Origin: an uncultured Bacilli bacterium
GTDB taxonomy: Bacteria > Bacillota_I > Bacilli_A > RFN20 > CAG-449
Assembly (NCBI GenBank): GCA_947626895.1
Contig: CANQTY010000001.1
Coordinates: 2,477 to 66,476, forward strand
DNA: 64,000 nt
Reading direction: 5' to 3'
In this document: piece by piece, positions 1-64,000 of the stretch
How positions within the stretch are numbered: position 1 is the first letter of the stretch
How the letters are laid out: the number at the start of each line of letters is the position of its first letter
The notes under the pieces: generated by a model
The model's input: the letters and a program-made list of their open reading frames with translations, nothing else
What the model was told of the DNA's origin: nothing
Database searches by the model: none
Program-made: the position numbers and the translations under genes

Positions 1-90
1 TCCGATGCCTGCGAATAAATCGATACTCTTATACATAAAATATCACCATCCTTGCTTAAATAATCATATCTATACAAAATAGTTATTGAA

Positions 91-993
91 CTATTGACGT
101 ATAAATTGAATGATTTGATTTCCGTTATTACCCTCTATTATGATTCTTTCATAGGTGACTTTGTTTAAAGAGGTAGATCCTGCAACCTTTACATCAATAT
201 AAGTTGAATTGTTATTTGTATATTCTTTAAAGGAATATTTAGTTCCATTGAATATGAGTTTTACTTTTTCTTCATCATTTAAAGCTTTCTTTTCTTTTTC
301 GATTTCAAAAGAAGAAATGAGTTGATTGTTCTTTCTTATTTCATATTGATATTCTTCTTCTATTTCATCACTTTCTTTTTCTACTTCTTGACTTACATAA
401 ATAAAACTTGTTTTATCTTCACTGTTTGGATAAATTTTTAATTCTAATTCTTCTTCTTTTTCATTATCTTCAGGTTCTATTTTATTAATACCCGAAAAAA
501 GATAGGTTTGATTTTCTTCTTCAATAATTCCTTCAAGAAGTGAAATAGTTTCTTCTTCGTCATAAGAAGAATCGCTCATTTGCTTAGTCACATTATAATA
601 AAGATTCATATTTTTAGTAGTTAAATCAAAATTTATATATTGAATTGTCTGTTTATATGTATATCCTTCTTTATTTGATTCTTCGACTATACTTTCAAAA
701 GAAGTATTATGGATAAATAAATCAATGGTGGGTAACAATTCTTCAATCTTATCAAGATTTTCACTTTGAATATCTTGCTTTCCTAATGTTTGATTCAAAG
801 AAGCATAATTTAAGGTAATCATTGAAGAAACAACTTCATCTTCAAGAGTAGAAGTTTCTTTACTATTATCTACGGAAACTTCTTCACTATTCAAAGATGT
901 GTTTAAAAAAGTAGAATCTTTAATTTTGGAATTGCCACATGAAACACACATCATCATAAGTAAACATAAAATACCATATTTCAATTTCTTCAT
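91..993 (-). CDS. hypothetical acidic lipoprotein (lipobox LLMMMCVSC|G)
   Basis: N-terminal signal peptide with Cys lipobox; Glu/Asp/Lys-rich low-complexity body; no recognisable catalytic motif. Confidence 0.45.
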   Translation of the reverse strand: MKKLKYGILCLLMMMCVSCGNSKIKDSTFLNTSLNSEEVSVDNSKETSTLEDEVVSSMITLNYASLNQTLGKQDIQSENLDKIEELLPTIDLFIHNTSFESIVEESNKEGYTYKQTIQYINFDLTTKNMNLYYNVTKQMSDSSYDEEETISLLEGIIEEENQTYLFSGINKIEPEDNEKEEELELKIYPNSEDKTSFIYVSQEVEKESDEIEEEYQYEIRKNNQLISSFEIEKEKKALNDEEKVKLIFNGTKYSFKEYTNNNSTYIDVKVAGSTSLNKVTYERIIIEGNNGNQIIQFIRQ

Positions 994-1204
994 GGATAAA
1001 TCTCCTTATTCATTTCATCAACATTATTGAACTAGAAAAATGAAAATACAAGTAAATCATGTAAATAATTTATTGTGTCCGAAGTACTTTATCTTAACTC
1101 TTTCAAATTATTTTATTTTACATTTTCAGTTATTCGAAAATTTCGAACAACTGACCTCAAAAACGCCTAAGTCTAGGGATTTTGATTTTTTTATAATTTT
1201 GTTT

Positions 1205-3553
1205 TTATTCATGTCTATCCCAAAATCTTCTTGTTAATGCTCTAATTTCATCATCAGAATAGCATGGGATATAATGAGACCATTCTACCTTAAATAAATC
1301 TTGATATTTATTTGTTAAAAAGCGATCATCAATTAGTAAAACCACCCCAACATCCGTGGAAGTTCTAATGACTCTTCCCGCGGCCTGCATCACTTTATTC
1401 ATCCCAGGATTTGTATAGGCATAATCAAATCCAGATACTCCAATATTTTCATAATATTCTTTCATCATATTTCGTTCATAACAAACCATGGGTAAACCTA
1501 CTCCAACTACAATAACACCAATCAAACGATTTCCAGTTAAATCAATACCCTCAGAAAATGAGCCTCCTAAAACAGCAAAGGCAATTGTTGTTTTTGTCGG
1601 ATTTTCTTTTAATTTAGATAAAAATAAATCTTTAGAAATTAAATCCATTTCTCGCATTTGTACGATAATTTCTTGATGGACTTGTGGAAAAATATTTAAC
1701 ACATCTTCCATATATTGATAAGAAGGGAAAAAGACAAAATAATTACCAATTTTTTCATTTGTTAGAGCTAAAATTGATTCAACAATATGACGATAAGATC
1801 TTTTTCGATCATTATAACGTGTAGATATATCTCCTCGAACTAATAAAAGAAGATTATCTTTAGGAAATGGTGAAGGTAATTTCATTGTTGGACAAGATAA
1901 ATCCCCTCCTAGGCGAGAAACATAATATTCCATTGGTGTTAATGTCGCAGAAAAGAAGATTCCCCCACGAATATTTTCTATTGTTTCTTTAAGAAAAGAA
2001 GAGGCATCAAGACATCTTAAAATTAAATTTTCTTCCTTATTTAAATAATATGTTTTATAGTTTTCTCCATTAAATTCAAAGATTTTTAAGAAGCGATTTA
2101 CCGCTCTAAAACAAGTGATAAATGGATCACTTACATATTCTTCAAAATTTTTTAAAATATCTTGAGATACTTTAAAATAATCTTGGAGAAGTACGATAAA
2201 ATCTTCACTTATTGAATCCTCAAAAAGATGATATTCTTCTTCGGTATCAAAGCTATCAAAATATTGTAAAATCTTTTTTAATAATCGCTTAAATTTCGGG
2301 TGTTTATATACTTTAAAGAGTTTTTGCAAAAGCGCAAAATCTCCTTTTTTTAATTCCGCGGTATACATATCTAAAGAACGTTCTGCAAGATTATGAACTT
2401 CATCAATTAAAGCAAAATAAGGAACATCACTTTCATCAAAAAAACGTTTTAAATAGACTAATGGATCGAATAGATAATTATAATCACAAATCACAACATC
2501 ACAGATTAAAGAATAATCTAATTGTAATTCAAATGGACACATCATTTTTCTAAGAGCAAATTCTTTCATCTCTTCACTAGAATAGATTTCTAGATCCATG
2601 AGTTCATCAATTGCACTTCTTAATTTTGTATAGTAATCTTTAGCAAAAGGGCAGGCATCAGGATTACACATTTTAGCTTCACATTGACACATCGCCTCTT
2701 TACTAGATAGTAAAATGGCTTTAATATGTAAACCTTTTAAAATCATTTGTCGGATGGCCTCTAATGCGACACCTTTTGTTTGATTTTTTGCCGATAAATA
2801 AAAGATTTTTTCATTTTTTCCATCAGGAAAAGTCTTAATCGCGGGATAAAGTGTCGATATGGTTTTTCCTGTTCCCGTTGGAGCCTCAAAAAAGAAAGTA
2901 CCTCCATCTTTACAAACACTATAAACATATTTTGATAATTCTCTTTGTCCTTTTCTAAAAGATGGATAAGGAAATTCTAGTGTTTTAATCGACTCATCTC
3001 TTAATCTTTGATGTTCTAAACACTTGCGGTAAAAGATTAAATATTCATGTAAATAACTTTCCACTTTTTTTTCTAAATCAGCATAAGAAAAGTAAAAGGT
3101 TTTAATCATCTTAGAATCATCTTGTTGTGAGATATAAGTTAAACGGATTTCAATTTCATCATATTCTTGTTCAAGAGCATATAAATAACCATAGCATATC
3201 GCTTGACCTAAATGCCATTCTCCTTGTGATTCATAAAATTCCTCTAAGGGGACAACTGTCGATTTAATTTCATCAATAATAGGACGCTTCCCACCTTTAA
3301 TAATGCCATCTGCTCTGCCCTCTAAAGTGATTAAAAATCCCTCAAATTGAATCGTTTCTTTTAAAGGATATTCACTTAAATAATCTCCATCTTGAATTTT
3401 TTGATAACGAAGATGAATTCTTGAACCTTCAGCCATTGATGAATTATTAAAAACCCGAGTATCAATATCCCCTTTTCTTAAAATAAAATCGACTAAACCA
3501 TGAATTGATAACGTTAACTTATTTTCCATAGGCTTATTATACATAAATCCCAT
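1205..3553 (-). CDS. dinG: DinG/XPD (Rad3)-family ATP-dependent DNA helicase with Fe-S domain; N-terminal about 200 aa carries a PD-(D/E)xK-like motif
   Basis: Walker A FEAPTGTGKT; DEAH-like box LIDEVHNL; four-Cys cluster CQCEAKMCNPDACPF typical of XPD/DinG Fe-S helicases; C-terminal helicase motifs (QAAGRVIR); N-terminus has GRADGII ... IDEIKS (D ... E-x-K). Confidence 0.75.
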   Translation of the reverse strand: MGFMYNKPMENKLTLSIHGLVDFILRKGDIDTRVFNNSSMAEGSRIHLRYQKIQDGDYLSEYPLKETIQFEGFLITLEGRADGIIKGGKRPIIDEIKSTVVPLEEFYESQGEWHLGQAICYGYLYALEQEYDEIEIRLTYISQQDDSKMIKTFYFSYADLEKKVESYLHEYLIFYRKCLEHQRLRDESIKTLEFPYPSFRKGQRELSKYVYSVCKDGGTFFFEAPTGTGKTISTLYPAIKTFPDGKNEKIFYLSAKNQTKGVALEAIRQMILKGLHIKAILLSSKEAMCQCEAKMCNPDACPFAKDYYTKLRSAIDELMDLEIYSSEEMKEFALRKMMCPFELQLDYSLICDVVICDYNYLFDPLVYLKRFFDESDVPYFALIDEVHNLAERSLDMYTAELKKGDFALLQKLFKVYKHPKFKRLLKKILQYFDSFDTEEEYHLFEDSISEDFIVLLQDYFKVSQDILKNFEEYVSDPFITCFRAVNRFLKIFEFNGENYKTYYLNKEENLILRCLDASSFLKETIENIRGGIFFSATLTPMEYYVSRLGGDLSCPTMKLPSPFPKDNLLLLVRGDISTRYNDRKRSYRHIVESILALTNEKIGNYFVFFPSYQYMEDVLNIFPQVHQEIIVQMREMDLISKDLFLSKLKENPTKTTIAFAVLGGSFSEGIDLTGNRLIGVIVVGVGLPMVCYERNMMKEYYENIGVSGFDYAYTNPGMNKVMQAAGRVIRTSTDVGVVLLIDDRFLTNKYQDLFKVEWSHYIPCYSDDEIRALTRRFWDRHE

Positions 3554-3655
3554 TTCCTTTGCATTATAAGTTCAATTTAATTTCATAAATTTTCATTGAC
3601 AATAATTCGAGTTCGAATTATATTAAAATACGAAATCGAAATATAAAGAGGCTTT

Positions 3656-4093
3656 ATGAACGAAAAAGAATTCTTTCATGAATTAGGTAAATGTATTTAC
3701 CAAATTGACGGAATCTACGAAGAATATGGAAGAAACTTTCATATCACATCGCCAAATATTCTTTGGATTCTTTATTCTTTAAATGACAATCAATCCCATA
3801 GTCAAAAAGAAATTTGTGAGGAATGGTCAATTCCTAGAAGTACCGCGAATACGATTATTAAGGAATTAGAAAGGCAGCAATTAATTTCCTTACAAAAAAT
3901 TAAAGGAAAAAGAAGAGAATTAAATATTTCTCTTACAAAAAAAGGAAAAGAAATCGCAGACACTTTACTTAAAGATTTATATAGTCGCGAAAAAAAGGCT
4001 TATCTTACAATTCAAGAGCCTGAAAAAATCTTAAATATATTAAAAGATTTAAAAGAAAAATTAAAAATCATATCAAAAGGAGACGAACAATGA
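3656..4093 (+). CDS. MarR-family winged-helix transcriptional regulator
   Basis: 145 aa; HTH segment SQKEICEEWSIPRSTANTIIKELERQQLI typical of MarR; ATGA start overlap with the downstream gene. Confidence 0.65.
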   Translation: MNEKEFFHELGKCIYQIDGIYEEYGRNFHITSPNILWILYSLNDNQSHSQKEICEEWSIPRSTANTIIKELERQQLISLQKIKGKRRELNISLTKKGKEIADTLLKDLYSREKKAYLTIQEPEKILNILKDLKEKLKIISKGDEQ

Positions 4094-4845
4094 AAAAGAA
4101 AATTACTCAAGATGCAGGAAGAAAAGAATTAAATGAATTTGCAAAAGATTTTGCTCACTTTAATGACGATATTCTATTCGGTGAAAACTGGAATAATGAA
4201 GATATCGATTTAAAAACAAGATGTATTGTTACTGTTGTCGCATTAATGTCATCAGGAATCACTGATAGTTCTTTAACTTATCATTTACAAAATGCAAAAA
4301 ATCATGGGGTTAGTCAAAAAGAAATTGCTGCAATTATCACCCATTGTGCTTTTTATATTGGATGGCCTTCTGCCTGGGCGGTCTTCCGTTTAGCAAAAAC
4401 TATATGGAATGAAAAAGTAGAGGAATTAACTTCAAAAGATCAATATCAAAATACGATTCTTTTCCCTATTGGTGAAAAAAACGATGCCTTTAAAAATTAT
4501 TTTATAGGTCAAAGCTATCTTTACCCCATATCTACAAAACAAGTAGGAATTTTTAACGTTACTTTTGAACCAAGATGTAGAAATAATTGGCACATCCATA
4601 AAGCGAGTAAAGGTGGAGGACAAATATTAATCTGCATAGGTGGAAAAGGGTATTATCAAGAAGAAGGTAAAGATGCAATTACTATGCTTCCTGGAGATAT
4701 CGTAAATATCCCAAGTAATGTAAAACATTGGCATGGTGCTTATAAAGATTCGTGGTTTAGTCATCTTGCCATAGAAGTTCCAGGAGAAAATCAAGAAAAC
4801 ATTTGGTTAGAACCTGTTAATGAAGAAGAATACAATAAATTATAA
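4090..4845 (+). CDS. carboxymuconolactone decarboxylase-family (AhpD-like) domain fused to a C-terminal cupin domain
   Basis: N-terminal CMD/AhpD-like region; C-terminal cupin-like motifs (GDIVNIPSNVKHWHGA); 4-nt overlap with marR-like gene, so likely co-transcribed. Confidence 0.5.
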   Translation: MKKKITQDAGRKELNEFAKDFAHFNDDILFGENWNNEDIDLKTRCIVTVVALMSSGITDSSLTYHLQNAKNHGVSQKEIAAIITHCAFYIGWPSAWAVFRLAKTIWNEKVEELTSKDQYQNTILFPIGEKNDAFKNYFIGQSYLYPISTKQVGIFNVTFEPRCRNNWHIHKASKGGGQILICIGGKGYYQEEGKDAITMLPGDIVNIPSNVKHWHGAYKDSWFSHLAIEVPGENQENIWLEPVNEEEYNKL

Positions 4846-4849
4846 TAGT

Positions 4850-6049
4850 CTATTGTATATATCTATTAAATTCTTGATCTATTTGACCAGCACCGAGAAA
4901 TAGAATAATAGCATCTTCATTTTTAAGTATAGATTTGCACTTCTCATTCCAGGCAAAAAATCCAAGATATTTATATAATTTATCAACTAATTGTATATCT
5001 AACTTTTCTCTTACACTTGTAAACAAAGGATATAAATAAGTTTCATCAAATAAACTTAAAACATTTTTATAATCTTCGATAAACTTTTCTAATCTAGAAA
5101 TTGTATGAGGTTCAAAAATAGCTATGATTCTTTTGTTAGGATAAGTTTCTTTAATGGATTCAAACATTGTTTTTATTTCACTTGGATGATGAGCATAATC
5201 TAATATGACTATTTGTTGATTGATATTTACTTTTTCAAATCTTCTTTTAGCGCCTTTATAAGTTTTTAAACGATTTTTGATTGTTTCATCGCTAACATTT
5301 AAATGTTTTAAAATTAAGTATATTCCCATGAAGTTTTCTGCAAATTTTTCTCCCTTAAATGGCAAAGAAAATGAATTATTATTAATTGTAATTACTCCAT
5401 CTTTATAAATAAAATCTTCTTTAGAATAAGTAAATGCATGGCCTAAATCAATTGGGGAATCATCTTTATTTACTAAAGCAATCTTGCTTTGTTTAATAAA
5501 TCTTTCAAAAGCGTTTTGATAATCCTTTTCCTCTTTAAAATAATCTACATGATCATAATCTACATTTAAAATTAAAGAAATATTTGGTTTATAATGCAAA
5601 AACGTATTTTGATACTCACACGCTTCCATCACAAAATAAGGATGATTTTCACAAAAATTTATGCTTCCATCTCCAATTAATCCAATATTATTATCTAAAA
5701 GATGACAGAATAGTTTTGTCGTTTGAGTTTTCCCATGACTTCCAGAAATAGCTATAAAAAAATAGTTTTTAAAATATTGAGCTATAAAATCAGGATACGT
5801 TAAATATGGATATTTATCTTTTATTACTTTACAAATTTCATGATTTAAAAATGCATTTCCAATGATATATAAATAACTTGAAGAATATAAAACTTGACTG
5901 ATGGGGTCAATTATTATTCCTTCTAATCCTTCTTCTGTGTAAAAGGATTCGCTATAATCACATCCCCTTACATCTTCATTTAAAGAAAAAAGAATTTTAG
6001 CAAGTGAAGACATGCCACTTCCTTTGATGCCAACAAAATAATATTTCAT
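4850..6049 (-). CDS. murC: Mur ligase family protein, MurC-like (UDP-N-acetylmuramate--L-alanine ligase), short form
   Basis: N-terminal MurC-type motif FVGIKGSGMSSLAKIL ... GCD; Mur ligase P-loop ISGSHGKTQTTKL; 399 aa is shorter than typical MurC, so substrate assignment is tentative. Confidence 0.55.
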   Translation of the reverse strand: MKYYFVGIKGSGMSSLAKILFSLNEDVRGCDYSESFYTEEGLEGIIIDPISQVLYSSSYLYIIGNAFLNHEICKVIKDKYPYLTYPDFIAQYFKNYFFIAISGSHGKTQTTKLFCHLLDNNIGLIGDGSINFCENHPYFVMEACEYQNTFLHYKPNISLILNVDYDHVDYFKEEKDYQNAFERFIKQSKIALVNKDDSPIDLGHAFTYSKEDFIYKDGVITINNNSFSLPFKGEKFAENFMGIYLILKHLNVSDETIKNRLKTYKGAKRRFEKVNINQQIVILDYAHHPSEIKTMFESIKETYPNKRIIAIFEPHTISRLEKFIEDYKNVLSLFDETYLYPLFTSVREKLDIQLVDKLYKYLGFFAWNEKCKSILKNEDAIILFLGAGQIDQEFNRYIQ

Positions 6050-6226
6050 GAATTAAATCACCATTTTACTATATGCAAAAGGGTGGAAATAATTATCTTA
6101 TTGGTTTAATAAAAAGGTTAAATATGTTGGAATTGTTAAGATTTTATCTATTCTTCCAATTGAACTTCTATTTTTCATTTTAACATTGAATTTTATTCAC
6201 TTTCATGCTTGGTATTGCAAATAAAT

Positions 6227-6322
6227 TTACATTTTTTCAAGCGACTTTTTTGGAAATTTTACATTTTTTCAAACGACTTTTCATAAGTTTTTACATTTTT
6301 TCAAGGGAGATTTGCTTTATTA
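6227..6322. repeat. three tandem direct repeats, exact 32-nt period (core TTACATTTTTTCAARCGACTTTT)
   Basis: TTAC starts at 6227, 6259 and 6291; lies between the rpsU 3' end and the murC-like 5' end (upstream of murC on the minus strand). Confidence 0.8.
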
Positions 6323-6328
6323 GTTCAT

Positions 6329-6356
6329 AAAAAAAAAGAATCGATTTTCGATTCTC
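6329..6356 (-). terminator. rho-independent terminator of rpsU
   Basis: hairpin GAATCGAAAATCGATTC followed by a T9 run on the minus strand, immediately downstream of the rpsU stop. Confidence 0.7.
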
Positions 6357-6365
6357 CTTGATTGC

Positions 6366-6539
6366 TTAGTAAGATTTTTTACGAGCATTTTCAGACTTTT
6401 GTTTGCGCTTTAAACTTGTCTTTAAATAATATTCATGTTTACGCGCTTCTGCAATTGTCCCAGCTTTATTAACTTGTCTTTTAAATCTACGAAGTGCTTC
6501 ATCTAAAGTTTCGTTCTCTCGGACGACTGTTTTCGGCAT
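6366..6539 (-). CDS. rpsU: 30S ribosomal protein S21
   Basis: [40 protein letters not shown]... is a canonical S21 sequence; true start at internal Met (MPKT), not the ORF-track start. Confidence 0.9.
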
Positions 6540-6782
6540 CAAATTCACCTCTTTTCAGCACTGTTTGCCAAACAATCGTTATTATAAAGAAGGGTAAACA
6601 TGAAATCAACATATTTTCACATTTTTTTCTACTTTGTGCACAAGTTTACCTCTTTTATCCTAAAAAATTACCAATCTTTTAAAATTTTGCTACTAAATGA
6701 GAAAAATCATTAAATTAAAGAACAACTTTTTTCTTCTACTCAAGACTCTTAATTTGATTTATAATAAAAGCGAGGTGAATTT

Positions 6783-9700
6783 ATGGCATATTTTCCATTA
6801 AATGTTCAAACTGGATATACCTTTTTATCAAGTGCTTTAAAAATTCCCTCCTATGTAAAAAAAGGAAAAGAATTAGGATTTACGCATCTAGGAATATCGG
6901 ATATTAACCCTTATGCTTATAAAGAATTTGAAACATTTTCAAAAAAGGAAAACATCATTCCTATCTTTGGCATTCGTATTTCTTTTTATTTTCATAATCA
7001 ATTAAGAAATATTCATTTATATATCGAAAGTGAAGAAGGTTATCTTTCTTTATGTCATATCACTTCTTTAATTGATGAAGATATATATCTTGGTGATTTT
7101 TCAAATGTAAAAGGTTTAATTTGTATAGTACCTATGCTCACAAGTAACTTCTTTTTTAATGAAGAAGATGAAAAAGAACGTATGCGAATGCTTATGGAAC
7201 TAAAAAGCTTTTTTTCTTCCTTTTACATCGGTACAGAGTGTTATACAAAAGAAGATATTGAAAAATTAAATGAAATCTATGCTTTATGTGATCAATATGA
7301 TTTTAAAACAGTCGCCTTTTCTAAAACCTTATGTTTAAAAAAAGAAGATGGTTTAACTTTAGATATTTTAGAAGCCATCAAAAACGATACAAAACTATCT
7401 GATTATGAAGAAAAGTCTACCCCATATTTTCTTTTAAGTGAAACTTCATGTAGAAAAATCTATCGTGAAAAAGATTTTTTATTTTTTATAGAACATGATT
7501 TTTCTTCTTTTACACTTCAAAAAAAGCGTGGTGAACTTTATAAAATACAAAATATCGATGATAAAAAAGAAAAGATTTATGAATTAGCTAAAACATTTTT
7601 AAGTAAAAACAATAAATGGAATGAGCTATATGAAAAACGTTTAAATTATGAATTGGATGTCATCTCTAAAATGGGATATTTAGATTACTTTTTAATCGTT
7701 TCAGATTATGTAAATTATGCAAAAAATCATGGTATTTTAGTAGGTCCTGGAAGGGGTTCTGCTTCTGGATCACTTGTAAGTTATGCTTTATCAATTACAG
7801 AGGCTGATCCTCTTAAATATGATTTACTTTTTGAAAGATTTTTAAATCCTGAACGAATTTCTATGCCTGATATTGATGTAGACTTTATCGATTATCACCG
7901 TGAAGATATCATAGCATATATATCCTCGCATTATGGTGAAGATAAGGTATCTAAAATTATTGCCTTCCAAACCTTTGGGCCAAAACAAGCTATCCAAGAT
8001 ATAGGAAGAGTATTTTCTTTTAATCCAAGTGATATAAAATTATTATCAAATAGCATTGATTCCCAACAAAAAACCTTTTTAGATGCATATAAATTTTCTC
8101 CATCTTTTAAAGAACTTGTTCAAGATGAACATTATAAATTAATTGCCTCTCTTGCTAGACGTATTGAGGGATTACCTCGTCAAAAAGGGCTTCATGCTTC
8201 AGGAATTATTATCAATAATAAACCTTTAAAAGATGTTTTACCAATGTTCGGAAAGAATTCACCTGCTCCATATGAAGGAAATTATCTAGAAGAACTTGGC
8301 TTTTTAAAGATGGATATATTAGGAATAAGAAATTTAACAATTATTGAAAATGTTTTAAATCGAATAAATCAAAAAGATTTAAAACTAGAAAATATTCCTT
8401 TAGATGATAAAAAAACTTTAGAAATTTTAAATAATGGTTTAACTAAAGGAATCTTCCAACTTGAAGGGGATGGAATCACCGATAGTCTAAAAGAAATAGG
8501 CGTGGATTCCTTTAATGATATCATTGCCATCAATGCCTTATATCGTCCAGGACCAATGGAGCATATCTCCCATTATGCCAAAAGAAAAAAACATCTTGAA
8601 AAAATTCCTTATATTGATTCTCGATTAGAACCAATTTTAAAAGAAACCTATGGCATTATTGTCTATCAAGAACAAATCATGCGTATTGTTCAAGATGTCG
8701 CTTCTTTTTCTCTTGGAAAAGCCGATATTTTAAGAAGAGCCATTTCTAAAAAGAGCCTAGATTTACTTGTCTCTTTAAAAAAAGATTTTATAGATGGTGC
8801 CAAAGCAAATGGCCTAAATGAAAAAAACGCTAATAAAATTTATGACTATATATTAGAATTTGCAAATTATGGTTTTAATAAATCTCATAGTGTTTCATAT
8901 GCCCTATTTTCCTATCGTATGGCATATTTAAAAAGTCATTTTCCAAAAGAATTTTTTAGTGCATTATTAGATATGCAAAAAAGCAGTCCAAATTATAGTC
9001 AATACACCAATGAATTAAGATATTTTTCTCTTGAAATATTACCCCCAGATATCAATTTAAGTGAACAAAATTTTAAAGTCGAAGAAAAAGGAATTCGTAT
9101 TCCTTTAAGTGCCATTAAGGGATTTTCATCCAATTTAGAAAAAGCCTTACTTGAAGAAAGAAAAAATGGTTCCTTTACATCCTTAAGTGATTTATTTTTA
9201 AGAAGTAAAGAAATGGGATTTAGTGAACAAAATTATCTTGCTTTAGTAAATGCAGGAGCCTTAGATATTTTTAAACTCAATCGTCAAACTTTAAGAAAAG
9301 CCGTTAAAACGTATATGTTATTTGCAAATAATATTGAAGGAATTAAGGATTTAACTCCTGAAGAAAGAAAATTAATGGAACCTAAAATCATTTCTTTAAA
9401 AGAAGATAATAAACTTAAATATCAATTGGAATTTGAAACGCTAGGTATCCTTTTATCAGGTTCTTTATTTTCCGAATATGAAAAATATTTTGCGCATTTA
9501 GAAATTCATAATATTGCTTATGCCTATAAAAATAAAGATCAATTAATGACGATACCTGCGGTGATTTCTTCTGTAAGAATTATTAAAACAAGAAATAAGG
9601 AAGATATGGAAATATTGCAAGTGTATGATGAAAAAGATCAAGTAAAGGTTGTAATTTTCCCTAAAATATATAAAACGATACCCTATATTGTAAAAGGGGA

Positions 9701-9794
9701 TGTAATATTAATTTCTGGAACATTAAAACAAGATGATAAAGGAACATCCTTTATCGCTAGTGAAATCATTAAAATGGAGGTAAAAGATGAATAG
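6783..9794 (+). CDS. dnaE: DNA polymerase III alpha subunit (DnaE-type, short form)
   Basis: N-terminal PHP domain; polymerase core motif GYLDYFLIV..YAK..GILVGPGRGSASGSLVSYALSITEADPL...FERFLNPERISMPDIDVDF; GAGGTG RBS; 8-nt overlap with polA. Confidence 0.9.
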   Translation: MAYFPLNVQTGYTFLSSALKIPSYVKKGKELGFTHLGISDINPYAYKEFETFSKKENIIPIFGIRISFYFHNQLRNIHLYIESEEGYLSLCHITSLIDEDIYLGDFSNVKGLICIVPMLTSNFFFNEEDEKERMRMLMELKSFFSSFYIGTECYTKEDIEKLNEIYALCDQYDFKTVAFSKTLCLKKEDGLTLDILEAIKNDTKLSDYEEKSTPYFLLSETSCRKIYREKDFLFFIEHDFSSFTLQKKRGELYKIQNIDDKKEKIYELAKTFLSKNNKWNELYEKRLNYELDVISKMGYLDYFLIVSDYVNYAKNHGILVGPGRGSASGSLVSYALSITEADPLKYDLLFERFLNPERISMPDIDVDFIDYHREDIIAYISSHYGEDKVSKIIAFQTFGPKQAIQDIGRVFSFNPSDIKLLSNSIDSQQKTFLDAYKFSPSFKELVQDEHYKLIASLARRIEGLPRQKGLHASGIIINNKPLKDVLPMFGKNSPAPYEGNYLEELGFLKMDILGIRNLTIIENVLNRINQKDLKLENIPLDDKKTLEILNNGLTKGIFQLEGDGITDSLKEIGVDSFNDIIAINALYRPGPMEHISHYAKRKKHLEKIPYIDSRLEPILKETYGIIVYQEQIMRIVQDVASFSLGKADILRRAISKKSLDLLVSLKKDFIDGAKANGLNEKNANKIYDYILEFANYGFNKSHSVSYALFSYRMAYLKSHFPKEFFSALLDMQKSSPNYSQYTNELRYFSLEILPPDINLSEQNFKVEEKGIRIPLSAIKGFSSNLEKALLEERKNGSFTSLSDLFLRSKEMGFSEQNYLALVNAGALDIFKLNRQTLRKAVKTYMLFANNIEGIKDLTPEERKLMEPKIISLKEDNKLKYQLEFETLGILLSGSLFSEYEKYFAHLEIHNIAYAYKNKDQLMTIPAVISSVRIIKTRNKEDMEILQVYDEKDQVKVVIFPKIYKTIPYIVKGDVILISGTLKQDDKGTSFIASEIIKMEVKDE

Positions 9795-12393
9795 AATCAT
9801 TGTTGTCGATGGAAACTCATTACTTTTTAGAGCGTATTATGCAACTTTTTATCAAAGTGCTGGAACCATTATGCAAACAAAAGATGGAATTCCTACAAAT
9901 GCCATCTACGCATTTTCCAATATGATGTCTAAATTAGTATCTACTTTAAAAGATAAGGATTGTTTCTTTGTTTCTTTTGATACAGGTGAAAAAACATTTC
10001 GTCATGATGCATTAGCTACCTATAAAGCTCAAAGAAAACCCATTGAAGAATCATTAAAAATACAACTTCCCATTGCTCGAGAATTATTAAAAGCCATGAA
10101 TATTCCTTATTTTGAACTTGTTGGTCATGAAGGGGATGATATTGCAGGTACGGTAGCAAAAAAAGCTGCCGCGAAGGGATATCAAGTAGAAATCGTCACT
10201 TCGGATAAAGATTTCCTTCAACTAATCGATGATCATATTGAAGTTCATTTAATCAAAAAAGGGCTTCAGGATCCAGAGATTATGAATGAAACAACTTTAA
10301 AAGAGAAGATGGGATTAACACCACAGCAAATTCCCGATTATAAGGGCTTAGTTGGTGATTCTAGTGATAATTTAAAAGGAATCGATGGAATTGGTGATAA
10401 AACCGCGGTTAAATTATTAACTCAATATGGAACTCTAGAAAATATTATTGAAGCTTTAAAAGATGATTCTTCTAAACTTGCTGAAAAAATTCGTAAGGGA
10501 AAAGAAGAAGGATTACTTTGCAAACAAATTGCAACAATTGAACTAGATGTTCCTATTCCTTTTGAAATCGAAGAATTAGAATACATGGGATATGATTTTG
10601 ATGAATTATCTTCATTTTATACAAAATATGAATTCTCTTCTTTATTGAAAAAATTGAAAGTCACTGATAAGCGTATTAAAAAAGAAAAAAAGAAAGATGA
10701 TGAAATTGAATTAGAAAAAATCTATATTAATTCCTTTAATGAACTACCATCAACTTTTGATGTATTAATCGCAGATATTGAAGGAAGTAATTATCGTAAT
10801 ATTCTTTTAAGAGGATTTATCTTTGCTAAAGAAACAAAATGTTATTATTTACCCTACAATGCTAAAGATGCAGATTTAATCAGTTATCTAGAAGATGACA
10901 ATAGAAAAAAAGATACCTTTGATGCTAAATCTCTTGCCTTAGCTCTTAAAAAAGATCATATCGAACTTAAAGGAGTACGTTTTGATTTATTACTTGCTTC
11001 ATACCTTCTTAAATCATCCATTAAACAAGATCCGATTAGCATTTATGCTTATTTTGGTTATAACATTTTATCATCTGGAGAAATCAATTTATTTGAACCT
11101 GATCCAAAATTCTTCTTTATGGCTAGCTATTTAGAAAAAATTAAAATAGAATGTTTAGATAAATTACAAGATATCTCATGCTTATCCTTATATAATGACG
11201 TGGAACTTCCCTTATCTTTTGTTCTTGCAGACATGGAAAATGAGGGATTCCCATTAGATGCTTCAACTCTTTCTTCAATCAATGCACGTTATCAAGAAAA
11301 ATTAGATCAAATTAGTGAAGAAATTATGGAGCTTGCTGGAGATAAAACCTTAAATATTTCTTCCCCAAAACAAATCGCAGACTTATTATTTAACAAATTA
11401 AATTTACCCAATAATAAAAAATCATCGACTTCTATTGAGGTATTACAATCATTAAAAGATTTACATCCTATCGTAAATTTGATTATAGAGCACCGCAAAT
11501 ACTCGAAATTAGTTTCAACTTATTCTTCAGGATTAAGCGAATATATTCTTGAAGATCAAAAAATTCATGCTTCCTTTAATCAAGCCTTAACCACCACTGG
11601 AAGATTATCTTCATCCGAACCTAATTTACAAAATATTTCAGTGAGAAGTGAAGAAGGAAAAGAAATTAGAAAAGCTTTCTTTTATAAAGAAGAAGATATC
11701 GAACTTCTCTCTTTAGATTATTCACAAATCGAACTAAGAATTTTAGCATCCTTAAGTAATTGTACTCCTTTAATTGAAGCCTTTAAGAATAATGAAGATA
11801 TTCATGAACAAACCGCAAGAAAAATCTTTTCTATCCCTGATAATGAAAAAGTACCAACTGATTTAAGAAGAAAAGCAAAAACGATTAATTTTGGTATCGT
11901 TTATGGTATTTCCGATTGGGGACTATCAGAACAATTAGAAATTTCAGTTCCAGAATCCAAACGAATTATCACACGTTTTTATGAACATTATCCTGAAATC
12001 AAAAACTATTTTGATGGGGTAATCAATTTTGCTAAAAATAATGGTTATGTTGAAACACTTTTCCATCGCAGAAGATATATACCTGAACTACAATCAGATA
12101 ATTATCAAACACGAGAATTCGGTAAACGTGCAGCGATGAATGCTCCAATACAAGGTACCGCTGCTGATTTAATTAAAATTGCTATGGTAAAAATCTATAA
12201 TTTATTAAAAGATAAGCATTATAAAAGTAAAATTGTTTTACAAATTCACGATGAATTAATCTTAAAAGTTTACCAAGATGAAAAAGAACAAATCTTTCAA
12301 TTAGTAAAAGAAACCATGGAAAATGCTTATCTTTTTGCTTGTCCATTAAACGCAAATGGATCTAGTGCTAAAACATGGTATGATGCCAAGTAG
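9787..12393 (+). CDS. polA: DNA polymerase I (5'-3' exonuclease + polymerase A domain)
   Basis: N-terminal FEN-like 5'-3' exo motifs (VVDGNSLLFRAYYA; GDSSDNLKGIDGIGDKTAVKLL); C-terminal family-A motifs (RRKAKTINFGIVYGIS; LQIHDELIL). Confidence 0.9.
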   Translation: MNRIIVVDGNSLLFRAYYATFYQSAGTIMQTKDGIPTNAIYAFSNMMSKLVSTLKDKDCFFVSFDTGEKTFRHDALATYKAQRKPIEESLKIQLPIARELLKAMNIPYFELVGHEGDDIAGTVAKKAAAKGYQVEIVTSDKDFLQLIDDHIEVHLIKKGLQDPEIMNETTLKEKMGLTPQQIPDYKGLVGDSSDNLKGIDGIGDKTAVKLLTQYGTLENIIEALKDDSSKLAEKIRKGKEEGLLCKQIATIELDVPIPFEIEELEYMGYDFDELSSFYTKYEFSSLLKKLKVTDKRIKKEKKKDDEIELEKIYINSFNELPSTFDVLIADIEGSNYRNILLRGFIFAKETKCYYLPYNAKDADLISYLEDDNRKKDTFDAKSLALALKKDHIELKGVRFDLLLASYLLKSSIKQDPISIYAYFGYNILSSGEINLFEPDPKFFFMASYLEKIKIECLDKLQDISCLSLYNDVELPLSFVLADMENEGFPLDASTLSSINARYQEKLDQISEEIMELAGDKTLNISSPKQIADLLFNKLNLPNNKKSSTSIEVLQSLKDLHPIVNLIIEHRKYSKLVSTYSSGLSEYILEDQKIHASFNQALTTTGRLSSSEPNLQNISVRSEEGKEIRKAFFYKEEDIELLSLDYSQIELRILASLSNCTPLIEAFKNNEDIHEQTARKIFSIPDNEKVPTDLRRKAKTINFGIVYGISDWGLSEQLEISVPESKRIITRFYEHYPEIKNYFDGVINFAKNNGYVETLFHRRRYIPELQSDNYQTREFGKRAAMNAPIQGTAADLIKIAMVKIYNLLKDKHYKSKIVLQIHDELILKVYQDEKEQIFQLVKETMENAYLFACPLNANGSSAKTWYDAK

Positions 12394-12401
12394 GTGAATT
12401 T

Positions 12402-13799
12402 ATGCCTGAATTACCAGAAGTTGAAACCGTAAGAAGAATTTTAAATACTTGTGTACAAAATAAAAGAATACAGGATGTTTTAATTTACGATGATCATATG
12501 GCAAAAAATTCTAAATATCCTTTAAACGTTTTAAAAGGTGAAAAAATACATGTCGTTGACCGCAAGGGAAAATATTTAATTTTTCGTTTAGATCACTATC
12601 TTTTGATTTCACATCTACGGATGGAAGGAAAATATTATTATCACGAAAAAAGAGTTGAAAATGCACCCCATACCCGCATTATCTTCTGTTTTGATGATGG
12701 TACATATCTATATTATGATGACTCTAGACGATTTGGTACGATGGATGTTTATTTAATTGATGAAGAAAATAATATTCCTTCTATATCCTCTTTAGGAAAA
12801 GAACCATTTCAGTTAACTAAAGAAGAACTATATAACGATTTTAAGAGTCATCATTTAGAAATCAAATCAATGTTATTATGTCAAAATATCATCGCAGGAA
12901 TAGGAAATATTTATGCTGATGAAATTCTCTTTGAAAGTAAAATATCCCCTTTTAAAATGTGTGATACTTTAACTTTAAATGAAGTAGATGTTATTCTAGA
13001 AAATGCCAAAAAAATCTTATTAAAAGCCATTGATTTAGGTGGTTCAACCATTAGAAGTTATCATCCTTCTGAAGGAATCGATGGACTATTCCAAGAAGAA
13101 TTAAAAGCTTATGGAAAAGAAAATAAACCATGCATTCATTGTAATACTTTAATGAGATGCCACATGTTACACGGAAGAAGTGTTACTTATTGTCCGACGT
13201 GCCAAAATGTAGCAAAAGTTGTTGCTATTTATGGAAAAATAGCATCAGGTAAATCAACCGTCTTAAATTATTTATCATCACTAGGCTATAAAACCTTTTC
13301 CGCGGATAAGGAAGTGAATGACTTATATAAAAAAGATTTTCATTTAAAAGCATTTTGTATCCATCTTTTTGGTGAAGCTTGTCTAACACGATTTGGCACA
13401 ATTAACAAAAACGTTATCAAAAAACTTATTGTTAATGATGAAAATAAAAAAATTGAATTAGAAAATTATATTCATCCATTAGTGAAAAAAAGACTGATTT
13501 CCTTTATTAAGAATAATATCTATGAAAAAGTGATATTTATTGAAATACCTTTATTATTCGAAGCTAAATGGGATGATTTAGCGGATGAAATCCTAGGAAT
13601 TGATATTCCCTTAGATTTACAAATCACCCATTTAAAAAAACGTAAATCTAAAAATATTTCAAGGGATTTAGCCCTTAATTCATCTTTAAAATTTAATAAG
13701 AATTTAGCAAAATGTAATGATATTATCGTAAATGATGGTTCATTAGATGAATTATATCAAAAAGTCGATACATATCTTAATATGATTCTACGTAAGTAG
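12402..13799 (+). CDS. mutM: fusion protein: formamidopyrimidine-DNA glycosylase (Fpg/MutM) N-terminal + dephospho-CoA kinase (CoaE) C-terminal
   Basis: MPELPEVETVRR Fpg N-terminus with catalytic Pro2/Glu3; H2TH; zinc finger CIHC...CPTCQ at about aa 245-270; four residues later a CoaE P-loop VVAIYGKIASGKSTV runs to aa 465 with no stop between. Confidence 0.8.
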   Translation: MPELPEVETVRRILNTCVQNKRIQDVLIYDDHMAKNSKYPLNVLKGEKIHVVDRKGKYLIFRLDHYLLISHLRMEGKYYYHEKRVENAPHTRIIFCFDDGTYLYYDDSRRFGTMDVYLIDEENNIPSISSLGKEPFQLTKEELYNDFKSHHLEIKSMLLCQNIIAGIGNIYADEILFESKISPFKMCDTLTLNEVDVILENAKKILLKAIDLGGSTIRSYHPSEGIDGLFQEELKAYGKENKPCIHCNTLMRCHMLHGRSVTYCPTCQNVAKVVAIYGKIASGKSTVLNYLSSLGYKTFSADKEVNDLYKKDFHLKAFCIHLFGEACLTRFGTINKNVIKKLIVNDENKKIELENYIHPLVKKRLISFIKNNIYEKVIFIEIPLLFEAKWDDLADEILGIDIPLDLQITHLKKRKSKNISRDLALNSSLKFNKNLAKCNDIIVNDGSLDELYQKVDTYLNMILRK

Positions 13800-14094
13800 G
13801 TAAAAAGATAAAAAACGTATAGGAAATTTCTTTTGTTGAAAGAAAAACAAATCGTCTAATATCTTTTTTTAAAGTACATATCAAATGATTTTCTCCTTCT
13901 TTTAAATCATAAGAGATTTTTTCTTTTAATAATTCCTGCTTTAAAAAAGATGAAAATTCATTACTCTTATCATAGGATTCACGAATTTCATCCTCAAAAC
14001 GATAAAAAGACTTCAAAGTCATATCTTCATTTTGCACATCATGAAGAAATAAAAAATACGTTATAAATACGATGAAAAGAAGAATCCGTTTCAT
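13777..14094 (-). CDS. small secreted/membrane-anchored hypothetical protein
   Basis: probable start at internal Met (MKRILLFIVFITYFLF signal peptide), giving a 4-nt coupling overlap with the upstream gene; the ORF-track start at 14139 is less likely. Confidence 0.4.
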   Translation of the reverse strand: MKRILLFIVFITYFLFLHDVQNEDMTLKSFYRFEDEIRESYDKSNEFSSFLKQELLKEKISYDLKEGENHLICTLKKDIRRFVFLSTKEISYTFFIFLPTYVESY

Positions 14095-15110
14095 AAAAAA
14101 TACACCCCATATAGATAAAATAAGAAGAAAGCGACACAAAGTATAAAAGGGTAAAATGAAATAGATTCTTCCTTTCTAAGGATTGGTTGATATTCATAAG
14201 TTATTCTTGTGTCTTTTAAAGCACTTGAAATCATTAATATTTTTTCTTTGTCTTCTTCATCATAAGATGAAAATGCTTCTTGAAGAGCTTTTCCTGATCC
14301 TTCAATAAAAAGTAACTTTCTTTCTAACATTGTTTCACCAAAGTTTTTTAGTAATTTACACGCATTTTCAAATGCTTCATAAGGTTTTAAAACCTGTCCG
14401 TAGCAGGTGAAATATAAAAAGAATTGATTCATTTTCTTATCTTCTTTTTTCTTTGTTAGATATAAAATAACAAGAAAACCACTAGTTAAAGCAAAACTGA
14501 AATATAGAACGCCAATAAACGATTGAAATATTTCTAAAACATAAGAATTTTGTGCCATTAGTAATAAAAAGGCATATTGCACAATATAAATTAGATGGAT
14601 GAATTGCAAATTTTTTTCATACGTTTCTTCACTTTCTATCGGAAATAAATAATCCACAACTTTTTTTAATGCATTAAAACTTTTCGCATTTTGTAAAGCA
14701 AATAATAAGATTTCAAATGAATCAAATGGATAAAGCGTTCTTAATCTTGCCATTACTTCTTCAAGAGTGTCAGCTTTTGCCTTTGGTTCTGCAGCAATAA
14801 AGGCATCACGTAATGTTTCACTTTTCCAATAAAAAAGCATTTGATGAGCTAATAATTTTAATCTAATTTGTTTTTGAATATCTTTAATCTTAGGAAGACA
14901 ATAAAAATAAAATAATAAGCTTTCCATCAATAGATATAAAATTGTTAAAATCAAAGAAATAATCATTGATTTTGAAAGAGTCTCTATAAAAAAGAAAAGT
15001 AAAATTCCCTTTATAATTATCTCTATAATGTATGTAAAGTACCCCTCAGGTGGATTCTTTCGTTTAGGTTTCTTCTGGTGTAAGAAACGGAAATGAAAAC
15101 TTCTTGGCAT
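14091..15110 (-). CDS. polytopic integral membrane protein, unknown function
   Basis: several hydrophobic spans (about 7 predicted TM segments); start ambiguous, possibly an internal Met; no family recognised. Confidence 0.4.
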   Translation of the reverse strand: MPRSFHFRFLHQKKPKRKNPPEGYFTYIIEIIIKGILLFFFIETLSKSMIISLILTILYLLMESLLFYFYCLPKIKDIQKQIRLKLLAHQMLFYWKSETLRDAFIAAEPKAKADTLEEVMARLRTLYPFDSFEILLFALQNAKSFNALKKVVDYLFPIESEETYEKNLQFIHLIYIVQYAFLLLMAQNSYVLEIFQSFIGVLYFSFALTSGFLVILYLTKKKEDKKMNQFFLYFTCYGQVLKPYEAFENACKLLKNFGETMLERKLLFIEGSGKALQEAFSSYDEEDKEKILMISSALKDTRITYEYQPILRKEESISFYPFILCVAFFLFYLYGVYFL

Positions 15111-15388
15111 AATTCCTCCTTTATTTGTTCATAATGAATATTCACTTTTAATGAATCCAAAGCATATAGATTTTTGATTTCATGTAAGTAGTATGTAAGA
15201 TTATTTTCAAAGACATCTTGAACAAAATTGTAGTCCTCTTCTTTAAAGACGCTTTGATTTAATGAATATTCGAAAACTTCCGAAATTTCCTTTTTTAAAA
15301 ACTCTTTATCTATATATGAAGTTGTTACTTCAGAAAATGCCGAACAAAATAGCATAAAACAAATGCTAAATAGATAATATTTTTTCAT
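15023..15388 (-). CDS. small secreted hypothetical protein
   Basis: signal peptide MKKYYLFSICFMLFCSAFS; 121 aa. Confidence 0.45.
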   Translation of the reverse strand: MKKYYLFSICFMLFCSAFSEVTTSYIDKEFLKKEISEVFEYSLNQSVFKEEDYNFVQDVFENNLTYYLHEIKNLYALDSLKVNIHYEQIKEELCQEVFISVSYTRRNLNERIHLRGTLHTL

Positions 15389-16205
15389 ATGTTTCTATTT
15401 CCTTTTCACTGATTTCAATTTGATAAGAAGAGGAAAAATCTTCATTGATTTTAATGGTCTTAGGAAAATGAAATATATTTTTTCCTATTCCAATATTCAC
15501 TTCATAATTAAGTTCACCTTGGAAATATTTTCTTGGAAGAAATATATCCTTTTCATCTCCTTTTCCATCATAAATTAGTTCCCCATTTAATGAATAAGAA
15601 TATCCCGTTTCTAAAGAAAAAGTATAAATGTTCTCATTTTGATAACTATCTAAATGAAATAAGTATCCTTCTTCATAGGGTAAATGAGGAAAAATAAGTT
15701 TTGACGTATAAATTTTTAAATCACAATAGACTATATCTTTCCCTTGATAAAGAATTGTTCCAAATAAATCACGTGGGAACTTAAGTAAAGATAAATATTC
15801 CTCGATATTTGGAAAAATAAATTCAACATGATCTAAGCAACGATTCACACAATAACAATTACTCATTAAAGAAGAAACATAATATCCTAAATCGTATTCA
15901 TCCTCAATATCATAAAGATGAGTTCTATTCCTTGTATTGGTAATCTTTACTTTCGTATAAGCTAGCTCTGATTTAATGGTTATATAAAAATCATTTGTTA
16001 AATCCTCTAAAGGAATCTTTAAAATAGAAGAATCTGTATCTAATGATTCTTGGTTTAATTCATAACCAATTATTTTACCAACATTAGATGTTACATTTAG
16101 TAACAAAGAGGAGTCTTTGATTTCACTAGCTTCAACAATATAATCAGAAGATGGAATAGATAATAAGGACAATATGCATAAGCTTACCATTATTCCATTA
16201 AACAT
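15366..16205 (-). CDS. secreted hypothetical protein
   Basis: N-terminal signal peptide MVSLCILSLLSIPSS; Tyr/Asn/Glu-rich; no recognisable family. Confidence 0.45.
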   Translation of the reverse strand: MFNGIMVSLCILSLLSIPSSDYIVEASEIKDSSLLLNVTSNVGKIIGYELNQESLDTDSSILKIPLEDLTNDFYITIKSELAYTKVKITNTRNRTHLYDIEDEYDLGYYVSSLMSNCYCVNRCLDHVEFIFPNIEEYLSLLKFPRDLFGTILYQGKDIVYCDLKIYTSKLIFPHLPYEEGYLFHLDSYQNENIYTFSLETGYSYSLNGELIYDGKGDEKDIFLPRKYFQGELNYEVNIGIGKNIFHFPKTIKINEDFSSSYQIEISEKEIETYEKILSI

Positions 16206-16549
16206 AGAAATTCCTCGATGGCTTTTTTCCTAAGACGATAGAATGTCGAACGCGTGTAATAACGCATCCACCAAAACTTTTCAACCTGGAAGAAAAATTC
16301 TTTCCATAGTAACATTGCTTTTCTTCTTTCTAAACATGATAGACTAAAATTAACTCTAGCTAAATATTTAGCGTTTTCATTGTTACTTTGCTGCGATTTC
16401 AGATATAAATGCCTGTTTTCATACTTAGGATCAAAAAGCAATGGTTGCTCTCCATTATTACAATAAGGATCATTCATACAAATAGCTAAGCACCTTTTGT
16501 AGCGGACCACATAAGCCCTAATTTTATTTTCTCTATCTTTATTCGTCAT
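16190..16549 (-). CDS. small sigma-70 region-4-like HTH regulator (ArpU/RinA/DUF1492-like phage-type activator)
   Basis: C-terminal TRSTFYRLRKKAIEEF matches the sigma-70 region 4.2 recognition helix; real start at internal Met MTNKDRENK (ATG 16547-16549) with GGAGGT RBS 8 nt upstream; the 5' part of the 150-aa ORF is translated promoter DNA. Confidence 0.55.
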   Translation of the reverse strand: MTNKDRENKIRAYVVRYKRCLAICMNDPYCNNGEQPLLFDPKYENRHLYLKSQQSNNENAKYLARVNFSLSCLERRKAMLLWKEFFFQVEKFWWMRYYTRSTFYRLRKKAIEEFLCLME

Positions 16550-16769
16550 AGACAAATACCTCCATGAAATCAAAAAAACATATTTTTTGTAAAAGGTAAA
16601 GAGTTTTTTAAAAAAGCGTAAAAATGTTACTTTTTGTCTCATTTTCGTCCCATTTTGGTGTCATTTTGTTGCACCAGAATCTCATTTTTCATTTTTTTGC
16701 TCTTGTCATCAAATTTCTTGATTTTGTATAAGATAAAAATTATACTTACTTTAATCTTAAAAGGAGTCT

Positions 16770-17750
16770 ATGATGAAGAAGTTTGTTGCTTTATTAATTC
16801 CATTTTTATTCTTAGGAGTCAGCTGTGAAAAAGAAAATAATCATAAAATTATTTCTTATTTCCATGAAGATTTAACTTCTCTAATTTATGTTAATCAAAA
16901 TGAAGTAAAGACTTTAGCTAGTAATCAAGAAGATTTTATTTTATTTGTCTTTTCCGATTGTGGTTGCGGAGGCCATGGCGATAGTGTTTTTTCAACTTTA
17001 AAAACTTATATTAGTGAAACTCATCGTTTAATATACGCTATTGGGGATACGGATTATAAAAAACTTGATGTTACATTAAGTGACACTTTTCCTTTATATC
17101 CGACAAATCAAATGGATGAAATCAATAAAATTCCTGCTTTTTATTTTTATCATGGTGGAAAATTAACTTATGAACGTTATTATGAAGAAAGTTTGCTTAC
17201 AGTAAAAGGAATAACCTCGTTGATGAATGATTATATGACCCCATATGGCATGAATATTATTAATGATATTGTTCCTTATACTTTTAAAGGATATGATTTT
17301 TTTAAATTTAACGAAGAAACTACAACAAAATTAGATCAAAAAATTCAAGGAAATAACACAATTTACTATTCTTGGAAACAATGTGGAGATTGTCGTTCTT
17401 TGAAAGGAATTTTAAGAGATTATTATCTAGATCATAATACTTTATTATATATGTATGAAGTAGATTACTTTAGAAATAGTGACAATAAAGAAACATTATG
17501 GGATAATGAAGAAGGATTCCCCTATCAATATCAATTTGCTAACTATCGAGGAGGGAAAGTACCAAGTCTAGTCACTTATGAAAATGGTTTAAAAAAAGAT
17601 ATGATTGTTTATCATAATGATGTCGTTAATGATGGAACAATTGAAACATCTTTCTTTAATGAACTTGTTGGACAAAAATTAAGTGCAGAAGAACAAGAAA
17701 ACTATCATAAGGAAAAAGTACTAGAATACTTATCATCATTAAAGGAGTAA
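16770..17750 (+). CDS. lipoprotein with thioredoxin-like CxxC motif(s)
   Basis: lipobox LFLGVSC|E; SWKQCGDCRSL (Trx-like CxxC) and an earlier FSDCGCGGHG motif; possible tandem Trx-like domains. Confidence 0.45.
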   Translation: MMKKFVALLIPFLFLGVSCEKENNHKIISYFHEDLTSLIYVNQNEVKTLASNQEDFILFVFSDCGCGGHGDSVFSTLKTYISETHRLIYAIGDTDYKKLDVTLSDTFPLYPTNQMDEINKIPAFYFYHGGKLTYERYYEESLLTVKGITSLMNDYMTPYGMNIINDIVPYTFKGYDFFKFNEETTTKLDQKIQGNNTIYYSWKQCGDCRSLKGILRDYYLDHNTLLYMYEVDYFRNSDNKETLWDNEEGFPYQYQFANYRGGKVPSLVTYENGLKKDMIVYHNDVVNDGTIETSFFNELVGQKLSAEEQENYHKEKVLEYLSSLKE

Positions 17751-17752
17751 CA

Positions 17753-18538
17753 ATGAAAAAAGAAGATTTAGATTCTCAATATGGATTATATAAAACCATC
17801 GATTTATTGAAAGACACTCGAGTTAATGTCTTTTGTAAAGCAGGTGGAGGTTTTATCTTTTTTACCTTATTTGTCATTGGCTTTTTTATTGATAATATGA
17901 ATCTTTTATTCCCATTTTCTCAAGGATATTTATTATTTGTACAATATTTATCCTTAATTGTTGGCTTTATTTTATACGCTTTTTTGCATGAACTTATTCA
18001 TTTTTTAATGGCAAGAATTATGAAAATTCATGCTAAAATGAAACCCGCGGGATTATTTCCTTATTGCACCATTGAAGAAGAACTTTTAAGTAAGAAACAA
18101 TATATACTTTTTGCTTTAATGCCTTTTATTTCATTAACCACTTTATTAATTCCTAGTGTGATTTTAGTAAAAATATTTGCTCCTAATTGGTTTTGGTTAC
18201 CTTATATTCTTTTGATGCAAGATGCAGCGACATCCGTCGGTGATTTTGTCGCTATCTTTTATATTAAACGTTACAAAAAATGTTATATAGAAGATAATGA
18301 TGCTCAACTATTAATCTATGTAAAAATGGATGAATTTAAAGAATATCATGATAGTGAAAAAGCCTATTATGAAAAGAAAATGTTAAAGAAAATTAAAAAG
18401 AAAAAAAGAAAAGAACAGCTTAAAAATGCTCCTCTAATGGGTAAAAAGAAATATGAAGAAAGCTTAAAAGAAAAAGGAACTCCTTTAGAGGATACTGACG
18501 CTCAAGATATCGATGATCTTTCTAAATTAGATATGTAA
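17753..18538 (+). CDS. membrane protein with HExxH motif (DUF3267-like putative zincin peptidase), Lys-rich C-terminal tail
   Basis: LHELIHFLMARIM (HExxH) embedded between TM segments; C-terminal KKIKKKKRKEQLK low-complexity. Confidence 0.45.
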   Translation: MKKEDLDSQYGLYKTIDLLKDTRVNVFCKAGGGFIFFTLFVIGFFIDNMNLLFPFSQGYLLFVQYLSLIVGFILYAFLHELIHFLMARIMKIHAKMKPAGLFPYCTIEEELLSKKQYILFALMPFISLTTLLIPSVILVKIFAPNWFWLPYILLMQDAATSVGDFVAIFYIKRYKKCYIEDNDAQLLIYVKMDEFKEYHDSEKAYYEKKMLKKIKKKKRKEQLKNAPLMGKKKYEESLKEKGTPLEDTDAQDIDDLSKLDM

Positions 18539-18552
18539 AAAACTAGGTCGCC

Positions 18553-19005
18553 CTAGTTTTTATTTTGTAACTCTAAATATTTTTTCCATAGCTTTGCTTT
18601 CTTCATGTGATTCATGGAAAAGGCATCTTCATAATAGAAATAGATTTTTCCTTTCTTTTCTTTTAAAAATCTTGATGAAATATAGGAAGATAAATCGATG
18701 ACAAGTTCTGCATGTGGAGCAATTTCAATACTTCCCTCTTCTGTATATGAAGGATGCGCTAAGGGAATATGATAAGGATAAACGACTAAACCATAGTTTT
18801 TAATATACGTTTCTTTACCTTTAGAGTTTCTTATGGAAATCAAATAATGAATTTTATTTTGATAAATATCTGTGTCGATTTGTTCTTCAATGACTAATCG
18901 ACTTCTTTTCATGAAGCGAATGAGTAAAATCAATAAGAACAAGAACAAGAAAAGTCCAGCGACACTAAGCACGATAATTAATATAGACATTGCATTTTTT
19001 GACAT
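18553..19005 (-). CDS. small single-pass membrane protein, possible partner of the adjacent Abi gene
   Basis: probable start MSKNAMSILIIVLSVAGLFLFLFLLILLI (one TM) with AGGGG RBS; the ORF-track start at 19050 lacks an RBS. Confidence 0.4.
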   Translation of the reverse strand: MSKNAMSILIIVLSVAGLFLFLFLLILLIRFMKRSRLVIEEQIDTDIYQNKIHYLISIRNSKGKETYIKNYGLVVYPYHIPLAHPSYTEEGSIEIAPHAELVIDLSSYISSRFLKEKKGKIYFYYEDAFSMNHMKKAKLWKKYLELQNKN

Positions 19006-19128
19006 AAATACCCCTATCTCAGTATGAATCAAAATGAAAAAATTATTCAAACTGAGATAGGGGTAAATTATTAAGATAAATTAATAAAGATTTTATTTAA
19101 CCAAATGCTTTTCATAAAGCATTATATT

Positions 19129-20139
19129 CTAATTAAATAAATCTTCTTCATCATTAGAATAATAATTAGAGATGATATGATCAAAATATTCATAGATGGA
19201 TTTTAGTAAGAGATTATTTACATAATATTCCTTATGAAGGGGAATCCTTTTGTAAAATAAATAGTTGATGCGATTATTGACGCAGCGCTTTACACCTTTA
19301 TTTTTAACTAAAATATTAAATAAATATAAAGTGCTAGTGATTTGTCTTATCGCCGAATTTGCTAGCTTATGTTGTCTTGTTTCTTTAGAAACACCACATT
19401 CAATTAAAAAAGTATTAATTAAAAAATTTGGTGTCCTTTTCACATCTTTCTTATGAAGAATAGATAAGATACAAACACTATGTGCTAAAGCATTTCTAAG
19501 CTTATGGACATCCATCAAGATTGGAATATATTTATGATCTTCTAGATGATAATAAGTGGTAAGAAAATCAAAAAAGTTAATCAGTTCTCCAAAAGATAGA
19601 ATCTTTAAAAATTTACCCAAAGGAAAATTTGTGATTTTTCTTCCACTATCTAGGTTATATTTCAAAAATATATCTTCATAATATACATCATTTTTCTTAG
19701 ACATGATGGAATTATGAATTCTTTTAGGAAACCTAGAATCGTAATAATCTTGATCTAAGAATAAATTTACGATGTTTAATCCATCTTCACCCGGAATTTT
19801 TGACACGAGATTTTTTATTCTTAATTTAAGATTCTCTTCGATTTCGTTTGTCATTTTTTGAAGCAATTCCCTAACTAAAGAATCGACAAGGGATAAATCC
19901 TTTAAATAGGCAAAATCTACATCCATGAATTTTCCTTTAAATTCTCCATTTGGATAAAGTACAAAATTGTGACGATAAGAAACAACCGTATCATAATCTT
20001 TACTCGTCTTCAAAAAATATTCTGCTTCTTGCTCATTACAAAGCTCAAATTTAATATTTTTGCTTTTTAAATAATTAATCACTTCAAAAATATTCAATTC
20101 AGACTCTATAGTTGCAGTAGCAATATTTCCATTCATCAT
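19129..20139 (-). CDS. Abi_2-family (AbiD/AbiF-like) abortive infection protein
   Basis: 336 aa; LSFGELINFF and VHKLRNALAHSVCIL match the Abi_2 family hallmarks (sFG.l motif; R-N-x-x-A-H motif). Confidence 0.6.
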   Translation of the reverse strand: MMNGNIATATIESELNIFEVINYLKSKNIKFELCNEQEAEYFLKTSKDYDTVVSYRHNFVLYPNGEFKGKFMDVDFAYLKDLSLVDSLVRELLQKMTNEIEENLKLRIKNLVSKIPGEDGLNIVNLFLDQDYYDSRFPKRIHNSIMSKKNDVYYEDIFLKYNLDSGRKITNFPLGKFLKILSFGELINFFDFLTTYYHLEDHKYIPILMDVHKLRNALAHSVCILSILHKKDVKRTPNFLINTFLIECGVSKETRQHKLANSAIRQITSTLYLFNILVKNKGVKRCVNNRINYLFYKRIPLHKEYYVNNLLLKSIYEYFDHIISNYYSNDEEDLFN

Positions 20140-20372
20140 TTCACCTCCTTTGCTAATTTATTGCTTTTGACAATTTTAAGTGATCTTTTAACACATGTTT
20201 CTTGTTTCATTCATACTCCTTTCTTTCGCTAGATAGCGAATCAAAAACAAATGTTATGTCATAACACCCTCTATATATTAAATAGAGAATTCGTAAAAAA
20301 AATTGTCAAAAAAAATTAAAAAAATTTTTCAAAGGGTAAAAATTTATCTTTTCATAGAAAATTGCTTCTAGT

Positions 20373-20397
20373 AAAAAAGAGGGATTTCTCCCTCCCT
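20373..20397 (-). terminator. rho-independent terminator downstream of uxaC
   Basis: minus strand GGAGGGAGAAATCCCTC followed by TTTTTT. Confidence 0.7.
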
Positions 20398-20422
20398 TAT
20401 AGCTTTTTATTGAAATGTTTTT

Positions 20423-21841
20423 TTACTTTAATGTTTTAAAAGTGTTTTTAGCGTTATTAAAGCAAATATCCTCAACTACTTGACCAACAAAATCTAAATC
20501 ACATGGATATTCTCCATTTTCAATTAAATGACCAAGTAAGTTACAAAGAGTTCTTCTAAAGTATTCATGACGTGTATAAGATAAGAATGAACGAGAATCG
20601 GTTAACATACCAACAAATTTAGAAAGTAAGCCAGCATTCATATACGCTTTTAATTGACGTTCCATACCATCTTTTTGATCATTAAACCACCAGCCTGAAC
20701 CAAATTGAATCTTGCCAACGACTCCACCTTGCTGGAAGCAATTCTTTAATGTTGCAAGTACTTCATTATCACGTGGATTTAAGCAATATAGAATCGTTCT
20801 TGGAAGCTCATCTGTTTCATCTAAAGCACCGAGCAATTTAGCAAGTTTGCTTGCAAAGGGTTGATCTTCTGTCGCGTCAAAACCCGTATCTGGACCAATA
20901 AGTTTATACATTCTTTTAGAATTATTTCTTAAAGCACCGATATGATATTGTTGAACCCAATTATATTTATGATATTGTTTTCCTAAATAGACTAAAACAT
21001 ATCCTTTATATTGATTGAGTTCTTTTTCACTTAAAGTCTCTTTGTTTAAGACTTTTTTAAAGATTTTTTCTACTTCTTCTTTACTTGCATCTTCATACAT
21101 GACAACATCTAAAGCATGATCAGAAATCGCTGCGCCGTGCTTATCAAAATAAGCGATTCTTTCATCAAGAGCGAGTAAAAATTCATCTAAAGAATCAATT
21201 TTCTTTCCATGGAGTTCTTCTAAGCGTGCAAACCATGGGAAGAATGTATCTAATTCAACATTTAAGGCTTTATCAGGACGGAAAGCAGGACATACCTTGG
21301 TTTTAAAAGATGTGTCTTTAGCGATTAATTCATGATAATGTAAATCATCGATTGGATCATCCGTGGTATAAATGACTGCGACATTATTCATTTCAATCAT
21401 CTTTCTTGCAGTTAAAGTCTCTAACTTTTGATTCGCTTTATCATAGATTTCTTTCGCAGTTTTAGGATTTAATAAAGTATCAATTCCAAAATATCTTTGT
21501 AATTCTAGATGCGACCAATGATAAATTGGATTACCAATTGCGTAAGGCATCATTTCTGCGAATTTTTCATATTTTTCATAATCGGAAGCATCACCAGTGA
21601 TGTATTTTTCTTCAACACCAAACTCACGCATTAAACGCCATTTATAATGGTCTCCATAGTGATCTTGACCTCCTCCAATCCAAACTTCTTCTAAAGAGCG
21701 ATACTTTTTATCTTCATAGATTTCTTTAGGAGAAAGATGACAATGGAAATCAAAAATCGGCATCTTTTCAGCATGCTCATGGTATAGTTTTTTGGCTGTT
21801 TCAGTTTCTAATAAAAAATCTTTGTCTAAAAATGGTTTCAT
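20423..21841 (-). CDS. uxaC: uronate (glucuronate/galacturonate) isomerase
   Basis: MKPFLDKDFLLETETAKKLYHEHAEKMPIFDFHCHL is a canonical UxaC N-terminus; 472 aa. Confidence 0.9.
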   Translation of the reverse strand: MKPFLDKDFLLETETAKKLYHEHAEKMPIFDFHCHLSPKEIYEDKKYRSLEEVWIGGGQDHYGDHYKWRLMREFGVEEKYITGDASDYEKYEKFAEMMPYAIGNPIYHWSHLELQRYFGIDTLLNPKTAKEIYDKANQKLETLTARKMIEMNNVAVIYTTDDPIDDLHYHELIAKDTSFKTKVCPAFRPDKALNVELDTFFPWFARLEELHGKKIDSLDEFLLALDERIAYFDKHGAAISDHALDVVMYEDASKEEVEKIFKKVLNKETLSEKELNQYKGYVLVYLGKQYHKYNWVQQYHIGALRNNSKRMYKLIGPDTGFDATEDQPFASKLAKLLGALDETDELPRTILYCLNPRDNEVLATLKNCFQQGGVVGKIQFGSGWWFNDQKDGMERQLKAYMNAGLLSKFVGMLTDSRSFLSYTRHEYFRRTLCNLLGHLIENGEYPCDLDFVGQVVEDICFNNAKNTFKTLK

Positions 21842-21861
21842 AAATGATAACTCCTTTCCTT

Positions 21862-23331
21862 TTATAAAGTAACTCCATCTTTAAAGATTGAAATCTCTTC
21901 AAATCCATTTTCTTCATTTTTTGCTTTTGTGCCATTAATGATTGCAATAATCTTTTCAATGAATTGATTTTTTAATTCTTCCATAGAGGTTCCATCGATT
22001 AACGCTCCTGCATTAAAATCAATCCAATTCGCTTTTCTTTTTGCTAAAGAAGAATTCGTGGCAATTTTAACTGTTGGTACAAAAGTTCCAAATGGGGTAC
22101 CTCTTCCTGTCGTGAATAAGATGAGTTGACATCCAGACGCGGCAAGATTTGTACATGCGACCATATCATTTCCAGGTCCATTTAATAAATTTAAGCCGTT
22201 TTTAGTAATGAATTCATCATCAAAAACGACATCAACGACATCACTATGTCCTGATTTTTGTACGCAACCTAAGGACTTATCCTCTAAAGTGGTAATGCCT
22301 CCATCTTTATTGCCAGGTGAAGGATTTTCATAACACACTTGATGATGATTTTCATAATATTTTTTAAAATTGTTAATTAATGTGACAATTTTATGAAATA
22401 CTTCTTCATTTTTTGCCCTTGCCATTAAGGTTAATTCCGCGCCAAACATCTCAGGAACTTCACTTAAAACCGATGTTCCCCCTTGAGCGGTAATATAATC
22501 GGAAAATAAACCTACTAAAGGATTCGCAGTAATACCAGAAAATCCATCACTACCTCCACATTTTAATCCAACACGAATTTTAGAAAGATCTTCTTTTGTT
22601 CGTGTATCTAAATTCATCACACTTAAAATTTCTTTACCTAATTTTACCCCAAGTTCAACTTCATCATCGACATCTTGAGCTTTTAAGGCTTTAATTCGTG
22701 ATTTATTATAATCACTTAAACCCTCTAGAAAGGGTTCCATGCGGTTTTCTTCGCACCCTAAAGAAAGAATGAGAACTCCACCTGCATTTGGATGTACGAC
22801 ACATTTTTGTAAGATTCTTTCCGTGAATGTTTTATCATCTCCCATTTGAGAACAACCAAAAGGATGTTTTAAAACGATGATATCATCAACATTTTTCAAA
22901 TTTCCTTCTTTTAAAAGTCTTTCTTTAATGCGTTCTGCTTGTCCATTTACACAACCCACTAAAGGGACGATAAGAAGATTATTTCGAATCCCATATGTAT
23001 CATTTTCTCTTTTATAGAGATAAACTTCTCTTTTAGGAAGGGGTTTAATTTCTACTTTATTTGGTTTATATGTATATTCAAGTTCACTCGATAAATTCGT
23101 TTCAACATTATGTGTATGCACCCAGCTTCCTTTAGCTATATCCACTTTAGCATGACCAATAGGATAACCATATTTATAGATATTTTCGCCTTTTTTAATA
23201 TCCTTAATAGCAAATTTATGTGCAGTTTTAATATCTTCTTTTAAAATAATTCCTGCTTCTTCTTCGCCTTTTTTAAGGTCATGAAGCGCTACTCGAACCG
23301 AATCCGATTCATGAATTAAAAGCGATTTCAT
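21862..23331 (-). CDS. uxaA: altronate dehydratase
   Basis: 489 aa; SAF N-terminal domain; UxaA-type C-terminal domain; adjacent to uxaC and uxaB. Confidence 0.85.
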   Translation of the reverse strand: MKSLLIHESDSVRVALHDLKKGEEEAGIILKEDIKTAHKFAIKDIKKGENIYKYGYPIGHAKVDIAKGSWVHTHNVETNLSSELEYTYKPNKVEIKPLPKREVYLYKRENDTYGIRNNLLIVPLVGCVNGQAERIKERLLKEGNLKNVDDIIVLKHPFGCSQMGDDKTFTERILQKCVVHPNAGGVLILSLGCEENRMEPFLEGLSDYNKSRIKALKAQDVDDEVELGVKLGKEILSVMNLDTRTKEDLSKIRVGLKCGGSDGFSGITANPLVGLFSDYITAQGGTSVLSEVPEMFGAELTLMARAKNEEVFHKIVTLINNFKKYYENHHQVCYENPSPGNKDGGITTLEDKSLGCVQKSGHSDVVDVVFDDEFITKNGLNLLNGPGNDMVACTNLAASGCQLILFTTGRGTPFGTFVPTVKIATNSSLAKRKANWIDFNAGALIDGTSMEELKNQFIEKIIAIINGTKAKNEENGFEEISIFKDGVTL

Positions 23332-24785
23332 TGCTTTTCTCCTAAAAAAATGATTAAAGCTTTTTTCATTCCTTCTTTTCTTTGTAAGATGTAATATTTT
23401 CTTACCATTTCTTCAAAATTAGAAATCTTTGTTAAATCTTCTCCCCACATGGAAGTATCTTTTAAAACAGCATGAACGAGTTTTTCTTCATTTAAATCTT
23501 TATAATATTCTTCATATAACTTTTTAAAGGTTGCTAAATAGGCTTCATCATCTTTCAGAGCAATAACTTCCTCTCCTCTTTTTCCTTCATAGAAATTAAG
23601 TAAAGCCGCTAAAGAGAAAAGAGCATGACGTGGTAACATATTTTTACGTTCGATATAATCATGTACAGTCTTTAAAATACGCGCTTTATATTTAGAAATC
23701 GAGTTTAAAGCGATAGACATCAATTCATGACGAACATAAGGATTTAAATATCTTTCAAGAACTGATGAAGCAAATGAATTCATCTCATCTTTAGGAAGAT
23801 CAATTGTAGGAATGACTTCATCAAAGATAAATTCTTTTGCAAATCTTCCTAAATTTTCTTCTTCAATGGTTTCTCTTACCGTATCAATTCCATATAGATA
23901 AGAAACAGGAACAATCGCGGTATGAGTGCCATTTAAAATTTTCACTTTTCTTTCTTTATAAGGTTTAATAGAATCAGCATAGATGACATTAAGTCCTGCT
24001 TTATTACAAGGGAATTTAGCTTCCACAACGGCTTCTTTTTTAAGTACCCAAAGATGAAAAATTTCTCCCTTTACTAAAGAAGAATCAACATAACCAAGTT
24101 CTTTAGTTATTTCTTCGACTTCATCTTTAGGATAACCTGGGACGATACGATCCACTAAGGTGGAAGTAAAATGATTAGCTTTATCAAGCCATTCCATAAA
24201 TTTTTCATCATATCCTTTTAATTTAGCAAGTTCTAATAATACACGATGAAGTTCATCTCCATTATTATCGATTAATTCACAAGGAATGATGCATAATCCT
24301 TTATCATAATCTCCTTTAAAGTAAGTATAACGATGATAAAGAAAGGCTAATAATTTACCTGGAAAAGAAGTAGGACATTTCGTAAAATCTAAATCATTCG
24401 GATCAAGACTAATTCCTGCTTCTGTGGTGTTAGAAATGACCACTTCTAAATCACTACTTTCAGCATAAGAAAGATATTTATCATATTGTTCAAAAGGATT
24501 AATAAAATCATCTAAAACATCGATTACTTCATGGATTCTTTTGGCTTTACCATCTTCTAGACCTTGTAAATATAAAGTATATAATCCATCTTGTTTTTCT
24601 AGATCTTTAACTCTACCCATGGGCATTGGTTGCACAACAGCGACATGACCATTATAGACTCCTTTTTGATTCATTTTTAAAATAATCCAATCGACAAAAG
24701 CTCTTAAAAAATTACCTTCCCCGAATTGAAGCACTTTTATCGGTGCTTTTGTTTTTTTATAAATTGATTGATTTAATTGTTCCAT
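23328..24785 (-). CDS. uxaB: altronate oxidoreductase (tagaturonate reductase), mannitol dehydrogenase family
   Basis: FGEGNFLRAFVDW NAD-binding motif of the long-chain mannitol DH family; 485 aa; 4-nt overlap with uxaA. Confidence 0.8.
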   Translation of the reverse strand: MEQLNQSIYKKTKAPIKVLQFGEGNFLRAFVDWIILKMNQKGVYNGHVAVVQPMPMGRVKDLEKQDGLYTLYLQGLEDGKAKRIHEVIDVLDDFINPFEQYDKYLSYAESSDLEVVISNTTEAGISLDPNDLDFTKCPTSFPGKLLAFLYHRYTYFKGDYDKGLCIIPCELIDNNGDELHRVLLELAKLKGYDEKFMEWLDKANHFTSTLVDRIVPGYPKDEVEEITKELGYVDSSLVKGEIFHLWVLKKEAVVEAKFPCNKAGLNVIYADSIKPYKERKVKILNGTHTAIVPVSYLYGIDTVRETIEEENLGRFAKEFIFDEVIPTIDLPKDEMNSFASSVLERYLNPYVRHELMSIALNSISKYKARILKTVHDYIERKNMLPRHALFSLAALLNFYEGKRGEEVIALKDDEAYLATFKKLYEEYYKDLNEEKLVHAVLKDTSMWGEDLTKISNFEEMVRKYYILQRKEGMKKALIIFLGEKQ

Positions 24786-24829
24786 AAATATTGCTCCTAT
24801 GAATAAAAGCAGGGAAAGCCCTGCTTTGA

Positions 24830-25966
24830 TTATTCTTTATTTTCTTCGTCATCCGTGATGACAAGTTCGCTTTCTCCATCAAAGATATGTAAGCTTTCAT
24901 AGTCGACATAGAAATCGATAGGATCGCCAATCTTGTAATCATCCGATGGTGTGGTTCGAATGATGAGATGGTTTTCTCCTAAAGTGACATAGATATTCAT
25001 CGTATCACCGAGCATTTCTGTAATTTCCACTTCTCCATGGAAAGCGATATCTCCAACCTTTTTCTTAGATTCTTCTCCTTCTTCTTTAGTAAGTGGAGCA
25101 AGTTTAATGCTTTCAGGACGGAAGCCAATGACGACATCTTTTCCTTCAGCTTTCTTCATGACATTCTTTAGTTTTGTACCAAAGCTAAATTCTAAACTAT
25201 CTTGTCCGATGAATTTCTTCTTTTCAATCTTTCCTTTTAAGAAGTTCATTGGGGGATCACCAATAAATCCTGCGACGAATAGATTCGCTGGTCTAAAGTA
25301 TAAGTCCGCGGGAGTACCCACTTGTTGAATACGACCAAGCTTCATTACGACGATTCTTGTTGCCATTGTCATAGCTTCGATTTGGTCATGGGTGACGTAA
25401 ATTGTTGTCGCTCCGACCATACGGTGGATTTTAACAAGTTCCGCGCGCATAGAAACACGCATCTTAGCATCGAGATTTGAAAGTGGTTCATCCATTAAGA
25501 AGACATCCGCATGACGAATAACCGCTCTACCTAAAGCAACACGTTGACGTTGTCCACCAGATAGATTTCTAGGTTTTCTTTCTAAATATTCAGTTAAACC
25601 CATAATCTTAGATGTTTCTTTAACTCTTTCATCAATTTCATCTTCATCAAATCCTGCAAGTTTTAAACCGAAAGCAAGATTTTCATAGACACTTAAATGA
25701 GGATATAAGGCGTAAGATTGGAACACCATTGCAATTCCTCTTTCTTTTGGGGGTAAAGAATTGACGACTTTACCATTAATCGTTAAAGTACCACGAGTGA
25801 TTTCTTCTAGACCTGCAATCATTCTTAAGGTCGTAGATTTACCACATCCAGATGGACCAACGAAGACAATAAATTCTTTATCTTTAATCTCTAAATTGAA
25901 ATTATGGACGGCGTGGAACCCATTGTCATAAACCTTTTCAATATTTTTTAGGCTGATATCTGACAT
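24830..25966 (-). CDS. msmX: sugar ABC transporter ATP-binding protein (MsmX/MalK/UgpC-like), no cognate permease adjacent
   Basis: Walker A GPSGCGKST; signature LSGGQRQR; Walker B VFLMDEPLSNLD; C-terminal MalK-type regulatory domain. Confidence 0.85.
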   Translation of the reverse strand: MSDISLKNIEKVYDNGFHAVHNFNLEIKDKEFIVFVGPSGCGKSTTLRMIAGLEEITRGTLTINGKVVNSLPPKERGIAMVFQSYALYPHLSVYENLAFGLKLAGFDEDEIDERVKETSKIMGLTEYLERKPRNLSGGQRQRVALGRAVIRHADVFLMDEPLSNLDAKMRVSMRAELVKIHRMVGATTIYVTHDQIEAMTMATRIVVMKLGRIQQVGTPADLYFRPANLFVAGFIGDPPMNFLKGKIEKKKFIGQDSLEFSFGTKLKNVMKKAEGKDVVIGFRPESIKLAPLTKEEGEESKKKVGDIAFHGEVEITEMLGDTMNIYVTLGENHLIIRTTPSDDYKIGDPIDFYVDYESLHIFDGESELVITDDEENKE

Positions 25967-26182
25967 ATAACTAACCTCCTTATTAATTTACATCATATTT
26001 ATTATAGCAAATTTTTTTGATTTGCATATGTATCGCTAGCACAAGAAATTCGTCATTTTGGGGTTAAAATGTTGTTTTTGAAACAATTTTATTCATAGAT
26101 GAAATAATTTTGAAAAAATTATATCTAAAACATACGCCTTTTATTCTTGATGAGATTTTTTTAGAAAATGAATTCATCTAGA

Positions 26183-26902
26183 TTAATTTTCATAAGTATC
26201 TTTTTTAGATGAAATGATTTTATTTAAGGGTAAAAAGAAATTTTTAACTTCTAAATTTTGAAAATGGATATCTTCGACAAAAAATTTAGCTATTAAAATA
26301 GCTCCCTCGTAGCGTTGATGAGAATCATCGTGTTCTCCATGAGGGTAATGTTCATATAAACCCTCCTCAAAATTCATAAAATAAGCTTTCGATTTTTCTT
26401 CCCCTATTGATTCATAAAATTCTTTGGTTTTTAAATTTAAATCCACGAAAGGTACATCATTTTCTTTAGCGCATTTTTTTACAGCTTCAATATATTCTCC
26501 ATGTGTATTGATGATTTTTCCATTTTGAAATTTACGACGGATAATTGGAGTCGTTAAAATCACTTTAGCCTCATGGCTTTTTGCTATATTAATAAAATAG
26601 GATAGATTATCAATGAATCCTCCATAAGGAGAAACATATCGAGACGGATCATATTCTTTTTGATCGTTATGGCCAAAACCAATAATTAATAAATCATCTT
26701 TTTTAATATGTTCTTCAATATATTGAAAATAGCCTAAATCTAAAAAAGATTTCGTTGATGTACCATTTTTTGCTAAATTGATAATTTCTACATCTTCTTG
26801 AGCAAATAAATATAATACTTGTCCCCATCCTGTCTGAGGATAAGTATCATATAAATTCGTTTGCATGATAGAATCACCTATCATGAAAATTGTGCGTTTC
26901 AT
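26183..26902 (-). CDS. SGNH/GDSL hydrolase (rhamnogalacturonan acetylesterase-like)
   Basis: MIGDSIM block I; GHNDQ block; fits the pectin/uronate context. Confidence 0.65.
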   Translation of the reverse strand: MKRTIFMIGDSIMQTNLYDTYPQTGWGQVLYLFAQEDVEIINLAKNGTSTKSFLDLGYFQYIEEHIKKDDLLIIGFGHNDQKEYDPSRYVSPYGGFIDNLSYFINIAKSHEAKVILTTPIIRRKFQNGKIINTHGEYIEAVKKCAKENDVPFVDLNLKTKEFYESIGEEKSKAYFMNFEEGLYEHYPHGEHDDSHQRYEGAILIAKFFVEDIHFQNLEVKNFFLPLNKIISSKKDTYEN

Positions 26903-26906
26903 TTAA

Positions 26907-27170
26907 TTAATCATCAAACCAATTATTTTTGATAAATTTTAAGGTTTCCCCAAAATCTTCTTCTTGCATCGCTGCCATAGCAAACATATAAGAAGGCATT
27001 TTAATCGCTTCTTTAGGATTAAAGAAGACATCTTCTCCTGGAAGTAGATATTGCTTTACAATATAAAGATCTTTCCCATTTTGTAAAAGAGATTTACCAT
27101 AGTAAGAACAAAGTACTCTTCCTAAAATATCACTTTCTTTTAAACTTTTCTTTTCCTTTTCCATATTCAA
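26907..27170 (-). CDS. small hypothetical protein (87 aa)
   Basis: ORF packed between the kdgK and SGNH genes with short gaps; no recognisable motif; could be a domain remnant. Confidence 0.3.
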   Translation of the reverse strand: MNMEKEKKSLKESDILGRVLCSYYGKSLLQNGKDLYIVKQYLLPGEDVFFNPKEAIKMPSYMFAMAAMQEEDFGETLKFIKNNWFDD

Positions 27171-27184
27171 TGTTTCCTTTCTAT

Positions 27185-28198
27185 TTATCGAATGACTCCT
27201 TTTGAGCCACTAGATACTAAATAATCATACACATCTTCTTCTTTAAGTCTAGAAGAATCGCCTGAAATTGTGTGTTTTAATACGCTTGTTACAAGACCAA
27301 AGTCTACTGCGTGATGTAAATCAGATGGATTTTTAAGGAGGCAATGAATGACCCCTGAAGCAAAAGCATCACCTGCACCAATACGATCCAAAATTTGGAA
27401 ACGGAAGGCTTGAGAATGATATTCATCCTCTTTTGTAATCACACTTGCACTTAAAGCATTTTCGGTCGCAGAAAAGATGCTTCTATCCGTAGAAAATACG
27501 GCTTTTATTTGATATTTATCTAATAACTTATGCATCACATCGCGCTTTTTCTCTTCCATTGAAGCATTTTCATCTGTTGGAGCAATTCCCATCATGTGAT
27601 TTGCATCCCAATAAGAAGCAAAAAGATAATCAACATAAGGTAATGTTTCAAAATAAGCCTCTCTTGCGGTTTCTTCATCCCATAAACGTGAACGATAGTT
27701 AAAATCAAAACTCACGGGAACGTTATATTTGCGGCAATACTTTAAGCATTCATAAGTGACTTTTCTAACTCTAATTCCTAAAGATAAAGTAATACCTGAA
27801 ATATGGAACCAAGTGGCATCTTTAAAAATTTCATCAAAATTAAATTCACTGCAATCGATACGTGTAAAAGCACTGTGCTTGCGGTTATAAATAACTTTAC
27901 TAGGTCTTCCTCCAAAACCGGATTCATAAAAATAAATCCCCATTAAAGATGATCCACGAGCGACATAATCGGTATTGACATTATGACTTCGCAAATGTTT
28001 AATGGCAGAATCTCCAACCTCTGTAGGAGGTAATTTAGAAATAAAAAAGCAACGATGACCAAAATAGGCTAAAGAGACGGCGACATTTGCTTCTGCGCCA
28101 CCATAATTTGCCATAAAGGAACGTGTTTGATCAATTCGTGCATAATCTGGGGGTGTTAATCTTAACATGATTTCTCCCATGGTCAATATTTTTTCCAT
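27185..28198 (-). CDS. kdgK: 2-dehydro-3-deoxygluconokinase (PfkB family)
   Basis: MGEIMLRLTPP..YGGAEANVAVSLAYFGH N-terminus; C-terminal GAGDAF motif. Confidence 0.85.
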   Translation of the reverse strand: MEKILTMGEIMLRLTPPDYARIDQTRSFMANYGGAEANVAVSLAYFGHRCFFISKLPPTEVGDSAIKHLRSHNVNTDYVARGSSLMGIYFYESGFGGRPSKVIYNRKHSAFTRIDCSEFNFDEIFKDATWFHISGITLSLGIRVRKVTYECLKYCRKYNVPVSFDFNYRSRLWDEETAREAYFETLPYVDYLFASYWDANHMMGIAPTDENASMEEKKRDVMHKLLDKYQIKAVFSTDRSIFSATENALSASVITKEDEYHSQAFRFQILDRIGAGDAFASGVIHCLLKNPSDLHHAVDFGLVTSVLKHTISGDSSRLKEEDVYDYLVSSGSKGVIR

Positions 28199-28208
28199 TT
28201 AGTTTCTC

Positions 28209-29024
28209 CTATTCTACCTCATAACTTTCTTGAGGATTTAAACATATTTTTTGTTGATTGATTCGACAATAAATCTTTTCATTGCTGTCGTTTATCACTT
28301 GATTTTCTTTGATTTTTACTTTTTTTATCGCTTCTAAATAAGTCGCAACTTCTTGATTTGTTAAATATGCAACGTCTTCTAAATCTTTTAATTTTAAACA
28401 AATCTTATCAAATGTGGCCCAATCATGTTGATCTTCAAATTCATAACTATGACCCCATATGTAAAAAAGCGCTAATGGTTCATTGGTTTTTAAAAATTTT
28501 TCAATCATTTCATCAAGACGAACATCATTATGATGAATCGTAGGATTCCATTTTAAAAATGAGGAAGGAATTTTAAAATCATAGGTCGATTTGGTTGTTC
28601 TTGCATAAAGAATATGATTATTTTCTAATGCTTTTAATGTTTCTTCATTATATGTTCCAAAAGGATAAGCAAAGCCTTTGATTTCTTGATGAAAGATCGC
28701 TTTTAAATTTTTCATATCTTCTTTTATTTGAAAATCATTATCTTCATAAGATAGATTTTCCATATGAAGATGATATAAAGAATGAGAAGCAATTTCGTGA
28801 CCCATATAAAGAAGATTTAGCTCTTTATTATCAAGACGAGAATTATCGATTCCATCTCTAAATTTTATTTGACTAAATAAGCCAGAATTTAAATTAAATG
28901 TACCCTTAAAATGAGCCTCATTCATCTTCTTTAATAAAGGAATATCTTGAATAACTCCATCATCATAACTAAAAGTAAGACATTTACTTTCAAAATTTGG
29001 ATAATAAAAATATATAGAATTCAT
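28209..29024 (-). CDS. polysaccharide deacetylase (NodB homology domain, CE4)
   Basis: TFSYDDG motif-1; HSLYH His motifs. Confidence 0.65.
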   Translation of the reverse strand: MNSIYFYYPNFESKCLTFSYDDGVIQDIPLLKKMNEAHFKGTFNLNSGLFSQIKFRDGIDNSRLDNKELNLLYMGHEIASHSLYHLHMENLSYEDNDFQIKEDMKNLKAIFHQEIKGFAYPFGTYNEETLKALENNHILYARTTKSTYDFKIPSSFLKWNPTIHHNDVRLDEMIEKFLKTNEPLALFYIWGHSYEFEDQHDWATFDKICLKLKDLEDVAYLTNQEVATYLEAIKKVKIKENQVINDSNEKIYCRINQQKICLNPQESYEVE

Positions 29025-29025
29025 G

Positions 29026-30060
29026 TTATTTCATAGAATTTAAGAGATGATGAATCGCTTCATCATGTTTCTTTTTAGAAAAGCGTTTGGCACTTTCATA
29101 AACTTCAAATTTCTTTTTGGCAAGACGAATTTTATCACTAAAGATTTTTAAAATAGCCTCGGTGGCATGCTCATTATCATCGACATAAATCCCTGTATCT
29201 TCAAGAATGGAATGAGCGTAAGGATTATTTGACATCGAAATCACTGGAACTGAAGAAGTAATCGCTTCAAGAAGCATCAAGGGGTAAAATAAATCCCCAG
29301 CTAGATATAAGAATAAATCCGCTTCCATGAAGTAACGATGTAATTCATCAAAAGGCACAATTTCTACGCAATTTTCTAACTCTAAAGCAATTACTTCATC
29401 ATTCATTTCATCCTCTAAAGAACCCTCACCACAGATGGTCATTAAAAATTTAAGATTATTTTCTTTTAATTTTTTAGCAATTTGAATTGCCATCATAGGA
29501 TTTCTTTCTTTTTCTAAAGAAGAAATGAGTAAGATTCGATTCCCGTGGAATTTATAATCTTCATGTCCTTCAAAGCGTGAAAATGGAGGAACATAAAAGA
29601 AACGATCTTGAATATCACTATGTAAAGCACATTCTTTTTGATATTCTTCATAAGAAAAGAATGAAACGGCATCAAAATAATGATAATCCTCAATTTTTTC
29701 AAATCCCGTCATCCAGACTTTTCTTCCTTGGCTAGGAAGATATGGGATAACGATTTTTGAATATAAGAAGAAGACATCGTCACCATGGAGAACTCCTGCA
29801 AATTGATCAGAAAATTTCTTTCCATCTTTTTTTAGAGCTTCTTCTAATTCATTTAAATTATGAGGAAGTGAAAAAGATCGCACACTCACACGAGGATGGA
29901 CTTTAAAAGTAGGATGAATTCTTTTATTATCAATTTCCTCTAAAGCAAATAAAAATACGTCGAATTCTTCGGCTAATTCACTTGCCATACTCACCGCAGA
30001 AAGTTCTGCAGTATCTACCTGATTCAATTGCTGAACGATAAAGATTAATCTTCGTTTCAT
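29026..30060 (-). CDS. glycosyltransferase family 4-like (group 1), degenerate
   Basis: C-terminal GT-B motif LLEAITSSVPVIS and E ... E spacing; N-terminal domain divergent. Confidence 0.5.
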   Translation of the reverse strand: MKRRLIFIVQQLNQVDTAELSAVSMASELAEEFDVFLFALEEIDNKRIHPTFKVHPRVSVRSFSLPHNLNELEEALKKDGKKFSDQFAGVLHGDDVFFLYSKIVIPYLPSQGRKVWMTGFEKIEDYHYFDAVSFFSYEEYQKECALHSDIQDRFFYVPPFSRFEGHEDYKFHGNRILLISSLEKERNPMMAIQIAKKLKENNLKFLMTICGEGSLEDEMNDEVIALELENCVEIVPFDELHRYFMEADLFLYLAGDLFYPLMLLEAITSSVPVISMSNNPYAHSILEDTGIYVDDNEHATEAILKIFSDKIRLAKKKFEVYESAKRFSKKKHDEAIHHLLNSMK

Positions 30061-30097
30061 TTTAATTCATCCTTCTTTAAATCCCTAATTTTATTTT

Positions 30098-30928
30098 CTA
30101 ACGGAATGTTTTTAAATCACAAACATCCATGTCGTCAAAAGTTTGATTTTCTCCACACATACCCCAAATAAAGGAATAGTTTTTCGTAGCAAATCCACAA
30201 TGAATGGACCAAGATGGAGAAATGACAGCTTGTTCATTTTTCATCACGATATGGCGTGTTTCACTAGGTTCACCCATCATATGGAAGACGCGATCATCTT
30301 CACCTAAATCAAAGTAAAGATAAACTTCCATTCTTCTTTCATGGGTATGGCAAGGCCATGTATTCCATCCATTACCTTCTTCTAAACATGTCATTCCCAT
30401 CGAAAGTTGACATGATTTTAAGACATCGGGATGAATATATTGATTAATGACACGTTTATTCATCATCTTATTATCCCCAAGAGGACGATGGATAGCCTTT
30501 TCAAAAGGAATATGAACGGTTTCATATCGCACATGAGCAGGACAAGAATTAATATAGAATTTCGCAGGATTTTTGCTATCTTTTGATTCAAAAATCACTT
30601 CTTTAGTTCCCATACCTACATAAAGACCATCTCTATTTTTCATGATATATTTTTTACCATCTAAAGTAATTATTCCTTCTCCACCGATATTGATGACACC
30701 GAGTTCTCTTCTTTCTAAGAAGTAATTCGCGCGAAGTTCATCTCCAGCAGTAAGAGCCAAAGCTTTTGTAACAGGCATAACACCACCTGCAATCATACGA
30801 TCTTGATGCGAGTAAGTTAAGGGTATTTCATCTGCAACAAATACCTTTTCGATTAAATACTTTTCCCTTAATTCTTCTGTTGTATAGAATTTTGAATCAT
30901 CGGGATGTGAACAATAACGTACGTCCAT
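30098..30928 (-). CDS. kduI: 5-dehydro-4-deoxy-D-glucuronate isomerase
   Basis: [30 protein letters not shown] canonical KduI N-terminus; 276 aa double cupin. Confidence 0.9.
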
Positions 30929-31011
30929 AATTATATAATCTCCTTTTCAAATATATATTTATTATATCACTCTTTTCCTTTAGGAAAAAGATAAAAGATA
31001 AAATCGTTTTT

Positions 31012-31845
31012 CTAATTTTGTTCAATTGCTTTTTCAATTTGCAAAAATAGTTTTTTAATATCCTTCCCAATCATGAGAAAACAAGGGATTTTTACGACTT
31101 CATCAATCGTTTCTTCCCATTTACTTCTTTCATCCGTCTGGGGTGTAACAATTTCACTCATGAGTTTTAAAAATGCATCTCTTACTTCTAGACGCTTTAA
31201 ATAGAGATCATCTCCTTCTACTAAAGAGAAGATATGAGTTAAGGGAGCAATGACATTATTATTATCTTTTGTCTCTTCATTCGACCAAGGATTACCATAA
31301 ATCATAACCCCATCCTCTTCTTTTACAAGATAGTTTCGAATGGTATTGATGACTACTGCGCCATTTTTTAAAAATAAATCACTCAAAGAAAGTCTACCAT
31401 CTAGATAAGAACCTGTAATTAAAATCCCTTTTCCATTGATGGAAAAAGCCGTTCCTTCCATTAAAATACAAGGATAAGCCTCACTTAAGATTCTTGTAGC
31501 GATATATTGTAGTAAAATAATCCCTAAATGGACATCATGAGGATCTTTCAAAGAAAAAGAAAACTTATTTTTGCCATAAACGATTTTTCCCTCATAATTA
31601 TTTTCATCGCCATGAAGAAATTGATATTGAGTTTCAACATTATCTTTAACATATAAATGATAGTTTTTCGAGGTAATTTTTAAATCTCCTTTATCGCTAT
31701 CTTCACTATAAGGTTCTTGATAGATTACGTAATCTACATTTCCTTCTTCAACTACATAGGAGGAAAAAAAATCAAGGTATTCACTTTCATAAAGAAAATT
31801 GATTTCAATGATGGAATGCACCAAACAAATCTTCATAAAATTCAC
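31012..31845 (-). CDS. hypothetical protein with HPr-kinase C-terminal-like domain and degenerate P-loop
   Basis: GKGILITGSYLDGRLSLSDLFLKNGAVVIND resembles the HprK_C fold but lacks GxxGxGKS. Confidence 0.35.
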   Translation of the reverse strand: MNFMKICLVHSIIEINFLYESEYLDFFSSYVVEEGNVDYVIYQEPYSEDSDKGDLKITSKNYHLYVKDNVETQYQFLHGDENNYEGKIVYGKNKFSFSLKDPHDVHLGIILLQYIATRILSEAYPCILMEGTAFSINGKGILITGSYLDGRLSLSDLFLKNGAVVINTIRNYLVKEEDGVMIYGNPWSNEETKDNNNVIAPLTHIFSLVEGDDLYLKRLEVRDAFLKLMSEIVTPQTDERSKWEETIDEVVKIPCFLMIGKDIKKLFLQIEKAIEQN

Positions 31846-31848
31846 TCC

Positions 31849-33078
31849 TTAAAAGCAGATAACTGCATATTTTTTCTTACCACGCTTAATTAAAATATAA
31901 CGTCCCTCTTTCGCTAAATCTTTACTTAAGATTAAGTTCATATCCGTAATTTTCTTTTCAAATAAAGAAACTGCACCATTTTGGATAAATTCACGTGCTT
32001 CTCTTTTTGAAGATGCAAGTTTTAAAGAAACTAAAGCATCTAAAAGAGAAATTTCTCCAGTTAGATGAGGTAAATCAAGTAAACTCATTTCAATTTCCTC
32101 GACACTTAAAGATTCAATTTTTCCTGAAAATAGAGCTTCGGAAAGATGTTTTGCTCTACTTGCTTTTTCTTTTCCAAAAACAAATGAAGTCACTTCAAAA
32201 GCTAATCTTTTTTGGGGAATTCTTGCTTCTAAACATGCATTCATCTCTTTTTCTAATAATGCAATTTCTTCAAGACTTAAAAAAGTAAATTGTTTTAATC
32301 TTTTAATAACATCAGAATCAGGAATATTCATCCAAAATTGATAAAATTCATAAGGAGAGGTTTTCTTTTCATCTAACCAAACCGATTTTCCATCTTCAGA
32401 TTTACCAAATTTAGTGCCATCCGATTTTAAAATTAAAGGAACAGTAAGACCATAAACTTTTGCTTCTGAACCACATTTTTTACGGATTAAATCACTACCC
32501 GCGGTAATATTTCCCCATTGATCTTGACCTCCTAATTGGACGGTACAATTACAATCCTTATAAAGTTTATACCAATCAAGAGCTTGTAAAATTTGATAAG
32601 AAAATTCGGTAAAAGAAATACCTACATCTAATCTAGATTTCACAACGTCTTTATTAAGCATGGTCGAAACATTAAATTCTTTTCCAATATCTCTTAAAAA
32701 ATCGAGTAGAGAAATTTGACTAACCCAATCATAATTATCGACCATGGAATCCACGCCAAATAAATCATGAATTTGATTTTTTAAAGATAATGCATTTTTC
32801 TTTACTTCTTCAAGAGTCAGCATCTTACGTTCTCCTTGCATTTTAGGATCTCCAATTAAACCTGTCGCACCACCGACAAGTAAAACAGGATGATGACCAT
32901 ATTGTTCCATTCTTTTCATCACAATATACGTAAATAAATGACCAACATGTAAAGAATCTCCTGTAGGATCACAACCTAAATAAAATGTGACTTTATTATT
33001 TTCTAAATATTCCTCAATAGCAGGATCTGTCGTATCAAAATAAGATTCTCGTAATTTTAATTCTTCAATTAGTGTCAT
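31849..33078 (-). CDS. tyrS: tyrosine--tRNA ligase
   Basis: HIGH motif HVGHL; KMSKS-like KFGKS; C-terminal S4 domain. Confidence 0.92.
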   Translation of the reverse strand: MTLIEELKLRESYFDTTDPAIEEYLENNKVTFYLGCDPTGDSLHVGHLFTYIVMKRMEQYGHHPVLLVGGATGLIGDPKMQGERKMLTLEEVKKNALSLKNQIHDLFGVDSMVDNYDWVSQISLLDFLRDIGKEFNVSTMLNKDVVKSRLDVGISFTEFSYQILQALDWYKLYKDCNCTVQLGGQDQWGNITAGSDLIRKKCGSEAKVYGLTVPLILKSDGTKFGKSEDGKSVWLDEKKTSPYEFYQFWMNIPDSDVIKRLKQFTFLSLEEIALLEKEMNACLEARIPQKRLAFEVTSFVFGKEKASRAKHLSEALFSGKIESLSVEEIEMSLLDLPHLTGEISLLDALVSLKLASSKREAREFIQNGAVSLFEKKITDMNLILSKDLAKEGRYILIKRGKKKYAVICF

Positions 33079-33084
33079 ATTACC

Positions 33085-33330
33085 CCCCCTAAAAAAATAA
33101 AACGCCCGTTTCTAAGGACGCTTTCACGTGGTACCACCTTAGTTCCGAATAAAAATTCGGCACTTTCAATTGAACTCCTCCACGCTGTAATTCCTCACTT
33201 ATCCTAGTTCTTATTTCCACCAGCTAAGAATCTCTATACTATTTTAAGTTCGTACTGTACGCTTCAACGGATTCCCTAATTGGGATATCTTTATTTTAAA
33301 ATAGCACTTGTTAAAAAACAAGTTTAAAAG
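33085..33330 (-). promoter_or_regulatory. T-box riboswitch leader of tyrS with intrinsic terminator
   Basis: minus strand AACTAAGGTGGTACCACGTGAAAG matches the T-box consensus AAnnnGGGTGGNACCGCG, overlapping terminator AAAGCGTCC-loop-GGGCGTTTT plus a T-run; a candidate UAC Tyr specifier lies upstream (GCGTACAGTACG). Confidence 0.75.
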
Positions 33331-33455
33331 AGCTTTTCTTCTCTTATTGAAAGAAGAGTTTGTGATGGAGAACAAATTTTATTTAGATAAGTTTGCTTTC
33401 TTTACTTTAAAAAAAACTTATATTAAAATGATTTTGATTTAAGGAGATGTGATTT

Positions 33456-34652
33456 ATGTCTAAAATTTTTGCTGTTAATGCAGGTAGTTCATCTTTGAAA
33501 TTCAAATTATATGAAATGCCTGAAGAAAAAGTAATTTGCTCAGGTTTACTTGAAAGGATTGGTGAACCTACAGGTCGTTTTATTTTAAAACCCACAGGAA
33601 AAGATAAAAGTGAAATTGTCTGTCCTATTAAAGATCATGCTATTGCAGTTGCAATGCTTCTTGATGCTTTAGTGGAACAAGGAATTGTTAAAGACTTAAA
33701 CGAAATTAAAGGCGTTGGTCATCGTATCGTTCAAGGAGGACATTATTTTTCGGATTCCGCGCTTTTCGATGACAAAACAGAAAAGATTATTGAATCTTTA
33801 ATTCCTTTAGCTCCATTACATAATGCCGCGCATTTAGTAGGATTTAGAGCCTTTAAAGAAGCTTTACCAGATGTAAAACAAGTTGCAGTATTTGATACTG
33901 CTTTCCATCAAAGCATGGAACCAGAAGATTATATGTATGCTTGTCCATATGAATATTATGAAAAATATATGGTAAGAAAATATGGCGCTCATGGAACTTC
34001 TCATAAATATTTATCACAAGAAGGTCTACGCTATTTAAAAGGCGTAAAACATCCTAAGATTATTTCTTGTCACATCGGTTCAGGAGCTTCTTTATGTGCA
34101 ATTAAAGATGGAAAATGTGTCTCTACTTCGATGGGTCTTACTCCTTTAGCGGGTGTCATGATGGGAACAAGAACAGGAGATATTGATGCTTCCGTTATGC
34201 CTTATTTAGTAAATCAAACTGGTAAATCCGCGGAAGAAATCTATCAAGAATTCAACAAAAAATCTGGATTACTTGGTATTTCAGGAGTTTCTAATGATTC
34301 TCGAGATGTCACCGCCGCGGCAGAGCAAGGAAATAAACGTGCCAAACTTGCCATTAAAATGTACATTCGTCGTATTGCTGATTATATTGGTCAATATTAT
34401 GTTCGTCTAGGTGGATGTGATTTAATTATCTTCTCCGCTGGAGTTGGAGAAAATGCACCTGAATATCGAGCGATGATTTGTGATCAATTAAAAGAAGCTT
34501 TAGGAGTTCAAATCGCGGAAGAACTCAATAATGCCGCACGTGGAAAAGAAGGAATTATTTCTACCGTCGATAGCAAAATCAAAGTCGTAGTTATTCCTAC
34601 AGATGAAGAAGTCATGATTGCTCGTGACGTTGTCCGCTTATTAAATATGTAG
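33456..34652 (+). CDS. ackA: acetate kinase
   Basis: MSKIFAVNAGSSSLKFKLYEM canonical AckA N-terminus; 398 aa. Confidence 0.92.
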   Translation: MSKIFAVNAGSSSLKFKLYEMPEEKVICSGLLERIGEPTGRFILKPTGKDKSEIVCPIKDHAIAVAMLLDALVEQGIVKDLNEIKGVGHRIVQGGHYFSDSALFDDKTEKIIESLIPLAPLHNAAHLVGFRAFKEALPDVKQVAVFDTAFHQSMEPEDYMYACPYEYYEKYMVRKYGAHGTSHKYLSQEGLRYLKGVKHPKIISCHIGSGASLCAIKDGKCVSTSMGLTPLAGVMMGTRTGDIDASVMPYLVNQTGKSAEEIYQEFNKKSGLLGISGVSNDSRDVTAAAEQGNKRAKLAIKMYIRRIADYIGQYYVRLGGCDLIIFSAGVGENAPEYRAMICDQLKEALGVQIAEELNNAARGKEGIISTVDSKIKVVVIPTDEEVMIARDVVRLLNM

Positions 34653-34685
34653 CTTGTTGTTTGTTTGTTTAAATTTTTCTTTCTA

Positions 34686-34722
34686 GGGTAGTTTGAATCA
34701 ATCAAATTACCCTCTTTTTTTT
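34686..34722 (+). terminator. rho-independent terminator after ackA (also 3' of convergent cysK)
   Basis: AGGGTA-16 nt loop-TACCCT followed by T9. Confidence 0.65.
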
Positions 34723-34724
34723 AT

Positions 34725-35645
34725 TTAACTTTCAAACATCGATAAGTACTTTAACCCATTATCAGGAAAAATCACGACAATATTTTTATCTTCATTTTCA
34801 ATTCTTTGAGAAAGCATTTTATATGCTTCAAGCGCTGCACCAGAAGATATACCTATAAATAAACCCTCGCTACAAGTAAATTCTTTTACGTTATTAAAAG
34901 CATCTAAATCATCGACAAGAAGGATTTCGTCAACGTATCTTGAATCAAAAATTTTCGGTTTAAATCCTGCACCAATTCCTTGAATTTGATGACTTCCCTT
35001 TTTTCCTAAACTAATAAAAGGAGATTTTTTTGGCTCAACTCCAATGACTTTTATCAAAGGATTTTTTTCTTTTAAATATTTCCCTACGCCAATTAAAGTT
35101 CCACTTGTTCCAAAAGGAGAAATAAAAATATCAATCTTCCCTTTTAAATCTTCATAAATTTCTTTTCCAGTCGCTTTATAATGAGCAAAAACGTTATATG
35201 GGGTTGAAAATTGATTTAAAATAAGTGAATTTTCATAATATTGATGAAGTTCTTGAGCTTTTAAAAGCGCTCCTTCCATTCCTAATTTTGCCTCCGTTAA
35301 AACAAGTTTGCTAGGGTACATACTTAATAATTTTTTTCTTTCTATGCTCATATTATTAGGCATAACTAAAATGAGTTTTCTTTTTTCATAAGCACATAAA
35401 CAAGATAAAGCAATTCCTGTATTTCCAGAAGTTGGTTCTATTAAAATCGTATCTTGATTTATTTTTCCTTCTTTTTCATACCCATGAATCATTTCTAAAG
35501 CAATCCGATCTTTAATAGATCCACTGGGTTCGCCCCATTCGATTTTTGCAAATAGATTTGCTTTTAAATGATGATCTTTTTGATATCTTTTGCAATGATA
35601 TAAAGGTGTATTTCCGATAAATTCATAAAGACTTTCTATTAACAT
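34725..35645 (-). CDS. cysK: cysteine synthase / O-acetylserine sulfhydrylase (PLP-dependent)
   Basis: N-terminal IGNTPLY; SGNTGIAL PLP-lysine region; 306 aa. Confidence 0.8.
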   Translation of the reverse strand: MLIESLYEFIGNTPLYHCKRYQKDHHLKANLFAKIEWGEPSGSIKDRIALEMIHGYEKEGKINQDTILIEPTSGNTGIALSCLCAYEKRKLILVMPNNMSIERKKLLSMYPSKLVLTEAKLGMEGALLKAQELHQYYENSLILNQFSTPYNVFAHYKATGKEIYEDLKGKIDIFISPFGTSGTLIGVGKYLKEKNPLIKVIGVEPKKSPFISLGKKGSHQIQGIGAGFKPKIFDSRYVDEILLVDDLDAFNNVKEFTCSEGLFIGISSGAALEAYKMLSQRIENEDKNIVVIFPDNGLKYLSMFES

Positions 35646-35739
35646 ATTTCTCCTTTTCTCGACAAAATACTCAACACATTCATAGATAAATGTTTATTTT
35701 TAAAAATAGATATGTTAGGATACTTTCAAAGGAATATAT

Positions 35740-36486
35740 ATGATGCACATTTTAGAAATTATACCAACAAGAAGCTTTAATCTTCTTTATATTATCTTAG
35801 ATAGTTTATTTATCATTTTCTTTTTAGGTTTATTAATCTATAAGAAAAAATATCTTACTCTCATTTGGTCAATCTTTGGAGGAATTTTATATTTTCTCGT
35901 CGACTTTGGTTATTTTTATTTAATCAGTAGTTCTAGAGAAATATATATTAATGATGTCATGCAATCCATGGGAAATGTTTCTTTAATTTTACTATGGATG
36001 TCTTTAAGTTATGGAATCACCAATTTTGCTTTTATTTGGTTATGTTTATCGAAAGATGAAGATTTAAAAATGTGGTTATTTTTAATAATTGCTTGGTGGT
36101 TAATTGTTCCAAGTATTGCTAGTTTAGGTGGAGCATCTAACATAAAAACTTTGCGAACCACGAATCAATATCACGGAATAATGGCTATTATCTTAATTCT
36201 AGGATATTTTGCTTTAATTATCTATCACTTTACAAATAAAAAACGTCATAAGATTCCAATTTTATGGCTCAATTTAATTGGAATAAGTGTACAATTTTCA
36301 TGGGAATTTGCTTTATTAATTAATGGCATTAGACCGATGAATCAAGATAGTATTTCTACGATTTTAATTAATTCTCTTATCGAGACAAATCTAGGAATGC
36401 CTTATATTTATCTCATCCATCATTTTGTCACTAAAAAATATCAAGAAGATTTAAAAAAGGTAAACAAAGAAGAAATATGTAAATAA
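35740..36486 (+). CDS. integral membrane protein, unknown function
   Basis: six or more hydrophobic spans; no motif recognised. Confidence 0.4.
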   Translation: MMHILEIIPTRSFNLLYIILDSLFIIFFLGLLIYKKKYLTLIWSIFGGILYFLVDFGYFYLISSSREIYINDVMQSMGNVSLILLWMSLSYGITNFAFIWLCLSKDEDLKMWLFLIIAWWLIVPSIASLGGASNIKTLRTTNQYHGIMAIILILGYFALIIYHFTNKKRHKIPILWLNLIGISVQFSWEFALLINGIRPMNQDSISTILINSLIETNLGMPYIYLIHHFVTKKYQEDLKKVNKEEICK

Positions 36487-36703
36487 ATGTGGGCTTTATA
36501 AAGTTCAAACTTACTTATTTATTTTTTATTTCTTTTATAAGCACCATTAATAAAAAATAGTTAGGCTTCTTTTTTTGTGTAAAAAAATAGACTGATTTCA
36601 GTCCATTTTTAGGGTTCTAGAGGTATCAAAGGATACTTATCACTATGTTCATTTTCTTTCTTTTGGGCGGTTTTCACCCAAATTTTAAAAAAATGTGTGT
36701 TTA

Positions 36704-37498
36704 TCATTCATCTTTTTTAATTTTTAGGCTAATTTCTTTTTCTTGTTCATCTTTTGCAAAATCCACTATAACAGTAAGGGGTTCATCATCCTTTACTTCA
36801 TTATTTTGTAATTCCATTTTCTTTTGTCTTCTTGAAGAAATACGATTGACTAATAAGCCTTTTAAAGCATAACGATCGATAGGAAAACTTACTAAAGGAA
36901 CAATAAGGGCAGCAAGTAAAGCTTCAAAAGAAGATTGTGTTAATAAAATTAAACCGACAAATAGCCAATATGAAGCATAATTAGCATCCCCAGCAATATG
37001 TTCCATATCACTATGATAAAATAGATATAACGCTCCAAAAACTAAAAGACTATGGACAATGGTCATCACAAAAGAGGTGATAATAGATAAAGTCTTTTCT
37101 TTTTTAGAGTTATGAATATGCATTCTTAAAATTTCAAATACCCATCCTGATAAAAAGCCAAAAAGCGCTCGTGGAAGAATGGAAATTAAAGGATTTTGAA
37201 AAAATGGATCTAAAATGCTTGTCGGAGATTGATAAGCTTTAATCATCGACATGACACCAAAAAATATTCCATAAACTAAACCTTTATTTTTACCAAATAA
37301 ATACGCTCCAATTAAAACAGGAATATGAATTAATGTCGCTGAAACTGGAGGAATAGCAATAAAGCCAATCGGAGTAAAAGTCATTAATATAATTAAAGCT
37401 AGAAACATTGCATCTAAGCATATTTCTTGAATTTTCATACGTTTATTATTCATGGTGTGCATCTCCTTGATTCTTTTTATAAATTTCATAAAGACCAT
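36704..37498 (-). CDS. ECF transporter S component (likely pantothenate-specific, PanT-like) with charged C-terminal tail
   Basis: ECF S-component-like multi-TM pattern; immediately downstream of, and overlapping, coaX; start codon ambiguous (several Met). Confidence 0.45.
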   Translation of the reverse strand: MVFMKFIKRIKEMHTMNNKRMKIQEICLDAMFLALIILMTFTPIGFIAIPPVSATLIHIPVLIGAYLFGKNKGLVYGIFFGVMSMIKAYQSPTSILDPFFQNPLISILPRALFGFLSGWVFEILRMHIHNSKKEKTLSIITSFVMTIVHSLLVFGALYLFYHSDMEHIAGDANYASYWLFVGLILLTQSSFEALLAALIVPLVSFPIDRYALKGLLVNRISSRRQKKMELQNNEVKDDEPLTVIVDFAKDEQEKEISLKIKKDE

Positions 37499-38225
37499 CT
37501 AAAATTAATTGATCATCATATTGAAATTCATTTAATTCTTTTTGAATTAAAATCGCATTACCCCCTGTTAAAATAGGCTTTAAAGAATAACCTAAAGATG
37601 CCTCTATCATGCGCTTTAATTCACGAATTTGAGCAATTGTTCCATAGATTGCTCCAGAATTTAAAGAATCTTTAGAATTTTTTCCGACGATATTTTTCGG
37701 TGCTACATATTCTATTTCCATGAGTTGTGCAGTTTCTTCAACTAAAGCTTGATAAGAAACTTTAATTCCTGGTGCAATAATGCAACCATCAAAGGCACCA
37801 TTTTGATCCACGACTAAATATTTTGTCGCTGTTCCTAAATCAACAATTAATAAAGGATATCCATATTTATGGATAGCTCCAACTGCATCAGAAACTAAAT
37901 CAGCGCCAAGTTCAAGAGGATGATCAATATGGATTGGAAGTCCAGATTTGATTTTTTGTCCAACTTGCAAACATGGCACATGAATTACCTTTTCTGCAGC
38001 AGAAACAATCGTACCACTTAGTGATGGGATGACACTAGATAAAATTGCCCCAGTAAAGGCATTTACATCTAAATGTTCTTGTAATAAGAAAAATTGTAAT
38101 ATTTCGCGATATCCATCGCTTGATCTTTTTTTATCGCTATACGTTCTATATGTAGCGATTAACTGATCTTCATGGTATACCCCGACATAAAGATTGGTGT
38201 TACCAAGATCTAAAGTTAATATCAT
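37446..38225 (-). CDS. coaX: type III pantothenate kinase
   Basis: MILTLDLGNTNLYVGVY N-terminus; ASKHA-fold motifs (IVDLGTATK; GGNA). Confidence 0.88.
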   Translation of the reverse strand: MILTLDLGNTNLYVGVYHEDQLIATYRTYSDKKRSSDGYREILQFFLLQEHLDVNAFTGAILSSVIPSLSGTIVSAAEKVIHVPCLQVGQKIKSGLPIHIDHPLELGADLVSDAVGAIHKYGYPLLIVDLGTATKYLVVDQNGAFDGCIIAPGIKVSYQALVEETAQLMEIEYVAPKNIVGKNSKDSLNSGAIYGTIAQIRELKRMIEASLGYSLKPILTGGNAILIQKELNEFQYDDQLILDGLYEIYKKNQGDAHHE

Positions 38226-38298
38226 ATAAACCTCCTGCTACAGTCCATAAGGTACCGTGCCATATCTATTATAAAAATGATGTAACTTTTTTCAACGA

Positions 38299-40266
38299 TT
38301 AAATGATTTCTTTAATTCTTTTAATGACTTCTTCTTTTGTAAAGTTAAAGTATTTCACTAAATCTTTCATTGGAGCAGATAAGCCAAAAGTATCTAAACT
38401 CATGACATGGGGTGCGATTTTATGCCAACCAAAAGATGAAAGCATTTCAATTACCATACGCTTTTCATAACTATTTCCTAAGGTTTGAGAAATATAAGTA
38501 GGATCTTGTTTAAAGAAACGTTCTACACAAGGCATCGAAACTACACGAATATCAATTCCAATATTTCTTAGTTCTTTTTGAGCATCTATAGCTAAAGCGA
38601 CCTCTGAACCTGTGGCAATTAAAGTAAGATCTGGTTCTTCTCCAATTTCTTTTGAAATGATATATCCACCTTTAGTAATATCGCTAGAATCACTTCCTCC
38701 AATTAAAGGAAGATTTTGTCTAGATAAGATGATACACACTGGAAATTCATTTTGTTTAAAGGCATTTTGATAAGACATCGCCACCTCTCTAGCATCACAA
38801 GGACGATAGACTTCAACATTTGGAATAGAACGCAACATTGCAAGTTGCTCAATTGGTTGATGTGTTGCGCCATCTTCACCAAGAGCAATAGAGTCATGAG
38901 AGAATAAGTAAACAGCTGGTAAATGAGACATTGCTGCCATACGTATTGCAGGTTTTAGATAATCTGAAAAGACTAGGAAACAACCGACAAAACTTCTTAA
39001 TCCACCATGTAAAAGCATTCCATTTTGAATCGCAGCCATAGCAAATTCACGAATTCCAAAGTTAATATTTCTTCCATTTCGATGTTCAAATGAAAAATCT
39101 TCATATCCTTTCACTTTTGTTTTTACAGAAGAGGCAACATCTGCACTACCTCCAATTAATGTTGGAATTGAATTATATAAAAGTTCTAATATCTTTCCTG
39201 AAGTTATTCTTGTAGCTTCACTAAATCCATCAGGATAAGAAGGAATCGAATTAAACACGAAACTTGCACAATCATTGTTCATCATCACTTCAAATTTTGT
39301 GGCTAAAACACTATTATTTCGCTTGAAGATGTTCAATTGATTTTCCCATTCTTTATAGGCAGCTTCGCCTCGAGAAATAAAACTATTTTTAAAATCATCA
39401 TAAACTTTTGGAGCTACATAGAAGGCATTTTCTTTATATCCATAGCTTGTTTTGGCTCGTAAACCATCCTCTTCCCCTAAAGGAGCACCATGAACTTTAT
39501 TTGTACCTTCATTGATACTTCCTTGACCAATTGTTGTATGCACAATAATTAATGTTGGTTTCACTTTCGAAGTTTTAGCAATTAAAATGGCTTTATCAAT
39601 TTCTTCTACATTATTACCATCTTTTACTTCATAAACATTCCAACCACTAGCTTGGAATCTCTTTTTAGGATCATCAATACTAGATAAAGATAAATCACCA
39701 TCTAACGTTACATGATTTGCATCGTAAAATACGATGAGACGATTGAGCTTTTGGGCTCCCGCAAAAGAGATAGCTTCTTGAGAAATACCTTCTTCTAAAC
39801 AACCATCCCCGACTAAGCAATAAGTATAATGATCCACTAAATGATATTCACTTGGATATTGATTACGTAAAAATACTTCAGCAAGAGCTAATCCAACAGC
39901 TTGTCCAATTCCTTGACCAAGTGGACCAGATGTAGCATCTACACCTTTAGTTAAACCATATTCAGGATGACCAGGAGTAATCGATTTTAAAGAACGAAAT
40001 TTCTTTAAATCTTCCATACGAATTTCATAACCTGCAAGATGTAAAGTGACATATAATAAACTTGATGCATGTCCCGCGGATAAAACAAAGCGATCACGAT
40101 TAATCCAATATGGATGATTAGGATTTGCAACTAAATGTCTTGTATATAATGTATAAAGAATTGGAGCACTTCCAATTGCCATCCCCGGATGACCTGAATT
40201 GGCTTTATTTGTCATATCAATGACTAATGAACGCATTGTAGCAATAGATTTTTCATATAATTTCAT
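38299..40266 (-). CDS. tkt: transketolase
   Basis: ANSGHPGMAIGSAPI TPP-binding N-terminus; 655 aa. Confidence 0.92.
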   Translation of the reverse strand: MKLYEKSIATMRSLVIDMTNKANSGHPGMAIGSAPILYTLYTRHLVANPNHPYWINRDRFVLSAGHASSLLYVTLHLAGYEIRMEDLKKFRSLKSITPGHPEYGLTKGVDATSGPLGQGIGQAVGLALAEVFLRNQYPSEYHLVDHYTYCLVGDGCLEEGISQEAISFAGAQKLNRLIVFYDANHVTLDGDLSLSSIDDPKKRFQASGWNVYEVKDGNNVEEIDKAILIAKTSKVKPTLIIVHTTIGQGSINEGTNKVHGAPLGEEDGLRAKTSYGYKENAFYVAPKVYDDFKNSFISRGEAAYKEWENQLNIFKRNNSVLATKFEVMMNNDCASFVFNSIPSYPDGFSEATRITSGKILELLYNSIPTLIGGSADVASSVKTKVKGYEDFSFEHRNGRNINFGIREFAMAAIQNGMLLHGGLRSFVGCFLVFSDYLKPAIRMAAMSHLPAVYLFSHDSIALGEDGATHQPIEQLAMLRSIPNVEVYRPCDAREVAMSYQNAFKQNEFPVCIILSRQNLPLIGGSDSSDITKGGYIISKEIGEEPDLTLIATGSEVALAIDAQKELRNIGIDIRVVSMPCVERFFKQDPTYISQTLGNSYEKRMVIEMLSSFGWHKIAPHVMSLDTFGLSAPMKDLVKYFNFTKEEVIKRIKEII

Positions 40267-40289
40267 AATTGAAAGTCTCCTTATTTATT

Positions 40290-40460
40290 CAAAATAAAAT
40301 CCGGAAAGACTTGAATTCCCTGTCTCACAGGGTGGGCCACTTTTCTCTGCTTTAGGATTCCGAACTTAGATAACTAAAGATAGTTATTCGGCCTTCAACA
40401 CCACAGAGATGAAAAAGCGTCCCTTTATCATCATGTAGGAATCGCATTTGCTCTCCGGAC
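40290..40460 (-). ncRNA. candidate structured 5' leader or ncRNA upstream of tkt (class not identified)
   Basis: unusually GC-rich for an intergenic region; closing TCCGGA/TCCGGA stem; internal hairpins CCCTGT-GAGA-CAGGG (GNRA loop) and CCGAATAACTAT...AGTTAT..TTCGG. Confidence 0.25.
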
Positions 40461-40596
40461 ATTGTTATTTTAGCACAAAATCGATTAATCATGCAATATA
40501 CATATAATTATGTAATAATTCATAATTAATAAGTAAAAGCGAAATTCAAAACAAATTATTTAATGAATTTTGTCATATTTTTAATTACTTTTCATG

Positions 40597-40624
40597 TTGA
40601 CTTTATGACAAAAAGCCATATAAT
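40597..40624 (+). promoter_or_regulatory. consensus sigma-70 promoter (TTGACT-16-TATAAT) for the XRE-ImmA-PIN operon, with flanking TGTCAT/ATGACA inverted repeat
   Basis: TTGACT at 40597-40602; TATAAT at 40619-40624; ATG at 40656 preceded by AAAAGGAGAG RBS. Confidence 0.7.
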
Positions 40625-40655
40625 ATTTTTAGATGAATAAAAAAGGAGAGCAAAA

Positions 40656-41009
40656 ATGTCTTACAAAAATAGTGAAATTGGTAAGAAAATTAAAAAATTA
40701 AGAGAAGATTCTCATCTTACTCAACAGCAATTAGCAGAATACTTAAATGTAGATCAAAGTCTCGTTTCTAAATTTGAAAAAAGCGAGCGTACTATTAGTT
40801 CCGATATATTAACCGAAATATCAATTTTATTTTGCTGTTCATTACATGATTTATTATCAAATGAAGATATTATGCCGAAATTTAATATTGCATTTAGACA
40901 AAGTGAAATTTCGCTTGAAGATTTAAAAGAACTTTCAATTATTCATAAAATTGCGCTAAATCAAGTTAAAATTGATGAATTAAGCAAAGGAGTTAAAAAC
41001 CATGATTGA
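40656..41009 (+). CDS. XRE-family HTH transcriptional regulator
   Basis: LTQQQLAEYLNVDQSLVSKFEKSERTIS is a canonical Cro/C1-type HTH. Confidence 0.85.
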   Translation: MSYKNSEIGKKIKKLREDSHLTQQQLAEYLNVDQSLVSKFEKSERTISSDILTEISILFCCSLHDLLSNEDIMPKFNIAFRQSEISLEDLKELSIIHKIALNQVKIDELSKGVKNHD

Positions 41010-41745
41010 TAAGTTAAAATTAAGTATTTCGACTTTACAAACACGTCATCAATTTGGAGAAGATGACATATCTCCAATTGATATTTTTAGTTTAGTTAAA
41101 GCGATTAAAACATTAACATTAATCATATTTCCCTTTAAGAAAAGCATTAGTGGTTTATGTATTCATAATCCATCATCTTCAATTATTGCAATCAATTCTA
41201 GAATGTCCCTAGGAAGACAGAGATTTACATTAGCTCATGAATTATATCATCTTCTTTATGATCAAGATAAAGAGATAGTTTGTCGTAAGGATTTCTCTTA
41301 TGATAACGAAAACGAACATAGAGCGGATTTGTTTGCCTCTTATTTATTAATGCCTCCATTAGCCTTGCAAACAATGATTCAAAAATATAAAAAAACATCT
41401 AAATATCGCCTTACTTTACATGATATTATTGAAATTGAGCAAACCTATGGAATATCTCATCAAGCTCTTTTAACACGTTTAAAAGAGGAAAAAGAAATAA
41501 ATAGCGATCAATTTGATGCAATGCAAAATGGAGTCATATCTCTAGCAAATCGTATGGGATTTGATTGTTCATTGTATAAGCCATCGGAAGATAAAATACA
41601 AGTATATGGTTATTATATTTCTCAAGTGGATTTTCTATATCAAAATGATATTATCTCCAAGGGAAAATATGAAGAACTATTATTAGATGCATTTCGCGAC
41701 GATATAGTGTATGGTAATGACGAAGGAGGGGAATTTCTTGATTAA
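41002..41745 (+). CDS. ImmA/IrrE-family metallopeptidase (COG2856)
   Basis: HEXXH LAHELYHLL; size and gene order (after XRE) typical of ImmA/IrrE; 8-nt overlap with the XRE gene. Confidence 0.75.
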   Translation: MIDKLKLSISTLQTRHQFGEDDISPIDIFSLVKAIKTLTLIIFPFKKSISGLCIHNPSSSIIAINSRMSLGRQRFTLAHELYHLLYDQDKEIVCRKDFSYDNENEHRADLFASYLLMPPLALQTMIQKYKKTSKYRLTLHDIIEIEQTYGISHQALLTRLKEEKEINSDQFDAMQNGVISLANRMGFDCSLYKPSEDKIQVYGYYISQVDFLYQNDIISKGKYEELLLDAFRDDIVYGNDEGGEFLD

Positions 41746-42268
41746 TTGTCTTTTTTTTGATACAGATTGCTTAAGTTCTTTTTTATGGACAAAAAGCGAA
41801 GAATTATTACCGAAATTGTATGTTGAAAAGATTGTTATTCCCCGACCAGTATATATTGAATTAAGTAGACCAGTAATCTCTCATCTTAAAAAACGATTGG
41901 ATATCTTAATTCAAGAACATCACCTGAAAATACAAGATATTAACATTAATTCAAAAGAATTTAACACTTATTACCAAATGACAGAGGAACCTTTAGCAGG
42001 AAATAAAGTCATCGGTAAAGGAGAAGCAAGTGCACTTGCTTTAGCCATACATAATCATGGTATTGTGGCTAGCAATAATTTAAGAGATATTTTACCATAT
42101 GTTAATCAGTATTCGTTAAAATATATGACAACTGGAGATATTCTTGTTGATGCTTATGGACATAATTTGATTAGCGAAGAAGACGGAAATGTTCTGTGGG
42201 CTAATATGCTCCAAAAAAGAAGATATTTAGGAGCGGATTCATTTTCTTCATATTTAAAAGGCAAATAG
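41736..42268 (+). CDS. PIN-domain protein (predicted RNase)
   Basis: N-terminal FFDTDCL (PIN D1); later acidic positions (GEASALALA, TGD); probable TTG start at about 41736 preceded by GGAGGGG; overlaps the immA end. Confidence 0.5.
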
Positions 42269-42309
42269 TTAACCCCATTTGCCATTTTTGATTGATTTTT
42301 TAAGTTTAA

Positions 42310-43539
42310 TTAACGTTGAATTTTTAAATGTCTTGGTAATCCATCCACCCATAATGGAGCAATTTCGGCTTGAATTAAAGGACGAATATAATGGACTAAT
42401 TCTTCTTTCACAAAGGTACCATCATCACTAATCCATTCTAACGGTACTTTCTTTTCTACGTTTGCAATTAGATGTACATCTTGAGGTTCAGTGATACACA
42501 TATACGGATCTTCACTTACTCTTTTTAAAGTAATCACATGACCAGTTAAACCATTTAATGCAGCTTTTACCGCGGCTCCACCTGTATTGAAAGCTTCGGT
42601 GATATCAATTCTTGATGTCATATGTGCCGCACATCTTTGTAATGATGAAAGTTCAATTGCTCTTGTTTTAACTCCATAGGCAGTAGCGACTCTAGAAGCT
42701 AAATAACGCGCAGTTCCTGATAATTGTTTATGTCCAAAGGAGTCAACGTATTCCACGTGATCTGCTAATTCACAAACATAACGTCCATCTTTTACTTTAA
42801 CGCCTTCTGAAACAGCGATAACTAAAGAACGATTTTCTTTTAAAAGTTCCCCTGTTTTCTTTAGAAATAAATCAATGTTAAATGGAATTTCAGGTAAGAA
42901 AATCATATCGACACCTGAGCAATCTTCACCACGCGCTAATGCGGAAGCTGCAGTAAGCCAACCAGCGTTTCTTCCCATTACTTCAACAATGGTGACCACA
43001 GGATAATCGTAAACTAAACCATCACAAATAATTTCCTTCATCGTCGCAGCAATATATTTTGCAGCACTTCCATATCCAGGCGTATGATCTGTCATGGCTA
43101 AGTCGTTATCAATTGTTTTAGGCACACCCATAAAACGAATAGGACTTTTAATAGAATTACCATAATCGGTAAGTTTTTTAATCGTATCCATCGAGTCATT
43201 TCCTCCAATATAGAAGAATGCATCGATTTTATATTCATCTAAAATTTCAAAGATTTTTTTATACGTTTCTTCATTTCCTTCAATGTCTGGTAATTTATAT
43301 CGACAAGAACCTAAGAAAGATGAAGGGGTTCTTTTTAATAAATCCATATCAAGATCTGTTTTGATTTGTTCTCTTAAATCGACGATATCTTTATCTAATA
43401 AACCTTTGATACCATGTACCATGCCATAGATTTTATCACATTTTAAATCTTTCGCGGTTTTAAAGACACCTAATAATGAGGAATTAATTACAGAGGTAGG
43501 TCCTCCAGATTGTCCAACGATAATATTTTTCATAAACAC
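42310..43539 (-). CDS. pfp: 6-phosphofructokinase, probably pyrophosphate-dependent subtype
   Basis: GQSGGPTSVIN in place of the GGDGS of ATP-PFKs; PFK-family motifs (MGR; PKTIDND); 409 aa. Confidence 0.7.
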   Translation of the reverse strand: MFMKNIIVGQSGGPTSVINSSLLGVFKTAKDLKCDKIYGMVHGIKGLLDKDIVDLREQIKTDLDMDLLKRTPSSFLGSCRYKLPDIEGNEETYKKIFEILDEYKIDAFFYIGGNDSMDTIKKLTDYGNSIKSPIRFMGVPKTIDNDLAMTDHTPGYGSAAKYIAATMKEIICDGLVYDYPVVTIVEVMGRNAGWLTAASALARGEDCSGVDMIFLPEIPFNIDLFLKKTGELLKENRSLVIAVSEGVKVKDGRYVCELADHVEYVDSFGHKQLSGTARYLASRVATAYGVKTRAIELSSLQRCAAHMTSRIDITEAFNTGGAAVKAALNGLTGHVITLKRVSEDPYMCITEPQDVHLIANVEKKVPLEWISDDGTFVKEELVHYIRPLIQAEIAPLWVDGLPRHLKIQR

Positions 43540-43737
43540 TTATCTCCTTTAAATATAATTATAAAAGATTTTATTTTAATTGTAAGGGCTTCGGCTTTTT
43601 CTTGTGCTACAGTTGACTTTTTTTGAGGTGAAAAGTCGCAATTATTTTTTTATTATGCTATTAAAAAATCCCTATTTTTAAGGGATTTTGAGTATTAAAA
43701 TTCATAAATTAAAATTTAAGCACAAATTTTAAATATT

Positions 43738-44436
43738 TTATTTCTTTATAAAGGATAAATGTACACCTCCATCCTTTAAAGGATGAGCAAAATTAAATTT
43801 AAAATCTTGATTCATAACAAAATTAGATACTCCATCAAAGGATGCTTGATTTAAAGGATTACCATCAATATAAGGAGCAATCACTAAAGAAATTTCATCG
43901 ACTAAATGTTCTTTTAAAAAGCCTCCATTTAATATGGCTCCACCTGTTACTACTAAATAATTGATATCTAGTTTTCCTATTTTATTTAAGGTTTCTAGAA
44001 GAGAACCGCTAATCATATAAGAAATATTTTTATTTTCTAAATATGCAAGATATAATGGGTTAACCTTGCTAGAAACAACTTCTACGATATGATAGGAAAT
44101 GTTATTATAAATAAACTCGTTATTTTTCCAGGAACAGCGACCATTTCGATCAAATACAAATAAATAGTGATCTTTTTTTAAAATATGATCTTTTAAAGGT
44201 AAAGGAGATAAATCTTTTATATCATCAAGACTAATCTCTCCAGCATGATATTTTTGTACAGTAACTCTACCTAAAGCCATTGATGACCCAAGTTCATTAA
44301 TTTGGTCATCATAATAATTTCCTGCATAAATAGAATTTTTTTGTTCCATATATTCACCATCGATTTTTCCATCAATCGAAGTCATCATATGGATAATGAT
44401 ATAAGGCTTTTTCATATTAAATATCTCTTTTTTCAA
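43738..44436 (-). CDS. RibD C-terminal domain / dihydrofolate reductase-family reductase
   Basis: YIIIHMMTSIDGKIDGEY is a typical RibD_C / DHFR-like N-terminus; 232 aa. Confidence 0.6.
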   Translation of the reverse strand: MKKEIFNMKKPYIIIHMMTSIDGKIDGEYMEQKNSIYAGNYYDDQINELGSSMALGRVTVQKYHAGEISLDDIKDLSPLPLKDHILKKDHYLFVFDRNGRCSWKNNEFIYNNISYHIVEVVSSKVNPLYLAYLENKNISYMISGSLLETLNKIGKLDINYLVVTGGAILNGGFLKEHLVDEISLVIAPYIDGNPLNQASFDGVSNFVMNQDFKFNFAHPLKDGGVHLSFIKK

Positions 44437-45517
44437 GTTTTACTTTTTCTAGACGTGTAGAAGGGATATCTTTTCTTCCTTCTTTAGCTTCTTTTTTACC
44501 ATTGAGTTCAACTAAATCACCTGTAAAACCAACATTAATTTTTAATAAGTTGGTACCCACGCCATAAGTATCAACTGGAACATGATGCTTTTCAAAATCT
44601 GCTATTTTTTTAGCATCAAAACCACTAGAAACGATAATTTTTACATATTGAAATCCTTCTTCATCAAGAGCTTTTCTTAAAGCAAATATAAGTTCTTTAC
44701 AAACTCCATGAGGATCAAATCCAGAAGTATCTTTATCATCAAAATAATGATCAATTAACGATTTTGAAGTATCAACACGAACAGCATTTAATTTTTCTTT
44801 AAGATGTCGAGCAATTAATAAAGTATCTTCTACGACATTATTATGATAATCAATTAAAGCCGTTACTTTTTCATTTGGAAAAGTTTTTAAATAATAATCC
44901 GCGGCTTTTATAATATCTCCCCCACAGATTTGAATAAGGGCGTGAGGCATTGTACCCATACCTTTTCCTCCCCACCAATAGCCCATAGCATCTGTAGAAT
45001 CTAGTTTTAAACCTGCAACATATGCGCTATATCCATCACCGATTTGAGTATTGTATTCATCCTGACGATCTGCCATATTGATGACTGCTTTTCCGTTTGT
45101 CACTTTTAAAATGCGATAAGTATTGGTAGCAACAGAACTTCTTCTAGCTAAAATTCCATCAATCATGCTTTCTAAAAATCCAAAATCTTCATAATGTCCT
45201 TTAATTTTTAAAACAGGTTCTCCATTGGAAATAATATCACCATCATTTAAAGCTTCAATTTCTAAATCTTCTGGATGATTTGCAAAGCATTGAATTAAAG
45301 CAATACATTCATCAATTCCACATAGCATCACATCATCTTCTCTTTGGAAAAATTGCATAGTGACTTTTTGATTTGGAATATTTTCCTCGACAATCTTACG
45401 GGTTTTTAAAAAGTAATTTGCAGTAAAAAATCCATCCTTTAATCTTGGATCAAATTGAAATGTCTTATTTGTTAATCTTTTAATTAATCCTTTTTCTTTT
45501 AATTCTACTTCTAGCAT
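44417..45517 (-). CDS. nicotinate phosphoribosyltransferase-family protein (short form)
   Basis: N-terminal FTANYFLKT resembles the NAPRTase family; 366 aa; overlaps the downstream gene by 20 nt. Confidence 0.5.
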   Translation of the reverse strand: MLEVELKEKGLIKRLTNKTFQFDPRLKDGFFTANYFLKTRKIVEENIPNQKVTMQFFQREDDVMLCGIDECIALIQCFANHPEDLEIEALNDGDIISNGEPVLKIKGHYEDFGFLESMIDGILARRSSVATNTYRILKVTNGKAVINMADRQDEYNTQIGDGYSAYVAGLKLDSTDAMGYWWGGKGMGTMPHALIQICGGDIIKAADYYLKTFPNEKVTALIDYHNNVVEDTLLIARHLKEKLNAVRVDTSKSLIDHYFDDKDTSGFDPHGVCKELIFALRKALDEEGFQYVKIIVSSGFDAKKIADFEKHHVPVDTYGVGTNLLKINVGFTGDLVELNGKKEAKEGRKDIPSTRLEKVKLEKRDI

Positions 45518-45526
45518 AATAATCTC

Positions 45527-46582
45527 CTATTTTTCATATCGAAAATGAGCAATATCCTCATTTGACAAAGATTCTAATAAATATTTTAACCCCATTACCG
45601 CATTTTCAAAATCTTTTACATCTAATACACTTGATGGAGTATGAATTGCTCGTGCACATAGACAATAAGTAAGCGTTGGTATTCCTTCACAAGCTTGATG
45701 AACTTCTCCAGCATCCGTACCACCTTTAGAAATATAATATTGATAAGGAATTTGATGTTCTTCTAAAACATTTTTTTGGAATTGAATTAAATCTTTTCTG
45801 GCAATCATTGCTCGATCAAACACTCTTAATAATACACCATGATTTAAACTACCTTCTTCAGTTTCTGTCGCTGGAGAACAATCGATAACAATAACAAAAT
45901 CTGGTTTAATAAAATTCACCGCAGGTTTAGCACCTCTTAAACCAACTTCTTCTTGACAAGAACCACCTAAATATAAATCAAATGGCAATTCTTTTTTTAA
46001 CAAAGGAAGCATATTAATAGCCATAGCTAAACCCATTCGATCATCTAAAGCTTTAGAAAGAACTCTTTTCCCCGAGGCAATTAAAGAAAACTTTCCTTCT
46101 AAAATAAGAGGATCACCGATAGTGATTTCTTTTTTAGCTTCCTCTTTAGAAATAAAACCAAAATCAAAGCACATATCTTCAATTGAAGTTTTATCGTTTC
46201 CTTTTCCTGTTAATAAATGAGGAGGTAAAGCTAAAGCCGTTCCATAAAGAAATTCTCCATTTTGTTTCTTTAAAATTGCTCTAGAAGAAAGAATCGTTTC
46301 TGAATTAAAACCACCTAATGGGGTCACTTTTACAGTACCATTTTCTAAAATTTTGGTGACGACAAATCCCACTTCATCCATATGAGAAAGAAGTAAAACT
46401 TTTTTAGGATTACTTAGTAAAGACTTTTTTAATCCAAATACATTTCCAAAAGGATCTTGTAAAGTCGTTAATCCTAATTCTTCATATTTTTGAAGAAGAT
46501 AATTTCTCACTTCCTCTTCATGCCCAGAAGGGCCGAATAGTTGTGTTAATTCTTTTAATACACTTAAATCCATTTTAATCAT
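45527..46582 (-). CDS. M42-family aminopeptidase (FrvX/PepA/CelM-like)
   Basis: LFGPSGHEEEVRNYL N-terminus; 351 aa; metal-ligand His/Asp pattern. Confidence 0.75.
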   Translation of the reverse strand: MIKMDLSVLKELTQLFGPSGHEEEVRNYLLQKYEELGLTTLQDPFGNVFGLKKSLLSNPKKVLLLSHMDEVGFVVTKILENGTVKVTPLGGFNSETILSSRAILKKQNGEFLYGTALALPPHLLTGKGNDKTSIEDMCFDFGFISKEEAKKEITIGDPLILEGKFSLIASGKRVLSKALDDRMGLAMAINMLPLLKKELPFDLYLGGSCQEEVGLRGAKPAVNFIKPDFVIVIDCSPATETEEGSLNHGVLLRVFDRAMIARKDLIQFQKNVLEEHQIPYQYYISKGGTDAGEVHQACEGIPTLTYCLCARAIHTPSSVLDVKDFENAVMGLKYLLESLSNEDIAHFRYEK

Positions 46583-47195
46583 CCTTTCTAGCTATAAGTC
46601 TATAAATCTTTTTTCCTTCTGCACGGAATTTTGTTTCATATTCAGTAGCAATATCATCATCTTTTAACATATAATCTTCATCGATTGTTTCTATGATAAA
46701 TTTTGAGTTTTGAAAGTACTTTATACTATCGATAAATAATCCTTCATTATCCGTCTTAAAATAGATTTTACCACCATTTTTTAATACCGTTTCATACTTT
46801 TCTAAAAAGGTGGGATAAGTTAGTCTTCTTTTATGTTGACGTTTTTTAGGCCAGGGATCAGAAAAATTTAAATAGATAGCTTCAAAAAATGAAGGTTTAA
46901 AATCTTCAAATAAATTATTCACATCACTCAAAATAAAATGTAAATTTTTAGGCGCAGAATCTAAATACGTTTTTAAAGCAATCGCTACAACTAAACGATC
47001 TACTTCAATTCCAACATATTCATTGTTTGGATCTTTTAAAGCTTTTTGATATAAAAAACCACCTTTTCCAAACCCGATTTCTAAAAAATATTTTTTATCA
47101 TCCTTAAAAAAGGAAGGAAGATCTTCCTTATGAAGTAATAAATCATTTTCTTCCTCAAGAAGAGGATCCATCCATTTTCTTTTTCTTAATCGCAT
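46575..47195 (-). CDS. trmB: tRNA (guanine46-N7)-methyltransferase
   Basis: EIGFGKGGFL SAM-binding motif; 206 aa. Confidence 0.85.
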   Translation of the reverse strand: MRLRKRKWMDPLLEEENDLLLHKEDLPSFFKDDKKYFLEIGFGKGGFLYQKALKDPNNEYVGIEVDRLVVAIALKTYLDSAPKNLHFILSDVNNLFEDFKPSFFEAIYLNFSDPWPKKRQHKRRLTYPTFLEKYETVLKNGGKIYFKTDNEGLFIDSIKYFQNSKFIIETIDEDYMLKDDDIATEYETKFRAEGKKIYRLIARKDD

Positions 47196-48562
47196 AATCT
47201 TCCTAAAGCATCGATTGCATGTGCATAGATTGCCATCGAATCAAATAAATCCTTTAAATGAATGGTTTCATTCGAGTTATGAATGCGGTCATCTCTATTT
47301 GGAAAATGAGAGCCAAAAGCAATGGTATTTTTACTTTCTTTTGCATAGGTTCCTCCTCCAATGGTCATAATTGGAGTAAGTAAATCCCCTGTTTCATCAC
47401 GATATACTTTTTCTAAAGTTCTTACCATTGCTCCATTTGGGTCCACTAATAAAGGATCACTAATGGATAATAACGTATGTTTTCCTAAATTCATCGTATT
47501 TAACTTATCAATAACCTTTTTAGGATTTACATTTTCAGGATAACGGAAATTTACTACATAACTTAATACTCCATTTTCATATTCCATGAGCCCTACATTA
47601 AAAGTCGTATGATGTAAAGCTTCACTTTCTTTATAAAGACCTAAAGTAGAGCCATCTCCATCTAAATAGCTAGTAGCAATATTGCTTAAACGAACATCAG
47701 TAAAATAAAAAGATAAGAAACGTAATAAACAAAGACCTGCATTCACTCCAAGATTTGGTAATGATCCATGCGCAGCTTTTCCAAATACTTCTAGATGATA
47801 AAAATCTTCATCTAAATTTTCTAAAGTATATTGGCAATCTGTCGCACCAAAATAAGCTTTACAAGCTTTTTTAAAGTTTCCTTTGGCCTCAAGTTCACAA
47901 GTAACATGATCCATTACACTATTCGAGGCAGTTCCTCCACGAAGAGATAATAAAAAGGGTAAATCAAGTTTTTGTTCAACTTTATAATTTGCAATTCCTT
48001 TTTCCCCATAGATTAAAGGAAAATCACCATCTGGAGTAAACCCATATTTTGGATAAGGTTTTTTAAGTTTTTTAAAGTAATATTCTAAACATTCTGAACC
48101 AGATTCTTCATTTCCCCCGACGACGAAACGAACCTGATATCCTTCAATTCTTCCTGCATCTTTTAAAGCACATAGCGCATGAAATGTTGCCATTGCAGGA
48201 CCTTTATCATCCGATGTTCCTCTTCCATACATTACATCATCTTCAATTTCTCCTGAAAAAGGAGGATACTTCCATTCTCCTGAGACAGGAACAACATCAC
48301 AATGTGCATATATTCCGATAATATCTCCCTCTCCATAGCTAATTTCTGTACAATATCCATCACATCGATCAACATTAAAGCCATGAGCTTCTGCTAAAAG
48401 AGCAATATATTCTAAAGCCCTAGCGACATCTTTACCAAAAGGCATTTCTTTAGTTTTAGAATCTTCTTCATAAACCGATGGAATTGCTATCCATTTTTTT
48501 AAATCTTCAACAACCTCTTTTTCATGAGATTTTACTAATTTTTTATAATCAAACATACTCAT
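47186..48562 (-). CDS. pepV: M20-family dipeptidase (PepV-like)
   Basis: 458 aa; M20 metal-binding motifs (HCDVV; GRGTSDDKG; GGNEESG). Confidence 0.8.
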   Translation of the reverse strand: MSMFDYKKLVKSHEKEVVEDLKKWIAIPSVYEEDSKTKEMPFGKDVARALEYIALLAEAHGFNVDRCDGYCTEISYGEGDIIGIYAHCDVVPVSGEWKYPPFSGEIEDDVMYGRGTSDDKGPAMATFHALCALKDAGRIEGYQVRFVVGGNEESGSECLEYYFKKLKKPYPKYGFTPDGDFPLIYGEKGIANYKVEQKLDLPFLLSLRGGTASNSVMDHVTCELEAKGNFKKACKAYFGATDCQYTLENLDEDFYHLEVFGKAAHGSLPNLGVNAGLCLLRFLSFYFTDVRLSNIATSYLDGDGSTLGLYKESEALHHTTFNVGLMEYENGVLSYVVNFRYPENVNPKKVIDKLNTMNLGKHTLLSISDPLLVDPNGAMVRTLEKVYRDETGDLLTPIMTIGGGTYAKESKNTIAFGSHFPNRDDRIHNSNETIHLKDLFDSMAIYAHAIDALGRLCD

Positions 48563-48670
48563 TCCTCTTTCAAGAGTATTATAGCGAAAAAATCTTCAAA
48601 AAAAAGTAGTTTCATCTTGAAAAAAAGGAAAAGGATTGAAGATTTTAAATAGATTTATTAAAGTAAAGCT

Positions 48671-49198
48671 ATGGAAAAGAAAAAAAGTTCAAGTTTCGTT
48701 TATCAAGGTAAGATTTTTTACGTCACAAAAGATGAAGTATCTTTAGATAATGATGATACTTCTATTCGTGAAGTTGTGCATCATCTAGGAGGAGTCACAA
48801 TTCTTGCTAAAACCCCTGAAAACAAATTTATTTTTGTTAAACAATATCGTTATGCTATTCAAGATGAGCTTCTTGAACTCCCTGCAGGAAAACTAGAGGT
48901 TACCGATGAGTCTCCTTTAAGTGCTGCGAAAAGAGAACTAGAAGAAGAAACTGGATATATCGCTAATGATTTAACTTTTCTAGGAGTGATTTATCCTACG
49001 CCAGGATATTCAACTGAACCATTATATTTATATTATGTTGATCAATTAGAAAAAGGAAAACAACATCTAGATCAAGATGAACGAATTGAATTATTTACAT
49101 TATCTCTTGATGAATATAAAAAGGCAATCGTGGATGGAACAATTAAAGATGCCAAAACCATCGCTGCAATGTCCTATTATCTTTTAAAATTGAATTAA
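48671..49198 (+). CDS. NUDIX hydrolase (ADP-ribose pyrophosphatase-like)
   Basis: Nudix box GKLEVTDESPLSAAKRELEEETGY. Confidence 0.8.
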   Translation: MEKKKSSSFVYQGKIFYVTKDEVSLDNDDTSIREVVHHLGGVTILAKTPENKFIFVKQYRYAIQDELLELPAGKLEVTDESPLSAAKRELEEETGYIANDLTFLGVIYPTPGYSTEPLYLYYVDQLEKGKQHLDQDERIELFTLSLDEYKKAIVDGTIKDAKTIAAMSYYLLKLN

Positions 49199-49648
49199 GT
49201 TACATAAAAAGGGAAACCTAGTTTCTTAATTGTTTCGTCATCTACAATGAATACTTAAATCGTAGTTTTTATTGATTCTCGAAGGAGCAAAGAATCGAAT
49301 AAAATGTAAAAGGCGCAAGAAGACAGTGCTACGAAAAATTCAAATTCATATAGTTCTTTCATACATATAAGAATATAAATGTTTCCCTTTCACAAATTAT
49401 TTTATCATATTCTAAATTACTTGTAAATACCCTAAATTAAGGCGATTTTTAAATGAGACAATCTTAAAATAATTATAAGATTTTTATTAGATAAATATGC
49501 GATTATAATAAGAATTTTATGAGAATTTTTGATACAATTTTAAAACACGCCTATTAAATATCGCTAAACCTAGTTTTTTAATCTACTACTTTTTTAACAA
49601 AATTCTTAGATCATCTACTCAGGCTTAATTTGATTAATCTATTGAAAT

Positions 49649-50125
49649 TTAGGATTCTTTTTTTCTTTGCTCTTTGAACCACTTTTTTGTTTCATTAAGT
49701 GACATCATATATTCATTTGGCTTTACATCAGGCATTTCTTCATATCCAATATCTTCCCAACCACAAATAGGACAAATATCGGATGATAATACGTCTTTAA
49801 ATTCATATTCTCCACAGACAGGACAAATATGAGGAACTGGGTCAGGTTTATGTTCGTCAAAATAATCATAGTTCGGATTTTCTTTAAGTTTATTTTCAAA
49901 CCATTTTTTATATTCATTAACAGACATTTCATTATATCCTTCTTTTGAATTTGGATGTTCTGCTTGATATAAATCATAAATCCAGCCACAATGACGACAT
50001 TGTGCATTACCATTTAGATATTCTTCAATATCTTCATCAAATGTGTCTTTATGTGGTCCAGAAAAATACATTCCATCACAAACAGGACAACACATCGGTT
50101 TAAATTTCTTTTTTAACTCAGTCAT
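49649..50125 (-). CDS. cysteine-rich CPCC/CPxCG-family protein with two zinc-ribbon modules
   Basis: two tandem modules: CPVCDG...CRHCGW and CPVCGEY...CPICGWED. Confidence 0.55.
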   Translation of the reverse strand: MTELKKKFKPMCCPVCDGMYFSGPHKDTFDEDIEEYLNGNAQCRHCGWIYDLYQAEHPNSKEGYNEMSVNEYKKWFENKLKENPNYDYFDEHKPDPVPHICPVCGEYEFKDVLSSDICPICGWEDIGYEEMPDVKPNEYMMSLNETKKWFKEQRKKES

Positions 50126-50182
50126 TTTTTCACTTCTTTTTAATAAATTTACGATAATGTTAAAAGATTTTTAATTGAAAGA

Positions 50183-51127
50183 TTAATAAAACTTTTTATG
50201 CTCTAAATCTCTTTCGCCATTAGCAAAAGAAATAAAATCTACTCGATTTTTACTTTCCTTTTGCACTTCTTTTAATAACACTTGACCTTTGCTTAATTGT
50301 AAAACATAAGTCTTCTTATTCATTTTAATAATACTCCCTACTTCTTTTTCAACATTCAATGAATAAGGTTCTACTTTTAATATTTTAATCTTTTTATCTT
50401 CTAAATATAGATAACCTCCTGGAGTATAACTTAACCCTCTTACACAATTTGTAAATTCTTCTGGAGTCATATCTAAAGATAAACGTTCTTGATCTTGACT
50501 GATTTTCTTACAAAAAGTAGCTAAAGTTTCATCTTGTTTTTCTCCCTTGATGTTTCCTAATAAATAATTATCTAGCATACTTAAAAGGGCAAGTTTTCCT
50601 GCTTCAGCAATTTTTTGATAATAAGAAGTATAATTATCATCACTAGATATCTCTACTTCCTTTTTTAAATACATATCTCCCGCGTCCATTTTAGACACCA
50701 TTTCCATAATGGTAACTCCACTTACTTTAAGACCCTCGAATAAGGCACTTTGAATTGGAGAGGCTCCTCTTAAATGAGGTAATAAAGAACCATGAACATT
50801 AATCGCACCAATCTTTAAAGAATTTAAAATAACATCTGGAATTATTTGTCCATAGGCACAAGTAATTAAAGCATCCGCATGTAAATCTACTATTTGTTGA
50901 TAATCTAAGCGAATCTTATGGGGTTGAAAAGTAGGTATATGATATTTTTGTGCAACCTTTATGGTTTCAGGTGGGGTTAATATTCCTTTTCTACCTACGA
51001 TTTTATCTTCATTTGCTACGACTAAAATAATATTATATCCTGCCTCTATTAAACCATCTAAAATATGACTAGCAATTAAGGGTGTACCCATAAAAATAAG
51101 ACGATATTTTTTTCTATCCATATTCAT
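50183..51127 (-). CDS. fmt: methionyl-tRNA formyltransferase
   Basis: RLIFMGTP N-terminus; formyltransferase motif INVHGSLLPHLRGASPIQ; 314 aa. Confidence 0.88.
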   Translation of the reverse strand: MNMDRKKYRLIFMGTPLIASHILDGLIEAGYNIILVVANEDKIVGRKGILTPPETIKVAQKYHIPTFQPHKIRLDYQQIVDLHADALITCAYGQIIPDVILNSLKIGAINVHGSLLPHLRGASPIQSALFEGLKVSGVTIMEMVSKMDAGDMYLKKEVEISSDDNYTSYYQKIAEAGKLALLSMLDNYLLGNIKGEKQDETLATFCKKISQDQERLSLDMTPEEFTNCVRGLSYTPGGYLYLEDKKIKILKVEPYSLNVEKEVGSIIKMNKKTYVLQLSKGQVLLKEVQKESKNRVDFISFANGERDLEHKKFY

Positions 51128-51300
51128 TTCACCTCCCTATCATCTTATAAAAAACGCATAAAAAAAACAAGATGAAGAAAGATATGTAAACTTTTTTCTT
51201 GAAATAAAATTTGCTTATTTTACGAATAAAAATCTCTTTTTTTCATCATCTTTTTATGTTTTTTTAACTTTTATAAAGATTAAATCTTCTAAAGATAAAT

Positions 51301-51633
51301 TTAAAAAGAAACATAGATAAAAATATTTGCAATAATGGAAGAGATAAAATTAACAATTGCATAAATAAGTGAAGAAATTCCTGCGCCAATTTTTGCAAAA
51401 ATATTATTATCTTCGATAATTACGATATCATCGTCCACGCCATCAATCACAGAGTTATGATCCTCTACTTGAAGAATATTTGAATCTAATGAATCTTGAT
51501 GTACATCATTAGAATCTTTGAAAAATGTCGAGGCTAATAATACTACTAATATAACTAAAAATGCTGTTTTTAAAAAGTTTTTCATATTCTCACCACGTTT
51601 ATTATAAATTAGGTATTTTAAATATTTTGTCAA
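51301..51633 (-). CDS. small membrane protein, unknown function
   Basis: two hydrophobic segments flanking an acidic region; 110 aa. Confidence 0.35.
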   Translation of the reverse strand: MTKYLKYLIYNKRGENMKNFLKTAFLVILVVLLASTFFKDSNDVHQDSLDSNILQVEDHNSVIDGVDDDIVIIEDNNIFAKIGAGISSLIYAIVNFISSIIANIFIYVSF

Positions 51634-51644
51634 AACAAAGGTAT

Positions 51645-52457
51645 TTATTTAAAAGCTTCATGAATACAATAAGATAAAACATCGGAAAGTGCCATAATCA
51701 TCTCATCTGTATCCTTTGGAGTGTAATAGGTTAAATGGGGTGCTAAATAATCTTTTATTTCTTTCATATTCAAAGGGTTATCTTTATTGATTCTTTCTAG
51801 AAGAGCTTCCTCTAGAGCTCTCGAGGAAATGGTTGTAGCGACTCCAAGAGCAAAAACTGGAACTCCTAAATATTCTTCATTTAAGGATTTTCGAAAAGAT
51901 AAAATTCCACTTCCAGGAGTTATACCCGTATCGGTTAATTGAATCACTTTAAATAATCTTTCTTCTTTATGAGTCACAAGTGAATCAATAGCGATGACTA
52001 AATCGACTTGATATTCTTTAATTAAAGCTTTCGCAGTTCGGGCACTTTCTAGACCAGTTTCAGCCATAACCCCTGGAATCATCGTTGATATTCCATATAA
52101 TTTTCTTCCTTTATTTAAATGACATGTAGGTTCTAGTTTCCTGATGGTTTTTGGCCCTAAAGCATCTGAAGTATATTGTTCATTTCCTATTCCAAAGCAA
52201 AGAACTAAGGCTTTCTTTTTAATTTTTCTTTTTCTTTTCATGCTTTTTAAAGTAGCAATAATTTCTTTACAAAAAGCATCTTCATTCACTTCATCATCAA
52301 ATTCAAAAGAAATATACGTTCCTATTTTTTTATGAAAAAGTCTTTCATCTTCAATTTTTGTTACTCTTTTAATAAAACCCTTATAGGATTTCTTATTTTG
52401 AGAAATTCCTTTTTCCCCGATTAATTCATCTGCAAAATCAAAATAATCCTCAAGCAT
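51645..52457 (-). CDS. gpr: germination protease (Gpr, peptidase A25)-like endopeptidase, shortened form
   Basis: blocks matching B. subtilis Gpr: GNEQYTSDALGP; PGVMAETGLES; VDLVIAIDSL; IQLTDTGITPGSG; LGVPVFALGV; 270 aa versus about 370 for canonical Gpr. Confidence 0.6.
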   Translation of the reverse strand: MLEDYFDFADELIGEKGISQNKKSYKGFIKRVTKIEDERLFHKKIGTYISFEFDDEVNEDAFCKEIIATLKSMKRKRKIKKKALVLCFGIGNEQYTSDALGPKTIRKLEPTCHLNKGRKLYGISTMIPGVMAETGLESARTAKALIKEYQVDLVIAIDSLVTHKEERLFKVIQLTDTGITPGSGILSFRKSLNEEYLGVPVFALGVATTISSRALEEALLERINKDNPLNMKEIKDYLAPHLTYYTPKDTDEMIMALSDVLSYCIHEAFK

Positions 52458-52543
52458 ATTATCACCCTTATAAGATTAGCATTAACAAAAAGAAGAAAAC
52501 TATTGAAGGATTTTTTAAAATCATATCACAAACGGATTTATTA

Positions 52544-53899
52544 CTACTTTTTACTATTTAATAAGGCAAATTGATAAAAAGGAAGATTATGTATATCTTG
52601 TTCTTCATAGACGATTTTTGAAGATAACTTTAATAAATAAACATCTTTTTTAGATTCATCATTTTTTAATTTATTTAAAGATGGAGATTTTAAATTATTT
52701 CCAGATTTGACCTCTATCGCGGTAATTTTTCCATTTTCTTCTTTAAGAAAATCAATATCCATATCCATGCGATTATAATAATATAATTCATGTTCATATG
52801 GATTTAAGGATAAAATATTAGCAACTAGATTTTCATAAATACCCCCAATATCTAAATCATCGTTTCCATTTAAAACAAGATATCTTTTTTCTTCATGAAA
52901 CATCGACATTAAAATTCCTGTATCAAATAAGAATAATTTAAATGATTCTTCTTTTTTATAGCTTTCTAAAGGAGATTGAATCGTTTTTGTATTGTAACAA
53001 AAAGTAACTAGACCTGCTTCATATAAATAATCTAATGCATCTTTAAATTTTCTAACTCTTCCCCCTTCTTCAACACGATGATACATAAACTTTTTGTTTT
53101 GTTGTTTTAGTTGAAAAGGAATTGAAGCAAAGCATTTTTCTATCTTTAAACTTTCATTATGATTTTCTGCATATTTTCTTATATCTTGAATATATCCTCT
53201 TTTTAAATCCTGCTGAATTTCATATACTTTATGAAAATCATTGGAATTTAAAAATGTAAGAATACATGAGGGTAATCCACCTATAACGATATATTTTCTA
53301 AGCATACCTAATAATGTTTCATGCGTAGAAAGAGAAATATCTTTAGAATTGCTATTCATTCTAATTTGTTCAATAAAGTCTTCACTATAATTAAATGCCC
53401 ATAAAAATTCCTCAAAATCAAAAGGTTTCATTTCTAAATGACTTACATACCCTACAGGATATGAACCATGAAATGAACGCGCTAAAGCTACACCAAGTAA
53501 AGATCCAGAAGCAATCACATGATATAACTTATTTTCTAAAGAAAAGGATTTTAAAGAAATTAAAGCATTTTCACAAGATTGAATTTCATCTAGAAAGATA
53601 AAATATGGATTATTTTCATCATCTTTAAAATCAATATTCATAAAGCGAATATTCATTTGTATTTTATTCATAATCGCTTTAGGAGATAAATCATTTTCAA
53701 AAAATTTTTTTGCTTCAGGAAATAATTCAAAATTGATAGAAATAATCTTATTTGAAGGATAATTTTCTTTAGCAAATTCTTCAATGCTATATGTTTTTCC
53801 TACTTGACGCGCTCCAACGACAAGAAGACATTTTTTCGTTTTTGATGCTTTCCATTCAACTAATGATTTGGTGATTTTTCTTTTCATAATTTTCTCCAC
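52544..53899 (-). CDS. AAA-superfamily ATPase of the COG1373 type (with DUF4143-like C-terminal domain)
   Basis: Walker A VVGARQVGKT; Walker B FIFLDEIQ; 451 aa architecture typical of COG1373. Confidence 0.6.
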   Translation of the reverse strand: MEKIMKRKITKSLVEWKASKTKKCLLVVGARQVGKTYSIEEFAKENYPSNKIISINFELFPEAKKFFENDLSPKAIMNKIQMNIRFMNIDFKDDENNPYFIFLDEIQSCENALISLKSFSLENKLYHVIASGSLLGVALARSFHGSYPVGYVSHLEMKPFDFEEFLWAFNYSEDFIEQIRMNSNSKDISLSTHETLLGMLRKYIVIGGLPSCILTFLNSNDFHKVYEIQQDLKRGYIQDIRKYAENHNESLKIEKCFASIPFQLKQQNKKFMYHRVEEGGRVRKFKDALDYLYEAGLVTFCYNTKTIQSPLESYKKEESFKLFLFDTGILMSMFHEEKRYLVLNGNDDLDIGGIYENLVANILSLNPYEHELYYYNRMDMDIDFLKEENGKITAIEVKSGNNLKSPSLNKLKNDESKKDVYLLKLSSKIVYEEQDIHNLPFYQFALLNSKK

Positions 53900-54012
53900 T
53901 TGCCACTTTTTTATGGATTATCTTTATTTAATATGCCACTTTTTTAGGAATTATACAACATAAAAATGCCATTATTTTAAAAATTTAAAGTCTTAAAATG
54001 CCACTTTTTTTA
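53900..54012. repeat. four direct repeats of ATGCCACTTTTTT at 32-33-nt period in a divergent promoter region
   Basis: GCCAC/GCCAT at 53902, 53935, 53968 and 54000, each followed by a T-run. Confidence 0.75.
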
Positions 54013-54288
54013 ATTTTATCATTTTTTTAACCATATTAGATAATAAAAACGAATAACCAAAAATAGGTTTTTTTATCGTAACTAATCATAGATTTATAGC
54101 TTCATTTTTTAAAATGAGATTCTGGTGCAACATAATGAGACCTATTTGGGATGATTTTGGCACAAAAACCCCTAAATATAGGTAATTTTAAAAAAATGTT
54201 TTTTCTTTAAATATAATATGCTATGGTCAAAAGCAATAAATGATAGATGTATATTTATGGGTAAAAATCTATCGAAAGGAGAAAAAAT

Positions 54289-55566
54289 ATGAACCACTTT
54301 TATGATGAATTTAAAAAACCTACATGTTCAGAACTACTAGACTTTCTTGAAGAAGAATTAAAGGACATTGATTCTACAAAAAAATTGATGATAAGTTTTG
54401 AAATCAGCGCTGTTGCAACTAGAATCGGTGAAAAAGTCAAAGACACATTCACGATTGATTCAAGTGTTTTTGAAATCACACCACTTTTAATCGATTTAGT
54501 AAGACCTCCCTTCGGGGAAATTGGAGAAAAAACTCTGCATAATATTCTCGCGGGTCATGATGATTGTCTTCATATCGTAAACGATGTAAAAGCTCTTAAT
54601 GTTGCGCAAAGCTTTAAGCAGAATCTTACTTCCGCGAGATTGATGATTGACCTTACTGAACAAGGAGTAGAAAAAAAGAAAATGGAAAAAGTTTTAGATG
54701 CCGTCTTAAAAAATCGTGAAATTTATTTTGATGAATACAAAGAAGATATTGCTCTAAATGAGGAATTTAAGTATATTGTCAAGGACTTTAAAAATTTAAA
54801 TGGCGAAGATTATTACAATCATAATCCAAAATATATTGAAGGCTATATTCTTTCTATATCCACGAAAGTGATTGATCTATTTATTGACTATATCAATTTA
54901 ATGAAGAAAAACAAAATGTTTAAATTTGAAATAGAAAAATCCGAATTTTATAGCTATTTTAAAACAAGTATTGATTCTTTTTTAGAAATGGATATTCCAT
55001 CTCAAGCAACAGCATTATCTAATGAGCTAATAAGAATCTTTATAGATGAAATCAAAAAAGATTCGAATCATTTCATACTTAGTGAAAATAGTATATTCTT
55101 TTATTTATTTAATGCATTTCAAAAGATTAAAAATGATGTATTAAACAAAGATTTATCTTATAAAATTAATAAAGGGGCTCAAGAATTAATTATAAAGCAG
55201 ATTTTTGCCAATTATTATCAAAATCCCTTCTGCATGAATGAGGTATTCTTTAAACATTTTTATGGCTCCATCATGGACATAAAAGGTTTACCAAAAAATA
55301 TCTATCAAGATATGAATATGTTTAAAGAGGTCCTAGATATTGAAGATGAAGATCAACTTGCAAAAATAAAAGAAAAAATGGAAGATTTTCTCAAAGAATG
55401 CAGAAAGAATATAACCCAAAAAGATTTACCTAGTTCTTTAAGAGATAGTTATCGCACTATCTATAAGCAATATTTAAAAAGCATTGCATTTTATATTGCA
55501 TGTATGACCGATGAGATGGCTTATAAAGAAAGTGTACTTTTTGAAAAAAATGATGAAAAAGATTAG
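54289..55566 (+). CDS. hypothetical cytoplasmic protein (425 aa), no recognisable family
   Basis: good RBS (AAAGGAGAAAAAATATG); first about 400 nt noticeably more GC-rich than surroundings; upstream region shares a conserved element with the 16190-16549 regulator gene. Confidence 0.5.
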   Translation: MNHFYDEFKKPTCSELLDFLEEELKDIDSTKKLMISFEISAVATRIGEKVKDTFTIDSSVFEITPLLIDLVRPPFGEIGEKTLHNILAGHDDCLHIVNDVKALNVAQSFKQNLTSARLMIDLTEQGVEKKKMEKVLDAVLKNREIYFDEYKEDIALNEEFKYIVKDFKNLNGEDYYNHNPKYIEGYILSISTKVIDLFIDYINLMKKNKMFKFEIEKSEFYSYFKTSIDSFLEMDIPSQATALSNELIRIFIDEIKKDSNHFILSENSIFFYLFNAFQKIKNDVLNKDLSYKINKGAQELIIKQIFANYYQNPFCMNEVFFKHFYGSIMDIKGLPKNIYQDMNMFKEVLDIEDEDQLAKIKEKMEDFLKECRKNITQKDLPSSLRDSYRTIYKQYLKSIAFYIACMTDEMAYKESVLFEKNDEKD

Positions 55567-55671
55567 CTTATTTTAAAACAATCCATTAAAATAAGTTTAT
55601 CGTAAGCATTAAGAGGTCAACATATTTATTGGTACGTGGTGGTCCGATGTTGATCTCTTTATGTTTTTTAT

Positions 55672-57135
55672 TTATTTTTGCGATAAATCATCACTAAAAG
55701 AAGTTTGATTTTCATTTTCTTCTTTATTTTCTATATTTTCATTTCCCTCTATCATTTTAGGGCTTTCATTATTTTCTTTATGATTATCTTCTTTATTTTC
55801 ATTTTTATCTTTAGGTAAAACTAAAGAAAGAATTAAAGAAATAACAAAGACTCCAGCGACAGGATTTGAAGAAAAGATATCCCCAATTAAAGAAGGCATA
55901 TGATCAAAAAAGCCTGGAGCCTGTGTAACACCTATACCTAAGCAAAAGGAAGTGGCAATAATTAAAGTATTTCTTGTATTCATTTGACATTTACTAAGCA
56001 TCGATATTCCTGAAGCAATAATTGCTCCGAACATAATAATAGAACAACCCCCTAAAACACATTCTGGTAAAGTGGCAAAAAATGCCCCGATTGGAGGAAA
56101 TAGTCCTGCAATAATTAAAATAAAAGCTCCCCACATGATGGTAAAACGATTGACGACTTTAGTCATCGCTACTAAACCCACATTTTGGGAAAAGGAAGTT
56201 ACAGGTGGACAACCAAAAAAGACACCTGCAAGTGAAGAAACAAAGCCATCACAACTTAACGCGCCTGAAACTTCTCTTTCACTAATATCTCGATTTAACC
56301 CACTATTACAAATCGCGGTAGTATCTCCAATTGTTTCCGCGGTTGATACTAAAAAGACTAAGGAAACTGAAATAATCGCTCCAATTTCAAATTTTGGCGT
56401 ATATTTAAAGAAATTTGGAAAGGAAATAATCCCTAATTCTTGAATCGTGTTCCCCATACTAGCAAAATCTACCATGTTAAAACATAGCGAAACTAAATAT
56501 CCAATAATTAAACCAAAAAGAATATATAATTGTTTCCAAAATCCCTTAGCGAAAGAATAAATCAGTAAACAAGATAAAAACGTAATAAATCCGACAAGTA
56601 AATTTTGCCATGACCCCATAGGATAAGCTGAAGATGAAGCAAAATACGTTGCTCCTGTGGATAATAAAGAAAAACCAATCGTCATGACAACAGATCCTGA
56701 TACAATCGGAGTAATAAATCTCCGCCAATACTTTGCGGTTAAACCTAATATACCTTCAACTAAACCACCAATTAAAACCGCTCCGACAAGTAAACCATAA
56801 TCTTGCGAAGCTAAAGCAATCATCGCAGGTAAAAAAGTAAAACTTAAACCAATCACCACTGGAAGTTTAGCACCAATTCGCCAAATTGGGAAAAGTTGGA
56901 TTAAAGTTCCAAGTCCTGCAATAAGCATTGCTACTTGAACAAGGCGAGCCACATCAGCACTTGTAAAAGCTACTCCATTATACATAGCAACTCCTCCGAT
57001 TAACATAATCGGAGTGATGTTTGCGACAAACATTGCTAAAACATGTTGTAAACCAAATGGAATCGCCTTAGCTATAGGAACTCTCCCATCAAGTTGATAG
57101 ATATTTTGAATATCTCCTTTTTCTTTAATTTTCAT
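55672..57135 (-). CDS. nucleobase:cation symporter-2 (xanthine/uracil permease) with acidic low-complexity C-terminal tail
   Basis: NCS2 N-terminus (AIPFGLQHVLAMFVANITPIML); multiple TM spans; C-terminal NENKEDNHKENNES... Confidence 0.8.
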   Translation of the reverse strand: MKIKEKGDIQNIYQLDGRVPIAKAIPFGLQHVLAMFVANITPIMLIGGVAMYNGVAFTSADVARLVQVAMLIAGLGTLIQLFPIWRIGAKLPVVIGLSFTFLPAMIALASQDYGLLVGAVLIGGLVEGILGLTAKYWRRFITPIVSGSVVMTIGFSLLSTGATYFASSSAYPMGSWQNLLVGFITFLSCLLIYSFAKGFWKQLYILFGLIIGYLVSLCFNMVDFASMGNTIQELGIISFPNFFKYTPKFEIGAIISVSLVFLVSTAETIGDTTAICNSGLNRDISEREVSGALSCDGFVSSLAGVFFGCPPVTSFSQNVGLVAMTKVVNRFTIMWGAFILIIAGLFPPIGAFFATLPECVLGGCSIIMFGAIIASGISMLSKCQMNTRNTLIIATSFCLGIGVTQAPGFFDHMPSLIGDIFSSNPVAGVFVISLILSLVLPKDKNENKEDNHKENNESPKMIEGNENIENKEENENQTSFSDDLSQK

Positions 57136-57187
57136 TTTCTTTACCTCAAAATCTTAAAAAAGCATGATAAAAATAGCTTTATCACAC

Positions 57188-58024
57188 TTAATCTTCTGCA
57201 AGAGAACTTTCTTTAATTAATAATTCTTCTGTCGCTGAAACAGAATTGATAACTAATTTAATAAATTTTTCTAATTTAGAATTTGCTCCATAATCCGCTA
57301 AACAATAATAGTTAATACGTTCATCGGTATAAAGTTGCTTTGCTTTTTCTTCGCTACCTTTCGGATAGACCGCGATGGATCTACCTCCTTTTTCATGTAC
57401 GATTGCCATACAAGGAACATCGGTTAATCCATCTCCTAAATAGACGATATTTCTAAAAGGTATTCTTTTTGTTTCAACACGAAGATTCACCGAATCATCA
57501 TTGGTATCTAATGTACCTTTAGAAATTCGATAAAGAAATTGCGTTTTCGCAGTGTAATTCACTGCAATTTTAGGCCAAATGGCAATTCCATTTTCATCAT
57601 ATAAAAACTCACAACCATAGATACTTTTAAATTCTTTGGCAATCGGAGTACCTTCCATGATTTCTGTTGTTCCAGAAGATAAAATATAATGTTCTATTCG
57701 AACTCCTTTTTCTTCCCCATATTGGTTAATTCTTTTAAACCAGGTTGTTACACCATCATAAAATTTGATATCTTTTCCTAAACTATTGAGCCATTCTCTA
57801 GTTAAAGGAATTCCTTTTTCATGGCACTTCATAATCATCATATACATATAAGATAAGATTTTTTCCATGCCAAGCTCTTTAGAAAGTACTGTTGTAGAAT
57901 CCCAAAATTCACTCGGAGTCATCCCCAAAGCAGGAATAAAAGAAAAATTTTGCATGTCATCTCGACATAATGTTTTATCAAAATCATATACTAAAGCTAA
58001 AATTGGCTTTCCCACATTCATCAC
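57188..58024 (-). CDS. HAD-superfamily hydrolase
   Basis: DFDKTL (DxDxT motif I); later GDG..D motif. Confidence 0.6.
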   Translation of the reverse strand: MMNVGKPILALVYDFDKTLCRDDMQNFSFIPALGMTPSEFWDSTTVLSKELGMEKILSYMYMMIMKCHEKGIPLTREWLNSLGKDIKFYDGVTTWFKRINQYGEEKGVRIEHYILSSGTTEIMEGTPIAKEFKSIYGCEFLYDENGIAIWPKIAVNYTAKTQFLYRISKGTLDTNDDSVNLRVETKRIPFRNIVYLGDGLTDVPCMAIVHEKGGRSIAVYPKGSEEKAKQLYTDERINYYCLADYGANSKLEKFIKLVINSVSATEELLIKESSLAED

Positions 58025-58085
58025 CTCTCATTTAAATTTTATCAAAATTTTAAAATAATGGCAAGATGTAGGTTTTTATCCACTT

Positions 58086-58751
58086 TTAAGATATTAGTTT
58101 AGTTAAATATTGTATATCTTCATCATGTGTCACTTTAAAATTATAACGACTTCCCATCACTAAATAGACTTTCATATGATGTTTTAAAGCAACTTGCACA
58201 TCATCGCTAAGATTTAATCCTTGCTCTTTTTCTTTTTCATAAGCATCTAAAATATCTTGATATTTAAATCCTTGAGGTGTTTGTACTAAATATAAATTTT
58301 CCCGACTTATTTCATATAAAACTTCTTGATCACCTTTTAAAAGAGAGTCCTCTAAGGGGAGAATTGTTGTACATGCTCCATATTTTTTTATCATTTGGAT
58401 ATTATTTAAAATGATTTCTTTACTTACTAAAGGTCGAGCAACATCATGAATTAAAATAATATCATCTGGATGTAATTGATTTTTTAAAGAAAGTAATCCT
58501 AAATAAGAAGATTCCCCACGTGTAAATCCCCCCTTAACAAAAGATAATTTAGGATTCGTGATTTCTTTTTTTACTTTTTCTATATATAAAGAAGGTAAAA
58601 CTAAAACAACTTGATCAATTTCATCCATCATTAAAAAGGTATTTAATGAATACTGATATAAAGGTTTATCTTTGATTTTGATAAATTGTTTAGGAGTGTC
58701 TTGATGAATTCTTTCTCCTTTTCCTCCACCTAGAAGAAGCGCAACAACCAT
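58086..58751 (-). CDS. IspD/TarI-family cytidylyltransferase (2-C-methyl-D-erythritol-4-P or ribitol-5-P cytidylyltransferase)
   Basis: LLLGGGKGERI ... PKQFIKIKDKPL N-terminus typical of IspD/TarI; 221 aa. Confidence 0.65.
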   Translation of the reverse strand: MVVALLLGGGKGERIHQDTPKQFIKIKDKPLYQYSLNTFLMMDEIDQVVLVLPSLYIEKVKKEITNPKLSFVKGGFTRGESSYLGLLSLKNQLHPDDIILIHDVARPLVSKEIILNNIQMIKKYGACTTILPLEDSLLKGDQEVLYEISRENLYLVQTPQGFKYQDILDAYEKEKEQGLNLSDDVQVALKHHMKVYLVMGSRYNFKVTHDEDIQYLTKLIS

Positions 58752-58752
58752 A

Positions 58753-59913
58753 TTATTCCTTATTTAAAGTGATGGTCTCTCTTTTCTTCATCACTTTTGT
58801 GTAAAAATAATCACTGATAAAGAAGATGATATCGGTGCCTAAAAAGCCCATAAAAACAAAAGATAAAGTCAGATAAGATTCTACTTCTTTTCTTTCGCCT
58901 TCTTTAATCATTGCTTCTGATAATATTTCTTTTTGATTTAGTTTAATATAATAAACATAAGATGTATTTCCTTCACTTGGGGTAACTTTTAAACTCGTTT
59001 CTTGATTTAAAAGGGCTTTATCAAAATCCTTTTCCATATAAGGAACATATTTATTTAAAAGGATATAATTGGTTTCATCATTTTCTAGATGAATAATATA
59101 ATTATCTTCTTTTGTAATTTCTTTTATATTTCCTACCTTTTCTACCATTTCTTGATAATTAGGAAGATTATTATGGCTTAAAAAAAGCGCTCCATACTGA
59201 AGAAAAGCAATAGCAAAAAGAACGATAAAAGGAATATAGAATCTTCTTCTTTTAGCAAAGTTTTTTTGATTATTCCCGTTTATTCTTATATCTTTTTCAT
59301 AAACAACTTTTCCTAATTCAATATTATTTAATGTTTTTACATTTTTATAATCTTTAAAGAAACGATGGAATAATAAAAAGCCAATAAATAAAGATAATGG
59401 AATAAAAAAGATTAAAACATAAAAGGTTTCTAAAAAGGCAAATAAGAAAGATACAAATAATAATAAAACTTCAATAACTACGATACTAGCAATATAAAAT
59501 CCTTTTAATTTTAAAAACTTATTTTTATAACATAAGCCAATATTATCATATAAAACATCATCTTCGTTTAAATTAAGAGGAGATATTAAAGAAATATCTT
59601 TGTACCATTTTCTTTGTAAATAAAACGCAGCTTTCTCTTTTAAAGATAATTTTTTTACTTGAACATAGATATATGCAAAATAAATGATAAAAAAAGCAAA
59701 TATAGCTACACCAATAGAAAGAATAATACTAAAAGCAAGCCATTTTTGGTAACTCGCTAATAACAAGACAACAATGAAAAAGAAAAAAAGATAAACTAAA
59801 GCAAAGGTAGGAAACACCACGGCATTTTCACTATCAATTGCATCAATAACTTTTTGTAGTTCCTCTTCTTTGATATTCGCTACATCTTTTTTAAATTCTT
59901 CTTTAATCTTCAT
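58753..59913 (-). CDS. polytopic membrane protein, unknown function
   Basis: about 8 hydrophobic spans; 2-nt gap to the cytidylyltransferase gene. Confidence 0.4.
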   Translation of the reverse strand: MKIKEEFKKDVANIKEEELQKVIDAIDSENAVVFPTFALVYLFFFFIVVLLLASYQKWLAFSIILSIGVAIFAFFIIYFAYIYVQVKKLSLKEKAAFYLQRKWYKDISLISPLNLNEDDVLYDNIGLCYKNKFLKLKGFYIASIVVIEVLLLFVSFLFAFLETFYVLIFFIPLSLFIGFLLFHRFFKDYKNVKTLNNIELGKVVYEKDIRINGNNQKNFAKRRRFYIPFIVLFAIAFLQYGALFLSHNNLPNYQEMVEKVGNIKEITKEDNYIIHLENDETNYILLNKYVPYMEKDFDKALLNQETSLKVTPSEGNTSYVYYIKLNQKEILSEAMIKEGERKEVESYLTLSFVFMGFLGTDIIFFISDYFYTKVMKKRETITLNKE

Positions 59914-59996
59914 AATCTTTCCTATAAAGATTTTAACGCATTTTTTAAATAAGATAAATAAGAAATCCTTTATTACATAAAATTAAGCTTATAAGC

Positions 59997-60473
59997 TTAA
60001 TATTTTGCTAACTTTGAAAGAATTAATTCTATATTTGGCTGAGTAGGTATAATTGTAATTTTCAGTTTAATAAGTTCTAAAATTCTTTTTGCTTTCTTTC
60101 CTATTTCTTCCATATCCCTTTCATCTGTAACCATAATGTGTTCATTAAGCCAGCAATATTCACTTTCTATAAAATTTTTAGTAATAGGAAATATTTCTTG
60201 AATTAAAAAGGCTCTTTTAACACCATGAACAAGTTTTGCAATATATAGACCATCATTATGTTTTCCTTGTTCTATTCTTTTTTTCATGACCTTTTCATAT
60301 TTATCCACATTACTAGATAAAGGAATCATCCAATATATTCCATTTTCTTCTTTATAACAATAATAATGAGGTTTTGTTCCATGTTGATTTCTTTTTAAAT
60401 ATGGATCATCCATCAAATCAAAAAATTCATCTTTTATAATATATACTCCATTGATTTTTACTTTCTCTATCAT
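59997..60473 (-). CDS. type III toxin-antitoxin toxin, ToxN/AbiQ-family endoribonuclease (locus 1)
   Basis: about 158 aa; start ATG 60471-60473 with AGGAGA RBS 6 nt upstream; motifs GIYWMIPLSS and KPHYY resemble ToxN/AbiQ (Y.APLTSPK, KRPY); preceded by repeat RNA + terminator. Confidence 0.6.
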   Translation of the reverse strand: MIEKVKINGVYIIKDEFFDLMDDPYLKRNQHGTKPHYYCYKEENGIYWMIPLSSNVDKYEKVMKKRIEQGKHNDGLYIAKLVHGVKRAFLIQEIFPITKNFIESEYCWLNEHIMVTDERDMEEIGKKAKRILELIKLKITIIPTQPNIELILSKLAKY

Positions 60474-60496
60474 CAAAATTCTCCTTTTAAACAAAA

Positions 60497-60629
60497 GTCC
60501 CCCGTATATACTTTAACGAAGGACATATAACTTTCGAGCCAGCCACTTAATGGTTCGCCTGCTGGCCAGCGAAATACTTAACATCCTAGCCATTTGATGG
60601 TTCGCATGCTAGTCAGCGAAAAACTTTCT
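60497..60629 (-). ncRNA. type III antitoxin RNA (ToxI-like), two 47-nt direct repeats plus terminator (locus 1)
   Basis: AGCCAYTTRATGGTTCGCMTGCTRGYCAGCGAAA repeated with 47-nt period (60541, 60588); promoter TTGACT(60664-60659)-17-TAGGAT(60641-60636) on minus strand; terminator 60497-60524 with GU-containing stem + TTTTGTT. Confidence 0.6.
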
Positions 60630-60740
60630 ATACATATCCTAACAAATCAATTTAGTTAAGTCAATATGCAGTTCATTATTTTTTTGTGCATTTAGTATGA
60701 AAATCAATCACATGCTATAGAAAAAAATAATATTCGAAGG

Positions 60741-61220
60741 TTATTGACGTACATTTAACTTTTCTAATATTGCTATCACATCTATTTGAGTAGGCATATA
60801 TCGAACACCATCTTTTAATAACTCCATAATAACCCTAGCCTTTTGTTCGATTTGCTCAACATCTATATCGTTAGTTAATTCTACAAGTTTCCCTTTAAAG
60901 GTATAAGGGCGATAAATGTATTGCTTAGTAATCGGAAACATATCTTGAATCAAAAAGGCACTTTCCTCGTTATCTTTTATCATTGCAATATGAAGAATAT
61001 CACATGGTTTTCCTTCTTCCTCTCTTTTTTGAATAATCCTTCGGTATTTTTCTACACGACTAGATAAAGGAATCATCCAATATATTCCATCTTCTTGATC
61101 CTGTAAGCAATAATAATGTGGCCTTTTACAATGCTTATTACTTTTTAAATATGGATCATTCATCAATTCGAAAAATTCATCTTTAATAAAATACATTCCT
61201 CCTTTTTTTAATTGTCTCAA
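60741..61220 (-). CDS. type III TA toxin, ToxN/AbiQ-family paralogue (locus 2)
   Basis: about 50% identical to the locus-1 toxin (FIKDEFFELMNDPYL..KRPHYY..GIYWMIPLSS); start either TTG 61220 or ATG 61196; GGAGGA RBS nearby. Confidence 0.55.
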   Translation of the reverse strand: MRQLKKGGMYFIKDEFFELMNDPYLKSNKHCKRPHYYCLQDQEDGIYWMIPLSSRVEKYRRIIQKREEEGKPCDILHIAMIKDNEESAFLIQDMFPITKQYIYRPYTFKGKLVELTNDIDVEQIEQKARVIMELLKDGVRYMPTQIDVIAILEKLNVRQ

Positions 61221-61250
61221 TTTTGTCTCATTTCTCCTTTTATGATAAAA

Positions 61251-61417
61251 CTCCCCGCAAATTCACTTTGCAGGGAGTTTCGTCTAGCAATTTATATTCC
61301 GCATGCTAGTAAGCGGAACTTTCGAGCCAGCCACTTAATGGTTCGCCTGCTGGGCAGCGAAATACTTAGCATCCCAGCCATTTGATTGTACGCGTGCTGG
61401 TCAGCGAAAAACTTTCT
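61251..61417 (-). ncRNA. type III antitoxin RNA, about 2.5 x 47-nt repeats plus terminator (locus 2)
   Basis: half repeat 61296-61321, full repeats from 61329 and 61376 nearly identical to locus 1; promoter TTGACA(61452-61447)-17-TAGTAT(61429-61424); terminator hairpin CTCCCTGCAAA-loop-TTTGCGGGGAG + TTTTAT (61251-61277). Confidence 0.6.
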
Positions 61418-61554
61418 ATACTTATACTAGCAAATCGCTTCAAGTATGTCAACAATAATTTATTTTTTTTATAAGGCAAAATTATACACCAATTTATTTA
61501 TCTTAATTAAAATTTAAACTTCAATAATTTAGGTCTTCAAAAATAATCGATTTT

Positions 61555-62547
61555 TTAAATTTTTCCTTGCTCTTTATATTGTTTAATTAAATTTTCTAAT
61601 TTAGAGACAAGTAAAGGTAGTTCATCTAATGAAGTTAATTTACCTCCTGAAGCAAGTTCATGACCTCCACCGTTAAATTCACTAGCGATTCCATTGATAG
61701 GAATTTCTTTACTTCGAATTGATAATCTCCATTCATTCTTTTCTTTATCTTCTGTAATGGACATCCATACATCTACATCAGATAGATTAGACATTAAAGA
61801 AAGATTTTCTTTTCCTCTTCCAGGAGTGATATTTAATCTTTTTACATCTTCATCTTTTAAGACGTAATAAGCTACCCCATTACCAGTAAAGACAATATTA
61901 TTGATTACATGTTTTGTTACTAAGATATCTTCATGCGTTTTTTCATACATCTTTAAATAGACATCTTTAGAAATATTAATTCCTGTTTTCATTAATTCAC
62001 TAGCAATGATAAATGTATCACTAGTCACAGTATTAAATAAGAAACGACCTGAATCTCCCGCAACACCTGAAAATAGATACATTGCCGCGGTCTTCGAAAG
62101 AGGATATTTTTTCTTTTTTAAAGAGATAAAATCATATATTAATTCAGCACAAGAAGAAAGTTCATCATTAACAATATTGATTTTTCCATAAGGTTCAACA
62201 TTTGGATGATGATCAAATTTAATGATGGTTTGAGCATTTAAAAAGCGTTTATCATCGACTCTTTTTGTATCTCCAGTATCTACGACTATGGCTAAAAAAT
62301 CTTTAGGGAAATCTTCATCACTTATTTTTTCAATATGAGGATATAAACGTGGAGTAAAGGTAGGATGATCTTCTCCACAGAGTAAGATCTTTTTTGTAGG
62401 AAAACTATTTTTTAACCACGTAGCTAAACCAAACTGACATCCTAAAGCATCATAATCAGGGATTTCATGACGAAATACAACAATTGTATCATGCTTTAAT
62501 ATTTCTTTTAATACGGCTTTATAAGCCTTTTTATTTTCTTTAATCAT
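61555..62547 (-). CDS. nrnA: DHH-family phosphoesterase NrnA (nanoRNase/pAp phosphatase)
   Basis: DHH/DHHA1 architecture; C-terminal FNGGGHELASGG motif. Confidence 0.8.
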   Translation of the reverse strand: MIKENKKAYKAVLKEILKHDTIVVFRHEIPDYDALGCQFGLATWLKNSFPTKKILLCGEDHPTFTPRLYPHIEKISDEDFPKDFLAIVVDTGDTKRVDDKRFLNAQTIIKFDHHPNVEPYGKINIVNDELSSCAELIYDFISLKKKKYPLSKTAAMYLFSGVAGDSGRFLFNTVTSDTFIIASELMKTGINISKDVYLKMYEKTHEDILVTKHVINNIVFTGNGVAYYVLKDEDVKRLNITPGRGKENLSLMSNLSDVDVWMSITEDKEKNEWRLSIRSKEIPINGIASEFNGGGHELASGGKLTSLDELPLLVSKLENLIKQYKEQGKI

Positions 62548-62556
62548 ATAAAACTC

Positions 62557-62721
62557 CTAGGGTAATAAACCTCCAAATACGACGACTAAAATAATTACAA
62601 TAATCACGACAATAAAAAGAATGAGTAAACTAAAAAAGATTGCTCGATCATAAGGATTTTTAAAGGAAAACTTTTTTTCCTCTTTTGGTCTTTCAACTGG
62701 TTTATTGTTTTTAATAATCAT
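62557..62721 (-). CDS. small hydrophobic protein (about 54 aa), not in ORF track
   Basis: MIIKNNKPVERPKEEKKFSFKNPYDRAIFFSLLILFIVVIIVIILVVVFGGLLP; stop 8 nt upstream of the nrnA start. Confidence 0.3.
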   Translation of the reverse strand: MIIKNNKPVERPKEEKKFSFKNPYDRAIFFSLLILFIVVIIVIILVVVFGGLLP

Positions 62722-62807
62722 CGAATCACCTTATTTATTATAACAAATTCATTACTAAAGGAAAAGAGCTACTTTCGTAGCCCTTTTCAAGTTATGAATA
62801 ATTATAT

Positions 62808-63833
62808 TTATCTTTGTACACGTCCAGAAGCATCACCATTCATTAAGGTTTCTACTTCTTCTTTAGATACATGATTTGTATCACCAGGAATTGTATGCTT
62901 TAACGCGGAAGCTGCAACACCGAATTCCACAGCCTTTTTAATATCAAAGTTATATTCAATTAAACCATGAATTAAGCCTGCGGCAAAGGAATCTCCTCCT
63001 CCGACACGATCGACGATTCGAACATCATATTTTTTGGAATGATAGAATTCTTTCCCATCATAGATTGCTGCAGACCATCCATTATCAGAGGCACTATAAG
63101 ATTCTCTTAAGGAAGAGCATACCACTTTAAAGTGATATTTATTCACCATTTGAGTAAAGACATCTTTATAAGCTTCTAAATCTAATGAACCTTTGGTGAC
63201 ATCTGTTTTACCAGCTTTAAATCCTAAGCAAGCTTCTGCATCTTCTTCATTACCAATACAAACATCAACGTATTGCATGAGACGATCCATGACTTTTTGA
63301 GCTTTTTCTTTACTCCATAATTTCTTACGGAAGTTTAAATCACAAGATACGATTACACCATGTCTTTTTGCAGCTTTTAAAGCTTCTTCAGTTAATTTAA
63401 TAGCATCATCACCAAGCGCTGGAGTAATTCCTGTAAAGTGGAACCAATCTTTTCCTTCAAAGATGGCATCAAAATCAAAGTCTTCTGCTTTTGCTTCGGA
63501 GATGGATGAATGTGCGCGGTCATAAATGACTTTTGAAGGTCTCATGGAACAACCTGTTTCTAAATAATAAATACCAACACGTTCCCCTCCACGAGCGATA
63601 TGGCAGGTACAAACACCATATTCTCTTAAAGAATTGATTGCGCTATCACCGATTTCATTTTTTGGTAATTTGGTGACAAAGCAAGCTTTATGACCATAAT
63701 TTGCTAGAGAAACTGCGACATTTGCTTCTCCTCCACCATAACAGACATCAAAAGATTTTGCTTGCACAAATCTTTGAAATCCAGGGGTAGATAGACGGAG
63801 CATAATTTCTCCCATTGTTACTACTTTTGCCAT
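62808..63833 (-). CDS. kdgK: 2-dehydro-3-deoxygluconokinase paralogue (PfkB family)
   Basis: MGEIMLRLSTPG..YGGGEANVAVSLANYGH N-terminus; C-terminal GGGDSF motif; immediately downstream of eda. Confidence 0.85.
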   Translation of the reverse strand: MAKVVTMGEIMLRLSTPGFQRFVQAKSFDVCYGGGEANVAVSLANYGHKACFVTKLPKNEIGDSAINSLREYGVCTCHIARGGERVGIYYLETGCSMRPSKVIYDRAHSSISEAKAEDFDFDAIFEGKDWFHFTGITPALGDDAIKLTEEALKAAKRHGVIVSCDLNFRKKLWSKEKAQKVMDRLMQYVDVCIGNEEDAEACLGFKAGKTDVTKGSLDLEAYKDVFTQMVNKYHFKVVCSSLRESYSASDNGWSAAIYDGKEFYHSKKYDVRIVDRVGGGDSFAAGLIHGLIEYNFDIKKAVEFGVAASALKHTIPGDTNHVSKEEVETLMNGDASGRVQR

Positions 63834-63853
63834 AATTAATATTTCTCCTTTAT

Positions 63854-64000
63854 TTATTTACGAGCTTCTTGAACTTTTTTAACAAATTCTTTTGCTATTG
63901 CAGTTACTTTTTCAAAATCACCTGTTTTTGCAGGTTTTGTTAATTCTCCACCAACACCAACTGCAACACAACCAGCTTTAATCCAATCAGCACAATTGTC
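63854..64000 (-). CDS. eda: KDPG aldolase, 3' end only (runs off the window)
   Basis: C-terminal ..DNCADWIKAGCVAVGVGGELTKPAKTGDFEKVTAIAKEFVKKVQEARK typical of Eda; GGAGA RBS of kdgK follows. Confidence 0.7.
   Translation of the reverse strand, partial: DNCADWIKAGCVAVGVGGELTKPAKTGDFEKVTAIAKEFVKKVQEARK

Follow-up and report, generated by a model that had tools for sequence, protein, structure and literature searches.

A promoter module with an 11-nt-period repeat array shared by an MG284/MPN403-family gene and a degenerate dGTPase-like gene in an uncultured Bacilli bacterium

Results

The window, i.e. the whole 64-kb stretch of DNA from an uncultured Bacilli bacterium that was analysed here, carries two loci with a common upstream element (Table 1). 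At one locus, the gene for a 425-aa protein follows a gene for an AAA_14/DUF4143 ATPase (52544-53899), which PADLOC places in the candidate defence family PDC-S01 (426 bits). At the other, a gene for a 119-aa protein of the MG284/MPN403 family is the first gene of an operon for secreted or membrane proteins. A first-pass annotation had reported, near 54100-54165, a second copy of an element that mirrors the minus strand upstream of the 119-aa gene, which it regarded as a regulator gene. Indeed, a repeat-pair search of the window located this second copy (copy B) and its minus-strand partner (copy A), which are 81% identical across 58 nt. The two copies lie 37.4 kb apart in inverted orientation, each oriented toward its own downstream gene. 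Relative to the ATG at 54289, copy B covers positions -178 to -121, and the earlier estimate of about 150 nt is a fair mid-point of this range. The first 22 nt, AAAATGAGATTCTGGTGCAACA, are identical in copies A and B; a search for this 22-mer with up to three mismatches allowed finds just these two sites in the window, compared to none in 100 dinucleotide-preserving shuffles.

Table 1. Features of the two loci, with positions in window coordinates
Feature	Position	Strand	Remarks
Repeat array, copy B	54111-54168	+	58 nt; five 11-nt units (4-nt A/T tract plus core)
Repeat array, copy A	16631-16688	-	Upstream of the 16190-16549 gene; five 11-nt units
Full module, copy B	54108-54224	+	Array, spacer and core promoter; ungapped similarity to the 16.6-kb locus
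Full module, copy A	16575-16691	-	Array and aligned weak core promoter; ungapped similarity to copy B
Copy B core 1	54115-54120	+	TGAGAT
Copy B core 2	54126-54131	+	TGCAAC
Copy B core 3	54136-54141	+	TGAGAC
Copy B core 4	54147-54152	+	TGGGAT
Copy B core 5	54158-54163	+	TGGCAC
Copy A core 1	16684-16679	-	TGAGAT
Copy A core 2	16673-16668	-	TGCAAC
Copy A core 3	16663-16658	-	TGACAC
Copy A core 4	16652-16647	-	TGGGAC
Copy A core 5	16641-16636	-	TGAGAC
Predicted sigma-A-type core promoter, copy B	54188-54217	+	TTAAAA-N18-TATAAT; -35 at 54188-54193, -10 at 54212-54217
Aligned weak core promoter, copy A	16611-16606, 16587-16582	-	TTAAAA-N18-AAAAAT
Conserved divergent promoter of the 326-aa lipoprotein/DUF3267 operon	16718-16746	+	TTGATT-N17-TATACT; far side of array copy A
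Gene for 119-aa MG284/MPN403-family protein	16190-16549	-	Putative sigma-region-4-like C-terminal helix-turn-helix; first gene of the conserved secreted/membrane operon
Gene for 425-aa protein	54289-55566	+	Diverged dGTP triphosphohydrolase/HD-family homologue; invariant metal-binding His/Asp residues lost

The similarity between the two loci extends beyond the repeats. Along an ungapped diagonal (54108-54224 versus 16691-16575), it runs from an offset of about -3 to +113, i.e. over ~115 nt, without a single indel, and the matches per consecutive 20-nt block number 20, 15, 12, 10, 13 and 12 before dropping to 4; by chance, a block would have 5.8 matches on average and 11 at the 99th percentile. 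The spacing between array and promoter is identical in copies A and B, and the similarity stops a few bases past the -10, which is the pattern expected of a duplicated or jointly constrained promoter module. Thus, the motif noted in the first pass is real, but the shared unit comprises ~115 nt (array plus core promoter) rather than 60 nt. Judged by its sequence, copy B duplicates an entire promoter module rather than an isolated 60-nt motif.

In both copies, the array consists of five direct repeats of a WWWW-TGrrAy unit with an 11-nt period; run on copy A, Tandem Repeats Finder returned a period of 11 with 3.5 copies (16631-16668). Stacking 32 units (units 1, 3, 4 and 5 from eight species, with unit 2 left out) yielded the consensus WWWW-T(29/32)G(23/32)R(31/32)g(16)A(27/32)Y(25/32). 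The third core position is a purine in 31 of the 32 units and never a T. Information in this unit matrix is concentrated in the TG..A cores and not in the A/T tracts, which alternate freely between AAAA and TTTT across copies and species. The arrays thus have the makings of a direct-repeat operator array in the generic sense, i.e. at least two direct, short cores at helical (10-11 bp) spacing, and with their 11-bp spacing, the cores all face the same side of the helix.

The hexamers conserved downstream of the array are of the sigma-A type. In copy B, the predicted core promoter matches 10 of 12 consensus positions and is the best promoter-like site in its intergenic region, albeit as a prediction only, while the aligned site in copy A reaches only 8 of 12. 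The distance from the last core to the TTAAAA -35 element is about 24 nt in both copies. Core promoter calls are weak in DNA of 25% GC (7 sites versus 4.2 expected in shuffles), and in several orthologues the promoter positions are ambiguous. On the copy B side, transcription is predicted to start near 54224, ~55 nt past the motif, which would place the array at roughly -60 to -115 relative to the start and would leave the 425-aa gene with a 5' UTR of ~65 nt; this leader holds a strong ribosome-binding site (AAAGGAG). We found no support for a start site of the 425-aa gene that lies well downstream of, and unrelated to, the motif; the predicted start is situated just past the shared -10, which suits an operator or activator site located upstream of it.

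We traced the copy A locus through related species by way of the 119-aa protein, for which there are 15 homologues of 45-68% identity. Synteny is kept over dnaE, polA and mutM-coaE, followed by the operon of 4-5 unannotated secreted/membrane proteins, of which the 117-119-aa gene is the first, and by a divergent lipoprotein/DUF3267 pair. An array is found upstream of the orthologue of the 119-aa gene in 8/8 species, including the present one. Among these eight, the cores stay in the same register without an indel across 55 nt, and the spacers and unit 2 diverge; cores, register and position relative to the gene are thus conserved while the flanks are not. From the first unit to the ATG of the candidate regulator gene, the distances are 139, 136, 139, 155, 138, 138, 140 and 136 nt, i.e. 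136-140 nt in seven of the eight species, with the 155-nt outlier (L014) apparently having one additional unit. On the far side of the array, the divergent-promoter box AAAATCAAGT (TTGATT on the other strand) is conserved in the orthologues as well, but its distance from the array varies from 28 nt to >100 nt. The fixed distance to the ATG and the variable distance to the divergent promoter tie the array to the promoter of the 119-aa gene and not to the divergent one.

A profile HMM trained on the seven non-window species only and run on the 64-kb window yielded exactly two significant sites, at 54108-54167 (E=7e-4) and at 16690-16634 (E=9e-4), with the next best at E about 1. Copy B thus slightly outscores copy A in a profile built from other species, showing that it is a genuine member of the conserved class and not a mere look-alike of copy A. 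In the relatives, the profile detected no second array within +/-10 kb of the regulator orthologue, so that a regulon beyond autoregulation is documented in the present species only. An exact-core 19-mer, ATGAGATTCTGGTGCAACA, gave one match in 185,579 species genomes (in Nereida) and three matches in the JGI metagenomes, apparently within coding sequence; all are at chance level, and this species is absent from both collections. Chance-level recovery of the exact core in such large collections suggests that the organism is poorly sampled.

Several features bear on the origin and upkeep of copy B. Unit 2, which varies between species, falls within the 22 nt that copies A and B have in common, and in the closest relative (L010; regulator orthologue 68% identical) the stretch corresponding to these 22 nt is quite different. 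Identity across a non-conserved unit points to a recent duplication within the lineage rather than to convergence. These comparisons indicate that copy B arose through a recent, species-specific intragenomic duplication, in which ~115 nt were copied from the promoter region at copy A. The arrays of the two copies differ at 11 of 58 positions; seven of the differences are A/T swaps inside A/T tracts and four fall on degenerate core positions, while none affects the 15 T/G/A core positions (P=0.022). This sparing provides modest evidence for continued selection on copy B as a site. At least one other sample, ERZ27249620, contains both copies (L030 for copy A, L007 for copy B). Copy A is 100% identical in five samples and thereby uninformative with respect to constraint. 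A strain with differences at ~4.8% of the synonymous sites of its 425-aa gene has the same copy B sequence; since the whole intergenic region is little diverged in that strain, this identity adds little.

The 119-aa protein matched the NCBIfam model NF045770 (MG284/MPN403 family, C-terminal domain) over residues 62-115 with 66.4 bits, compared to a curated cut-off of 37.3 bits that was passed by 15 of 15 members (the 119-aa protein and 14 homologues). The family is named after genes of Mycoplasma genitalium and M. pneumoniae, whose genomes are near-minimal, and we know of no described function for it. None of the 15 members matched a Pfam model, including Sigma70_r4, even at E-values up to 10, and a sequence-profile search of the PDB with the 119-aa protein returned nothing. 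In fold, its best matches are region 4 domains of ECF sigma factors, with only ~65 C-terminal residues aligning, and its N-terminus consists of one long and one short helix. Sigma region 2, responsible for core binding and -10 recognition, is absent, and the protein is thus not a sigma factor by itself. The putative recognition segment of the helix-turn-helix, RSTFYRLRKKAIEEF, hardly varies among 15 homologues, which would suit the invariant core motif that it might read. In the conserved neighbourhood of the eight species, the 119-aa protein is the only DNA-binding candidate; in the window, the candidates comprise only a MarR protein, an HTH_3/M78 pair and the 119-aa protein. Weak similarities of the latter to phrog_248 ('transcriptional activator') and to TIGR01637 (ArpU) both remained below threshold.

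The 425-aa protein had been described as an uncharacterised orphan. A word-index search was in line with this description, as it returned only a 97%-identical strain variant, but an exhaustive HMMER search of 1.84 billion representatives recovered 24 remote full-length homologues of 23-31% identity (phmmer E-values of 5e-36 to 1e-4 against the 24 representatives, over residues about 30-413). The name orphan is thus only partly apt. All 15 homologues tested matched the Pfam HD and the dGTPase or anti-phage dGTPase models as well as solved dGTPase structures. The 425-aa protein itself falls outside the family as defined by TIGR01353 (36.9 bits versus a cut-off of 152.35); Pfam HD is undetected, and HD_assoc reaches 17.2 versus 22.2 bits. 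It shares with dGTPases (TIGR01353, NF041026; SAMHD1-like HD enzymes) the C-terminal MTD..Y and several structural motifs, and of the 49 columns in which 14 or more of the 15 homologues agree, it retains 23. However, substitutions have removed all six invariant His residues as well as the final Asp of the H..HD..D metal site (H35I, H68I [HD to ID], H72R, H77E, H111Q, H142N and D192T). By the established definition of the HD superfamily, the loss of these residues makes hydrolase activity of the 425-aa protein very unlikely. Compared to the 97%-identical strain variant, the gene shows a pN/pS of 0.24 (12 non-synonymous and 11 synonymous changes), and its product looks like a maintained pseudoenzyme rather than the product of a decaying gene. 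A single-sequence AlphaFold2 model of the protein had a pLDDT of 38.5, too low for use.

As noted previously, GC content is indeed elevated in the 5' half of the 425-aa gene, though only modestly so (0.37 at 54400-54699 versus 0.22-0.27 nearby). The nearest active dGTPase relatives (P0041 and P0046) come from genomes with a GC content of 41-45%, and their genes lack an upstream array; they thus lend no support to an ancestral link between the array and a dGTPase gene. Two unannotated genes at the L010 locus of the closest relative are not homologues of the 425-aa protein. A 16-nt match, GTCAAAAGCAATAAAT, between the 5' UTR of the 425-aa gene and an AbiD upstream region is probably due to chance, as no array is found there. 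Another strain has a different sequence in place of the one upstream of about 53970; together with the neighbouring candidate defence ATPase, this variability puts the 425-aa gene in a small, strain-variable, defence-like spot.

Discussion

Based on these results, we suggest that the upstream half of the module (copy B, Table 1) represents an operator or upstream activating array, followed ~24 nt further on by a weak-to-moderate sigma-A-type promoter. The likeliest binder would be the 119-aa MG284/MPN403-family protein encoded behind copy A, whose C-terminal domain seems to resemble sigma region 4 and may read the TGrrAy cores much as region 4 reads -35 boxes such as tgaAAC. Several monomers could thereby occupy the repeats in head-to-tail order, all on the same side of the DNA and upstream of a weak promoter. 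The bound protein would control its own operon and, in this species, also the 425-aa gene, after a ~115-nt duplicate of the copy A promoter region had landed in front of this catalytically degenerate, dGTPase-like gene. The position of the array would favour activation as the sign of regulation. We assign a probability of about 55% to this reading as a whole, i.e. a five-repeat operator or upstream activating array that is bound by the 119-aa protein, autoregulates the operon of the latter, and controls the 425-aa gene through a recently duplicated copy. The first-pass annotation had linked both loci to one regulatory input. This remains the best reading and is well backed by the comparisons, since the element is common to both loci, is conserved in 8/8 species, is found at both sites by the profile and keeps its geometry without an indel; co-regulation of the two genes is what we infer from it.

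Part of this reading would fail if the array were a genuine operator but bound by a factor encoded elsewhere, such as a winged-helix response regulator of the OmpR/PhoB type or a global regulator. Direct 6-7-bp cores with a 4-bp A/T spacer and an 11-bp period, upstream of a weak -35, do match pho boxes and WalR sites, and DNA binding by the 119-aa protein is itself deduced. However, the purine at core position 3 (31/32, never T) sets the motif apart from a WalR box, and the core is neither a Spo0A box (TGNCGAA) nor a B. subtilis PhoP box (TTHACA). Moreover, there is no response regulator or histidine kinase among the ORFs scanned in the 64-kb window and no response-regulator gene in the conserved neighbourhood of the eight species, while the array strictly co-occurs with the MG284-like gene at a fixed distance. 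We therefore consider an unlinked factor unlikely, although it is the main rival. It seems less probable still that copy B is a by-product of the duplication, with a duplicated core promoter that still drives the 425-aa gene and an array that has ceased to function, so that the two genes are not co-regulated. Such decay would account for the lower A/B identity of the 3' 36 nt of the array (69%), for a last unit reading TGGCAC instead of TGAGAC, and for A tracts turned into T tracts, and the 425-aa gene has no orthologue in the relatives that could lend comparative support to copy B. Yet copy B has kept every one of the 15 T/G/A core positions (P about 0.02), T tracts replace A tracts in functional-looking orthologous arrays as well (L010, L017 and L021), copy B slightly beats copy A on the other-species profile, and the interval between array and promoter is free of indels.

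Three further readings appear less likely. Upstream DNA at -60 to -115 is the classic position of curved elements in A+T-rich Firmicutes promoters, and A/T tracts recur here every 11 bp at about that position, so that phased tracts might stimulate RNA polymerase in a sequence-independent, UP-like manner without a dedicated factor. This appears quite improbable, given that the information resides in the TG..A cores and not in the tracts, that the switches between AAAA and TTTT among copies and species would alter the direction of bending, and that the core motif is conserved in eight species against a background of 28% GC. An element acting at the level of RNA or peptide, e.g. a 5' leader structure, a small RNA or a small ORF (MRFWCN..., 23/25 codons), would be a very long shot. 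Both copies do begin with an ATG that opens a short reading frame, and the complement of copy A gives a somewhat better fold than its shuffles (z -3.1), but the sense strands do not (z -0.19 and -1.25), RNAalifold found 0 conserved pairs in 8 sequences, and Rfam searches of the element at gathering and relaxed thresholds gave no match; Rfam and tRNA scans likewise revealed nothing relevant. The small ORF lacks a ribosome-binding site and ranges across species from none at all to 25 codons (in L010, a stop follows after 3), its A/B differences are distributed 1/6/6 over codon positions 1/2/3 (13 positions in 19 codons), which is not a coding pattern, and the predicted promoter lies downstream of the element. 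Equally hard to credit is that the two copies are recombination or mobile-element sites (att or inversion sites, or a MITE), as their inverted orientation at a distance of 37.4 kb and a break in strain-to-strain synteny ~140 nt upstream of copy B might suggest. The window ORFs scanned against Pfam include no recombinase or transposase (housekeeping or no match), terminal inverted repeats and target duplications are absent, copy A occupies a fixed orthologous position in eight species, and the exact-core searches of two large collections gave chance matches only.

If the operator array bound by the 119-aa protein is the correct reading, it provides a testable motif, WWWW-TGrrAy x5 with an 11-bp period, and a candidate role as autoregulatory transcription factors for the MG284/MPN403 family. 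It would also offer a clean case of regulon growth through duplication of a whole promoter module, with drift only at positions that are irrelevant to the repeat cores. More tentatively, and with the odds rather against it, one may picture MG284/MPN403 proteins as stand-alone sigma-region-4-like factors that bind in a head-to-tail row to tandem, '-35-like' TGrrAy boxes well upstream of a sigma-A promoter and autoregulate, here with a captured, dead dGTPase homologue beside a candidate defence ATPase. If true, this would provide a first function and a first cis motif for the family, and an example of a regulator built only of sigma domain 4. Separately from this, an active-site-less dGTPase homologue under purifying selection next to a candidate defence ATPase is a possible pseudoenzyme worth testing. 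These observations do not overturn current understanding, as operators common to several genes and small regulators that control their own expression are widespread. The element is a case, so far undescribed, of a well-known type of feature: an operator array of direct repeats with its promoter, duplicated to recruit a second gene.

Several known systems resemble this arrangement in part. Sites of the OmpR/PhoB family (pho box; WalR TGTWAH-N5-TGTWAH) consist of direct 6-7-bp cores with a 4-5-bp A/T-rich spacer and an 11-bp period, and they occur as multiple units upstream of promoters with a poor -35. The likeness lies in direct repeats at a 10-11-bp period, the difference in the purine at core position 3 found here. 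A LytTR-type site (two 9-bp repeats 12-13 bp apart, with a ~21-bp period, just upstream of the -35) does not fit; the distance between units 1 and 3 is 21 nt, but the conserved units 3, 4 and 5 follow each other at 11 nt, the array ends 24 nt before the -35, and no LytTR protein was found near the array. To small phage activators of the ArpU/RinA type, the 119-aa protein bears only a sub-threshold similarity, and its gene sits in a conserved chromosomal operon and not in a prophage.

ECF sigma genes are typically autoregulated, as we propose for the operon of the 119-aa gene. The cores TGAAAC, TGAGAC and TGCAAC, each followed by an A/T tract, resemble the -35 boxes of the Bacillus subtilis ECF sigma factors W, M, X and V, tgaAAC(nTTTT), after which a T tract often comes (PMC5758882). 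Unlike at ECF promoters, however, five such boxes occur here in tandem and far upstream of the promoter, and no CGT-type -10 is found 16-17 nt downstream of any array unit, so that the array does not have the layout of ECF sigma-dependent promoters.

In architecture, the arrays resemble the StbA/stbDR operators of plasmid R388. StbA, a small helix-turn-helix autoregulator, binds 9-bp direct repeats with a 2-bp spacer (11-bp period) that form arrays of 2, 3 or 5 in its own promoter and several others (bioRxiv 10.1101/2022.04.29.490116). In both cases, arrays of direct repeats with an 11-bp period are thus found at the promoter of a regulator, or candidate regulator, and at another promoter. StbA is a plasmid-borne, PadR-like repressor and centromere-binding protein with the repeat TTGCATCAT, whereas the arrays described here are chromosomal with a TGrrAy core; StbA arrays lie over the promoter, whereas the present array lies upstream of it, and the candidate binder appears sigma-region-4-like, with no sequence relationship between the two systems. 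With these differences in mind, StbA may serve as an architectural precedent for the array upstream of the 119-aa and 425-aa genes.

Tandem repeat and divergent genes around array copy B

The 425-aa gene, upstream of which lies array copy B (five 11-nt repeat units), and the neighboring ATPase gene are divergently transcribed. The ATPase matches PDC-S01, a PADLOC candidate phage-defense family, very strongly (426 bits). In the tandem repeat that lies between the ATPase gene start and the array, each unit includes TGCCAY (at 53901, 53934, 53967 and 53999) with a T run after it; TRF assigned a period of 32 and 2.4 copies. Read on the minus strand, the units take the form AAAAAAGTGGCAT, and the repeat extends to the ribosome-binding site of the ATPase gene. 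A match to the Rfam family Clostridium-PBP over 53885-53944 stayed below threshold (32.8 vs 94.4 bits). Three contigs from another strain end and diverge inside the repeat, and different sequence is found upstream of ~53970 in another strain.

Features discussed in the text, with positions in the window
Feature	Position	Strand	Remark
Abi_2/AbiD-type abortive-infection gene	19129-20139	-	2.5 kb from regulator locus
Divergent operon, lipoprotein + DUF3267 putative zincin peptidase	16770-18538	+	
HTH_3 (Xre-type) repressor gene overlapping Peptidase_M78 (ImmA/IrrE) gene	40656-41745	+	
AAA_14 + DUF4143 ATPase	52544-53899	-	PADLOC PDC-S01 match
Tandem repeat, four units of 32-33 nt	53901-54010		TGCCAY and a T run in each unit
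425-aa dGTPase/HD-family homologue	54289-55566	+	

In the 425-aa protein, substitutions have removed every invariant His residue as well as the metal site's final Asp, and pN/pS is 0.24 despite these replacements. The protein is possibly a pseudoenzyme. An exact 16-nt match (GTCAAAAGCAATAAAT) is shared between the 5' UTR of its gene, at 54226-54241(+), and 20156-20171(-), just upstream of the AbiD gene; the repeat array is absent at the AbiD-side copy. In DNA this rich in A+T, the match is probably due to chance.

Regulator locus and the array in a relative

In the relatives examined, that is, other species with an orthologue of the MG284/MPN403-family regulator in a syntenic locus, the AbiD gene was not found at the syntenic position. 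The promoter box of the divergent operon is kept across species. The lipoprotein encoded by this operon carries two CxxC-like motifs, and one of its orthologues gives a faint PedC-like match. In one relative (contig L014), the array at 9842-9907 apparently contains one extra 11-nt unit, lies 155 nt rather than ~138 nt from the regulator start codon and scores poorly against the HMM profile of the array, built from seven non-window species.

Other repeats and modules

A further tandem repeat, with a 32-nt unit in 2.5 copies (TTTACATTTTTTCAAGCGACTTTTCAGAAAAT), occupies 6226-6305; it is intergenic, upstream of dnaE, and rpsU is found at the same place in relatives. Its units resemble TTTACA-N18-(C)ATAAAAT and, on the strength of their sequence, may be duplicated promoters. 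Direct repeats also occur at 60236-61470, where three co-linear stretches (106-154 nt, 74-84% identity, spacing ~750-790 nt) suggest two tandem paralogous genes, corresponding to ORFs 59997-60494 and 60741-61220. The HTH_3/Peptidase_M78 gene pair is surrounded by housekeeping genes, and no integrase was found among the scanned ORFs nearby; such a pairing is typical for mobile-element or stress-switch modules.

Follow-up and report, generated by a model that had tools for sequence, protein, structure and literature searches.

The window, that is, the whole 64,000-nt stretch of DNA analyzed from an uncultured Bacilli bacterium, carries two co-oriented modules arranged head to tail in approximately 1.5 kb of its minus strand (61452-59997). 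Each module consists, in order, of a sigma-70-like promoter, a tandem array of RNA repeats, an intrinsic terminator, a Shine-Dalgarno sequence and a toxin gene encoding 158-159 aa (Table 1). This architecture had been described in an earlier note on the DNA, and every element listed there was found in place on the minus strand. The identical 1.7 kb arrangement occurs in two independent metagenome contigs/assemblies, and the DNA of locus 1 and locus 2 is only ~72% identical, which together rule out an assembly artefact. Based upon the sequence, we consider it highly probable that the pair represents two complete, co-oriented, head-to-tail type III toxin-antitoxin modules of the CptIN family.

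Table 1. Predicted features of the two modules and of their borders, in the order in which they are read on the minus strand
Feature	Position	Strand	Remarks
Inverted-repeat arm, nrnA side	61494..61512		19 nt, 18/19 complementary
Promoter P1	61424..61452	-	TTGACA-17-TAGTAT, TG-extended; 10/12 matches, top site of region
CptI unit 1a, 47 nt	61368..61414	-	AAGUUUUUCGCUGACCAGCACGCGUACAAUCAAAUGGCUGGGAUGCU; S1 with one U-U mismatch, S2 intact
CptI unit 1b, 46 nt	61322..61367	-	AAGUAUUUCGCUGCCCAGCAGGCGAACCAUUAAGUGGCUGGCUCGA; both 5 bp stems intact
CptI unit 1c, 42 nt, diverged	61280..61321	-	AAGUUCCGCUUACUAGCAUGCGGAAUAUAAAUUGCUAGACGA; pseudoknot complete
Terminator T1, between array 1 and toxin 1	61243..61281	-	15 bp stem, -24.7 kcal/mol, z -7.9, then U-rich tract
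Shine-Dalgarno AAGGAG, toxin 1	61234..61239	-	13 nt 5′ of TTG 61220; long spacing
cptN-1 (N1), 159 aa, probable TTG start	60741..61220	-	NF047359 162.1 bits; PDB 4RMO E 3e-53
Promoter P2	60636..60664	-	TTGACT-17-TAGGAT, TG-extended; 9/12 matches; colinear with P1
CptI unit 2a, 47 nt	60580..60626	-	AAGUUUUUCGCUGACUAGCAUGCGAACCAUCAAAUGGCUAGGAUGUU; S2 CUAGC/GCUAG, compensatory relative to unit 1a
CptI unit 2b, 46 nt	60534..60579	-	AAGUAUUUCGCUGGCCAGCAGGCGAACCAUUAAGUGGCUGGCUCGA
Partial unit AAGUUAUAU (9 nt), terminator T2 and UUUUGUUU	60489..60533	-	9 bp stem (2 G-U pairs), ~-14 kcal/mol, z -1.8, then U-tract
Shine-Dalgarno AAGGAG, toxin 2	60481..60486	-	7 nt 5′ of ATG 60473
cptN-2 (N2), 158 aa, ATG start, divergent lineage	59997..60473	-	NF047359 133.5 bits; PDB 4RMO E 8e-44
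Inverted-repeat arm, membrane-protein side	59943..59961		19 nt

Both toxins score above the cut-off (90 bits) of NF047359, the NCBIfam equivalog for "CptIN family toxin," and their matches to the solved CptN of Eubacterium rectale (PDB 4RMO) span the full length. Together with the CptI pseudoknot predicted to be kept by the repeats (see below), these matches bear out the type III toxin-antitoxin assignment of the earlier note, and the two ORFs of 159 aa and 158 aa do possess the YWMIPLSS and (R/K)PHYY motifs to which it had drawn attention. Of the profile searches that it had suggested, the one against CptN (NF047359) was positive, but ToxN_toxin (PF13958) gave no match and TenpN (NF047358) only a weak N-terminal similarity to N2 (18.6 bits vs. 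a cut-off of 90) and no match to N1; TenpIN loci share the same locus logic. At E-values up to 1, no Pfam family matched N1 or N2, PF13958 included, and neither toxin was matched by PADLOC. The loci had been thought to be CptIN-like or a new subfamily, and not canonical ToxI. The CptIN and non-ToxI parts of that proposal are upheld; however, this is not a new subfamily, since the loci belong to the already known CptIN family, as named by NCBI's pipeline, with a diverged CptI. A genome scan with N1 peptides gave no match, and the later genome scan for relatives was based on alignment.

Locus 1 possesses three repeat units and locus 2 approximately 2.2 (two units plus a 9 nt partial unit). The "2 or 2.5" copies counted previously must be corrected accordingly, the third unit of locus 1 being the diverged unit 1c, and the 47-nt unit length applies to the a units but not to the b units (46 nt) or to 1c (42 nt). 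Repeat length and copy number of both loci lie inside the range published for cptIN repeats, which are 40-48 nt long and present in 1.9-3.4 copies directly 5′ of the toxin on the same strand (PMC3401426). Units 1a and 2a are 87% identical (6 of 47 positions differ), and units 1b and 2b are equal at 45 of 46 positions (98%), or at 46 of 46 in a variant strain. Unit 1c, which shares 56-68% identity with all other units, has a 5′ tail that is 3 nt shorter and forms the stems S1 UUCCGC/GCGGAA and S2 CUAGC/GCUAG. It is a mosaic, with S1 and the L2 loop canonical-like and S2 of the window type.

All five units align column for column with crystallised CptI. When the 4RMO-type pseudoknot was imposed on them, 97.5% of the cells paired and 6 of the 10 pairs were changed on both sides (compensatory); shuffled controls reached 87.8% (0 of 500 attained the observed value) and slid partners 23-44%. 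A29 and U30, mutation of either of which abolishes antitoxicity (PMC4627078), are present in 5 of 5 units. As judged from these alignments, the repeat RNA keeps the CptI H-type pseudoknot with its A-rich L2 loop. The H-type pseudoknot columns, the A-rich L2 with A29/U30 and the AAG 5′ end are common to E. rectale CptI and the window units. There are also differences. The main units of the window are 46-47 nt long where canonical CptI has 45 nt, both stems have been rewritten by compensatory changes, L2 is 1 nt longer and identity to the canonical unit is only 57-72%. The canonical end GA/AAG (the slash marking the junction) is kept by the b units, whereas the a-to-b junctions read CU/AAG and UU/AAG. 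By comparison, a near-invariant canonical CptI unit was present at every one of 70 related genome loci. A degenerate DNA pattern of the window-type CptI had at least 120 single matches in JGI metagenomes and 6 in IMG/VR, apparently by chance; among the matches listed, none adjoins a CptN and there is no second example of window-type CptI.

A role of the repeats at the DNA level (as operator sites or in recombination), or a chance origin, in place of an RNA antitoxin is very improbable. Their compensatory changes keep two crossing helices in the columns of crystallised CptI, the units are situated between promoter and terminator on the strand of the toxin gene, and a 21 nt core pattern has 5 matches in the 64 kb window vs. 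0.01 expected. The point in favor of DNA-level elements is the lack of a matching Rfam family: nothing in the whole window reached a gathering score, and searches at E-values up to 10 returned chance matches only, such as mir-3012 on the T1 hairpin. This silence is uninformative because CptI is not among the Rfam families. Neither array was detected by Tandem Repeats Finder at the thresholds of that program.

The remaining signals were also examined. Both promoters are present as the earlier note described them, and the distance from the -10 element to the first repeat unit is exactly 9 nt at P1 and at P2. Since promoter-like sites in the region are not above chance (9 observed vs. 10.3 expected), support for P1 and P2 is positional and comes from this identical spacing at both loci. 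The predicted terminator hairpins were found by folding energy between repeats and toxin, with T2 weaker than T1 (z -1.8 vs. z -7.9); a simple terminator scan called neither. At both loci, a feature of family membership was thus seen, namely, a predicted terminator separating the repeats from the toxin and one predicted promoter 5′ of the repeats, and the promoter-repeats-terminator-toxin order is that of E. rectale CptIN (PDB 4RMO; Rao et al. 2015, PMC4627078) and of the cptIN family (Blower et al. 2012, PMC3401426). Ribosome-binding sites are likewise in place, although they read AAGGAG and not the GGAGG type expected earlier. N1 probably starts at the TTG 13 nt past its Shine-Dalgarno sequence; starts other than ATG are likewise seen in related loci. 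The TTG is overlapped by the TGA of a 4-codon mini-ORF (61231-61217).

The CptN of E. rectale is 54% identical to N1 and 48% identical to N2 over the full length, and N1 and N2 are 48% identical to each other. In E. rectale, Ser51, Ser52 and Tyr104 belong to the active site, and Asp81 and Ser85 specify the scissile adenine (PMC4627078). In that numbering, N1 keeps S51, S52, D81, S85 and Y104. N2 keeps Ser-Ser and Tyr104 but carries D81H and S85R, along with R30K, R53N and I106W. R53N was considered as an inactivating change and dropped; R, N, K and Q all occur in this column across the family. A sister-paralog relationship of N1 and N2 was not supported either, as a neighbor-joining tree (no support values) separates them. 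In this tree, N1 branches inside the canonical clade, yet it carries a non-canonical RNA. N1 and N2 agree against the canonical toxins at only 6 sites, at least 2 of which are ancestral states.

N2 is changed at positions where almost every other CptN agrees (R30K, C71N, D81H, S85R, G136K), and the canonical consensus is matched by N1 but not N2 at 25 sites, with the reverse at 9. Further, among 1.84 billion cluster representatives, the nearest relative of N2 from any other species shares 46% identity with it. These observations would suit a locus 2 that is decaying or repurposed, with an N2 that is non-working or of changed specificity, and that persists mainly as a second CptI source for N1. 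The weaker T2 and the variant strain point the same way: over the 1,151 nt compared (mid-N1 to just past N2), 6 of 6 differences lie within the 5′ portion of locus 2, and of the 4 that are coding, 3 alter the protein, one of them (P35S) within the near-invariant motif RPHYY, although these polymorphism counts are very small. Nevertheless, we regard such decay or repurposing as unlikely. The N2 ORF is intact, with an ATG, a well-spaced Shine-Dalgarno sequence and its own promoter, array and terminator, and its score of 133.5 bits still clears the cut-off of 90. All 15 family-invariant columns in an alignment of 18 diverse CptN, including the active-site Ser-Ser, are kept in N2 as they are in N1. 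The D81 and S85 columns are variable, too, in distant members of the family equipped with arrays of their own.

What is unusual here is an adjacent cptIN pair in which two very different toxins stand behind almost identical RNA antidotes. No second copy was nearby at any of 96 other cptIN loci, whereas the window has two modules and, in locus 1, a third, mosaic unit. A search of the literature returned no description of tandem cptIN pairs. Because the toxins are only 48% identical while both arrays are of the same CptI type, each array probably neutralizes both toxins, judging from RNA identity. One RNA type for diverged toxins is normal in CptIN, as the canonical clade likewise has toxins only 52-56% identical and yet CptI 78-93% identical. 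The identity of the N1 and N2 arrays was also considered as a strong outlier proving gene conversion; this was dropped, the pair being only slightly above the family trend.

With these observations in mind, we tentatively propose a single system of two toxins that share one type of RNA antitoxin. N1 and N2 would both be neutralized by either array, mixed CptI-bridged complexes might form, and loss of CptI would release both ribonucleases, which may cut different targets since their scissile-base residues differ (D81/S85 vs. H/R). The RNAs would be kept alike by the strong constraint on CptI across the family, with help from gene conversion acting on the 5′ portion of the loci. Gene conversion is suggested by an excess of same-codon use in codons 1-80 (36 of 43 vs. 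26.7 expected from codon usage), as compared to 15 of 29 vs. 16.6 in codons 81-159. It is also suggested by the equality of units 2b and 1b in the variant strain, and by a canonical-clade N1 that has a non-canonical RNA next to a vestigial 1c that keeps canonical-like S1 and L2.

Alternatively, the two modules could be independent and insulated, each toxin answering only its own array, as has been the case for every type III pair examined to date. No cross-inhibition was obtained with any of six non-cognate CptI/CptN combinations (PMC4627078); however, the toxins of those pairs were 35-44% identical, and loci that distant in the set compared here carry quite different repeats. In the window, N1 and N2 do differ at contacts to the RNA 3′ end or 5′ tail pocket (I73 I/G, D81 D/H, S85 S/R, I106 F/W and F139 Y/I; list from PMC4627078), and the a units at 6 of 47 positions. 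The b units, in contrast, differ at 1 of 46 positions, or at 0 in the variant strain, and near-identical RNAs would be hard to tell apart. Insulation seems rather unlikely to us.

By analogy to the CptIN of E. rectale (PDB 4RMO; PMC4627078), we predict that the modules would work as follows. Transcripts from a constitutive-looking promoter would start 1-3 nt before the first repeat, and most of them would stop at the terminator, so that, by homology, the RNA would be in excess over the toxin. CptN, an endoribonuclease, would separate the units by cutting the repeat transcript where they join, which is at GA/AAG in the canonical system; this would yield 46-47 nt pseudoknots with a 2′,3′-cyclic phosphate, and two CptN and two CptI would close into an inactive heterotetramer. 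If transcription stopped or the locus were lost, the RNA would decay and free CptN would cleave cellular or phage RNA, causing growth arrest. There is no terminator 3′ of N1, and P1 read-through transcripts would therefore also carry array 2.

In ToxIN and AbiQ, too, the antitoxin is a repeat RNA that the partner endoribonuclease toxin processes, and a terminator sets the ratio of the two; their proteins share a fold class with CptIN (PMC4627078). They differ in the repeat, which is a 36 nt ToxI (RF02519) as opposed to 46-47 nt here, and in the toxin, given the lack of a PF13958 match; the ToxI model reached 18 bits vs. a gathering score of 50, and at a site outside the repeats. The complexes differ as well, as CptIN forms a 2:2 tetramer and ToxIN a 3:3 hexamer.

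The module pair lies between the arms of a 19 nt inverted repeat. Among 500 block shuffles, any such repeat arose in 1 and a pair-flanking one in 0, and no other close copy of the arm is present in the window. The closest relatives, whose NrnA is 80% identical, have no such pair after nrnA, and synteny breaks there. In the sister species (GCA_947629415.1), no pair follows nrnA. The description of the pair as an accessory insertion in the earlier note is borne out only in part, by this absence and by the flanking repeat, and a clean empty site was not found. PADLOC candidate families PDC-S34 and PDC-S01, located 2-7 kb from the pair, are the sole hint at phage defence, and it is one of context. 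For CptIN, only toxicity with rescue and plasmid stabilization have been shown, and abortive infection or phage defence never for any member (PMC3401426, PMC4627078). The role of the pair may be phage defence or the selfish stabilization of a variable region.

Many CptN ORFs in databases are wrongly extended through the repeats. The pair also exposes a gap in annotation, in that Pfam, PADLOC and Rfam miss the parts of CptIN and the toxin is found by NCBIfam only. In addition, it offers a natural test of CptI structure, with both stems rewritten in a compensatory manner while A29/U30 and the AAG end are fixed. Finally, it provides a compact, clonable locus of ~1.5 kb for the evolution of RNA-protein specificity in type III systems, in which the non-cognate pairs tested so far have been strictly insulated.

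Read on the minus strand, the region at 61452-59997 comprises two colinear modules, as the earlier note had described. Both of the 158-159 aa open reading frames expected downstream of the repeat arrays were found, and these are the toxin genes N1 (locus 1) and N2 (locus 2). The features are collected in the table.

Features of the tandem cptIN loci and their surroundings
Feature	Position	Strand	Description
Promoter P1	61452-61424	-	TTGACA-17-TAGTAT, 10/12 matches, TG-extended, best site of the region (promoter scan)
Unit 1a	61414-61368	-	47 nt, by register
Unit 1b	61367-61322	-	46 nt, by register
Unit 1c	61321-61280	-	42 nt, by register
Terminator T1	after array 1	-	15 bp, -24.7 kcal/mol, z -7.9; very stable
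Mini-ORF	61231-61217	-	4 codons, ATG AGA CAA AAU UGA; between AAGGAG and N1 TTG, stop overlapping the TTG
Toxin gene N1	61220-60741	-	159 aa, TTG start
Promoter P2	60664-60636	-	TTGACT-17-TAGGAT, 9/12 matches, TG-extended (promoter scan)
Unit 2a	60626-60580	-	47 nt, by register
Unit 2b	60579-60534	-	46 nt, by register; then a 9 nt partial unit
Terminator T2	after array 2	-	9 bp including two G-U pairs, ~-14 kcal/mol, z -1.8, then UUUUGUUU
Toxin gene N2	60473-59997	-	158 aa, ATG start
Inverted repeat, 19 nt	61494-61512 and 59943-59961		AT-only, 18/19 complementary; brackets the whole pair
HAD-like protein	57188-58024		278 aa; PADLOC candidate family PDC-S34, 371 bits
AAA_14 + DUF4143 ATPase	52544-53899		451 aa; PADLOC candidate family PDC-S01, 426 bits
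ORF	54289-55566		425 aa; weak dGTPase match

The toxins had been called ToxN/AbiQ-like, and the systems either CptIN-like or a new subfamily. The Pfam check of the first description returned no match to N1 or N2, nor did PADLOC; the family that emerged is CptIN. Both toxins match the NCBIfam equivalog NF047359 ("type III toxin-antitoxin system CptIN family toxin") end to end, with 162.1 bits for N1 and 133.5 for N2 against a cut-off of 90 bits, and the TenpIN model gave 18.6 bits at most. Full-length matches to the CptN crystal structure of Eubacterium rectale (PDB 4RMO) were obtained as well (E 3e-53 for N1 and 8e-44 for N2), and both toxins hit the phage-protein family phrog_33519, to which no function is assigned. 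Since both toxins pass the curated model, the pair is an additional member of a known family with a solved structure, and the new-subfamily half of the proposal falls away. The residue numbers of PMC4627078 map cleanly onto the 4RMO alignment. N1 retains Ser51, Ser52, Asp81, Ser85 and Tyr104; N2 retains the Ser-Ser pair and Tyr104 and carries D81H, S85R, I106W, R30K and R53N. Columns 53, 81 and 85 are variable in other family members too, and none of the 15 columns that do not vary in an alignment of 18 sequences is altered in either toxin. Many database CptN entries (P0002, P0078, P0127, P0129 and others of 198 aa) have an N terminus about 40 residues too long, an artefact of gene calling in which translation ran through the CptI repeats and on through the terminator. 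The mis-annotation is recurrent, and the peptide MWYINGRVES.. turned up twice.

In a repeat search a 31 nt core came up five times, at intervals of 44-47 nt inside each array, and a degenerate 21 nt core gave five matches where 0.01 would be expected in the 64 kb window. The tandem repeats of the earlier "2 or 2.5 direct repeats of a 47-nt unit" were thus recovered, with the copy number at locus 1 revised to three units. The E. rectale CptI sequence, read from a primer, is AAGUUUACCACUGACCGAUAUGUGGUAUAUAAAUGGUCGGGUUGA (PMC4627078). For comparison we used 80 genome loci whose CptN shares 58-64% identity with N1. At 70 of them enough sequence lay upstream and a repeat could be detected, and in all 70 Tandem Repeats Finder reported the canonical 45 nt unit, in 2.0-3.2 copies. 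Identity between window units and canonical ones is only 57-72%, but the two can still be aligned column for column. When the crystal-structure topology was imposed (stem S1, columns 8-12 with 23-27; crossing stem S2, columns 16-20 with 38-42), standard pairs filled 97.5% of cells, compared with 87.8% in shuffles, none of 500 of which came as high; with the partners shifted by 1-3 columns, pairing fell to 23-44%. Changes on both sides were seen in six of the ten stem pairs: S1 reads UUCGC/GCGAA in the window type and ACCAC/GUGGU in the canonical type, and S2 reads CCAGC/GCUGG or CUAGC/GCUAG as against CCGAU/GUCGG. A29 and U30, mutation of either of which abolishes antitoxicity (PMC4627078), are kept in all five window units. 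Because the pseudoknot pairing and these two residues are conserved, the repeats are, judging by sequence, CptI homologues of a diverged type. Rfam searches of the window and repeats were empty, as Rfam has no CptI family.

Unit 1c forms a complete pseudoknot (S1 UUCCGC/GCGGAA, S2 CUAGC/GCUAG) whose 5′ tail is shortened by 3 nt. In appearance, S1 and the A-rich loop L2 (GCGGAAUAUAAAU) are canonical and S2 is window-type. The unit is about equidistant (56-68%) from all others, and in our reading it is either less derived or vestigial. The junctions between a and b units are CU-AAG and UU-AAG, while b units retain the canonical GA-AAG (hyphens mark the junction). In the canonical loci (L001-L080; e.g. 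L001 3001-3462 plus the upstream 300 nt), first and second units differ by compensatory pairs, A-U to G-C in S1 and G-C to A-U in S2, and the first unit was the E. rectale unit 47 times. Across genomes of Lachnospiraceae, Holdemanella and Solobacterium, canonical CptI hardly varies, a pattern suggestive of recent horizontal spread. At L090 (3700-4080), apparently a single CptI unit precedes the terminator, below the published 1.9-3.4 copies. In L224 (100-290), whose distant CptN is 30-32% identical to N1 and N2, units are ~50 nt, and their 5′ part (AAUGUUUUUCGCU, S1 UUCGC/GCGAA) is closer to window-type than to canonical CptI.

Nine promoter-like sites were found in this AT-rich region against 10.3 expected. 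As this count is not above chance, the weight of P1 and P2 is positional: exactly 9 nt separate the -10 element from the first repeat unit at each. A hairpin lies 3′ of each array, T2 being weaker than T1. None was found after the N1 stop codon, and therefore read-through from P1 would enter array 2. The Shine-Dalgarno sequence, previously given as GGAGG-type, is AAGGAG at both loci, 7 nt from the N2 ATG and 13 nt from the N1 TTG. The sequence at 61217-61239 resembles a duplication of 11 nt (ATGAGACAAAA / TTGAGACAATT) by which an older ATG would have been shifted out of frame; TTG and GTG starts are present in related loci too.

This 1.7 kb stretch recurs, with 100% identity, in two mutually independent metagenome assemblies. 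Only ~72% of positions agree between locus 1 and locus 2, which rules out assembly duplication as the source of the second. Identity between them is 72% from -35 to -10, 87% for unit a, 98% (45/46) for unit b, and 63% (nucleotide) and 48% (amino acid) for the toxin coding sequences. In a baseline of 14 loci, canonical-clade toxins at only 52-56% identity share 78-93% identical CptI; as a rule, CptI changes much more slowly than CptN. The N1/N2 pair (49% toxin, 93-98% RNA identity) lies just slightly above this trend, and gene conversion was no longer argued from array identity alone. N1 itself is the greater anomaly, by these comparisons a canonical-clade toxin with a non-canonical CptI: with 64% identity to canonical toxins, it branches among them (neighbour-joining tree, no support values), whereas the CptI of locus 1 is only ~70% canonical.

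There are some signs of partial homogenisation. At identical N1/N2 residues the same codon is used in 36 of 43 cases over codons 1-80 (26.7 expected from codon usage), with no excess over codons 81-159 (15 of 29; 16.6 expected). In a strain variant (L084, L086; 99.5% identical), all six differences in the 1,151 nt compared, from mid-N1 to just past N2, fall within the 5′ portion of locus 2 (60260-60566), and through 60566 G>C unit 2b comes to match unit 1b exactly. Another difference lies in the T2 U-tract, and three change an amino acid of N2: I2V, P35S (within RPHYY, a near-invariant motif) and H72Y. The covered part of N1 contains no difference of any kind; a wider 3.2 kb comparison adds 12 differences farther downstream. 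Beyond its own species (98%), N2 has no relative above 46% over full length (HMMER, 1.84 billion cluster representatives). N1 matches the canonical consensus where N2 differs at 25 sites, the reverse holds at 9, and the two agree against it at 6. By these measures N2 forms a lineage that is isolated and changes fast.

Module order (promoter, array, terminator, Shine-Dalgarno, toxin), toxin family and pseudoknot conservation can be read from the DNA itself. By analogy with E. rectale CptIN (PMC4627078) and the family at large (PMC3401426), the terminator would hold the RNA in excess over toxin, CptN would cut the array into units bearing a 2′,3′-cyclic phosphate, two CptN and two CptI would assemble into an inactive ring, and loss of the labile RNA would free the ribonuclease. 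Because the two arrays encode almost the same RNA, each might neutralise either toxin, a proposal to which we give slightly less than an even chance: no cross-neutralisation was seen between CptIN systems whose toxins are 35-44% identical (PMC4627078), and N1 and N2 differ at several published RNA-contact residues. Phage defence is established for no CptIN; tests in E. coli were negative, and plasmid stabilisation was positive (PMC3401426, PMC4627078).

The source DNA is low in GC (~25-35%). In the closest relatives (NrnA 80% identical; GCA_947629415.1 and a Logan contig; loci L217 and L220), synteny is conserved upstream of nrnA and breaks off directly past the end of that gene (61555 in the window), where cptIN is absent. 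Their genes there (a 121 aa ORF, a guanylate-kinase-like gene and an HI0933-like gene) are missing from the whole 64 kb window, which places the pair at a synteny break. Among 500 block shuffles keeping local composition, one contained any inverted repeat like the 19 nt one and none the pair-flanking geometry; the window has no other close copy. The repeat hints at a mobile cassette, whose boundary it may mark. The "accessory insertion" of the earlier note agrees with the break and the repeat, but an empty site was not found. Members of two "phage defence candidate" families, PDC-S34 and PDC-S01, lie 2-7 kb from the pair, in what may be a defence-rich neighbourhood, although housekeeping genes, IspD and a xanthine/uracil permease among them, are found in between. 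Ten viral contigs (IMG/VR, L225-L234) also carry CptN homologues together with CptI-like repeats, and other homologues (L221, L222) adjoin AbiEi-like and YoeB toxin genes, which fits carriage on mobile or defence-island DNA.

The flanks retrieved for the 80 genome loci, which reach 1.5 kb or more on each side at 46 of them, contained no second CptN, nor was one found at six more metagenome loci or on the 10 viral contigs (0/96 in total). Several cptIN copies per host have been described, with adjacency not stated (Blower et al. 2012, PMC3401426), and our literature search found no report of tandem cptIN pairs. Taken together, these results confirm the original observation and support the way it was interpreted. 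The points that merit a specialist's attention are a diverged yet fully compensated CptI type, a tandem pair sharing one RNA type, the mosaic third unit 1c and the isolated N2 lineage.

Follow-up and report, generated by a model that had tools for sequence, protein, structure and literature searches.

Two tandem CptIN toxin-antitoxin modules with near-identical CptI antitoxin RNAs and diverged CptN toxins

The window analysed here, a stretch of 64,000 nucleotides, carries at 59997-61452 on the minus strand two complete, co-oriented CptIN type III toxin-antitoxin modules that lie side by side, and their antitoxin RNAs are nearly identical whereas their toxins share only half their residues. We propose, with a probability of roughly 0.55, that the pair goes back to an old tandem duplication after which strong purifying selection acted on the CptI RNA while the toxins drifted, possibly with gene conversion at one repeat unit (unit B), and that each RNA neutralises both toxins. 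A trait of the family as a whole, and not a recent event, accounts for most of the contrast between RNA and toxin. It is the tandem, RNA-sharing arrangement, rather than the mechanism, that is the unusual part, and this arrangement is new, as are the CptI sequence class to which the units belong and a fast-evolving toxin with an altered scissile-nucleotide pocket. The accepted picture of type III antitoxins is one of highly selective partners that co-evolve with their toxins.

Organization of the two modules

In each module a promoter is followed by an array of 42-47-nt CptI pseudoknot units, a terminator hairpin, a ribosome-binding site and a CptN gene (Table 1). Locus 2 is the upstream module, and locus 1 begins 75 nt past the tox2 stop codon. 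The span 60497-61417 to which the earlier note assigned the two systems does fall on real loci but leaves out the promoter of locus 2 and all of tox1. The two promoters align with each other. A simple consensus scan for terminators called neither hairpin, although both folded stably and are followed by a U-rich run; the stem in locus 1 (GUCCUUCG...CGGGGGAC, then UUUUGUUU) resembles in sequence the E. rectale-type terminator. The stop codon of the putative four-codon upstream ORF overlaps the alternative TTG start of tox2 (TTGA). No hairpin follows tox2, so transcription might possibly read through from tox2 into locus 1.

Table 1. Features of the tandem CptIN modules (positions in the window, listed in the direction of transcription).
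Feature	Position	Strand	Details
Locus 2 promoter	61424..61452	-	TTGACA, 17-nt spacer, TAGTAT, TG upstream of -10 (extended -10); 10/12 consensus positions
Locus 2 CptI unit A, 47 nt	61368..61414	-	AAGUUUUUCGCUGACCAGCACGCGUACAAUCAAAUGGCUGGGAUGCU
Locus 2 CptI unit B, 46 nt	61322..61367	-	AAGUAUUUCGCUGCCCAGCAGGCGAACCAUUAAGUGGCUGGCUCGA
Locus 2 CptI unit C, 42 nt, diverged	61280..61321	-	AAGUUCCGCUUACUAGCAUGCGGAAUAUAAAUUGCUAGACGA
Locus 2 terminator hairpin, 15-bp stem, then UUUUAUC	61247..61281	-	-24.7 kcal/mol, z -6.5; inverted repeat
Putative upstream ORF, four codons (ATG AGA CAA AAT TGA)	61217..61231	-	read from sequence
tox2, CptN toxin, 151 aa from ATG	60741..61196	-	159 aa if in-frame TTG at 61220 is used
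Locus 1 promoter	60636..60664	-	TTGACT, 17-nt spacer, TAGGAT, TG upstream of -10
Locus 1 CptI unit A, 47 nt	60580..60626	-	AAGUUUUUCGCUGACUAGCAUGCGAACCAUCAAAUGGCUAGGAUGUU
Locus 1 CptI unit B, 46 nt	60534..60579	-	AAGUAUUUCGCUGGCCAGCAGGCGAACCAUUAAGUGGCUGGCUCGA
Locus 1 terminator hairpin (60497-60524) with U-rich tail	60489..60524	-	-12.2 kcal/mol, z -3.1
tox1, CptN toxin, 158 aa	59997..60473	-	ribosome-binding site AAGGAG upstream, well spaced

The closest known system is the CptIN module of Eubacterium rectale, known from the structure PDB 4RMO (PMC4627078; Rao et al., 2015) and belonging to the family defined by Blower et al. (2012, PMC3401426), which has the same order of promoter, tandem 40-48-nt repeats, terminator and toxin and is likewise chromosomal, but lacks the pairing of two tandem modules of one RNA class seen here. 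According to Table 2 of PMC3401426, CptIN repeats are tandem direct repeats of 40-48 nt that number 1.9-3.4 and lie on the toxin strand immediately before the toxin gene, and the arrays of the window, with 47 + 46 nt in locus 1 and 47 + 46 + 42 nt in locus 2, match this description. Several cptIN loci occur per genome in E. rectale ATCC 33656 and Bryantella formatexigens (PMC3401426), and the present host resembles them in carrying more than one locus of a single type III family. The main text of PMC3401426 does not use "adjacent" or "two loci", and "duplicat-" appears there only for the same locus in different strains. When the window was scanned for another CptN gene or a further array, none was found beyond the two loci. 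A search for the locus in phage and plasmid records gave no match, and the unit B pattern was absent from viral contigs.

Family and fold of the toxins

Both toxins score above the cutoff of 90 bits of the CptIN equivalog model NCBIfam NF047359 (133.5 bits for tox1, 159.1 for tox2) and align over their full length with the E. rectale CptN chain 4RMO_A (E 8.2e-44 and 5.6e-52, respectively), which agrees with the type III character that the earlier note had ascribed to the loci. Neither has a match in Pfam or PADLOC. On the strength of these sequence matches tox2 is assigned to CptN, and tox1 is predicted to have the CptN (Kid/MazF-like) fold, its AF2 model (pLDDT 85.8) finding 4RMO_A as the top PDB match (TM 0.87, rmsd 2.3 Å), followed by MazF and YdcE. 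CptIN resembles ToxIN (Pectobacterium, Bacillus) and TenpIN in that a repetitive RNA antitoxin is processed by, and inhibits, an endoribonuclease of the Kid/MazF fold. Membership in those two families was rejected, as the TenpIN model gave 18.6 bits against a cutoff of 90 (tox1 only) and there was no Pfam ToxN match, and a ToxI RNA was rejected as well, since the Rfam ToxI model reached 18 bits where 50 are required and did so away from the repeats, at 61467-61495.

The two toxins are identical at 73 of 147 aligned residues (50%, E 8e-51), in keeping with the earlier estimate of about half and unlike the more than 85% that the earlier note had named as speaking against its reading. Apart from its own strain variant, tox1 has no relative above 53% identity, and in a set of 1.84 billion representative proteins it makes up a 50% cluster by itself; for tox2 the identity to E. 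rectale-type toxins is 59-64%.

Sequence and fold of the CptI units

Units were numbered after Rao et al. (2015, PMC4627078) and compared with 45-nt units of other loci. The units of the window keep the 5' AAGU and the two stems of the H-type pseudoknot (S1, 7-11:22-26; S2, 15-19:36-40) with its short loop L1, units B and C also close with GA, and in all of this they resemble E. rectale CptI, in which AAGU likewise opens the unit, most units end in GA and the A-rich loop L2 contains A29 and U30. Both nucleotides are present in all five window units, and their mutation abolishes antitoxicity in E. rectale CptI (PMC4627078). Among 18 distinct units, S1 and S2 are paired in 96.7% of cells compared with 23-42% in controls with slid partner columns, and six of the ten pairs have changed on both sides, so the pseudoknots that the earlier note had suspected have the support of covariation. 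A generic pseudoknot scan proved too permissive and served only for placing units, and a degenerate 27-nt unit pattern gave four matches in the window and none in 100 shuffles. Tandem Repeats Finder did not detect the arrays in the window because the units are only about 74% alike. Matches to Rfam in the region were at chance level, and in the whole window none reached the gathering score.

The two loci align at 110 of 120 nt over a segment that starts at the -10 element and runs 5 nt beyond unit B; identity collapses on both sides of this segment, and past unit B the homology ends abruptly. Within it the A + B arrays differ at 7 of 93 nt. The single-nucleotide difference noticed earlier is that of unit B (one of 46 nt, 60566 versus 61354; CTGCTGGCCAGCG versus CTGCTGGGCAGCG), and it sits at nt 14, which is variable among units and polymorphic between strains. 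Unit A differs at 6 of 47 nt: two changes form a compensatory S2 pair (CUAG/CUAG in locus 1 to CCAG/CUGG in locus 2), another disrupts a pair of S1, linker or loop positions account for two more, and only the sixth falls in the 3' tail, the part that contacts the toxin. The earlier note had allowed that the repeats might differ just where the toxin makes contact, and for the most part they do not.

What had been taken for an extra half repeat of locus 2 is a near-full third unit of 42 nt, unit C. Both of its stems are kept by compensatory changes (S1 UCCGC:GCGGA, S2 CUAGC:GCUAG), both single-stranded tails are shorter, and loop L2 is of the E. rectale type. A stretch of 15 contiguous nt, ATGCGGAATATAAAT, is identical in units of L009 and L011, the loci whose toxins are closest to tox2. 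Unit C is about equally distant, at approximately 70-77% identity on a partly by-eye reading of the alignment, from the window units and from E. rectale-type units.

Compared with E. rectale-type units, the RNA of the window has 60-77% identity, with both stems changed by compensatory substitutions, an L2 that is one nt longer, and 46-47 nt instead of 45 in units A and B; the A|B junction has U, not A, before the cut site. The units represent a previously unrecorded CptI sequence class that occurs at none of 160 comparison loci and is not covered by Rfam.

A conserved RNA and a drifting toxin across the CptIN family

Scans of representative genomes and metagenomes yielded these 160 further CptN loci, 135 of which could be scored, having a complete toxin gene and enough upstream sequence. 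Nearly all 135 carry one RNA class, here called E. rectale type, and a single unit sequence is identical in 103 loci. In pairs of such loci whose toxins share 60-70% identity, the best-unit RNA identity is 0.82-1.00 (median 0.91), and the extreme case is that of L137 and L139, in which the toxins have 68% amino acid identity and a dS of 1.8, the flanks are unrelated, and the 90-nt arrays are 100% identical. These figures give substance to the suggestion of the earlier note that selection acts on the RNA itself. The contact and active-site residues of the 4RMO paper are nearly invariant across the 135 E. rectale-class toxins, and the RNA can therefore stay fixed while the rest of the protein drifts. 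By these sequence comparisons, the combination of a slowly changing RNA with a drifting toxin is the usual state of the CptIN family.

Measured against all other loci, tox1 has 45-52% amino acid identity with an RNA identity of 0.60-0.70, and tox2 has 52-64% with 0.65-0.77; between the two modules the toxins are at 50%, and the RNA is at 0.98 for the best unit and 0.89 on average. Further RNA classes with the same architecture accompany more distant toxins (L173, L175). Judged from these values, CptI RNA classes are discrete, and tox1 and tox2 share an RNA class of their own. At the 160 other loci, the stored flanks of 1.5-2.5 kb never contain a second CptN.

Divergence and asymmetry of the toxins

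The Nei-Gojobori estimates for tox1 and tox2 are dS 1.04 and dN 0.41, with dN/dS about 0.4. A dS of about 1.0 means that the duplication, or the common ancestry, of the two genes is old as judged from their sequences, and the recent tandem duplication considered by the earlier note has to be given up. The two proteins have not diverged at the same pace. Relative to the majority residue of the E. rectale class, unique changes number 35 in tox1 and 13 in tox2 (p = 0.0015), from which the downstream toxin, tox1, is estimated to have evolved about three times faster than tox2.

Several of these changes lie at functional positions. At the active-site Ser-Ser-Arg and the residues that specify adenine, tox2 keeps SSR, D81 and S85, and tox1 has SSN, H and R (R53N, D81H, S85R), so that tox1 departs from E. 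rectale CptN in lacking R53, D81 and S85. S51, S52 and Y104 are retained in tox1, and position 53 is Q, K or N in other CptN proteins as well. Other changes in tox1 are R102S and I73G, together with R30K and D91E, which affect residues that hardly vary, if at all, across the family; tox2 keeps the original residue at each of these positions. Altogether, PMC4627078 names 14 residues of the RNA contacts or the active site, and tox1 and tox2 differ at 7 of them, including R53N, D81H and S85R; it is therefore doubtful that both toxins bind in the same way at interface 2.

At other positions the two toxins have departed from the family together. They have in common V129I, G131E, M132L and an aromatic residue at 106; in 4RMO, residues 129 and 132 line the pocket for nucleotide 6 of the RNA 5' tail and Ile106 touches the end of the S2 duplex (PMC4627078). 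E131 occurs in 0 of the 135 E. rectale-class loci and in 1 of 23 outgroup sequences. The E. rectale class has 78 columns with a conservation of 95% or more; tox1 deviates at 25 of them and tox2 at 16, with 10 common to both, where 5.1 would be expected by chance (p = 0.005). We infer that tox1 and tox2 share the interface 1 determinants of specificity for their common RNA class, and that interface 2 and the active site have been remodelled in tox1.

The pair in other strains

The tandem arrangement recurs in identical form on metagenome contigs that match the window exactly (L006-L008), and a sister strain (L001-L005) also has it, with L001 and L003 including the 3' part of tox2 upstream of locus 1. 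The tox1 ORF is intact in all eight metagenome contigs, and proteins of this organism turned up on low-coverage metagenome contigs only. Six SNPs separate the sister strain from the window, all of them inside 60260-60566. The one at 60566 turns unit B of locus 1 into the exact unit B of locus 2, leaving 0 of 46 differences there, and the remaining five make the two loci no more alike. As only one SNP of the six has this effect, the idea that the strain variants mark a long conversion tract was rejected.

Origin of the shared array

We propose that both modules most likely come from an old tandem duplication, that the RNA was afterwards held nearly constant by very strong purifying selection, as it acts on CptI across the family, and that the proteins drifted, tox1 probably about three times as fast. 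Purifying selection best explains the likeness of the RNAs as its main cause, since the precedent within the family, in which the RNA is identical across saturated toxin divergence, indicates that selection alone can suffice. At unit B, local gene conversion may have contributed to the identity as well.

A larger role for exchange is the first alternative, according to which the likeness of the arrays is owed chiefly to gene conversion, acting repeatedly, or to unequal recombination between the adjacent loci, and purifying selection on every nucleotide would not be the main cause. Unit B is where it finds its evidence, being 100% identical between the loci in the sister strain, with the sole difference in the window (60566) toggling to the state of the other locus, and the homology is cut off sharply 5 nt past this unit. 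The closer match of unit B, with 0-1 differences compared with 6 in unit A, is predicted by gene conversion and not by uniform constraint (one-sided binomial p about 0.02-0.07 by hand arithmetic), and it is the opposite of what is seen in the E. rectale class, where the promoter-proximal unit is the more conserved one. Unit A, however, keeps its six differences, including the compensatory pair, so no recent tract spans the whole array, and five of the six strain SNPs show no convergence on the other locus. An equally sharp, array-limited identity is found between loci of different genomes, where local conversion is impossible. We consider concerted evolution as the main cause to be unlikely, although a share of it at unit B fits with the old duplication under purifying selection that we prefer.

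It is also conceivable, but improbable, that an array was captured: tox2 would come from an E. rectale-type locus whose own array was mostly lost, with unit C as a relic of it, and the promoter-proximal units A and B would have been gained from the tox1 locus, or the reverse. The closeness of tox2 to E. rectale-type toxins (59-64%, compared with only 50% to tox1), the E. rectale-type L2 loop of unit C and the identity of ATGCGGAATATAAAT with units of L009 and L011 are what would be expected. A neighbour-joining tree, too, nests tox2 among the toxins of the E. rectale-type clade and leaves tox1 out, and only 16 of 200 bootstraps make them sisters. This placement is weak evidence, since a site-by-site analysis found the sites that separate tox1 in the tree to be mostly tox1-specific changes, and accelerated change at otherwise invariant positions accounts for it. 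Nor does unit C, about equally far from both kinds of unit, point to an E. rectale-type source, and G131E, found in both toxins and rare elsewhere, argues for their common ancestry rather than capture. In locus 1 the junction from unit to terminator and the terminator itself are also E. rectale-like (AAGTTATATGTCCTTCG versus AAGTATAGTCCTTCG), and all three lineages therefore share the locus architecture.

A very improbable reading is that tox1 is decaying or catalytically altered and needs no matched antitoxin, its array persisting for another reason such as extra antitoxin dosage for tox2, for although tox1 is off at 25 of the 78 conserved columns (R30K, R53N, D81H, S85R, D91E and R102S among them) and stands alone in its 50% cluster, its ORF is intact throughout the contigs with dN/dS at about 0.4, its fold is confidently predicted and matches 4RMO with S51, S52 and Y104 kept, its locus is equipped with a separate promoter and terminator and a well-spaced ribosome-binding site, and position 53 varies in other CptN proteins too.

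A hypothetical mechanism for the tandem pair

By analogy with E. rectale CptIN, a sigma-70-type promoter would transcribe the short CptI array of each module, and the hairpin terminator would pass only part of the transcripts on to the toxin gene, giving an excess of RNA over toxin. The CptN endoribonuclease would then cleave the array at the unit junctions (N|AAGU), and the freed 42-47-nt pseudoknots would bridge two toxin protomers in a 2:2 ring that blocks the active sites. Since both toxins have their RNA class in common, and some of RNA-binding interface 1 too, cross-neutralisation is to be expected, and either array is likely to neutralise both tox1 and tox2. Cross-inhibition has been tested with toxins that are 35-44% identical and have different RNAs, and there was no cross-protection (PMC4627078). 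The premise of the earlier note that RNA and toxin drift together is not general; the published selectivity concerns toxins at that distance with different RNAs, and not a single RNA class. The E. rectale system stabilised plasmids, and infection by the coliphages tested was not aborted (PMC4627078).

We also put forward, as a speculative extension that we hold only tentatively, that one CptI class here neutralises two diverged CptN toxins, one of which, tox1, has a remodelled scissile-nucleotide pocket (R53N, D81H, S85R). The two toxins might form mixed 2:2 rings on shared RNAs and might divide the processing of the junctions (A|AAGU and U|AAGU) between them. CptI in general would then act as a slowly evolving hub, with the toxins diversifying around it.

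Implications

The comparisons made here suggest that the selectivity of CptIN systems is organised in discrete RNA classes, and that members of one class keep their RNA unchanged down to single nucleotides as the toxins diverge to 50-70% identity and synonymous sites saturate. The new CptI sequence class found in the window units will be useful for annotation. The tandem pair combines diverged toxins, one of them with an altered adenine pocket, with arrays that are nearly the same apart from an odd third unit, and it is thereby a natural test case for the toxin residues that set RNA specificity and for cross-protection within a class. If true, a slowly evolving CptI hub would qualify the accepted view of tight co-evolution between toxin and antitoxin in type III systems.

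Compensatory differences between CptI units

Neighbouring pseudoknot repeats of a CptI antitoxin array look as if they are held orthogonal to one another. In the arrays of the E. rectale-type RNA class, found upstream of the CptN match in loci L009–L168 from other genomes and metagenomes, units 1 and 2 differ by one compensatory base pair in each stem of the pseudoknot, such that A10:U23 and G17:C38 in unit 1 are replaced by G10:C23 and A17:U38 in unit 2, a difference that is consistent in more than 100 loci. A like pattern is seen in locus 1 of the window, where unit A contains CUAGC/GCUAG and unit B contains CCAGC/GCUGG.

Toxin residue 81 and the unit end

We compared the last base of each 45-nt unit with toxin residue 81, the adenine-specifying position in the numbering of the E. 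rectale CptIN structure (4RMO). Across L009–L168, a final base other than A occurs in 7/11 arrays of N81 toxins (N replacing D) versus 15/107 for the others, an enrichment (Fisher p = 6e-4) calculated from raw counts that ignore phylogeny. The toxin of locus 1 in the window (tox1) has H at residue 81, and unit A of the window ends in U.

Diversity of the CptIN family

The more distant CptN relatives at L173 and L175 (36–37% identity to tox1) are accompanied by CptI classes of their own in which the pseudoknot plan is unchanged (see table), and Rfam holds no family for either class. A CptN-like ORF, P0013, was found in two independent samples (L171 and L172) downstream of E. rectale-type arrays; its N-terminal ~50 residues are also E. 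rectale-type and its C-terminal two thirds are strongly divergent. P0013 may be a recombinant toxin, the alternative being an assembly chimera, as both contigs are of low coverage. Many CptN database entries (among P0016–P0135) are 197–198 rather than ~156 residues long, a length that may come from gene callers placing the start further upstream, inside the terminator and CptI array.

Sequence features of the window loci and of distant CptI arrays
Feature	Location	Strand	Description
Upstream ORF of tox2	window 61231–61217	minus	4 codons; TGA stop overlaps alternative TTG start (TTGA)
Palindrome 3' of tox1	window 59960–60000		TTAAGCTTATAAGCTTAA, then TTTTATG; immediately past tox1 stop codon
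L173 CptI units	L173 440–540		48–49 nt; UCCGC/GCGGG and CUCGA/UCGAG
L175 CptI units	L175 110–230		UUCGC/GCGAA and CAGG/CCUG

Local features of the tandem loci

Translation initiation of the second toxin, tox2, looks unusual (window 61196–61240, minus strand): its ribosome-binding site, GGAGG, ends only 1 nt upstream of the ATG at 61196, and GAGACAA occurs twice, the copies 11 nt apart. Together with the short upstream ORF, this layout may mean that translation is coupled or that tox2 expression is damped. The palindrome and TTTTATG beyond tox1 may form a weak terminator ahead of the gene for a 386-residue membrane protein.

The sister strain (contigs L001–L005) differs from the window at six SNPs, all of them confined to a 306-nt stretch (60260–60566) that comprises unit B, the leader and, within tox1, the 5' half of the gene; ~850 nt of flanking aligned sequence contains none, and three of the four coding SNPs alter the protein. 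Import of a patch by recombination could account for this cluster, as could local selection. As for the arrays themselves, orthogonality of neighbouring units would perhaps serve to avoid mispairing between them, or to avoid deletion.
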